Notes under the pieces: model-generated
The model's database searches: none
What the model was told of the DNA's origin: nothing
The model's input: the letters and a program-made list of their open reading frames with translations, nothing else
Translations under genes and position numbers: made by a program
In this document: positions 1 through 32,000 of the stretch, in pieces
How the letters are laid out: each line of letters starts with the position of its first letter
Position numbering within the stretch: the stretch's first letter is position 1
Assembly (NCBI GenBank): GCA_024277355.1
Contig: JAJRVL010000004.1
Span: 450,001-482,000, forward strand
DNA length: 32,000 nucleotides
Source of the DNA: an archaeon
GTDB taxonomy: Archaea; Iainarchaeota; Iainarchaeia; Iainarchaeales; 1-14-0-10-31-34
Direction of reading: 5' to 3'

Positions 1-424
1 TTGAAAGGTTTATATCCAAATAAGAAGAATAATGTTCTTCTTGTTTGATTGGGTTTACTTCAATTATGTCATAAATAGTAAAAACTTCTTCTTTTTTGAT
101 TGTTTCTTTTATTTCTTTTAACTGTTTTTTAAGCAGTGTTTCTTCAATTGCTAATACTTCAATTGTAATTCTTAATCTTAATTTGTTTTTATCTGTTTCT
201 GCAATCATTTTTCTCTTCCTCACAGCGTCATATATTTCTTTTTTTAATGAATATTTTGTAGGAAAACCTTGTTTTGAGATTACTCCTAATTTAAGCATTC
301 CTTTTAGTTCTGTCAGTAATTTGTCATAAGGAATATTTAATTGCTGTCTTAAATCTTCTGTTGTTTTTGGTTCATGAAGAATAAGCACAGAAATTTTTTT
401 CTGGTTTTCAGTAAACCTTGCCAT
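1..424 (-). CDS. Winged-helix-like DNA-binding protein, partial (C-terminus runs off the left edge)
   Basis: Absent from the ORF track because it is open at the window edge. My translation from the ATG (complement of 422-424) reads MARFTENQKKISVLILHEPKTTEDLRQQLNIPYDKLLTELKGMLKLGVISKQGFPTKYSLKKEIYDAVRKRK..., with no stop down to position 2. The first ~60 aa look like a helix-turn-helix plus wing, followed by a K/E-rich helical segment. The + ORF 96..329 is its F/L/S-rich antisense shadow. Confidence 0.55.
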   Translation of the reverse strand, partial: MARFTENQKKISVLILHEPKTTEDLRQQLNIPYDKLLTELKGMLKLGVISKQGFPTKYSLKKEIYDAVRKRKMIAETDKNKLRLRITIEVLAIEETLLKKQLKEIKETIKKEEVFTIYDIIEVNPIKQEEHYSSYLDINLS

Positions 425-508
425 TAGTAATAAAGGCAAAAAATTGTTTAAAAAGCTTTACTAAAGGAAAAGAATTTAAATAGATAAAAAATAAGTGTTA
501 ATGGTATC

Positions 509-796
509 ATGGTTTTTGAGGACTTAACTAATACTGCAGGCGAAACTGCAGGAAATTTTATTGGAGACCCTTCAATTTTAGTTATAGGAATAGTATTAAT
601 TATTGCTGCAATAATTATTTTTACTGTATTAAAAAAAATAATTGTAAACTCTATTTTAGGTTTAATTGTGTTTGGAATAATTCATTTTGTTGTTGGAATT
701 AATTTGCCTTTTATTCCTACTTTAATTGTTACCGCTATTTTTGGTTTAGCAGGAATAGGCGTAATGCTGGTACTGCATTTTTTAGCAATACTATAA
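509..796 (+). CDS. Small integral membrane protein, BofA-like (pro-sigmaK processing inhibitor family fold)
   Basis: 95 aa with ATG start and 3 hydrophobic helices. The C-terminal pattern GINLPFIPTLIVTAIFGLAGIGVMLVL resembles the BofA family signature (..IN..T..V.G.LGIPGV..L). Confidence 0.55.
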   Translation: MVFEDLTNTAGETAGNFIGDPSILVIGIVLIIAAIIIFTVLKKIIVNSILGLIVFGIIHFVVGINLPFIPTLIVTAIFGLAGIGVMLVLHFLAIL

Positions 797-1789
797 AACA
801 AAATCAGTTTTTGCATTACAGTTTGAACATTTTTCTTTTTTTATTCCTTTTATTTCAGAATTAAAATAAAATCTTGAAACTAAAAGGTTTTTGCATTCAG
901 GACAAAAAGAATTTTCTTCTTTTTTTAAGTTTCCTGCATAAACATATTTTACTTCTTTTTTTTCAGCTAAATCTTTTGCCTGCATTACAGTAAACGGAGA
1001 AGTTGAAGTAAGATAATCTAATTTATATTGAGGGTAAAAAGCAGTGAAATGCAAAGGAATTTTATTAGATAAAGATAAAACAAAATTTATTGTTTCTTCA
1101 AAAAATTCTTTTTTGTCATTAAAAGACGGAACAATTAAATAAGTTAATTCCAAATGAATTTTATTTTTGTAAATCCATTTAATATTTTCTTTTACTTCAT
1201 TAATGTCAATATTGCCGCAGACTTTTTTATAAAAATTTTCATTGCCTTTTAAATCAACATTAATTGCATCAAGATATTTTTTGCTTTCTTTTAATACTTC
1301 TTTTGTCATATAACCATTTGAAACAAATACATTAAACAAATTATTTTCTTTTGCTAATTTCATTATGTCTAAAGCATATTCAATGAAAATAGTTGGTTCA
1401 GTGTAAGTATAAGCTATTCCCTGAACTTTGTTTTTTAATGCTGATTCAATTACTTTTTCAGGAGAAGTAAACTTAATAGAATTAATCATTGATTCATCAA
1501 ACTCTTTTGAAATACTATAATTTTGACAATGCAGACAAGAAAAATTGCATCCAAAAGTACTTACTCCTAAAACTTTTGATGTTGGATGGAAATGAAATAA
1601 AGGTTTTTTTTCTATTGGATCAATTTCTGAAGTTAAATTTTTTCCGTAAACTAAAGAAATTAATTTTCCATTTAAATTCTTTCTAACTAAACAAAAACCT
1701 GCTTTTCCTTCAGGGATTACGCAGTGTCTTTTGCAGGCATTGCATTTGACTAAATTTTTTTCTTTATTCCAAAATAAAGCTTCTTTCAT
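791..1789 (-). CDS. amrS: AmmeMemoRadiSam-system radical SAM enzyme (PflA-like activase family)
   Basis: N-terminal Cys cluster CNACKRHCVIPEGKAGFCLVRKN, radical-SAM CxxxCxxC (GCNFSCLHCQN) and C-terminal zinc ribbon CPECKN...CSNCN. The track start at 1852 is a TTG. The ATG at 1787-1789 (MKEALFWNKEK) matches family N-termini and leaves room for divergent promoters. Confidence 0.8.
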   Translation of the reverse strand: MKEALFWNKEKNLVKCNACKRHCVIPEGKAGFCLVRKNLNGKLISLVYGKNLTSEIDPIEKKPLFHFHPTSKVLGVSTFGCNFSCLHCQNYSISKEFDESMINSIKFTSPEKVIESALKNKVQGIAYTYTEPTIFIEYALDIMKLAKENNLFNVFVSNGYMTKEVLKESKKYLDAINVDLKGNENFYKKVCGNIDINEVKENIKWIYKNKIHLELTYLIVPSFNDKKEFFEETINFVLSLSNKIPLHFTAFYPQYKLDYLTSTSPFTVMQAKDLAEKKEVKYVYAGNLKKEENSFCPECKNLLVSRFYFNSEIKGIKKEKCSNCNAKTDFVL

Positions 1790-1892
1790 AATAAAATAAT
1801 GAATTAAACAAGTTAAAATTAGTTTGATTGAATAAAAATTAAAAAAAAACAAGTAAATTCAATTAAAAAGTATTTGATTCTTTTTTTCTTTA

Positions 1893-3164
1893 ATGAGAGA
1901 GTTTGATTGCGATTTGCATTACCATAGTCCTTACTCTGTTGGAGTAAGCAAAAACATGTTAATTCCAATTATTGCAGAGCAGGCAGAACTAAAAGGATTA
2001 AATTTGCTTAGTTCAGCTGACTGTTTAAATGGGCATTGGCTGAAACATTTAAAACAAAATTTAATTGAAGAAGAAAATGGAATATTTAAAGCAAAAAATA
2101 ATTCAATTAATTTTGTGTTAGGAACTGAAGTGCAGTGTTCTGACAGACTGCATCATGTTGTTTTCTTACCTGACTTTAATGCAATAGAAGAAGTAAGAAA
2201 AAAATTTTCTAATCATACAAGAGAATTAGATTCAATTATGGGAGGAAGGCCGAGATTAAGATTAAATGCAGAACAAGTTGCAGAAATAATTTTTGATGCA
2301 AAAGGAATACTGGGGCCTGCTCATGCTTTTACTCCTTATTTTGGAGTTTTTGCTTATTTTGATTCAATTAAAACAGCTTATGGAGAACAAGGAAAAAAAA
2401 TTTCATTTATGGAATTAGGTTTAAGTGCAGATACTTTTTTAGCAGATAAAATTCCTGAAAACAGAAATTATGTTTTTTTATCTAATTCTGATTCACATTC
2501 TCCCTGGCCGTTTAGATTAGGAAGAGAATTTAACAGAATTAAATTAAAACAACCTTCATTTAAAGAACTGAAAAAAGCATTAGAAAAAAAAGAAGAAAAA
2601 AGAATTTCATTAAACGTGGGATTAGATCCAAAAGAAGGAAAATACCATAGAACTGCTTGTCAAAGCTGTTACTTGAAATATTCTTTAAATGAAGCTGAAA
2701 GAGTTAAATGGAAATGCATTGAATGTGGAAAAGAAATTAAAAGAGGAGTTAAAGAAAGAATTGAAATGCTTTCAGATGGAAAAAATAAAAGTCCTGACTT
2801 TCGCCCTGAATACTTGCATTCACTTCCATTGCAGGAAATAATTCAGAGTTCAGTTAAAATAAAATTAATTACTTCAAACAAAATTCAGGTTTTATGGAAA
2901 AAGTTTGTTGAAGAATTTAATTCAGAAATTAATATTTTAGTTGACGAGCCGATTGAAAATTTAATTAAAGTTGACAAAGATATCGGCGAAAAAATTGACT
3001 GCTTTAGAAAAGGTTTTGTTTTGTTTGAAGAAGGCGGAGGCGGAAAATACGGCAAACCTATAATCTGCAAAAACAAAAAAGAATTTGAACAAAAAAAATT
3101 TGAATTAGAACAAAAAGAAAAAAAACAGTTTTCTTCGGAACAAAAAAAACTTTTCGACTTTTGA
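1893..3164 (+). CDS. Endonuclease Q (PHP-domain, TIGR00375-type)
   Basis: DLHYHSPYS PHP N-terminus, GPAHAFTPY, SNSDSHSP, LGREFNR, zinc ribbon CQSC..CIECG and GGGGKYG. The 423 aa are colinear with Pyrococcus EndoQ as I recall it. The C-terminus is QKKLFDF (PIP-like). Confidence 0.85.
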   Translation: MREFDCDLHYHSPYSVGVSKNMLIPIIAEQAELKGLNLLSSADCLNGHWLKHLKQNLIEEENGIFKAKNNSINFVLGTEVQCSDRLHHVVFLPDFNAIEEVRKKFSNHTRELDSIMGGRPRLRLNAEQVAEIIFDAKGILGPAHAFTPYFGVFAYFDSIKTAYGEQGKKISFMELGLSADTFLADKIPENRNYVFLSNSDSHSPWPFRLGREFNRIKLKQPSFKELKKALEKKEEKRISLNVGLDPKEGKYHRTACQSCYLKYSLNEAERVKWKCIECGKEIKRGVKERIEMLSDGKNKSPDFRPEYLHSLPLQEIIQSSVKIKLITSNKIQVLWKKFVEEFNSEINILVDEPIENLIKVDKDIGEKIDCFRKGFVLFEEGGGGKYGKPIICKNKKEFEQKKFELEQKEKKQFSSEQKKLFDF

Positions 3165-3175
3165 CGAACCAAAAC

Positions 3176-3203
3176 AAATAAAAACTATAGTGCATTATAG
3201 TTT
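3176..3203 (+). promoter_or_regulatory. TATA-like box plus perfect 8-bp inverted repeat (putative TA operator) just upstream of the antitoxin ATG
   Basis: AAATAAAAA at 3176-3184 is centred ~27 nt upstream of the ATG at 3207, as expected for a leaderless archaeal transcript. AAACTATA (3182-3189), N6, TATAGTTT (3196-3203) is a perfect palindrome between the TATA box and the start codon. Confidence 0.4.
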
Positions 3204-3206
3204 ACT

Positions 3207-3425
3207 ATGGCTACAACAATTCAGATTAGCAAAACTCTTCAGACTGCTTTAAAGAAAAAAAAAATTTATGAAAATGAAAGCTATGAAGAACTCATTTGGG
3301 ATTTATTAGAGGATTCAATGGAATTAAATGAAGAGACAAAAAAGAATATTGAAGAAGGTCGAAGAGACTTTAAGAAAGGCAAATTTTACACTTTAGAGCA
3401 GGTAAAAAAAGAAGCAGGCCTATAA
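3207..3425 (+). CDS. Type II antitoxin (small, RHH/CopG-like N-terminus, acidic middle)
   Basis: 72 aa, with its stop codon directly abutting the ATG of a RelE-family toxin (taa|atg). The N-terminus TIQISKTLQTALKKKK..ESYEELIWDLLED resembles small archaeal CopG-type antitoxins. The call rests mainly on position. Confidence 0.6.
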   Translation: MATTIQISKTLQTALKKKKIYENESYEELIWDLLEDSMELNEETKKNIEEGRRDFKKGKFYTLEQVKKEAGL

Positions 3426-3680
3426 ATGTATCAAATTCTCTTCACTACAAAAGCAAAAAAACAATTTTCAAAGCTTGAAAAAAATGTTCAAGAAAGAATT
3501 ATTAGTGCTTTGGAAAGACTTAGATTTAATCCAGAAAAACACATTACTAAACTTGTTAGTTCAAGGCTTTATCGTTTTAGGGTTGGGAATTACAGAATAT
3601 TGCTTGATCTTAAAAAAGAAAAAATTATTGTTTTGGTTGTACAAATAGGACCCAGAAAAAACATTTACAAAGAGCTTTGA
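3426..3680 (+). CDS. relE: RelE/ParE (StbE) family type II toxin, mRNA interferase
   Basis: 84 aa with the YQILFTTKAKKQFSKL...YRFRVGNYRILLDL...IIVLVVQIGPRKNIY pattern, typical of the RelE/ParE toxin family (RxRxGdYRiiY ... RkevY). Confidence 0.85.
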   Translation: MYQILFTTKAKKQFSKLEKNVQERIISALERLRFNPEKHITKLVSSRLYRFRVGNYRILLDLKKEKIIVLVVQIGPRKNIYKEL

Positions 3681-3687
3681 GTTTTAA

Positions 3688-4467
3688 TTACCTTACATAA
3701 GATAATCCTTTTTCTGGAATGTCTGACTGCTGTTCGTCTAATTGTTTGCTTAACTGCTGAAATGCTTTTTCTATTTCTTTTGATTCTTTTTCTATTTGAT
3801 TCATTTTAATTTTAAAACCGAATTTAGCTGAAAGTAATTCAATTAATTTTTTTGCTGCACCATGATCGCCGTAAATTAATCTTGCATTGGTTTCTCCCAT
3901 TAAGCAGGCTCCTTTAATTTTATGTTCTAAACCTAAACCAATAATTAATCCTGCAGCCCCTGAAATTAATCCTTCTTCATGACCTTCAATTGCCTTAAGT
4001 TTTTTGAATGAAGCCAGAGTTTTTTTGTCTGTTGCTGCAACAATTACTTTTGGTTCAGAACTCATTCTTTTTTCGCCTACATTTATTCCGGCTAAAGTAT
4101 AAATTTCTGTTACCCCTAAATTTTTTGCAGTTAAAATTATTTCATTTGCAAATTCATAATGTTCTTTTGCAGCAGAAATGCTTGCATCTAATGCAGGCTG
4201 AACAGGACCAGCTAAAAAAACATAATCTTTTCCTTTAAACTTGAAAGAATAAAACGCATCTTTAATTAATTCAATAACAGAATTTTTGGTATGAACACTT
4301 GGAGGAAAAGAATCAGAAGTTATTTCAGCAATCTTTTCTGCTTTAACCTGTTTCAGCATATAATCCACTGCAATTTTTCCAACTAACCCTATTCCAGGAA
4401 GCCCTGAAAACATTACAGCATTCTTGAATTTTTTTTTCTTTAAAAATTTTACATTAGTCATAAACAT
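3688..4467 (-). CDS. PAC2-family proteasome assembly chaperone-like protein (COG1938)
   Basis: GLPGIGLVGKIAVDYM N-terminal motif, ~260 aa, in the conserved archaeal position downstream of aIF2-alpha. The track start at 4470 is a TTG. The ATG at 4465-4467 overlaps the aIF2-alpha stop as TGATG, which suggests translational coupling. Confidence 0.75.
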   Translation of the reverse strand: MFMTNVKFLKKKKFKNAVMFSGLPGIGLVGKIAVDYMLKQVKAEKIAEITSDSFPPSVHTKNSVIELIKDAFYSFKFKGKDYVFLAGPVQPALDASISAAKEHYEFANEIILTAKNLGVTEIYTLAGINVGEKRMSSEPKVIVAATDKKTLASFKKLKAIEGHEEGLISGAAGLIIGLGLEHKIKGACLMGETNARLIYGDHGAAKKLIELLSAKFGFKIKMNQIEKESKEIEKAFQQLSKQLDEQQSDIPEKGLSYVR

Positions 4468-5231
4468 CAATTTTCTATTCTTTTAAATTCAGCTTTACCG
4501 CCTGATTTAGTTATTATTTTTATTGCTTCTTCAGATGACTCTTTTAATTTTTTTTCTGCTGACTTGTAATCAGAAGAAACAACTTCAATTCGGTATTTTC
4601 CTGAACCAAAATAAATTATTGAATCTTTTCCTGAAATTTTTTGTGCTTTTTCTAATGCTTCTTTTATGACTTCAATTCCATTTTCCTTAAAAGAAGTTAA
4701 ATCAAGAATTCCTTTTACTTTTTTTTGAGGAACAACAACATTTTTTTTAATTAAATCCAGTAAATCAGAACTCCAGGGTTCTTTAATTGAAGAAGGAACT
4801 TTTTCTGTTGAAGCAATTTCATTAAAAGCTAAAGGCAGAGATTCAAATTCATTTAATAATTGTTCAGCAGTGTTTTCCCATACTTCATCAAAAGAAACTT
4901 TTTTTGTTTTAGCTAAAACTTCAAGTAATTTTGTTGCTCTGACTAACCTGTTATATTCTTCTATTTTGTTTCTCTGCATTCCTGAAGAAACTTTAGTTAA
5001 ACTTAAATCAATCTGGTTTTTTGTTGGATCAATTGAAAGAACTTGTGCTGCTCGGATTTGATTTTCTTTAACAAAATTTCTTATATTTTTAACCCATCCT
5101 GAAGTAACCTGAGAAATATGCACAAAACCTTTCTGATGATTGTATTCAAGTAATTCAACAAAAACTCCGTAAGGGAGAACTTTGGTTACTCTTACTATTG
5201 CTACTTCATTTATTTCAGGTATTTCTTCCAT
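4467..5231 (-). CDS. eif2a: Translation initiation factor aIF2 alpha subunit
   Basis: N-terminal S1 domain (EVAIVRVTKVLPYGVFVELLEY..GFVHISQVTSGWVKNIRNFVKENQ), then helical and alpha-beta C-terminal domains; 254 aa. Confidence 0.9.
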   Translation of the reverse strand: MEEIPEINEVAIVRVTKVLPYGVFVELLEYNHQKGFVHISQVTSGWVKNIRNFVKENQIRAAQVLSIDPTKNQIDLSLTKVSSGMQRNKIEEYNRLVRATKLLEVLAKTKKVSFDEVWENTAEQLLNEFESLPLAFNEIASTEKVPSSIKEPWSSDLLDLIKKNVVVPQKKVKGILDLTSFKENGIEVIKEALEKAQKISGKDSIIYFGSGKYRIEVVSSDYKSAEKKLKESSEEAIKIITKSGGKAEFKRIEN

Positions 5232-5240
5232 AAAAATCAG

Positions 5241-5420
5241 TTAAAGTACTTTAATTACTTTTGCTTCAATTACTGCTTTTGAAGCAGAAGGATAAACTAA
5301 AGTTTGTCCGCAATCGCATTTAATTTCTGTTGTTGAAGCAGAAAAAACTTTTCTTTCTTTATTGCATTTAATGCATTTAATCAACAAAAATTTTGTTTTT
5401 GTATTTGGTATGCTTGCCAT
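5241..5420 (-). CDS. rps27e: 30S ribosomal protein S27e
   Basis: 59 aa, just below the ORF-track length cutoff, found by hand: MASIPNTKTKFLLIKCIKCNKERKVFSASTTEIKCDCGQTLVYPSASKAVIEAKVIKVL. It has a C-x2-C...C-x-C zinc ribbon and sits in the conserved position directly upstream of aIF2-alpha. GGTGAT lies upstream of the ATG. Confidence 0.85.
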   Translation of the reverse strand: MASIPNTKTKFLLIKCIKCNKERKVFSASTTEIKCDCGQTLVYPSASKAVIEAKVIKVL

Positions 5421-5431
5421 AATAATATCAC

Positions 5432-5980
5432 CTATAATCTTTCGCCTATTTTTCTTGAAACAAATAGTTTTGCTATTTTTGAAGGCAGTTCAACTGTCTG
5501 TTCTTTTTTAAATGGCCCGTATTCTTTCATATCAGTTCCAATAAAAGAAGGCACATCTGAAAGAATTCTAACTGAAACTTTATTTAAATCTTTTTCTTTG
5601 GTTTTTTTCTGTTTTCCTACAAAAACTGATTCAATTAAAGAATTATGTGATTCAAGAATCTTAAGTATTTCCTTAAACATTTTTTTTTCTTCTGTTGCCA
5701 TTAATTCATTGTTTGGTTCTGCCGTTTTAGAAGAAATTAAAGCTTTATTTAAAATTTTTTTTTCTCTTAAACTTAAAATTTCTTCAACCATTTTTTTTAA
5801 GTTAGTAAAAGTCTTTGCTTTAGCAAAATCTAATTTTTCCATTGAAATAAAATAAGTTTGTTTTTCCTCTAAAATAAAGTCAGTTAAAGAATCAAAAAAA
5901 TCTTCCTGTATTTCAACTAACTTAGATGTGTTTTTTTCTAAACGGTAAATTCTTCTTATTTCATCATAATTTAATTCCAT
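5432..5980 (-). CDS. GINS complex subunit (Gins51/Gins15-type)
   Basis: The N-terminal YDEIRRIYRLEKNTSKLVEI.EDFF pattern is typical of GINS. The start lies 1 nt after the priS stop, and gins51 directly downstream of priS is a known conserved archaeal arrangement. Confidence 0.65.
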   Translation of the reverse strand: MELNYDEIRRIYRLEKNTSKLVEIQEDFFDSLTDFILEEKQTYFISMEKLDFAKAKTFTNLKKMVEEILSLREKKILNKALISSKTAEPNNELMATEEKKMFKEILKILESHNSLIESVFVGKQKKTKEKDLNKVSVRILSDVPSFIGTDMKEYGPFKKEQTVELPSKIAKLFVSRKIGERL

Positions 5981-5981
5981 T

Positions 5982-7205
5982 TTATCTCAACTCAGCTGAA
6001 TTTCTTGCCATTAAATATATTGCTGCAAATTCAGGGAGAATTACTTCCTCTGAATTAAATGGCCCAAAATTTTCTCCATTTAAATAAAATTTTGGTGTTT
6101 CCTTTACAAATACTTTTAATGAATTACTTGAAAAGATTATGCTTTCGTCTAAAGGCTTAAATTCCTTTAATTTTTCTTTTTCAAATGCTTTTCCTAACAG
6201 TCCTGTTGAACCATGAATTGTTTCAGGGACACGTATTATTTTATATAAATCCATTGAAGTCTGTCTGTCTACAAAAAGTTTTTCTTTTTCCACTAAATTC
6301 AATAAAAGAGTTTCCCAGAATTTTTTTGATTTAGAACCAAAAGGAAACAAAAAACCGTTTTTTATTCCTTTTAAAATTAATTCTTTTTTTTCAAGAAATC
6401 TTTTTACAGTTGAAGTCCTTGCATTGCCTAAAGCAGAAATTTCTTCTGTCTGTTCTTTTTCTATCATTTCTTTTAATACAACAAGAAGTTTTTTGCTCCA
6501 GCCAAAAGCATTTTCTTCTTTCATGCATAACATTTTTTGCTTTGAATAAACAAAACCTAATTCTTCTAACTTCAAATCTTTTGCTGTTAAAAAGTCAAGT
6601 AATTCAATTCTTGCAGGCTGACTCATTCCTTGTATTTTTTCATTTCTTAAATGAATATGATATCCTTTTGAACCGGAAAAATTCAATGAAATTCCTTCTG
6701 TAAAATTAAAGTCTTTTTCAAGGAAATCAATTAATTTAAGTGTTTGTTTTTTTGTTGCATCTAAACATTTATTGCAGATCCATTCTGTTTTTTCAATTGA
6801 ATTAGAACCACATGAAGGACAGTTATCAACTAAACCATTTCCTTGTGTTTTGCATTCAGCACATTTCCATGAATCATGGTTTTGCTTGCAGTCAGTTTTA
6901 ATGTCATCTGCATCAAATTCATAAATTAAATCTGACTTTAAATAATTCTTTTTTTCCATTGGTCTTTTTGCAGGGAATTCATATAATGCAGGCGAATAAG
7001 AAACAAAAAAAGGAGTCTGTTCTCTTAAAAAATAATTAAATTCTTTTGAAGAAGCAAAACTATAATGTCTTGAAATAATTTTTTTTCCAAAAACCCCATA
7101 ACCAAATTCTCTTGCAGCTATTTCAGGAACTGAATCAACAAAATTTTCTCTATAATAAGAAGAAAACTTTTTCTGCAAAAAATCAATTGTTTTTTGTTCT
7201 GCCAT
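5982..7205 (-). CDS. priS: DNA primase small (catalytic) subunit PriS
   Basis: Catalytic acidic motif LIYEFDADD, SGSKGYHIHL, RVPETIHGSTG, and inserted zinc-binding cysteines CAECKTQ..CPSCGS..CNKC. Confidence 0.9.
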   Translation of the reverse strand: MAEQKTIDFLQKKFSSYYRENFVDSVPEIAAREFGYGVFGKKIISRHYSFASSKEFNYFLREQTPFFVSYSPALYEFPAKRPMEKKNYLKSDLIYEFDADDIKTDCKQNHDSWKCAECKTQGNGLVDNCPSCGSNSIEKTEWICNKCLDATKKQTLKLIDFLEKDFNFTEGISLNFSGSKGYHIHLRNEKIQGMSQPARIELLDFLTAKDLKLEELGFVYSKQKMLCMKEENAFGWSKKLLVVLKEMIEKEQTEEISALGNARTSTVKRFLEKKELILKGIKNGFLFPFGSKSKKFWETLLLNLVEKEKLFVDRQTSMDLYKIIRVPETIHGSTGLLGKAFEKEKLKEFKPLDESIIFSSNSLKVFVKETPKFYLNGENFGPFNSEEVILPEFAAIYLMARNSAELR

Positions 7206-7304
7206 GCAAAAAAAATTGAAAAGAAATGATTAAAAGATGAAATTTTAAGACAAGCTTGCTAAAAAAAACTTTAAAAAAAGAAAAAAAAGAAAAATATTGA
7301 AAAA

Positions 7305-7436
7305 TCAGAAACTTTCATCTAATGTTTCTTCTGGTTCTTCAACAGGTTCTTCTGGAGTTTCTTCTGGAATTTCTTCAGGGGTTTCTTCTGGAACTCCTTC
7401 CTCTTCTTCCTGGAATTTAATTAAATCTGATTTCAT
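7305..7436 (-). CDS. Hyper-acidic 43-aa protein with PEE(T/I) repeats, unknown function
   Basis: Hand-found ORF below the track cutoff: MKSDLIKFQEEEEGVPEETPEEIPEETPEEPVEEPEETLDESF. GGAGG (complement of 7444-7448) sits 7 nt upstream of the ATG. It is co-oriented between priL and priS. Confidence 0.5.
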   Translation of the reverse strand: MKSDLIKFQEEEEGVPEETPEEIPEETPEEPVEEPEETLDESF

Positions 7437-7483
7437 TTAATTTCCTCCTTAAAGTATTAAATTAAAAGTTAAACATACTGTAT

Positions 7484-8524
7484 TTATTTCTTTTCGGTTT
7501 GTTTTGGTTTATCTTTTTTCAGTTTTTTCAGATTTCTTATATAATAACCTAAAGGGCTTCTAATGCCTTCACAAGAAGAATTCCTTAAACATAATGAATG
7601 GTCAGCTACTTTAGAACAGGAAGGAGAAGAATATCTTGGCTTTGCTTCTTTTCCTTTAATGTTATTGAAATGATATGAAACAGTTTTTTCTTTGAAATTT
7701 GATGCCCTTGAATATAATTTCAGAAAATCCTGTTCTGAAATTCTGGTATTAATTAAAAAGCAAGCTAAATCAAAGTTTCCTATATGTGTTAATTTTGAAC
7801 CTGAAGAAAGTTTTTCATATAAAGAACTCATACACGGAGGAAATAAATCTGGTTTAAGCAAAGCAGAAAACTTGAATTCAGGCAAAGTTTTTCTTAAAGA
7901 AAATAATTCTGCTTTAATTGTTTTTGCATTTTCTGTGAATTGTTTGGGAATGTTTTTTATTTCTAAAGGCAAAGAAAAAAAGATTTTATTGTAAACTAAA
8001 GAAGAAATAAAACGGATCGCATCATTTCTTGTCAAAAAAACTTTTCCTTCTGAAACCTGCTGATTAACTAATTTTAAATTATTAAAAAAAGGCATTGAAA
8101 GGAAATCAGTTAAATTAATGTAAATCAAAAAAGACTTTTTTTCTGGGAAAAAAAACTTTATGTTAAAATCATAAAACAACTGAAATAAAAGTTCGTTTTC
8201 TTCTTCTTTTTCAAGAAATTTAAATGTAGAAGAAGAAAGCATTAAAGAAAATTTTTTATTTAATTCAGGAGAATTAATTAAACTCAATAAAATTTTTGAC
8301 ACTGGAAAAGCATTGATTTCATTTAACATTAATTCAGTTGAAGACGATAATTCATCCATAAAATATTCTTTTTTTCTGAAAGAATTCAGAATCATTATTC
8401 TTGCCCTGTAGTTAATTTCTTCTGAAACATCATCTAAAGTGAATTTTTCTGTTTTAATTAAATTTCTTGCTTTCTCTGAAAAAGGAAATCTTTGAGCAAA
8501 AATTAAATCTTCTTTTGCAGGCAT
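7484..8524 (-). CDS. priL: DNA primase large subunit PriL
   Basis: PPCMSSLYEKLSSGSKLTHIGNFDLACFL signature and C-terminal Fe-S cysteines (SSPSCSKV..HSLCL..SSCEG). Confidence 0.85.
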   Translation of the reverse strand: MPAKEDLIFAQRFPFSEKARNLIKTEKFTLDDVSEEINYRARIMILNSFRKKEYFMDELSSSTELMLNEINAFPVSKILLSLINSPELNKKFSLMLSSSTFKFLEKEEENELLFQLFYDFNIKFFFPEKKSFLIYINLTDFLSMPFFNNLKLVNQQVSEGKVFLTRNDAIRFISSLVYNKIFFSLPLEIKNIPKQFTENAKTIKAELFSLRKTLPEFKFSALLKPDLFPPCMSSLYEKLSSGSKLTHIGNFDLACFLINTRISEQDFLKLYSRASNFKEKTVSYHFNNIKGKEAKPRYSSPSCSKVADHSLCLRNSSCEGIRSPLGYYIRNLKKLKKDKPKQTEKK

Positions 8525-8619
8525 AACAAAATATTAGTTAAAAAGAATAAAAAAAGGGTCAGAGTAGACTGCCTGTAAAAAAAAGCAAGATTTAAAGACT
8601 TTAAAACAATAAACTTATT

Positions 8620-9120
8620 ATGCCTAAAAGAATCTGGAAAAAACCTGAAACACCTGCTTTTAATAAACGATTAAAAAAAAGCGTTAAAAGAACTGTAAAT
8701 AATTTAATTAAAGCAGGACCTGAAAAAGAAAAAGAAATTGCAAAAAGAATTTTAAGAACAGGCTTAAAAAATTCTGTTTCAGAAAAATATTTATTTGAAA
8801 AAATTAAAAGAATTATGCTTAAAAGAGAAGGAATGAGTAAAGAAATGACTGCAAATTTCTTAAATGAAGTGTCTGCCAGAAATAAAAAAGTTGCAGAACT
8901 AAGAAATGAAATAAACTTGATTCCTATTAAAGAAAAATACCAGGAACTTGTAAAAGAATTAACAAGATATTCTGGTTTAGTTGAAGGAATTAAAGCAAAT
9001 GTTGATATTATTGTTGAACCTGAAAAAAAACAATGGTTTTTGAATTTGCTTAATAAAATGTCAAAAGAAATCTTAGAAGAAAGAAAACAAGCCAAAAAAA
9101 AACTAAAAGAATTTTACTAA
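8620..9120 (+). CDS. Basic K/E-rich hypothetical protein with C-terminal PIP-like tail (..KKKLKEFY)
   Basis: 166 aa with ATG start and composition like the genuine genes of this genome. The competing minus ORF 8601..9095 is F/L/S-rich, lacks G/A, and looks like an antisense shadow. I recognised no family. Confidence 0.55.
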   Translation: MPKRIWKKPETPAFNKRLKKSVKRTVNNLIKAGPEKEKEIAKRILRTGLKNSVSEKYLFEKIKRIMLKREGMSKEMTANFLNEVSARNKKVAELRNEINLIPIKEKYQELVKELTRYSGLVEGIKANVDIIVEPEKKQWFLNLLNKMSKEILEERKQAKKKLKEFY

Positions 9121-9122
9121 AC

Positions 9123-9848
9123 TTACAAAATCATGTGCGCTAAATGAAAGTTTATTTTGCTTTGGCCAATTGAATAAGAAATTTTCATTGGAGCATCGCC
9201 TTTTAATTCTAATTTAATTTTTGATTCAGGCTCTGCTTCTTTAATTATATTTGTAAGAAAATTCAATGAATATTTGCTTACTACTTCTGAATTAGTTTTA
9301 ACTATAACATTTTTTGCTTCTTTTGCAACAGTTTTAAGTGTTCCTGCTGAACCTCTTGCTTCAATAATAAATTGATTATCTTTTGCTTTTAACACAACAG
9401 AACTTCCAAATAAAGCAGCATCCTTTAATGATTCTTTTAAAATTCTTGCATTAATTTCAATTGTTGCATCAAATTTAGTTGAAGGAACATTAATTTCTTG
9501 TTCTGAAACATCAATTAAAGGCAATTTAAAGCTTCTTGATAATTCGCCAGTGAAATGAACTGACATTTCATTGTCAGTTAAATCTAAAGTCATTTTGTCA
9601 TTTTGTAAAATTCTTGACATAATTTTATTTAATTCAACTAAATCTACTCCAACATAAGAAGGTTCAATTGAATACTTATCAAAAGAGCTTTTTGCAATAG
9701 AATAATCAACTAAAACTATCTGAGAAGGATCAATTGCCTTAAAGCTTATTCCTGAATCATTAAAACGAAAATTTCCTTCAGAAATAAAAGTAGATAAAGC
9801 ATTAATTGATTTAGCCCAAAAATCTGCTTTTTTTAATTCAATTGCCAT
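9123..9848 (-). CDS. pcn: PCNA sliding clamp, divergent paralog (PCNA-1)
   Basis: FKAIDPSQIVLVDYSI, VGVDLVELNKIMSR and the two-domain length (241 aa) fit PCNA. The track start at 9851 is a TTG; the ATG is at 9846-9848. The C-terminus is FHLAHMIL instead of the usual ..LAPR(I/V)E. Confidence 0.85.
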   Translation of the reverse strand: MAIELKKADFWAKSINALSTFISEGNFRFNDSGISFKAIDPSQIVLVDYSIAKSSFDKYSIEPSYVGVDLVELNKIMSRILQNDKMTLDLTDNEMSVHFTGELSRSFKLPLIDVSEQEINVPSTKFDATIEINARILKESLKDAALFGSSVVLKAKDNQFIIEARGSAGTLKTVAKEAKNVIVKTNSEVVSKYSLNFLTNIIKEAEPESKIKLELKGDAPMKISYSIGQSKINFHLAHMIL

Positions 9849-9923
9849 CAAAAACCCCCTTTACTGCAAATATTAAGTATAATATACTCATTAATGCTTT
9901 TAAATTATTCTAAAAGGCTAAAT

Positions 9924-10280
9924 TCATTTTGTTTTCCTTTTATCAAATTTTTTAAGCTGTTTGTCTGTTACTTTAGAAAGAGCTTTTTTGCTTAATCCTC
10001 TTCCAGAAGTTCCGTGAATTCCAGGAAATTTTGGTGCTTTTTTTCCTCCTTCACGGTATAACTTCAAATCTTTTCCAAACGAACTAACTTTTTTGTTGCT
10101 TACTTTTTTTAAGGCATTAGGCGAAAATTTTCTTCCAGGAAGTTTAGATTTCCCAAAATTTGGATTTTTAAGTCTTTTTCTTGCAGCTATAAGTCTGTCA
10201 ACTTCTAAACTAAACTCCTTAGCTTTGCGTGCTGAAACTTTTTGCTTAAGAAGACTTCTTCTTGGTTTTTTTAGAGGCAT
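9924..10280 (-). CDS. Highly basic (K/R-rich) 118-aa hypothetical protein
   Basis: ATG start preceded by AGGAAGTGA, co-oriented directly upstream of PCNA-1. The overlapping + ORF 10093..10305 is an antisense shadow. No recognisable family. Confidence 0.55.
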   Translation of the reverse strand: MPLKKPRRSLLKQKVSARKAKEFSLEVDRLIAARKRLKNPNFGKSKLPGRKFSPNALKKVSNKKVSSFGKDLKLYREGGKKAPKFPGIHGTSGRGLSKKALSKVTDKQLKKFDKRKTK

Positions 10281-10376
10281 AAACTCATCACTTCCTGTTT
10301 TTTAATAATATGATTTTGTTTTCTTTTTTTATAAATTTATCTGTCAATAAACTTTTGTACAGCAAAGGTAAAAAAA

Positions 10377-10988
10377 ATGATTAAAACAGTATTATTTGAC
10401 ATTGACGGCGTAATAGTTTACTCAGACAAAGCAAACAGGAAGTTTGTTAATGCAATTTTAAAAGAACAGGGAAAAAAAGAATTAAGTGAAAAAGACTTTC
10501 AGAAAATAAAATTTTTTACTATAAAACAAGTGTTAGAAAAATATTTACCTGAATTCAGCGAAGAAAAAATAAAAAAAATAAGAGAAAAATGGTCTCCGAA
10601 ATATGTTAATTTTGTTAATCACACAGAACTAAATAATGGAATAAAAGAAATTCTTGAATTCTTAAAAGGAAAATTCAGATTAGGAATAATAACAAACAGA
10701 AGTTTAACTACAGTATTAGATTATCATAAAGTCAAAGATTATTTTGAGTTTATTGTAACTTCAGCAGATGTAAAAGAACCAAAACCTTCTCCTGAAGGAA
10801 TAAACAAAATTTTAGAAAAATTTAAGGTTAAACCAGAAGAAGCAATTTTTATTGGAGACACTATTGCAGATTTAACTGCAGGAGAAAAAGCAGGAGTTAA
10901 AACATTAATTTTTAGAACAACCCAAAAAGAAATAGGAAAAAAAATTGAAAGAATAACAGAATTTGAAGAAATAAAAAAATTCCTGTAA
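10377..10988 (+). CDS. HAD-superfamily hydrolase (subfamily IA phosphatase, PGP-like)
   Basis: Motif I LFDIDGVIV, motif II IITNRS, motif III/IV K...GDTIADLTAGEKAG. Confidence 0.85.
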   Translation: MIKTVLFDIDGVIVYSDKANRKFVNAILKEQGKKELSEKDFQKIKFFTIKQVLEKYLPEFSEEKIKKIREKWSPKYVNFVNHTELNNGIKEILEFLKGKFRLGIITNRSLTTVLDYHKVKDYFEFIVTSADVKEPKPSPEGINKILEKFKVKPEEAIFIGDTIADLTAGEKAGVKTLIFRTTQKEIGKKIERITEFEEIKKFL

Positions 10989-11109
10989 AAGAAAAAAAAT
11001 TAAAAAAAAACAATAAAGTTAACAAAAAAATAAATTAAAAAACTAATAAAAAAGAATTAAAAAAAATTAAAGAAATAACACAAAAAAAATTAATTTAAAT
11101 AAAAAAAAT

Positions 11110-11132
11110 AATTCTGAAATTAATTCAGAATT
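11110..11132. terminator. Perfect 9-bp stem hairpin in a convergent intergenic region, followed by a T-run on the minus strand
   Basis: AATTCTGAA-ATTAA-TTCAGAATT. Read on the minus strand it is followed by ATTTTTTTTATTT, about 85 nt downstream of the stop of gene 11218..11538. On the plus strand it is followed only by TTTACTTTC. Confidence 0.35.
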
Positions 11133-11217
11133 TACTTTCAATTGCAGTGTAAGACCACAATCTAATTATTAACGGAATCATAAAAACAAAGAAAATTATT
11201 ACCTGAAATAAAATTCC

Positions 11218-11538
11218 TTAAGTTGGGTTAACAGTTCTTTCAGTTCCATTACTTGTAATTGTTGCTCCAGATAAATCTGAAGCTAAAATAAAAAAACCTA
11301 CTAATAAAGCAATAACTGCAATAACAGAAAAAAACATTGAGTTAACAGCAACCTGCATGTTTCTTCCTCTTAAAGCCCCTGTCTGATAGCTTACTGAACC
11401 AACGCCTTTGTTAGATAAAGCTAAGTTGCCCCAGCATTGTTTATGCAAAGATCTTGGAATAAAACCCCATTGAGGCATTACAATTAAATCATCTTTAGAT
11501 AAAATTTCTTTTTTACAATGTTCACAAAATACCGCCAT
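11218..11538 (-). CDS. Small membrane protein with N-terminal CxxC...HxxC metal-binding-like motif
   Basis: 106 aa: MAVFCEHCKK...LHKQCWGN, then one clear TM helix (FFSVIAVIALLVGFFILA). No family recognised. Confidence 0.55.
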   Translation of the reverse strand: MAVFCEHCKKEILSKDDLIVMPQWGFIPRSLHKQCWGNLALSNKGVGSVSYQTGALRGRNMQVAVNSMFFSVIAVIALLVGFFILASDLSGATITSNGTERTVNPT

Positions 11539-11759
11539 AAAATCACCAAATACAAAAAGGAATAATTATATTTAAATCTTGTGTATTTATTAAAGAGACA
11601 ATGGAATAAAAAAATTTTGTTAAACTATTAAGTCCAAGAGTAAGCTGTTTAATTATTTCAAAAAACAAAGAAGGAAAAGTTAATGCAGCCCCTTATTCTT
11701 TTGTTTTTCCTTTTAGTTTTGAGCCTCCTTTAATTGGAATAGGAGTAGGAAAACATAAA

Positions 11760-12149
11760 ATGACTTATAAAAATATAATGGAAACAAAAGAGTTCACAGT
11801 AAATGTAATTTCAGAAGAATTTGCACAGCAGGCAGTAAATTGCGAGGAAAAAATTGAATTTAATAAAAGATTAAAAAAAAATAATTTAGAAACAGAAGAA
11901 TCAAATAAAGTTAAGGTTCCAAGATTAAAGCAGGGAAAAGCTGTGCTTGAATGTGAATTAAGTGAAGTTTTAAATCTTAAAGAAGCAGATCATGCAATTG
12001 TAGTTGGAAAAGTTGTCGGCGTAAAAGTTAAAGAAAAAAACGGTGCAATAGATTTGGATTCAATGAATTATTTAATGCATGAATCTAAAGGGGTTTTCAG
12101 AAAAATTGGAGAAAAAGTTTTTTTGAATAGAATACAAAAAAAAAAATGA
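11760..12149 (+). CDS. Flavin reductase-like (FMN-binding split-barrel) protein, N-terminally truncated as callable
   Basis: FTVNVISEEFAQQAV and HAIVVGKVVGV are typical of the family. The same frame is open from 11610 and encodes the conserved N-terminal strands (LLSPRVSCLIISKNKEGKVNAAPYSFVFPFSFEPPLIGIGVG). That stretch has no ATG/GTG/TTG and follows ATG-GAA-TAA at 11601-11609. Confidence 0.7.
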   Translation: MTYKNIMETKEFTVNVISEEFAQQAVNCEEKIEFNKRLKKNNLETEESNKVKVPRLKQGKAVLECELSEVLNLKEADHAIVVGKVVGVKVKEKNGAIDLDSMNYLMHESKGVFRKIGEKVFLNRIQKKK

Positions 12150-12177
12150 AAAATAAAAAAATAATTGGAATGATTAA

Positions 12178-12726
12178 ATGAATTTCAAAAAAAATTCTGC
12201 AGTAATTATAATTGATTTATTAGAAGAGTTTGTTAATGGAAACAAAAACGAAATTCTTTTGCCTGAAAACAGAAGTAAAAAACTGATTAAAAATACAGTA
12301 AAGCTTGCAGAAAAGGCAATAAAAAAAAATATTCCTGTAATTCATGTTCATTGTTTTCATAAAGAAAATGATTTAATTTTCAGAGTAACAGGAAAGCATG
12401 CAGTAAAAGGAAAAAAGAAAACTAAAACAATAAAAGAATTAGAAAATTTAATTGACTTTACAGTACATAAAACAACTTATGACGGATTTCATAAAACACG
12501 ACTGGAAAAGTTGTTGAAAAAATTGAAAGTTAAAAATTTGTTTGTTGCAGGAATTCAGTCTGACTGCTGTGTTTTAGCTACTTGTTTTAGTGCATTGTTT
12601 TTAGGGTTTAATGTTTTTATTGTAAAACAATGTGTTGATACAAGAACAAAAAAAAGACAAGGAATAATAATTGAAAGATTAAATAAATTAACAGGAAAAG
12701 TTATTTCTTTAAATAAAATAAACTGA
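12178..12726 (+). CDS. Isochorismatase-family cysteine hydrolase (nicotinamidase-like)
   Basis: AVIIIDLLEEF N-terminal strand, conserved Lys region, and FVAGIQSDCCVLATC with the catalytic Cys context. Confidence 0.75.
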   Translation: MNFKKNSAVIIIDLLEEFVNGNKNEILLPENRSKKLIKNTVKLAEKAIKKNIPVIHVHCFHKENDLIFRVTGKHAVKGKKKTKTIKELENLIDFTVHKTTYDGFHKTRLEKLLKKLKVKNLFVAGIQSDCCVLATCFSALFLGFNVFIVKQCVDTRTKKRQGIIIERLNKLTGKVISLNKIN

Positions 12727-12730
12727 TAAA

Positions 12731-13633
12731 ATGAAAAAAAATAAAGAAAAAAAAATTATTTCATTGCTGAATTTATCAGGAAATGTTTTTTTGTTTTTAA
12801 TTAAAATATTTATTGGAGTTTTAACGGGAAGTTTTGCTTTAATTGCAGATTCATTAAATTCTTTATCAGATGTTTTTTCTTCTTTAATTGCATTAATTTC
12901 AGTTAAATTTTCATGCAAAAAACCTGATAACTGCCATCCGTTTGGCCATGAAAGAATTGAATCAATTACAGGATTAATTATTGGAATAATAGTTGCAGTA
13001 ATTGGAGTTGAATTAATTAAAGAATCTATTATAAAAATAATTTTAGGCAATGAAATAAAATCGGGTTTTCTTGCAGTAATTGTTTTATTAATTACAATAA
13101 TTGTAAAATTAGTTCTTGCTTTTTTTACTAAAAAAAGTTCAGACAAAACAAAAAGCATTGCATTATTTGCAATAGCAGAAGACAGCAAATTAGATGTATT
13201 GATTTCTTTTACTGCATTAATTGGAGTAATTGGGGCAATAAAAGGTTATTTAATTCTTGACCCTTTAATGGCTTTAATTATTGCTTTTTTTGTTATATGG
13301 AATGGAATAAAAATTGGAATAAAAAGTTCAAATCAACTTATAGGAAAAGCACCTTCTGAAAAAATAATTAAAAAAATAAAATTAAAAGCAATAGAAGTTA
13401 AAGGAGTAAAAGGAGTCCACCATATTAAAGCACAATATTTGGGTTCATTAGTTCAGGTTGAAATCCACATAGTAATAAATGAAAATTTATCAATTCAGCA
13501 GGCTCATTCAATAGGTAAAAACGTTCAATACGAAATTGAATCAATGGAAGAAATTGACAGAGTATTTATTCATTTAGATCCATTTAAAGTTAATTATTTT
13601 TGGAATAACACAAAAAATGAACTAAAGAATTAA
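12731..13633 (+). CDS. Cation diffusion facilitator (CDF) family metal efflux transporter
   Basis: LIADSLNSLSDV, HPFGHERIE, six TM helices and a C-terminal cytoplasmic domain (HHIKAQYLGSLVQVEIHI). Confidence 0.9.
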   Translation: MKKNKEKKIISLLNLSGNVFLFLIKIFIGVLTGSFALIADSLNSLSDVFSSLIALISVKFSCKKPDNCHPFGHERIESITGLIIGIIVAVIGVELIKESIIKIILGNEIKSGFLAVIVLLITIIVKLVLAFFTKKSSDKTKSIALFAIAEDSKLDVLISFTALIGVIGAIKGYLILDPLMALIIAFFVIWNGIKIGIKSSNQLIGKAPSEKIIKKIKLKAIEVKGVKGVHHIKAQYLGSLVQVEIHIVINENLSIQQAHSIGKNVQYEIESMEEIDRVFIHLDPFKVNYFWNNTKNELKN

Positions 13634-13683
13634 ATAAAAAAATAAGTATTCCTGCAATTAATCCAAATAGTAAATTTAATGCA

Positions 13684-13872
13684 TTATTCAGTTTTTTTTG
13701 GTTTATTTAATACAATTAAAGACAAAACCCATCCCAAAATAAAAATTAAAGTCATTGGAATAAACTGGTCTCCGTTATAACGATAAGCAAAAAAAACTGT
13801 AAACCATATTGCAGTTAAAGCAGTGGTTCTTTTCCCGTAATTTTTTCTTAAAAAAGGAATATTTAAATCCAT
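13684..13872 (-). CDS. Small two-TM membrane protein, hypothetical
   Basis: 62 aa with ATG start, two hydrophobic segments, and co-oriented with the downstream-facing cluster. No family recognised. Confidence 0.4.
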   Translation of the reverse strand: MDLNIPFLRKNYGKRTTALTAIWFTVFFAYRYNGDQFIPMTLIFILGWVLSLIVLNKPKKTE

Positions 13873-13909
13873 GACTAAAATAAGAACAAAGTACTTAATA
13901 ATTTTAACT

Positions 13910-14899
13910 TTAAATTGCTTTAGGCAGAATCATAATCAAAAATAAAAGATACAATAAGAACAAAACTATTCCTTCTGCTTTTTTTATTTTTAAGTCAGTC
14001 CAAATAAATAGCATAAATACTGCTGAAACAATAATTAAGAAAGGCCCGGAAATAGTTAAAGTAAACAAAGAAACTTTTAAAGGCGCAACCAAAGAAGCAA
14101 AGCCTCCGACAAACAAAATATTAAATATATTGCTGCCAACAACATTTCCAATTAACATATTATGAAATCCTTTTTTTAATGAAATTAAAGCAACAGCTAA
14201 TTCAGGCAAAGAAGTTCCTAAAGCAACTAAAGTTAAACCAATAAAATTATCACTTAAAGAAAAAAGAACTGCAATTTCTTTAGCTGCAACAACCATAAAA
14301 TGTGCTCCAAAAAATAACCCTGCAATAGAAATAACTAAAATAAAACTTTCTCCTATAATGATTTTTTTGAAGTTGTCTTTAAGTAAATGCAGAAAACTTC
14401 TAAAACTAGCTAAATGTTCTATATACAAATTTACTTTTAGTAATTCATGGAACTGAACTTTGAATTTAAACATATACAAAATATAAGCAAAAAGCAAAAA
14501 GATTAACAACAAAGCATCAGAAAAAGAAATTAATAAATCTAAAGCCATAATATAAAAAAGAAGGGTTAATCCAACCATTATATACCCTTCTCTTTCAAAC
14601 AATCTTTTTTCTATTTTAAGAACACGAAATGTTGCAGCAAGACCTAAAATTAAAGCTAAATTAGCTATATTGCTTCCAATAATATTTCCTACTGCAATAC
14701 CTGAATTACCGTAATAAGAAGCAACAATAGAAGAAGCAAATTCAGGAAGCGATGTTCCCATTGCAACAACAGTTAAACCAATAACTAATTCAGATACACC
14801 TAAAATTTTAGCTAACCTTGAAGCAGAAACAACAAATAAATCACTGGATTTAACTAACACAAAAGTTCCTGCAATAAAAAGCAAAAAAAATTCAATCAT
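13910..14899 (-). CDS. Ca2+/Na+ antiporter (CaCA/YrbG family)
   Basis: Two alpha-repeats: GTSLPEFASS + GNIIGSNIAN and GTSLPELAVA + GNVVGSNIFN. The track start at 14902 is a TTG; the ATG is at 14897-14899. Confidence 0.9.
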   Translation of the reverse strand: MIEFFLLFIAGTFVLVKSSDLFVVSASRLAKILGVSELVIGLTVVAMGTSLPEFASSIVASYYGNSGIAVGNIIGSNIANLALILGLAATFRVLKIEKRLFEREGYIMVGLTLLFYIMALDLLISFSDALLLIFLLFAYILYMFKFKVQFHELLKVNLYIEHLASFRSFLHLLKDNFKKIIIGESFILVISIAGLFFGAHFMVVAAKEIAVLFSLSDNFIGLTLVALGTSLPELAVALISLKKGFHNMLIGNVVGSNIFNILFVGGFASLVAPLKVSLFTLTISGPFLIIVSAVFMLFIWTDLKIKKAEGIVLFLLYLLFLIMILPKAI

Positions 14900-14937
14900 C
14901 AATTAAAATAACGTTTCTCTAATTAAAATGTTTTTGG

Positions 14938-15684
14938 TTAACTTGATTCAATTCTTGGAGCCAAAAAATATTCTAATTCTGCGTTTCCAATTGAATAAAT
15001 TATTTTTATTGGCGCATTGCTTTTCATTTGAAGTTCAATTAAAGTATTTGAATCAGCTGACTTAAGCATATCCTGTAAATAGTTCAAAGGAAACATTGCA
15101 TAACATTCTTTTTTTGCATTTAATTCCTTTAAGTTTTCATCTTCTTTTGTTATTTCATTAATTGATTCGCCTTTAGATGAATTAGCTTTAATAAAAAAGT
15201 TTTTTGATGTAACTCCTAAAGTTACATGAGTACTGACAAGCAAAGCATCTTTTAATCCGTCTTTAATTAATCCTGCGTTTGCTTTAACTACTGCATCTGA
15301 TTCAAGTTTAGGAGAAGGCAATTCAGTTGAACTAATGTCTAATAATTGAATAAAAAAGTTTCTTGTAGAAGAACCTTTTAACTGAACTTTTAGTCTTGAT
15401 TCTTTTTCATTTAATTCTAAAATTAATTTTTCTCCTTGTTTGCTTCTGCTCATAATCTGGCTTAAATAATCTAAATCTAATCCTATTTTTGTTTCTTTTT
15501 CAAGTTCATATTCAGAAAAAGCTGTTTTAGGCAGTTTAAAGTCAATCATTGAAATCTGACTTGGATCAGTTGCCTTTAATTTTAATCCTTCTTCTGAAAT
15601 AGTAAATTCTGCTTCATCAATTAAAACAGAAATTGCATCAATTGCTTTTTTGAATTCAACTGCATTATCTAAAACTAATTTCAT
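14938..15684 (-). CDS. pcn: PCNA sliding clamp, canonical-looking paralog (PCNA-2)
   Basis: LKLKATDPSQISMIDFKL, IGLDLDYLSQIMSR and the canonical C-terminus EYFLAPRIESS; 248 aa. Confidence 0.9.
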   Translation of the reverse strand: MKLVLDNAVEFKKAIDAISVLIDEAEFTISEEGLKLKATDPSQISMIDFKLPKTAFSEYELEKETKIGLDLDYLSQIMSRSKQGEKLILELNEKESRLKVQLKGSSTRNFFIQLLDISSTELPSPKLESDAVVKANAGLIKDGLKDALLVSTHVTLGVTSKNFFIKANSSKGESINEITKEDENLKELNAKKECYAMFPLNYLQDMLKSADSNTLIELQMKSNAPIKIIYSIGNAELEYFLAPRIESS

Positions 15685-15749
15685 TTTTACACCTTTTTTT
15701 CCTTTCTAAAAACAATAGTAAAGGAATTAATTTAAGCATTATCTTTAGT

Positions 15750-16559
15750 TCAGCAGATTCCACTGAAATCTGAAGGAAGTTTTCCTGAAAGCAAAGAAGG
15801 AATATCGTCAAAAACCCATAATTTAACGCATCCTAATAAAGGAATTCTTAAAATTGCTTTTCCGGTTATTTCTTTTTCAGGAATTGCATTTTTTGTAATG
15901 CAAGCTAAATAAACTGTTTCGCCGTAAATTGTTTTTTGTTCAATGCATTCCTGATCAATTGAAGGGTTTGCATCTCCTTTTGTAAGAAAAAATACTCCAT
16001 CAGAAGCATTAATTTTAGCTATTGTTCTATGAATTATTTCTTTTCCTGAAAAAGGAGAAAAATAAACTATTACATCTCCCTTTTTTGTTATTTGAATTTT
16101 TGTTTCTCCTATCTGAATTTCTTCCGGATTATTTAATTTAATTAAAGTTTGCCCTGTTTTTGAATCAAACTGTTTTGTTATTGGTTCAGGAAAAGTTTTG
16201 CCGTAATCTGAATAAATTTTTCCTTTAATTTCTTCATTAAAATTAATTTCTTCTGCTTTAATGTTTTTTTCTCCGTACAATACAATTATGTCTCCTCTGA
16301 ACATTTCAGGAACCATTGAAGAACTTGAAACAATAACCATTGGAGAATTAGTATTTAATATTAAACCAAAAAATGAATACAATAAAAAAGCAAAAATTAA
16401 AGCAGAAAAAACATAAACTGTGAAATCTATTGCTTCATCAGTTAAAGAAGGGTTTTCTTTTTTTGGATGATATTTTCTTAATAAAATTTCAAGATAAGTA
16501 AAAGGGTCAAGCCATTTAAGGAAAGACAATTTTTGTTTTATTTCATCTAATGCTTTCAT
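15750..16559 (-). CDS. Signal peptidase I, archaeal Sec11/S26B type
   Basis: TM anchor, Ser box SSSSMVPEMFRGD, His box EIIHRTI and GDANPSID box. It carries extra sequence between the Ser and His boxes. Confidence 0.75.
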   Translation of the reverse strand: MKALDEIKQKLSFLKWLDPFTYLEILLRKYHPKKENPSLTDEAIDFTVYVFSALIFAFLLYSFFGLILNTNSPMVIVSSSSMVPEMFRGDIIVLYGEKNIKAEEINFNEEIKGKIYSDYGKTFPEPITKQFDSKTGQTLIKLNNPEEIQIGETKIQITKKGDVIVYFSPFSGKEIIHRTIAKINASDGVFFLTKGDANPSIDQECIEQKTIYGETVYLACITKNAIPEKEITGKAILRIPLLGCVKLWVFDDIPSLLSGKLPSDFSGIC

Positions 16560-16574
16560 CCAAAAACCAAAAAA

Positions 16575-16850
16575 TTACTTAAATGCTTTTTTTACTGCAG
16601 AGGAAAAAGAATCTAATTCTTTGTCTATTTCTTTTAATGCATCAAGCAAAACTTTTTTTGGGTTTTCTTTTTTTGTTCTTAAAACAAAAATTGAATCAGC
16701 ATCCATTGGGTGATCTAATTTGTATGCAACAAATTCTGTTTCCTTGTTTTCTAATAAATTAGTTTTAAGTAAATTTGGAAGAGTATGTCTTTCTCCTTTA
16801 ATGATAAATTCTAAAAGGTTTTTTTCTTTTTTTAATATTTCTAATTCCAC
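16575..16850 (-). CDS. rpoL: DNA-directed RNA polymerase subunit L (Rpo11)
   Basis: 91 aa with the GERHTLPNLL motif. GTG start (complement of 16848-16850) with GAGGTG 7 nt upstream. Confidence 0.8.
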   Translation of the reverse strand: MELEILKKEKNLLEFIIKGERHTLPNLLKTNLLENKETEFVAYKLDHPMDADSIFVLRTKKENPKKVLLDALKEIDKELDSFSSAVKKAFK

Positions 16851-16859
16851 TTTAACACC

Positions 16860-17426
16860 TCATTTAATTTCATTAGATAATTTTCTTCTTTCAATTGAAC
16901 CGCAGTTACTGCATTTAAGGCTTTTATCAAACAAACCTAAAACATGCCTGCAGTTAGAACAATATGCTTTAATGACTCCGAATTCAGGATAAGATGTAGT
17001 TAAATCTACTCCGTATTTTGTTACATTAATTACTTTTGCTTTAATTACATCCCCTACTTTTAATTCATCCCTTAAACTTTTTACATGCATTCTTGAAACT
17101 TTTGAAATCATTAGTTTAGCTGAACCAAAAGTAGAAACAACTTTTTTTCCGTTTAATTCTGCTTTAATAATATTAATAATAGCAAAAGATTCTTTGATTA
17201 ATAAAACTCTTCCAGTAACAATTGCTCCAACTTCAATTAAATCATTCATTGAATTATTTTCTTTAATTGAAACTTCTCTTTCATTTGAATCAAATTCTTT
17301 TAATCCAACTTTAGTTGAATAAATATTTCCTTCATTATCTTCAAATGTATTTTTGCCTGAAGAAAATTCTTCTTCTATAGTCAAAAATTCTCCTGGTACA
17401 ACAATCTCTTTAGTCAATAAAATCAC
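16860..17426 (-). CDS. csl4: Exosome complex RNA-binding subunit Csl4
   Basis: N-terminal VVPGEFLTIEEEF, S1-like domain (GRVLLIKESFAIINI) and C-terminal zinc ribbon CSNCRHV..CSNCGS. The longest ORF reaches the ATG at 17471 but adds an implausible hydrophobic 15 aa. A GTG at 17424-17426 has a TTATTAATA box ~27 nt upstream. Start uncertain. Confidence 0.8.
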   Translation of the reverse strand: MILLTKEIVVPGEFLTIEEEFSSGKNTFEDNEGNIYSTKVGLKEFDSNEREVSIKENNSMNDLIEVGAIVTGRVLLIKESFAIINIIKAELNGKKVVSTFGSAKLMISKVSRMHVKSLRDELKVGDVIKAKVINVTKYGVDLTTSYPEFGVIKAYCSNCRHVLGLFDKSLKCSNCGSIERRKLSNEIK

Positions 17427-17489
17427 TTCAAATAATAAATTAGAGTTAATATTAATAAGGAAAGAAAACATATTTAAAACAGTGAGAAA

Positions 17490-18371
17490 ATGGTATTAGA
17501 GTCAATTATAAGCGGAAAACAGGCAAGAAAGCACCCTTTAGTTATGATGTTTCTTGCTGCATTGCTTGCAAGCATTGGAATATGGACAAGCTATTATACT
17601 TTTCCTTCAAGTGCAAGCATTTTAAGCATTGGATTTGTTACTATTGGAATAGTGCCTATTCTTTACACAATATTTATTTTAGAGGAAGCAGAAGAAGCCT
17701 CAAAAGGAGGGTTTTGGCCTTCATTTATTGCAAGACATTTTGATTTAATGAAAATTTATGCATGGTTTTTTATTGGATTAATTTTAGCTTATAGTTTATG
17801 GTATGTTGTTCTGCCTTCAGATATAAGAAACACTGTTTTTGAAGAACAAAATTCAGTTATTGATTCAATTGGAAACTTAAAAAACAATTTAACCGGAAAC
17901 ATAACCGGAAGTGATTTAGTTTGCGGAAAAAATACTTTTTGCTGGTTTGATGTAATTTTAAAGAATAATTTAAGAGTATTGTTTTTGGCTGTAATGCTTT
18001 CAATTGTTTATGGAGTAGGAGCAATGTTTTTGATTGCATGGAATGCATCAGTTATTGGAGCAGTAATAGGAAAAGATGCCTTAATAATGGTTGCAGAAAG
18101 TTATTCTTCTTTTGGACCTTTAGCTTATGTTTTTGCTTATGGGCATGGATTATTCAAAGCAATAGGTTTAATTCCTCACGGAATATTTGAAATTGGAGGC
18201 TATTTTGTTGGAGCAATAGCTGGAGCAATAATTTCAATTGTAGTAACAAAAGGACATTACAGAAAACATGAATTAAGCCAGATAGGAAAAGACACAATAG
18301 GATTAATTTTTTTAGCATTGCTTTTGCTGGTTATTGGAGCATTAATTGAAGCAATGTTAATAACAGGTTAA
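17490..18371 (+). CDS. SpoIIM-like (DUF95/COG1300) integral membrane protein
   Basis: NNLRVLFLAVMLSIVYGVGAMFLIAWNASVIGAVIG signature and multiple TM helices. Confidence 0.7.
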   Translation: MVLESIISGKQARKHPLVMMFLAALLASIGIWTSYYTFPSSASILSIGFVTIGIVPILYTIFILEEAEEASKGGFWPSFIARHFDLMKIYAWFFIGLILAYSLWYVVLPSDIRNTVFEEQNSVIDSIGNLKNNLTGNITGSDLVCGKNTFCWFDVILKNNLRVLFLAVMLSIVYGVGAMFLIAWNASVIGAVIGKDALIMVAESYSSFGPLAYVFAYGHGLFKAIGLIPHGIFEIGGYFVGAIAGAIISIVVTKGHYRKHELSQIGKDTIGLIFLALLLLVIGALIEAMLITG

Positions 18372-18376
18372 AAAAA

Positions 18377-18673
18377 TCACTTAGAAAACTTTTTTATTGC
18401 ACTAATAACCGAAGTCCATTGTTTTTTAAATTTAGCTAAATCAGCTTTTTTTGAAGCAATATCAGATGCCCTAAAATTATTTTTTTTAAGACCCTTTTCT
18501 ATTTGTTTTATGCTTGTGCTAAGTTTATTTTCTCTTACTCTTAACGCTAAAATTGCTGTTGAACACTTTGCTTTTTTTGAAAGAGCAGTTCGTTTTAATG
18601 TTAATGCTCTTCCTTTTTTTTTAACAAAACTTGAACTAAATAGTTTAATTGATTTACTTTTTGGCCCAGGCAT
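18377..18673 (-). CDS. Highly basic 98-aa hypothetical protein, co-transcribed with the SPFH gene
   Basis: ATG 12 nt after the SPFH stop, K-rich, no TM helix. The + ORF 18510..18719 is an antisense shadow. Confidence 0.5.
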   Translation of the reverse strand: MPGPKSKSIKLFSSSFVKKKGRALTLKRTALSKKAKCSTAILALRVRENKLSTSIKQIEKGLKKNNFRASDIASKKADLAKFKKQWTSVISAIKKFSK

Positions 18674-18685
18674 TAAAGATCATCT

Positions 18686-19657
18686 TTATTTTTTTTTCTT
18701 TTTCTTTGAATTCAAATAACCTTTAACCATTTCATCTGTTATTCCTAAAGAATTTAAATCTAATCCTTTGCTTTCACCTGAAACTTTTTTAGTTAAAGAT
18801 TCAGCAAACCTTGAAAGTTCCATTGGAAAAATAATTTTAGTGCTTTTTCCTTCAGCCATTTTTTCTAATGCATTAATATAATAATAAGCAATTGTTTTGT
18901 TACTTAAAGAATCAGAAGCAGATTTAATTGCTTCAATTTCAAATTTTTTTCCTTCTGCTTCCTCAAATTTAGCTAATTTTCTTTGTTCTGCTGCTTTTTG
19001 TTCATGCATTGCTTCTAATACATCAGGAGGAATCACAACATTAGTTATTTCCACTGCTTCAATTTTAACTCCCCATTGCAATGCAACTTCTTCTAATTTT
19101 CTTTTAACTTCAGCATTAAGCAAAGCAATATTTGAAATTACACTGGATAAATCCATTGAACCAACTACATCCCTTATAGTGGATCGAACGTAAAGTCTTG
19201 CAGCAGTCCTATAATCATCTATTTCTACAACAGAATTAATTACTGCGTTTTTTGTTTTATCAATAAACAAGTAAATTACTGCATCAATTGTAAGCTTTAT
19301 TTTATCTGTTGTAATTACTTCCTGAGGCGGAATATCAATTGTTTGTGTTCTTAAATCAACTAAAACATAAGATTGAATTAAAGGAACAACAAAAGTCCAC
19401 CCAGGACCTCCAACTCTTGTAACTCTTCCTAAAGTAAAAATTACTGCTCTTTCATATTCTTTTAAGGTAAGCAGGAAATCATATTGTTTAATAAAAAAAG
19501 CTAAAACAATAAAAGCAAAAACAACAGCACCCCATAAAGCAAATTCATCTGCATTAGTATAAGCAAGCCATATTAATGCAATTACAATAATAAAAACTAA
19601 AAGAAAGACAAACTGCTTTACTTTATAACTTTCAGTTTTGCCGAATTTTTTAACCAT
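18686..19657 (-). CDS. SPFH/Band-7 (stomatin/prohibitin-like) membrane protein
   Basis: N-terminal TM helices, YERAVIFTLGRV..GPGWTFVVPLIQ..VDLRTQTIDIPPQEVITTDK, a coiled-coil EA-rich region, and a C-terminal poly-K tail. Confidence 0.9.
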   Translation of the reverse strand: MVKKFGKTESYKVKQFVFLLVFIIVIALIWLAYTNADEFALWGAVVFAFIVLAFFIKQYDFLLTLKEYERAVIFTLGRVTRVGGPGWTFVVPLIQSYVLVDLRTQTIDIPPQEVITTDKIKLTIDAVIYLFIDKTKNAVINSVVEIDDYRTAARLYVRSTIRDVVGSMDLSSVISNIALLNAEVKRKLEEVALQWGVKIEAVEITNVVIPPDVLEAMHEQKAAEQRKLAKFEEAEGKKFEIEAIKSASDSLSNKTIAYYYINALEKMAEGKSTKIIFPMELSRFAESLTKKVSGESKGLDLNSLGITDEMVKGYLNSKKKKKK

Positions 19658-19757
19658 GTAATAAACCTTAAATTGTTTATTATATATAAATGTTATAAAG
19701 ACATATATTAAGGTTAAGCATAGATTTAAATAAAATTAAAGAGAAATTAAAGATATC

Positions 19758-20978
19758 ATGAAAAAAGAAAAAAACGTAATGGTTGTTTGTGTAGACCGAG
19801 ACAATGATTTAGGCAGAAAAGCAAATGTTTCAGGACCAATCATTGGAAGAAAAAACAATTTAAATGCTGCAGCAAGATTAGGCGTAGCTGACCCAGGAGA
19901 AAGCGACGTAAACTGCATTTTTGGAGCAGTAAGAAAATTTGATGAAGTAAAAAAATTTTATTATAATGTAGAAATTGTTACTTTAACCGGAGTAGGAAAA
20001 CAAGACTTTGAATCAGACAAAGAAATAAATGAACAATTAGATAAAGTTTTAGTTGACTTTCAGGCAGACGCATTTGTTTTAGTTACTGACGGAGCAGAAG
20101 ACGATCAAGTTATTCCAATTCTGCAGTCAAGAGCTCCATTAATGTCAAAAGAAACAATAATAGTAAAACAAGCATCAGAAGTTGAAAGCACTTATTATAC
20201 AATCAAAGAAGCATTAAAAGATCCTTATTTGGCCAGAATTGTTTTTGGAGTTCCAGGAATACTTTTAATTTTATATTATTTATTTGGAGAATTAAGTTTC
20301 CAGTTTATTTCATTAATTTTAGGTGTTTATTTATTATTAAAAGGATTTGGAATAGAAGAAAAAGTTCTTTCAACTGTAAAAGATTTCTTTCAGAATATTT
20401 CTATTTCAAGATCAAGCTTTATTTTTTATGTCGGAAGCTTGTTTATTTTTGGTTTTGGATTATACCAGTCATTTAATGCATTTAATGAAAGCATTGAAAC
20501 AGATTTATTCATTAAAACTGCTACTGCCTTACAGGAAACATATTTTATTTTGCTGTTTTTGATGCCTTTGTCTTTTATTATAGGTAAAAGTATTGATTCA
20601 ATTCACTTCAAAAAAGCATTTTATTTAAGAAAATATTTTATGTATGCAATTTCAACTTTTCTTTTATGGTTTATTTTGGATTCAGGAACATTAGTTTTAA
20701 CAGGACAAGGAGATTTAGTTTGGTTTATTTTAAGCATGATTTCAAGTTTTGTTATTTTAGTAGTTTCATATAATTTAAGTTCAGTTTTAGATGTAAGAAA
20801 AAAAGTTAATTCTCTTCTCGTAGGACTGCCTGTTTATTCTAAAGGAAAAATAATCGGCAAAGTAGAAAAAATAAATAAAAAAGAAAAAAGCATTTTATTT
20901 AAAGGAAAAACAAAAGAATTAACTAAAATCACAAAAACAAAATTCAAAATACAGCAAGGGAAAATAATAATTTCTTAA
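19758..20978 (+). CDS. DUF373-family archaeal membrane protein
   Basis: N-terminal soluble domain VVCVDRDNDLGRKA..ADPGESDVNCIFGAV followed by about 6 TM helices, as I recall for DUF373. Confidence 0.7.
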   Translation: MKKEKNVMVVCVDRDNDLGRKANVSGPIIGRKNNLNAAARLGVADPGESDVNCIFGAVRKFDEVKKFYYNVEIVTLTGVGKQDFESDKEINEQLDKVLVDFQADAFVLVTDGAEDDQVIPILQSRAPLMSKETIIVKQASEVESTYYTIKEALKDPYLARIVFGVPGILLILYYLFGELSFQFISLILGVYLLLKGFGIEEKVLSTVKDFFQNISISRSSFIFYVGSLFIFGFGLYQSFNAFNESIETDLFIKTATALQETYFILLFLMPLSFIIGKSIDSIHFKKAFYLRKYFMYAISTFLLWFILDSGTLVLTGQGDLVWFILSMISSFVILVVSYNLSSVLDVRKKVNSLLVGLPVYSKGKIIGKVEKINKKEKSILFKGKTKELTKITKTKFKIQQGKIIIS

Positions 20979-20993
20979 ATTATCTTAAAAAAA

Positions 20994-22916
20994 TTATTTT
21001 TGTAATTGTTTTCCTGAAAGTTTTCTTAACACACTAGGTAATTCTAAATTAATTATTTTTTCTAAGTCTTTTAGTAGTTTGTTTTTTCCTTTTGATTCAA
21101 AAGCATTATTTAATACATCACTTAAAGTTGAAACAGGAATAACTTTTATTTTCTGTTTTTCTTTTTCAGTTAAAATAATGTCAGGCATATTGCTTTTTGG
21201 AACAATCACTGTTTTTAATCCTGCAGTAATTGCAGCAGAAATCTTTGATGTAACCCCTCCAATTGGAAGAACTTCTCCTCTTACACTTAAAGAACCAGTC
21301 ATAGCTAAAGACTGTTTAACTGGAATTTTTTCTAAAGCAGAAATTACTGCAGTAGCAACAGAAACAGAAGCTGAATCTCCTTCAACTCCAGAATAAGTCT
21401 GCAAAAATTGTATATGAACATCATATTTTGAAATATCTTTTCCGCTTATTCTTTTAATTATTGCAGAAACATTTTGCACAGCTTCTTTTGCTATTTCTCC
21501 TAGTTTTCCTGTAGCAATAATTTTTCCTTCAGATTTACTTTGAGCAGGAGCAATTTCTGCATTAATAGGCAAAACCATGCCTGCATCTCCGTCTCCTGAA
21601 ACAGCTAAACCATTAACTCTTCCAATAGCTAAACCTTCATTTAAGAAAACATCATAGCCTTTTCTGTCTTCAAGCATTTGAGTAACCATCTGCTGTTCTA
21701 ATGTTTTTGAATTCATTTTTGCTTCTATTACATCCTGTTCTTCAACTAAATTATGTCCTTTTTCTTTTGCAATGTCTCCTGCTGCTCTAATTAAACCGCC
21801 TAAATCCCTTAACTTTAAAGTTAAATTATTTTTTCTTCCGGCTCTTCTTTTTGCCTGAAAAATAATTAATTCAACTGCTTTCTTTGAAAAATGAGGAATT
21901 TTTCCGTCTTTTTTTATTTCTTGGGCAATAAACTGAATAATTTTATTTCTGTTTTCTGCTGTATCAGGCATATCTAAATTCATATATAATTCATAACCAT
22001 AACCTCTGATTCGAGACCTTAAAGCAGGATGAACTTTTTCTAAATCTTCATAATTTCCTGCTGCAACCAAAACAAAATCACATGGAATTTGTTCGGTTCT
22101 AGTCATAGCACCAGAACTTAATTCACTTTGACCAGTAATAGAATATTTTTTTTCCTGCATTGCAGTTAATAATTCCTGCTGAGATTTCTGGCTTAAAGTT
22201 GCAATTTCATCAACAAACAACACTCCTCCATTAGTTCTATGAATAAACCCTGGCTCAATTCTTAAATGAGGAGGAGTACCTAAACCGCCTGACTGCAAAG
22301 GATCATGTCTTACATCTCCAAGTAAAGATCCTGCTCTTGCTCCAGTTGCTTCAATAAAAGGAGCAATTTTTTTTCCGGAATTATCAATTAAAAGTTTAGG
22401 AACATCATTTTCTGATTTCATTTTCATTTGTGAACCTAACGCAAAACCAATTAAAATAAATCCTCCTAAAATTATTAAAGCTGCAAAAGTAATTTCTCCA
22501 ATAAAACCAAAATTAAATAAAATTGAAGCTAAAATAAACCAGCCTAAAGGCAAAATAAAACTTAACATTCTTGAACCATTATCTTTCTGCATATGATTCA
22601 ATGTTGCTTGTTCAACAATCTTTTTTCCTTCCCCTGCCCTTACAGTCCTTACTTTAGGATTATTTGGATCAGCTTTATTTGGATAAACTAAAATATCACT
22701 TAATTTTTCTAACGGAAGAATTTCAGCCATTGCCTGAGCTAACATTGATTTTCCTGTTCCGGGAACTCCAACTAATAAAACATTTCTTTTCTGAGAAGCA
22801 GCTTTTTTTAGTATTTCAACTGATTTTTCCTGTCCAATAACCTGTTCAATTAATTTTTTTGGCACTTTAATTTCTGCAGTAGAATTAAACTTTAAATCTT
22901 TTATTTCTTTTACCAT
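20994..22916 (-). CDS. lonB: Archaeal membrane-bound ATP-dependent Lon protease (LonB)
   Basis: Walker [10 protein letters not shown], a TM hairpin inserted in the AAA+ module ([33 protein letters not shown]), Walker B LFVDEI, protease Ser GDSASVSVA and Lys in GGVTSK. Confidence 0.92.
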
Positions 22917-22919
22917 AAA

Positions 22920-23012
22920 AAAAACTCTCTCTAATTAAATAAACACAGCAACAATTAAAATAATACTGAATTTTATTGTAAAAAAACTTACTTTAAAAAA
23001 CTCTCTCTAATA
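22920..23012. repeat. 17-nt direct repeat AAAAAACTCTCTCTAAT (two copies) in the lonB/rnz divergent intergenic region
   Basis: The copies at 22920-22936 and 22996-23012 are identical. Each is followed within a few nt by TAAATA(A)ACA. Copy 1 abuts the lonB ATG. Confidence 0.5.
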
Positions 23013-23062
23013 AAAGTAAATACATCAAGAATAAAATAACAATGAATTTTAAGGGATTTATA

Positions 23063-23965
23063 ATGAAATTAACTGTTTTAGGAACAAGTGCTTCAACTCC
23101 ATCAAAAGAAAGAAGTTTAAGTTCAATTGTATTAAACTTTAAAGGATTAAATTATTTATTTGACTGTCCTGAAGGAACTCAAAGACAGATGATGAAAGCA
23201 AAAATTTCTTATATGAAAATTCAGTCAATATTTTTATCTCATTTTCACGGAGACCATATTTTAGGTTTGCCTGGATTAATTGCAACAATGTCAATGCATC
23301 AAAGAGATTACCCTTTATTTATTTTTGGTCCAAAAGGAGTCAAAGAAAAAATACATAAAGCATTAGATTTAAGTTTACTTAAAGTGAATTTTGAAATAAA
23401 AGCAATTGAAGTAAAACAAGGAAAAATACTTGAAGAAGAAAATTTTTCTATTGAAGCATTTAAGTTAAACCATGATGTTCCGTGTTATGGTTACATATTC
23501 AAAGAAAAAGATACTTTAGGAAAATTCAGCCGAGAAAAAGCATTAAAATTAGAAATTCCTGAAGGCCCTTTATGGAGTCAACTACATAAAGGAAAAAAAA
23601 TTAAAGTAGGAAAAAAAACTTTTAAACCTGAAGATGTGTTAGACACCAGCAAGAAAAAAACAGGAAAAAAGATTTCTTTTGTTTTTGACACTTTAGCCGA
23701 TAATTCTTACTCACAAAAAATAAAAGAATCAGATTTATTGTTTCATGAAAGCACTTTTTTAGAAAAATTAAAGGACAGAGCAAAAGAAACAAAACATTCA
23801 ACAGCAAAACAAGCAGGAAAAATTGCAGAAAAAAGCAAAGTAAAAAAATTAATTTTATTTCATTTCAGTCCAAGGCACAAAGAAACAGAAAAATTTGATA
23901 TTGAAGCAAGAGAATTTTTTGGAAATGTTATTGCATCAAAAGATTTAGAAGAAATTGAAATCTGA
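23063..23965 (+). CDS. rnz: Ribonuclease Z (tRNA 3' endonuclease)
   Basis: MKLTVLGTSASTPS N-terminus and HxHxDH motif (SHFHGDHILGLPGL), MBL fold, ~300 aa. An upstream ATG at 23042 is possible but less family-like. Confidence 0.9.
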   Translation: MKLTVLGTSASTPSKERSLSSIVLNFKGLNYLFDCPEGTQRQMMKAKISYMKIQSIFLSHFHGDHILGLPGLIATMSMHQRDYPLFIFGPKGVKEKIHKALDLSLLKVNFEIKAIEVKQGKILEEENFSIEAFKLNHDVPCYGYIFKEKDTLGKFSREKALKLEIPEGPLWSQLHKGKKIKVGKKTFKPEDVLDTSKKKTGKKISFVFDTLADNSYSQKIKESDLLFHESTFLEKLKDRAKETKHSTAKQAGKIAEKSKVKKLILFHFSPRHKETEKFDIEAREFFGNVIASKDLEEIEI

Positions 23966-23970
23966 TTTAA

Positions 23971-25416
23971 ATGGAAAAAGAATTTTTTGATTCAGTAATA
24001 ATAGGAAGAGGTTTAGCAGGATTAAGTTCTGCAATTGAATCAAAAGAAAACAAAAATACAGCTTTGTTTTTTCTTGAAAAAGAAAAAGAACCAAAAGCAA
24101 ACAGTTTTAATGCTCAAGGCGGAATTGCAGCAGCAATAAATTCAAACGACTCTGTAGAAAAACATTTTAATGATACAATTAAAGCTGGAGCAGGATTATG
24201 CAATCAAAAAATCGTTAAAATTTTAGTTGAAAAAGGAAAAGAAAAAATTTTGGAATTAATTGATTTAGGATTTGAATTTGACAAAGAAAACGGAGTAAGT
24301 TTTGGTTTGGAAGCAGGCCATTCAGAAAAAAGAATTCTGCATTCAAAAGGAGACAACATAGGAAGAGAATTAACTTCATTTTATTTAAAATTAGCAAAAG
24401 AAAAAAACATTCATTTTTTTCCTGAAAAAAAATTAAATGAATTAATTATACAGAAGGACTCAGGAAAAGCAGTTGTATTTGATGATTTATTAGTTGAATT
24501 TAATTCTTTAATTTTTGCTTCAGGCGGATATTCTTCTTTGTATTCAAAGAACACTAATAAAGGAAAAACTAAAGGAGAAGTTAATTCAATTGCATTAAAA
24601 GCAGGAATAGAATTAATGGATTTAGAATTTGAACAATTTCATCCAACTACAATTAAAGAAACTAATTTTTTATTAAGTGAAACTCTAAGAGGAGAAGGAG
24701 CTTTTTTAGTTAATGATTTAAATGAAAAGTTTATGGAAAAAATTTCAGGAAAAGATTTAGCTACAAGAGATGTAGTTTCAGTTAAAGTAACAGAAGAAAT
24801 AGAAAAAAAAAGAAAAGTTTTTTTGGATTGTACTAAAATCAAAAATTTTGAGGAAAGATTTCCTTCAATTTACTTAAAATTAAAAGAAATGAAATTAAAC
24901 CCTGAATTAATTGAAATAGAGCCTGCAGCACATTATTCTATTGGCGGAATAAAAATTGATTTGAATTCAAGAACTAATTTAAAGAATGTTTTTGCTGCAG
25001 GAGAATGTTCTTGTTCAGGAGTCCACGGAGCAAACCGTTTAGCAAGCAATTCTTTATTAGAAGCAGTTGTTTTTGGTTCAATTGCCGGAAAAAATGCAAT
25101 GCAGACAAAAAAAAATGAAAAAATTAAAACAGAAAAAATAAATGAATTAATTAAAACAAAAAATTCATTTAATTCAAATTTTGATTTTCCATTGCTTCAA
25201 AAGTTAATGTGGAATTACTGCGGAATAAAAAGAAATGAAAATGAATTACAAAAAGGTTTAACTAAAATAAAAAAAATGGAAAAAAACAATTATACTTTTT
25301 TAGCTGAAAAAATCATTGAATCTGCTTTAAACCGAAAAGAAACAAGAGGAACTCATTTCAGAACAGATTTTAGTGAAATAAAAGAAAAAGCAGAACACAC
25401 AGTTATAAGAAAATAA
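23971..25416 (+). CDS. nadB: L-aspartate oxidase (NadB) / fumarate-reductase-type flavoprotein
   Basis: FAD motif IIGRGLAGLSSA, NAQGGIAAA, FHPT, RGEGAFLVN, HYSIGGI and GANRLASNSLLE. The short (481 aa) archaeal-size form fits NadB. Confidence 0.85.
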   Translation: MEKEFFDSVIIGRGLAGLSSAIESKENKNTALFFLEKEKEPKANSFNAQGGIAAAINSNDSVEKHFNDTIKAGAGLCNQKIVKILVEKGKEKILELIDLGFEFDKENGVSFGLEAGHSEKRILHSKGDNIGRELTSFYLKLAKEKNIHFFPEKKLNELIIQKDSGKAVVFDDLLVEFNSLIFASGGYSSLYSKNTNKGKTKGEVNSIALKAGIELMDLEFEQFHPTTIKETNFLLSETLRGEGAFLVNDLNEKFMEKISGKDLATRDVVSVKVTEEIEKKRKVFLDCTKIKNFEERFPSIYLKLKEMKLNPELIEIEPAAHYSIGGIKIDLNSRTNLKNVFAAGECSCSGVHGANRLASNSLLEAVVFGSIAGKNAMQTKKNEKIKTEKINELIKTKNSFNSNFDFPLLQKLMWNYCGIKRNENELQKGLTKIKKMEKNNYTFLAEKIIESALNRKETRGTHFRTDFSEIKEKAEHTVIRK

Positions 25417-25470
25417 AAGAAAATTAAAATAAAAAAATAAGAAAAAAAACCAACAATTAAAAAAAAAGAA

Positions 25471-26712
25471 TTAAGTGAATAAAAGTTTCAAGAAAAACCA
25501 AGGAGACATAACTTTTTGTTTTGCTGCTTTATTAACCAGCATTCCTGAAATGACTTCCTGAACTTCCTTTTTTTTGGCTGCTTTGCCTATAACAAAATTC
25601 AATAAAAATTTTATTCTGCCAATTTTTTGAAGCATATAACTTGTCTTTAATTCTGCTTCCAGTTCATTCCATAAATTTGTTTCATATTCTGTTAAGAATT
25701 CTTCTGAAAAATTGTTTTCTTTTAAAGCTTTAATAATTGTCTGACTTGCAAATTTTCCGCTGGTCATTGCATTTCCTATTCCTTCTCCGCTAAAAGGATC
25801 AATTAAAGAAGCTGCATCTCCAATTAAAACAAAACCATTTCCAGTAAGTTTTTTATGTCTGCTTCCTAAAGGCAGAGTCCATCCTTTAACTTCAGAAGAA
25901 AGTTTTGCGTCTTTAAATCTATCTTTAAATAAAGGCTCGTTTTCTATTGCATCAAACATTGCTTTTTTTAAATCCATTTTTTTGTCTTTTATGTCTTTAG
26001 TTACAATTCCTACTCCAACATTAGCTCTTCCATTTTCTAAAGGAAAAATCCAAAAGTAACCAGGAAGCATTGAATTAATGAAATGAATTTCAATTGTTCC
26101 TCTTAAGTCTTTAATTCCATCATAATAGCATCTTAAAGCAGTAATATGGTGATTAAAATCAATTTTATTTAATCCAAGTTTTGTTGCTACAACTGACTGA
26201 GAACCATCTGCTCCAACAACTATTTTTGACTTAAATTCTATTTGTTTTTTGTCTTTGCTTATTCCTTTTATTCCTATAACTTTATTGTTTTCAGTTAAAA
26301 CATCAGTTACAGTAAAACCTTCTATTGTTTTTGCAGTTAATTTTTTTGTTTTTTGAAATAAAAAGTTATCATAAACTTCTCTTCTTATTGCATAACCATT
26401 TCCTTTGTCATTTTTGTTGATTCCCTGTTTTGAATCTTTTGGAAAAGAAATGTCAACTATTGTTCCATTAGGAGAAGAAAAAGTTATTCCGGAAACTTCT
26501 CCACGGGGCAATAATTCTAAATCTTTAATCCAGCCTAATTCACCTAAAATACTAAGTGATTTTCCGCTTATTGCATCTCCACAAGTTTTATCTCTTGGAA
26601 AAACTGCTTTATCTAACAACAATACTTTAACATTATTTTTTGCTAAAAAAGAAGAACAACTGCTTCCTGCAGGGCCTCCTCCAACAACAATTACATCAAA
26701 TTCTTCCACCAT
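25471..26712 (-). CDS. Geranylgeranyl reductase family flavoprotein (archaeal lipid saturation)
   Basis: VIVVGGGPAGSSCS, FPRDKTCGDAIS and GDAASLIDPFSGEGI. Confidence 0.85.
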   Translation of the reverse strand: MVEEFDVIVVGGGPAGSSCSSFLAKNNVKVLLLDKAVFPRDKTCGDAISGKSLSILGELGWIKDLELLPRGEVSGITFSSPNGTIVDISFPKDSKQGINKNDKGNGYAIRREVYDNFLFQKTKKLTAKTIEGFTVTDVLTENNKVIGIKGISKDKKQIEFKSKIVVGADGSQSVVATKLGLNKIDFNHHITALRCYYDGIKDLRGTIEIHFINSMLPGYFWIFPLENGRANVGVGIVTKDIKDKKMDLKKAMFDAIENEPLFKDRFKDAKLSSEVKGWTLPLGSRHKKLTGNGFVLIGDAASLIDPFSGEGIGNAMTSGKFASQTIIKALKENNFSEEFLTEYETNLWNELEAELKTSYMLQKIGRIKFLLNFVIGKAAKKKEVQEVISGMLVNKAAKQKVMSPWFFLKLLFT

Positions 26713-26742
26713 AAAAAAAACACTCCTTTAATGCACATTTAT

Positions 26743-27651
26743 TTATTTTTTCCTTAAAAAATCATTTGCATTTAATGCTGCCTTGCATCCTTCAGCAGCA
26801 GAAATTACTAGTTGATGTAAAGGAATATTACTTACATCGCCTGCAGCAAATAATCCTTTAATGCTTGATTCATTTTTTTCGTTTATTATTATTTCTCCTC
26901 TTTTAGTTTTTTCAACTAAATCAATAAACTCTGAATTAGGGATTTCCCCTATATTAACAAAAACTGATTCGACTTTTAATTCTTTTTCTTTACCTGAATT
27001 TTTGTCTTTGAATTTAATTCCTTCAACTTTTTCGTTTCCTAAAACTTCAAGTAATTCAGCATTAGTTATTACTTCAATATTTGATTTTTCTTTTACTTGT
27101 TTTAAAGTTATTTCTTCGCCTCTTAATGAATCTCCATATTCCAAAATAAAAACTTTTTCCATTAAATTACTTAAAAATAATGCTTCTTCAGTTCCTGAAT
27201 AACCTCCACCAATTACAACAGAATTTTTTCCTTTGTATAAAGGCCCATCACAAACAGCACAATAATGAACTCCTTTATTAGTTAATTTTTCAGCATTTTT
27301 TACTTCAAGTTTTCTTGGTCTTTTACCTGTAGCAACAATAACTGTTTTCGCTTCAAATTCATTTTCAGAAGTTTTAACAGCAAAAGTTTCTTGTTTTTTT
27401 TCAATTGAAGTTACTTTAATTCCTTCTAATACTTCAATTTCTTTATAAGACTTTAAATGCTCTCTTAATTTTAAAGCTAATTCAAATCCCTGAACTGAAG
27501 GAAAACCAGGATAATTTTCTATTTTTTCTGTTAATAATAATTGCCCGCCAAAATTATCTGTTATAAGCATTGTATTCAAACCGCTTCTAACTGAATAAAT
27601 TCCAGCTGAAACTCCTGCTCCAGAGCCTCCTATAATAATTACATCTTTCAT
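26743..27651 (-). CDS. trxB: Thioredoxin-disulfide reductase
   Basis: IIIGGSGAGVSAG (FAD), redox-active CAVCDG, GGGYSGTEEA (NADPH) and AAGDV. Confidence 0.85.
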   Translation of the reverse strand: MKDVIIIGGSGAGVSAGIYSVRSGLNTMLITDNFGGQLLLTEKIENYPGFPSVQGFELALKLREHLKSYKEIEVLEGIKVTSIEKKQETFAVKTSENEFEAKTVIVATGKRPRKLEVKNAEKLTNKGVHYCAVCDGPLYKGKNSVVIGGGYSGTEEALFLSNLMEKVFILEYGDSLRGEEITLKQVKEKSNIEVITNAELLEVLGNEKVEGIKFKDKNSGKEKELKVESVFVNIGEIPNSEFIDLVEKTKRGEIIINEKNESSIKGLFAAGDVSNIPLHQLVISAAEGCKAALNANDFLRKK

Positions 27652-27730
27652 TTAATTCACTTTAAAGTAGATTAACCTAATTTAATTTGAAACATTATAT
27701 TTAAAAAAGATATTTTAAGAATTTGATTGC

Positions 27731-28456
27731 ATGAAAGCAGTAATTTTAGCAGCAGGCAAAGGATTAAGGATGAAACCTTTAACTAAAGACAAACCAAAAC
27801 CATTGATTAAAATAAAAAATAAAAGTTTTCTGGAAAGACAATTAGAAGAATTAAATAAAACAAAAATAACTGAAGTAGTAATTGTTGTTGGTTTTTTAGG
27901 AAAACAAATAATAAAAGAATTTAACGGAAAACAATCTGAAGAAAAAAAAGGAATTTTCATTGGAGAATTTAATGGAATTAAATTATTTTTTGTTTTTCAG
28001 AAAGAACAAAAAGGAACAGCAGACGGAGTAAACTGTGTTAAAGAATTAATTTCAAAAGATTTTATTCAGATTAATGGAGATTTAATTTTTGAAGCAGAAT
28101 TAATTTCAGAGTTAATTAACAAAAAAGAAAATGTTTTAGTTTTAAGGGAAACTGCTAATACAGGAAATTTTGGGTTGGTTGAAGTTAATAAAGACAAAGT
28201 AATTAAAATAACTGAAAAACCAAAAGAGTTTTCAGGAAAAGGATTAATTAATGCAGGAATTTATCGTTTTACCCCAGAAATATTTAATGCAATTGAAAAC
28301 ATTGAATTAAGTGAAAGAAATGAATTAGAATTAACTGATGCAATAAATTTGTTAGCAGAAAAAAGCAAAGTTTCTTTTATTGAAGTTAAAGGACAATTTT
28401 TTGATATTGGAACAATTGAAGAATTAAAGAAAGTTGAAAAAGAAATAGGAAAATAA
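27731..28456 (+). CDS. Sugar-phosphate nucleotidyltransferase (NTP_transferase family)
   Basis: AVILAAGKGLRMKPLTKDKPKPL N-terminal signature and GTADG motif; 241 aa. Confidence 0.85.
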   Translation: MKAVILAAGKGLRMKPLTKDKPKPLIKIKNKSFLERQLEELNKTKITEVVIVVGFLGKQIIKEFNGKQSEEKKGIFIGEFNGIKLFFVFQKEQKGTADGVNCVKELISKDFIQINGDLIFEAELISELINKKENVLVLRETANTGNFGLVEVNKDKVIKITEKPKEFSGKGLINAGIYRFTPEIFNAIENIELSERNELELTDAINLLAEKSKVSFIEVKGQFFDIGTIEELKKVEKEIGK

Positions 28457-28473
28457 ATAAGAAAAAGAGAGAA

Positions 28474-28740
28474 TTAAACTCCTGTTTCAGGGTAACTAAA
28501 AGGACCAGGATATTTAATTGGGGCTACACCGTCTCCAGAACCTAAAGTTGTTGGATACAAATGAGGACCAATAATATCATCTCCAGTTGTACCGCCGTCA
28601 CCTAACAAAACAGGCTGAGGATACAAATTAGGATCTCCAAGATCATCTAATTCAGGAATTAAACCCCAATCAGATATATGAGCAGAAGCAAATCCTGCTA
28701 AAGCAATCAAACAAATTCCTATTAATAATAATTTCTTCAT
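28474..28740 (-). CDS. Small secreted Gly/Pro/Asp-rich peptide, paralog A (unknown family)
   Basis: 88 aa: signal peptide MKKLLLIGICLIALAGFASA|HIS, then an acidic G/P-rich mature part ending TGV. GGAGG lies 8 nt upstream of the ATG. It has a close paralog at 30975..31214. Confidence 0.7.
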   Translation of the reverse strand: MKKLLLIGICLIALAGFASAHISDWGLIPELDDLGDPNLYPQPVLLGDGGTTGDDIIGPHLYPTTLGSGDGVAPIKYPGPFSYPETGV

Positions 28741-28786
28741 TTCTTACGCCTCCAAAATAAACAATTAACTATTATAAGATTATTAG
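28474..28786 (-). repeat. Duplicated gene-plus-leader unit, copy A
   Basis: Shares with 30975..31262 a run of more than 30 identical nt across the start codon, the identical 17-nt leader acgcctccaaaataaac, and an attattag box 46 vs 48 nt upstream of the ATG. It also shares 33/35 (28511-28545 vs 31048-31082) and 29/30 (28601-28630 vs 31078-31107) internal identities. Confidence 0.75.
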
Positions 28787-28808
28787 AATATTTAAATGTT
28801 TTGAAGTT

Positions 28809-29495
28809 TTAAAACTTGAAGGTTTCACCGGGTTGCATTAAAATTGCTTTTGTATCTAAAACGCTTTTTTCTATTTTTCTTTTGAATTCATTTGCATCTG
28901 CTTTAATCATTCCAAAAGTATTGTAATGCATTGGAACAACAAATTTTGGTTTAATTAATTTTGTTGCTTTAACTGAATCAACACAATCCATTGTATAAGT
29001 TCCGCCGATTGGAAGCAAAGCCATATCAGCATTAATTTTAGCAAAATCATCAATTAACGCAGTGTCTCCTGAAAAATACAGGCTTTTTCCTTTAGCTGAA
29101 ACAAGAAAACCAATAGGATAAAATGATTCAGGATGATGAGCTGTTACTGCTTCAATATTTAAATTTCTTACATTTAATTTCTGATTCATGCTTAAAGGAC
29201 ACAAAAACCGTCTTTCTAATTCAAGTTCGTTTAGAATGCTATCATGAGCTACAACTAAAGAATTATTCTTTTTTACAATTGATTCAATTGCTTTTTTGTC
29301 AAAATGATCAAAATGTTCATGAGAAACTAAAACTAAATCAATGTCATTTAAATCTGTTTTTCTTGCTTTACAAGGAATAACTCTGTTAAATGCAGGGTCA
29401 GAACAAGTGTTATTAATAAAAGGATCAAATAAAATTTTTGTTCCATTAAATTCTACTTTAAAAAAAGAGTGACCAAAAAAAGTTACCTTAACCAT
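28809..29495 (-). CDS. MBL-fold metal-dependent hydrolase (UPF0173-like)
   Basis: VKVTFFGHSFFKV N-terminus, HxHxDH (VSHEHFDHFD), later His/Asp ligands; ~228 aa. The track start at 29507 is a TTG; the ATG is at 29493-29495. Confidence 0.8.
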   Translation of the reverse strand: MVKVTFFGHSFFKVEFNGTKILFDPFINNTCSDPAFNRVIPCKARKTDLNDIDLVLVSHEHFDHFDKKAIESIVKKNNSLVVAHDSILNELELERRFLCPLSMNQKLNVRNLNIEAVTAHHPESFYPIGFLVSAKGKSLYFSGDTALIDDFAKINADMALLPIGGTYTMDCVDSVKATKLIKPKFVVPMHYNTFGMIKADANEFKRKIEKSVLDTKAILMQPGETFKF

Positions 29496-29617
29496 AAACA
29501 ACAACAAGAGTAGGTAATGCGCAAATATAAAGCACTACTATAAACAAACAAAAAAAACAGGAAAAAACAGAAAATACTGTTTTAATATTTTTTTGGGTCA
29601 TAAACATATAGATTAAT

Positions 29618-30919
29618 ATGAAAAAATTGGTTTTTGTTTTTGTTTTATTATTAATGCTTAATGTATTTGGAGTAGAAATACAAAAAGAAAACATAAACAT
29701 TATTGTAAATAAAACAGGAAATGCTTTAATTGAAGAAAGTTATTTCATTTCTTTTTCTGATGAAAACGAATTAAATTTATTCAAAGAAAAAATAAGCGAT
29801 GGCATTTCAGCTGAAATATTAAATGAATTTAAACTTGAAATTAAATCAAGAATAGAAGAAAACAAAGGAACTGTTTCTTTTGAAGAACAAGATGAAAATA
29901 AAAAAATAAAATTAAATTATTCTTCAGATAAAATTTTTTTAATGAATAAAAGAGTTTTATTTGATGAATTCACTTTAAACAAAGACAGATTTTCTTTTCT
30001 TTTATCTGAAAACAAAACAGTTTTTCCTGAAAATTTTTCTTTAAGGTTTGTTCTGCCGAATGAATCAAAATCAATTTTAACCGTTCCTGAAACAAAAGTT
30101 TTTTCTAAAACAACTGAATTTAAAGGAATAAATTCAAATGAATTTTCTTTAAGTTATTTAATTGAAAAAAAACCAGAAAAAATTGCAATAAAGAAAACTC
30201 AAATTGAAATTAACGTAAAAGAAAATGGTTTTGGGTTTATTTCAGAAAAATATTTCTTTGAATTCAGGAACCAGGAAGAATCAGAGTACTTTATTGAAAA
30301 AGCACAAAACAATGGTTCAAGTTTATTAAGCTGGATTGCATTTGACAACAGAATTTTCCCCCATATAAAAGAAAATGAATTTGACTTAAAAAATGCTTCA
30401 GTTGAATTTGTAGAAAACGGATTAGAAAACAGTTTTTTGCAGATTATATATGAAAATGAAACACCAGTATTCATAGAAAAAAAAGAAAGACAAGGAAGAT
30501 TTGTTGAATGGGAATTTAACTTAAAAAAATTAAATGAATTTACTTCATCAGGATTAATAATTTTTCCTGAAAACTTTTTCTTAGAAATAATTCTTCCATT
30601 AAATGCAGAAATAAAAGAAACAGATTTAGAGGAAAGAAACGGAAAAGTTTTAATGCAAGGATATAAAAGTACAAGTAAAATAAACATTGTTTATGTAATA
30701 AAAGAAAATATTGCTCCTGCATTTAATTTGTCTTTAGTTATTCAAAGAATTGTTTCAGAAAAAGAAGCAAGCCCAATTATTGCAGGAATAATACTTTTAA
30801 TTTTAGTTATAGTTTATTTAAAAAAAGACAGTTTAACTGAAAAAACAGAAAACTTTATTATTAAAAATTCTTCAATTAAAAAAAGAGAACAAACAGAAGA
30901 AATAGAAATAGATGAATAA
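29618..30919 (+). CDS. Surface-anchored protein: signal peptide, two tandem ~175-aa homologous modules, C-terminal TM anchor
   Basis: N-terminal MKKLVFVFVLLLMLNVFG and C-terminal SPIIAGIILLILVIVYL followed by a charged tail. The internal duplication shows in INIIVNKTGNALIEESYFISF vs IEINVKENGFGFISEKYFFEF, FPENFSLRFVLPNESK vs FPENFFLEIILPLNAE, and FSLSYLIEKK vs INIVYVIKEN. Confidence 0.7.
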   Translation: MKKLVFVFVLLLMLNVFGVEIQKENINIIVNKTGNALIEESYFISFSDENELNLFKEKISDGISAEILNEFKLEIKSRIEENKGTVSFEEQDENKKIKLNYSSDKIFLMNKRVLFDEFTLNKDRFSFLLSENKTVFPENFSLRFVLPNESKSILTVPETKVFSKTTEFKGINSNEFSLSYLIEKKPEKIAIKKTQIEINVKENGFGFISEKYFFEFRNQEESEYFIEKAQNNGSSLLSWIAFDNRIFPHIKENEFDLKNASVEFVENGLENSFLQIIYENETPVFIEKKERQGRFVEWEFNLKKLNEFTSSGLIIFPENFFLEIILPLNAEIKETDLEERNGKVLMQGYKSTSKINIVYVIKENIAPAFNLSLVIQRIVSEKEASPIIAGIILLILVIVYLKKDSLTEKTENFIIKNSSIKKREQTEEIEIDE

Positions 30920-30974
30920 AAAAAACTTTTAGAAAAAAACTTGAACAAAAAAATAGAAAAAGGAGAATAAATTT

Positions 30975-31214
30975 TTAGACTCCTGTTGCTAATTCGTCTC
31001 CGTCTGTTGGATCATCAACTGCTCTGCAACCAGTGTCTCCACCAAGATATTTAATTGGTGCTACGCCGTCTCCAGAACCTAACAAAACAGGTTGAGGATA
31101 CAAATTATCACCCATTCCATCTAATTCAGGAACAAAACCTGTGCTATCAATAAGAGCAGAAGCAAAACTGCTTAAAACAATTAAACAAATTCCTATTAAT
31201 AATAATTTCTTCAT
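30975..31214 (-). CDS. Small secreted Gly/Pro/Asp-rich peptide, paralog B (unknown family)
   Basis: 79 aa: signal peptide MKKLLLIGICLIVLSSFASA|LID, the same core PELD..GD.NLYPQPVLLGSGDGVAPIKY, and the same TGV end. GGAGG lies 8 nt upstream of the ATG. Confidence 0.7.
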   Translation of the reverse strand: MKKLLLIGICLIVLSSFASALIDSTGFVPELDGMGDNLYPQPVLLGSGDGVAPIKYLGGDTGCRAVDDPTDGDELATGV

Positions 31215-31262
31215 TTTTCACGCCTCCAAAATAAACTAAATCGATTATATTGTAATTATTAG
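30975..31262 (-). repeat. Duplicated gene-plus-leader unit, copy B
   Basis: See copy A. Same orientation, about 2.2 kb apart (28787..30974 between the two units). Confidence 0.75.
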
Positions 31263-31279
31263 GAAATAAAAAGGTTTGC

Positions 31280-32000
31280 TTAAGAAAAATAATTCTTTAA
31301 AGAAGACTGGGTTTCTTGTTTTACTTCTTCAGTTTTTTCTTCTGATTGTTTTTCTTTGGTTTTTTCAAAGAAACTTCCATTTATTCCTTCTAAAGGTTTT
31401 CTTGCTGCGCCAAAAAAATTAATTGTTTTTGCTTCATCAAAAATTACTTTAACTTTTTTTGTTTCAGGTTTAGTGTTTAATAAAAAAGCAATTTCTTTTT
31501 CAGTTAACTCAAATTTAGCTGAAAACCTTACTGCAAAATCTTTATTAGAAAAACATTGTTTAATAAAAGGCAAATCTGATGCAATAATTTCTTTTGTAGA
31601 GGAATGAATTTCATTTGACATTTTTGATGCAATAGATTTTTTTGTTTCCCTTAAAGAAGAATTTCTGTTTAACCTTGAAATAAAAACAGGGAACTGGTAC
31701 ATAATAAAATTCCTGTTAGGTTTTTCTTTTGACATGCTTACTCCAGTTGACATTAATTCAGAACTATATCTTAGAAAGCCGTAATGCTGTCTTCTTCTAA
31801 TTCTTCCATTAAATACATCTGCTTTGCTTAATTTTTCAAAAGCATTAGCTATTTCATTTATATCAGAAAATTGTCTTGGAATGTTTTCTTCAATCCATTT
31901 CATTAATAAATCTGAATCAATATCGGCAGAAAACCTTGCGTTTCTTGCTTCACTAAAAGTTTCTGCAGTAAAAATTTTTCTTAAAACCTTAAAGACATCT
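31280..32000 (-). CDS. rfcL: Replication factor C large subunit, C-terminal part (N-terminus beyond the right edge)
   Basis: The frame stays open upstream of the track's Met to position 32000 (..DVFKVLRKIFTAETFSEARNARFSADIDSDLLMKWIEENIP..). It has LSKADVFNGRIRRRQHYGFLRY and a canonical C-terminal PIP box QSSLKNYF. Confidence 0.8.
   Translation of the reverse strand, partial: DVFKVLRKIFTAETFSEARNARFSADIDSDLLMKWIEENIPRQFSDINEIANAFEKLSKADVFNGRIRRRQHYGFLRYSSELMSTGVSMSKEKPNRNFIMYQFPVFISRLNRNSSLRETKKSIASKMSNEIHSSTKEIIASDLPFIKQCFSNKDFAVRFSAKFELTEKEIAFLLNTKPETKKVKVIFDEAKTINFFGAARKPLEGINGSFFEKTKEKQSEEKTEEVKQETQSSLKNYFS

Follow-up and report, generated by a model that had tools for sequence, protein, structure and literature searches.

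The Vlp proteins of Mycoplasma hyorhinis and the Vsp proteins of M. bovis, compared here by how they work and not by homology, belong to small-genome, host-dependent organisms. The 5' untranslated region and the signal peptide are highly conserved among their gene copies, the exported part is repetitive and changes in length as repeats are gained and lost in frame, and the alleles differ between close strains. They are lipoproteins with a lipobox cysteine, and their genes form multi-gene clusters that use phase-variable promoters or site-specific inversion. The precursors of conotoxins and of frog-skin antimicrobial peptides have a conserved signal and a hypervariable mature peptide; they are eukaryotic, form large families, include a pro-region and yield products with a cysteine framework or a cationic amphipathic character. 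The Phr family of Firmicutes (NCBIfam TIGR04429, Phr_nterm) comprises proteins of 40-100 aa with a Sec/signal peptidase I signal and a variable exported part, and its genes adjoin the gene for a Rap receptor. Lineage-specific small secreted effectors, a class defined by behaviour and not by homology and described mainly in eukaryotic microbes, are short, signal-bearing and fast-evolving, show presence/absence polymorphism and have no recognisable domains. Most DPANN archaea are thought to be attached to, or dependent on, other cells, and to our knowledge very few of the molecules that they expose or release are known.

The archaeal peptide family described here resembles Vlp/Vsp in its small-genome, host-dependent setting, its conserved 5' region and signal and its in-frame repeat variation; the conotoxin and frog precursors in the conserved signal and hypervariable exported part; the Phr family in small size, predicted Sec/signal peptidase I signal and variable exported part; and the small effectors in shortness, signal, fast evolution, patchy presence and lack of domains. 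It differs from Vlp/Vsp in lacking a lipobox, an anchor, a homopolymer switch and a recombinase, in being present in one or two copies per genome, and in a promoter and leader that are identical among alleles; there was no sequence similarity between them. Variation in repeat number of the Vlp/Vsp kind was found, with an 81-nt unit varying among four alleles and a 60-nt unit between the two genes pepA and pepB. Unlike the conotoxin and frog precursors, the archaeal peptides are anionic, Gly/Pro/Asp-rich and without a cysteine framework and, unlike the Phr genes, the peptide genes have no adjacent partner. On balance, pepA and pepB are probably self-contained genes from a family of exported acidic peptides that changes fast and has not been described before, pepA standing at the ancestral site and pepB being a lineage-specific copy.

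Both genes were located in the window, the whole 32-kb stretch of DNA that was analysed, and have the following parts:

28474..28740, minus strand: pepA, 88-aa preprotein (ORF and paralogy to pepB)
28681-28740, minus strand: predicted pepA signal peptide MKKLLLIGICLIALAGFASA, codons 1-20
28477-28680, minus strand: pepA mature part, 68 aa, with 10 D+E vs. 1 K+R
30975..31214, minus strand: pepB, 79-aa preprotein (ORF and paralogy to pepA)
31155-31214, minus strand: predicted pepB signal peptide MKKLLLIGICLIVLSSFASA
30978-31154, minus strand: pepB mature part, 59 aa, with one LYP unit, GFVPELD, DGVAPIKY and a DPTDG tail

As proposed in the preliminary description of this DNA, the two minus-strand ORFs encode paralogues (58% protein identity; BLASTP, E = 2e-24). 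The mature part of pepA contains two LYPxxxLGxGDG units (vs. one in pepB), one GLIPELD motif and one DGVAPIKY motif. The stretch of more than 30 identical nucleotides noted across the start codon is a run of 34 nt, the longest shared by the two genes; more exact blocks of 13-17 nt lie beyond it, and the leader and signal region is 89% identical over 87 nt. pepA and pepB are real protein-coding paralogues: their three indels (3, 60 and 36 nt) are all in frame, 8 codons show only a synonymous difference, omega is about 0.4, and the reading frame was kept in relatives, with 14 intact homologous ORFs. The copies had been taken for the result of recent duplication or gene conversion. The dS between them (about 0.44 over the whole gene, 0.19 for the signal and 0.57 for the mature region) is about equal to that which separates them from the closest relative, L081 (0.35-0.48), and the duplication is therefore not recent; signs of homogenisation or constraint are limited to the 5' end.

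The peptide genes are more GC-rich than their surroundings (0.39-0.41 vs. about 0.25), as had been remarked from the sequence. In an AT-rich genome, such islands are a well-known mark of structured non-coding RNA, but the probability that these are RNAs instead of genes is negligible: no Rfam family reached its gathering score (chance-level matches only, with E of at least 0.035), indels are in frame, synonymous-only changes occur, the protein is conserved through different codons in the 14 members, and only codon positions 1 and 2 show the GC excess. GC3 of the peptide genes (0.15-0.18) matches that of neighbouring genes, while GC at positions 1+2 is 0.48, so that the excess stems from amino-acid composition and not from foreign DNA; a foreign origin was rejected, GC3 being equal to that of the host genes.

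The sequences flanking each ORF were as follows:

28741..28808, minus strand: predicted pepA promoter and leader (BRE/TATA consensus and conservation over 9 cassettes)
28788-28802, minus strand: pepA BRE/TATA-like box AAAACATTTAAATAT
28779-28786, minus strand: pepA CTAATAAT box, at -46
28746-28762, minus strand: pepA 17-nt leader
28749-28753, minus strand: pepA GGAGG, 8 nt before the ATG
28457..28473, minus strand: pepA 3' spacer TTCTCTCTTTTTCTTAT, T-rich, 17 nt, adjoining the stop of the convergent NTP-transferase gene
31215..31279, minus strand: predicted pepB promoter and leader
31264-31277, minus strand: pepB BRE/TATA-like box AAACCTTTTTATTT
31255-31262, minus strand: pepB CTAATAAT box, at -48
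31220-31236, minus strand: pepB 17-nt leader
31223-31227, minus strand: pepB GGAGG, 8 nt before the ATG
30920..30974, minus strand: pepB 3' tail, T-rich, 55 nt

The 17-nt leader (GTTTATTTTGGAGGCGT), reported as identical in both genes, occurred exactly twice in the window, against a mean of 0.08 matches in shuffled sequences with 3 mismatches allowed, and the spacing of exactly 8 nt between GGAGG and both ATGs was confirmed. The attattag box was also found at its described positions upstream of both genes; the promoter element of each gene is more likely the BRE/TATA-like box that lies 5' of it (AAAC-N-TTTTTATAT, about -62 to -48) and is common to all family members, an assignment based on the archaeal BRE/TATA consensus and on conservation across 9 cassettes. 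The T-rich spacer after the pepA stop would probably act as an oligo-T terminator; the pepB tail resembles it over the first ~20 nt only. Each peptide gene would then be self-contained, with a BRE/TATA-like promoter, a leader of ~25 nt with a Shine-Dalgarno sequence, an ORF and a T-rich tail.

The putative signal peptide comprises 20 residues: MKK, then LLLIGICLIALAGF, then ASA. A18, S19 and A20 are invariant in 14/14 members, and K3, L5 and L6 nearly so. It has a positively charged n-region, an uncharged hydrophobic h-region of the usual length (about 10-15 residues) and small neutral residues at -3 and -1 (AXA), in agreement with the Sec-type signal and ASA-type signal peptidase I site proposed earlier. 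From these sequence rules we infer export and cleavage: the N-terminus (MKK, a 14-residue hydrophobic helix and ASA) would direct the preprotein to the Sec translocon, and signal peptidase I would cut after ASA, freeing acidic peptides of about 40-100 residues that would be Lys/Arg-poor, Gly/Pro/Asp-rich and without a membrane anchor. Acidity is found in every member (D+E 5-17 vs. K+R 0-5). AlphaFold2 predicted a helix at residues 3-17 only, with pLDDT about 50 and no secondary structure in the mature part, which is probably disordered, although low confidence in a model built on a shallow alignment is weak evidence for disorder.

Other export routes were considered for the family and rejected. 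The members have no C-terminal transmembrane segment, and their C-termini (ETGV, LATGV, LDEV, AISDW, EDSGM) are acidic and hydrophilic; archaeosortase/exosortase substrates (PGF-CTERM, PEF-CTERM and similar) carry a C-terminal motif, a transmembrane helix and a basic tail. The lipobox of prokaryotic lipoproteins, [LVI][ASTVI][GAS]C at the h-region end, was absent: the sole Cys, at position 10, lies inside the helix after I or V and is missing in P0025, P0026, P0028 and P0034, and the LPAM_1 profile gave only sub-threshold matches (best E = 0.032). An archaeal class III (type IV pilin-like) signal peptide was discarded as well, since MKK is followed by LLL with no G/A at -1, and the conserved ASA stands after the hydrophobic segment; class III cleavage takes place at [KR][GA] directly in front of that segment, which stays in the mature protein.

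The family comprises 14 members of 51-118 aa, collected by synteny and one profile search. They make up 14 of 5.8 billion clusters, and every one comes from an assembly of Iainarchaeota (DPANN). Neither pepA nor pepB matched any profile in Pfam-A or NCBIfam, the 14 members gave only the sub-threshold Pfam/NCBIfam matches expected of signal peptides, and the best match of the PDB profile search had E = 0.95. The family, which had not been recognised from the sequence, is indeed undescribed, and so far it is found only in a sub-clade of Iainarchaeota. Its conservation is reversed: signal peptides are about 64% identical and mature parts about 25%, whereas the 433-aa secreted neighbour, compared across the same genomes, has 31% identity in its signal and 61% in its mature part. 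At synonymous sites the signal-coding region differs across the family (pS 0.2-0.7) as much as the neighbouring GGR gene does, showing that the signal is conserved at the protein level. The mature parts are assembled from short motifs, shuffled across the family: G[FL][IV]xPx[LIV][DE], DGxAP[IV]K[Y], DPTDG and [LM]Y-P.

Presence of the family on a tree of TrxR+GGR is patchy, and it is often missing from close relatives; it is therefore dispensable and could have little function. These could be near-neutral young genes, in which the export module persists because mis-targeting of a hydrophobic peptide does harm, while the exported tail, almost free of constraint, drifts, slips and is often lost, without a specific function. 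The low identity of the mature parts, the very small size of the family, the lack of a predicted fold and the probably frameshifted copy in L092 are all compatible with this. We regard it as rather unlikely, however, because the motifs DGxAP[IV]K[Y], GxxxPxxD and DPTDG persist across lineages whose neighbouring genes have pS of about 0.5-0.6, as does the C-terminal EAISDW common to the L086 and L088 members. Moreover, pepA and pepB retain conserved blocks with synonymous changes only, their omega is about 0.4 and not about 1, all members stay strongly acidic, and two intact copies have been kept in this genome for the whole of their synonymous divergence. Were there no specific role, the family would be a clean case of a young, dispensable family with the signal peptide as the only strong constraint.

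Four further genes adjoin the peptide genes:

27731-28456, plus strand: NTP-transferase gene, convergent with pepA
28809..29492, minus strand: MBL-fold hydrolase of Lactamase_B_3 type, 227 aa from the ATG at 29492
29618..30919, plus strand: 433-aa protein with a predicted signal peptide and C-terminal transmembrane segment
31280..32000, minus strand: 3' part of the RFC large-subunit gene, its frame open to the window end

In the 433-aa protein a domain of about 200 aa is internally duplicated; the gene, transcribed divergently from MBL, is conserved among relatives whether or not they have peptide genes. The usual site of the family is immediately 3' of MBL, where a peptide gene lies in L081, L086, L089/L090, L091, L094 and L095. 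pepA is the positional orthologue of the 71-aa gene of L081, with which it has the GATGATATTATTG segment in common. In relatives, the RFC stop overlaps the 433-aa stop or lies within 5-8 nt of it; here pepB stands between both stops, its cassette (30975-31279 with the 30920-30974 tail) forming an insertion of ~350 nt relative to the 8-nt spacer at the empty site of L081, the closest relative. Gene history and family membership can be read directly from these comparisons. The ancestral site is that directly downstream of MBL, occupied by pepA, and pepB is a copy that, in this lineage alone, entered the gap where the RFC and 433-aa genes converge, between their stops; afterwards it lost a 60-nt unit between two TTAGGT repeats.

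It had been suggested that the copies, as direct repeats, could mediate excision or inversion of the segment that they bracket. On this reading peptide genes, MBL and 433-aa protein would form one functional module, in which the hydrolase might process the peptides or the surface protein dock them, and the 2.2-kb segment could be excised or rearranged. At least six loci have the peptide gene next to MBL and in the same direction, so that this part of the proposed recurrent neighbourhood held, and both copies do flank the segment as direct repeats. The unit of peptide, MBL and surface protein did not recur: the order RFC / 433-aa / MBL / NTP-transferase / TrxR / GGR is kept in L002, L003, L084 and L087, which have no peptide gene at either junction, and most of 80 Iainarchaeota-type loci have a tight convergent junction of MBL/NTP type. 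Members also occur elsewhere, at the FAD/GGR junction in L088 and beside HicAB/TFIIB in L092; MBL has no signal peptide and is predicted to be cytoplasmic, while the peptides would be exported; and each peptide gene has its own promoter-like box. Direct repeats cannot invert a segment, the longest identical run is that of 34 nt, deletion would remove two conserved genes, and the empty second site of L081 shows no excision scar. The module is hence quite improbable and largely refuted by synteny: MBL and 433-aa genes are ordinary conserved neighbours, MBL is not part of the peptide system, and no support was found for excision or for a functional link of the peptides to their neighbours.

Near-identical genomes from five samples (L089/L090, L091, L094 and L095) showed hypervariability of the family. 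With flanks 98.5-100% identical and promoter, leader and first codons identical, they carried four alleles, which represent all combinations of two types of N-terminal patch, scrambled at the cleavage site, with one or two in-frame 81-nt units, although in these short-read metagenome assemblies collapse of tandem repeats may affect the distinction between one and two units. The expression and export module remains constant while the exported part diversifies fast, through in-frame gain or loss of repeat units and replacement of the patch that covers the cleavage site and the start of the mature peptide.

Scrambling confined to one patch of sequences that are otherwise identical might also reflect programmed hypermutation, by a diversity-generating retroelement (known in DPANN archaea) or another diversifier, and the appearance of a copy at a new intergenic site might reflect a small mobile element. 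Both are very unlikely. No adenine bias was seen (13 and 14 of the 37 pepA/pepB mismatches; 5 and 1 of 13 in the L089/L091 patch), and no reverse transcriptase, integrase or transposase was found in the window or the fetched loci. The cassette ends have neither terminal inverted repeats nor target-site duplication, and the 526-kb contig holds two copies only, pepA and pepB. A diversity-generating retroelement target, which would differ only at adenines from a template repeat close by and have a reverse transcriptase in the vicinity, was rejected for the lack of adenine bias and of reverse transcriptase in the window, and an insertion sequence or MITE-like element for the plain ends, the lack of transposase and the copy number.

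The peptides could instead be Sec-exported signals or antagonists (pheromone- or bacteriocin-like), their hypervariability reflecting specificity or an arms race, with possible extracellular processing. Small size, predicted Sec/signal peptidase I export, a constant export module with a hypervariable product and allelic diversity within near-identical genomes would suit such a function, and the pattern is similar to that of Phr-type peptides and of conotoxin and frog antimicrobial-peptide precursors. It is nevertheless improbable: no receptor, immunity, modification or dedicated transporter gene adjoins the peptide genes at the examined loci, and the products are strongly anionic and Gly/Pro-rich without cysteine framework or amphipathic helix, unlike most known membrane-active antimicrobial peptides. 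The sole Phr_nterm match, in one member, was no better than chance (E = 0.66). A RiPP, bacteriocin or pheromone cluster was rejected, the neighbours being conserved housekeeping genes present with or without the peptide, and the contexts of nine loci differing.

For the favoured reading, a family of self-contained exported acidic peptides, our best guess, drawn only from composition, evolutionary mode and DPANN lifestyle, is that they act outside the cell or in the cell envelope through short linear motifs or polyanionic character, possibly in partner-cell contact or cation binding, for example; the analysed data indicated no specific target, receptor or partner. A more tentative and on the whole doubtful possibility is a contingency-type DPANN locus, in which a fixed promoter/leader/signal module drives export of a peptide with a mature N-terminus and repeat number reshuffled at high frequency within populations, as alleles or paralogues recombine and slippage occurs, so that partner cells, host cells or viruses could be recognised or evaded. 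If so, archaea would have a parallel to the variable surface antigen systems of bacteria, in which a soluble acidic peptide replaces the anchored protein. The family provides a compact and easily recognised handle: the export module is invariant, the acidic peptide attached to it changes rapidly, and its alleles can be seen to vary in public metagenomes. It could be used for tracking strain-level diversification in Iainarchaeota, for testing exported peptides in partner contact or cation binding, and for studying how a complete small gene is copied into a gap between convergent genes in a streamlined genome. Within the present genome, pepA and pepB differ in repeat unit and cleavage-site patch, as do the strain alleles.

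Two minus-strand genes of the window, pepA and pepB, encode small peptides:

28474-28740, minus strand: pepA, open reading frame of 88 amino acids
30975-31214, minus strand: pepB, open reading frame of 79 amino acids

Both frames were as given in the preliminary description, and their common leader, GGAGG spacing, upstream box and rise in GC were all confirmed in the window sequence. The paralogy proposed there was borne out by the protein alignment (58% identity, E = 2e-24). At the DNA level, leader and signal region formed 87 nt at 89% identity, with the start codon inside a run of 34 identical nt, GGAGG 8 nt upstream of both ATG codons, and CTAATAAT at -46 and -48 with respect to the start. 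The 17-nt leader GTTTATTTTGGAGGCGT occurred exactly twice in the window (shuffles averaged 0.08 matches, even with 3 mismatches permitted). Both genes are protein-coding: the three indels between them (3, 60 and 36 nt) were all multiples of three, 8 codons showed synonymous differences only, and the Nei-Gojobori estimates were dS ~0.44, dN ~0.20 and omega ~0.4, with dS at 0.19 over the signal part and higher, at 0.57, over the mature part. Two LYPxxxLGxGDG units were present in pepA and one in pepB, and the 60-nt length difference sat between two TTAGGT repeats.

GC content was 0.39-0.41 across pepA and pepB vs. ~0.25 in the surroundings. GC at third codon positions (0.15-0.18) matched that of the neighbouring genes (0.10-0.16), and positions 1 and 2 were GC-rich (0.48); the GC islands thus arise from the use of Gly, Pro, Asp and Ala codons. 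An origin from foreign DNA, which the GC excess might suggest, was rejected because third-position GC equals that of the host genes, and so was a reading of the islands as non-coding RNA, as an Rfam search gave nothing above chance.

Direct searches yielded no further family members: a k-mer/phmmer search of 5.8 billion clusters with pepA returned only pepA itself and pepB, an exhaustive HMMER search of 1.84 billion representatives with a profile of the mature part added only spurious, repeat-driven matches (the long repetitive proteins P0004-P0007), and pattern scans gave none in genomic, metagenomic or viral collections. The family was recovered by synteny first and then by a profile. The neighbouring MBL-fold hydrolase (MBL) placed the window among the Iainarchaeota (Diapherotrites, DPANN), and the neighbouring 433-aa protein led to locus L081 of the closest available relative (84% identity), where a 71-aa open reading frame occupied the exact position of pepA, with the same promoter-like box, Shine-Dalgarno sequence and signal peptide and a strongly diverged acidic mature part. 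In a second relative (L086), a 77-aa open reading frame downstream of MBL had SFASALIDSxGFVPELD in common with pepB, and in a third (L088) a 92-aa member at a different convergent junction had DGEAPIKDFAPWGYPE in common with pepA and the C-terminal EAISDW in common with L086. A profile built from five sequences then brought the family to 14 proteins, 51-118 aa long. None of the 14 matched Pfam, NCBIfam or a solved structure, and literature searches found no description of such a peptide family. The family, not recognised in the preliminary description, thus matched nothing described in the profile searches either; it is real, rare, very small and previously undescribed, though its general kind is known.

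The 51-aa member P0027 (L092, 5001-5391) was followed by an overlapping 87-aa open reading frame, the two together probably being a frameshifted longer copy. Its place, with a HicA/HicB pair directly ahead of it and TFIIB behind it, is a third type of site. In L088 (4320-4774), two small open reading frames on opposite strands (49 and 45 aa), which could be a toxin-antitoxin-like insertion, lay between the conserved GGR gene and the peptide gene.

The N-termini of pepA and pepB had the tripartite layout of a Sec/signal peptidase I signal: MKK, followed by 14 uncharged hydrophobic residues and then ASA. A nearly identical signal, with the consensus MKKLLLIAVCLIVLxSFASA, was found in all family members, and A18, S19 and A20 were invariant in the alignment (14/14). 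Mature parts were acidic in every member (5-17 D+E vs. 0-5 K+R; 9-26% Gly) and carried short motifs in variable number and order: G[FL][IV]xPx[LIV][DE], DGxAP[IV]K[Y], DPTDG and [LM]Y-P. Neither a lipobox, a pilin-type cleavage motif nor a C-terminal anchor was found in the members, so that lipoprotein, pilin-like and sortase-type signals were rejected. Judged by sequence rules, the preproteins would be exported by Sec and cut after ASA, which would release an acidic peptide with no anchor. Modelling of the peptide alone, as the preliminary description had proposed, was run with AlphaFold2 and gave a helix at residues 3-17 only; the mature part was without structure (pLDDT ~50, weak evidence for disorder since the input alignment was shallow), and the model offered no fold usable as a query in fold searches. 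All cassettes (a peptide gene with its own promoter-like box and leader) had a BRE/TATA-like AAAC-N-TTTTTATAT at about -62 to -48, presumably an archaeal promoter of their own followed by a ~25-nt leader, and TTATTTT(T)GGAGG ahead of the ATG.

The motif ISDW was found at the N-terminal end of mature pepA (HISDWGLIPELD; residues 21-25, window 28681-28668) and, in L086 and L088, at the C-terminal end of the peptide (...EAISDW), an arrangement that suggests circular permutation of modules or descent of the genes from a longer tandem array.

Within the family, signals were on average 64% identical in pairwise comparison and mature parts 25%, the opposite of the secreted 433-aa neighbour in the same genomes (31% and 61% respectively). 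Synonymous differences in the signal-coding region (pS 0.2-0.7) were as frequent as in GGR for the same genome pairs, so that the signal is conserved at the protein level.

The peptide gene varied even among nearly identical genomes, and this hypervariability within populations is the most interesting aspect of the finding. Five contigs from five samples (L089, L090, L091, L094 and L095) had flanks 98.5-100% identical (L089 vs. L091: 7 mismatches in 5.2 kb, identical GGR genes) and, in all five, a peptide gene with identical promoter, leader and first codons. From codon 10 to about codon 30 (end of the signal and first mature residues) two unrelated-looking versions were present, one with a 36-nt insertion, and an 81-nt repeat unit occurred in one or two copies; all four combinations of patch version and unit number were seen, though the assemblies may have collapsed tandem repeats. 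pepA and pepB differed in the same two ways, by a scrambled patch (codons 13-16 and 21-28) and one extra repeat unit. Mismatches between pepA and pepB and between alleles showed no adenine bias, which makes a diversity-generating retroelement unlikely, and, with no reverse transcriptase in the window or the loci compared, this candidate was rejected. The peptide gene appears to mark a recombination breakpoint: its MBL side was ~93% identical between populations (L090 46-548 vs. L091 1-500) and its other side 99.9% identical over 5.2 kb (L089 161-5374 vs. L091 503-5716).

The surrounding gene order (RFC large subunit, 433-aa protein, MBL, NTP-transferase, TrxR, GGR) was kept without any peptide gene in four relatives (L002, L003, L084 and L087), where the convergent stop codons overlapped or nearly touched, and the gap downstream of MBL was -30 to +40 nt in most of 80 MBL loci. 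Stop-codon overlaps of 4-11 nt in the RFC/433-aa and MBL/NTP-transferase pairs (L002 8593-8596; L003 8578-8581 and 10674-10684; L004 10681-10684) fell at the junctions which hold the cassettes in the window. No transposase, integrase or reverse transcriptase accompanied the cassettes, and a mobile-element reading was rejected, as their ends had no terminal inverted repeats or target-site duplication. MBL and the gene of the 433-aa protein thus stand as conserved bystanders, and a functional module with the peptides found no support. Recurrence of the neighbourhood, which the preliminary description had proposed to test, was seen at one site, immediately 3' of MBL (window, L081, L086, L089-L091, L094 and L095); the RFC/433-aa junction was occupied in the window only, L081 having an 8-nt spacer there. 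Peptide-bearing lineages were interleaved with peptide-less ones in a neighbour-joining tree of TrxR and GGR, pointing to an ancestral site with repeated loss or to exchange by recombination.

The dS between pepA and pepB (0.44) was similar to the window/L081 divergence (0.35-0.48), so that the duplication is about as old as that split and not, as had been suggested, recent. Excision of the segment between the copies found no support, and direct repeats could not invert it; overall, the earlier observation was confirmed and its interpretation partly supported. The segment GATGATATTATTG, common to L081 and the extra unit of pepA, supports loss of this unit from pepB after copying. The better-preserved 5' end of the two genes may reflect constraint or gene conversion. 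Similarity more than ~20 nt past the stop codons was not above shuffles (136/2000), and carry-over of the NTP-transferase 3' end with pepB is therefore not supported.

The antisense strand of the MBL C-terminal region (window 28816-28926, plus strand; L081 5177-5287; L003 10567-10677) encoded ...LLNSFASALI..., a stretch similar to the c-region of the peptides' signal and its cleavage site. Derivation of the signal-coding region from this strand was rejected: DNA similarity was at shuffle level for the window copies (66/500 and 169/500) and borderline in L086 alone (5/500), where the sequence is T-rich.

An invariant export module, persistent short motifs, constant acidity, rapid turnover of the mature N-terminus and of repeat number, and frequent loss together fit best with a peptide that would act outside the cell or in the envelope via short linear motifs or charge. 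As its main rival stands a gene family that is near-neutral and dispensable. Speculatively, the peptide could serve to contact partner cells or to bind cations; DPTDG and DDPTDGDE misfit the canonical calcium-binding DxDxDG and thrombospondin type 3 patterns and no Pfam TSP_3 match was found, which leaves cation binding a guess from composition. The peptides could instead be pheromone-like or bacteriocin-like, though no partner gene supports this. In mode of evolution the family resembles the variable surface proteins Vlp/Vsp of Mycoplasma and the precursors of conotoxins and frog antimicrobial peptides, in all of which a hypervariable product comes with a 5' region and signal that are conserved; however, it shares no sequence similarity with these families and lacks their defining features (lipobox, switch, cysteine framework, cationic product).

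The 433-aa signal/anchor protein (29618-30919, plus strand), though without a Pfam domain, was conserved across the clade and divergent from MBL; it contained an internally duplicated domain of ~200 aa (halves 29% identical, E = 5e-6), and proteins of ~259-264 aa with a similar N-terminal region were encoded upstream of MBL in the distant L010, L023, L005 and L014. In L088 (7789-9172, equal to L082 3789-5172) the MBL/NTP-transferase junction contained two other genes, one for a membrane protein of 139 aa and one for a protein of 319 aa that has a CarboxypepD_reg domain and a hydrophobic segment at its N-terminus, which indicates that this junction accepts different exported-protein genes in different lineages. 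Just downstream of MBL, a more distant group had a conserved hydrophobic, apparently two-helix protein of 62-63 aa (MRFIEGFFALLA...VNWKYY), unrelated to the peptide family:

L008, 10693-10881: 62-63-aa hydrophobic protein
L011, 6634-6822: 62-63-aa hydrophobic protein
L012, 2524-2712: 62-63-aa hydrophobic protein
L013, 10773-10964: 62-63-aa hydrophobic protein

The mechanical open reading frame of MBL started at a TTG (29507), and its homologues aligned from the ATG at 29492 (MVKVTFFGHS). The window was otherwise rich in replication genes (primase small and large subunits, GINS, RFC) and included two PCNA paralogues less than 6 kb apart (9123-9851 and 14938-15684, both minus strand).
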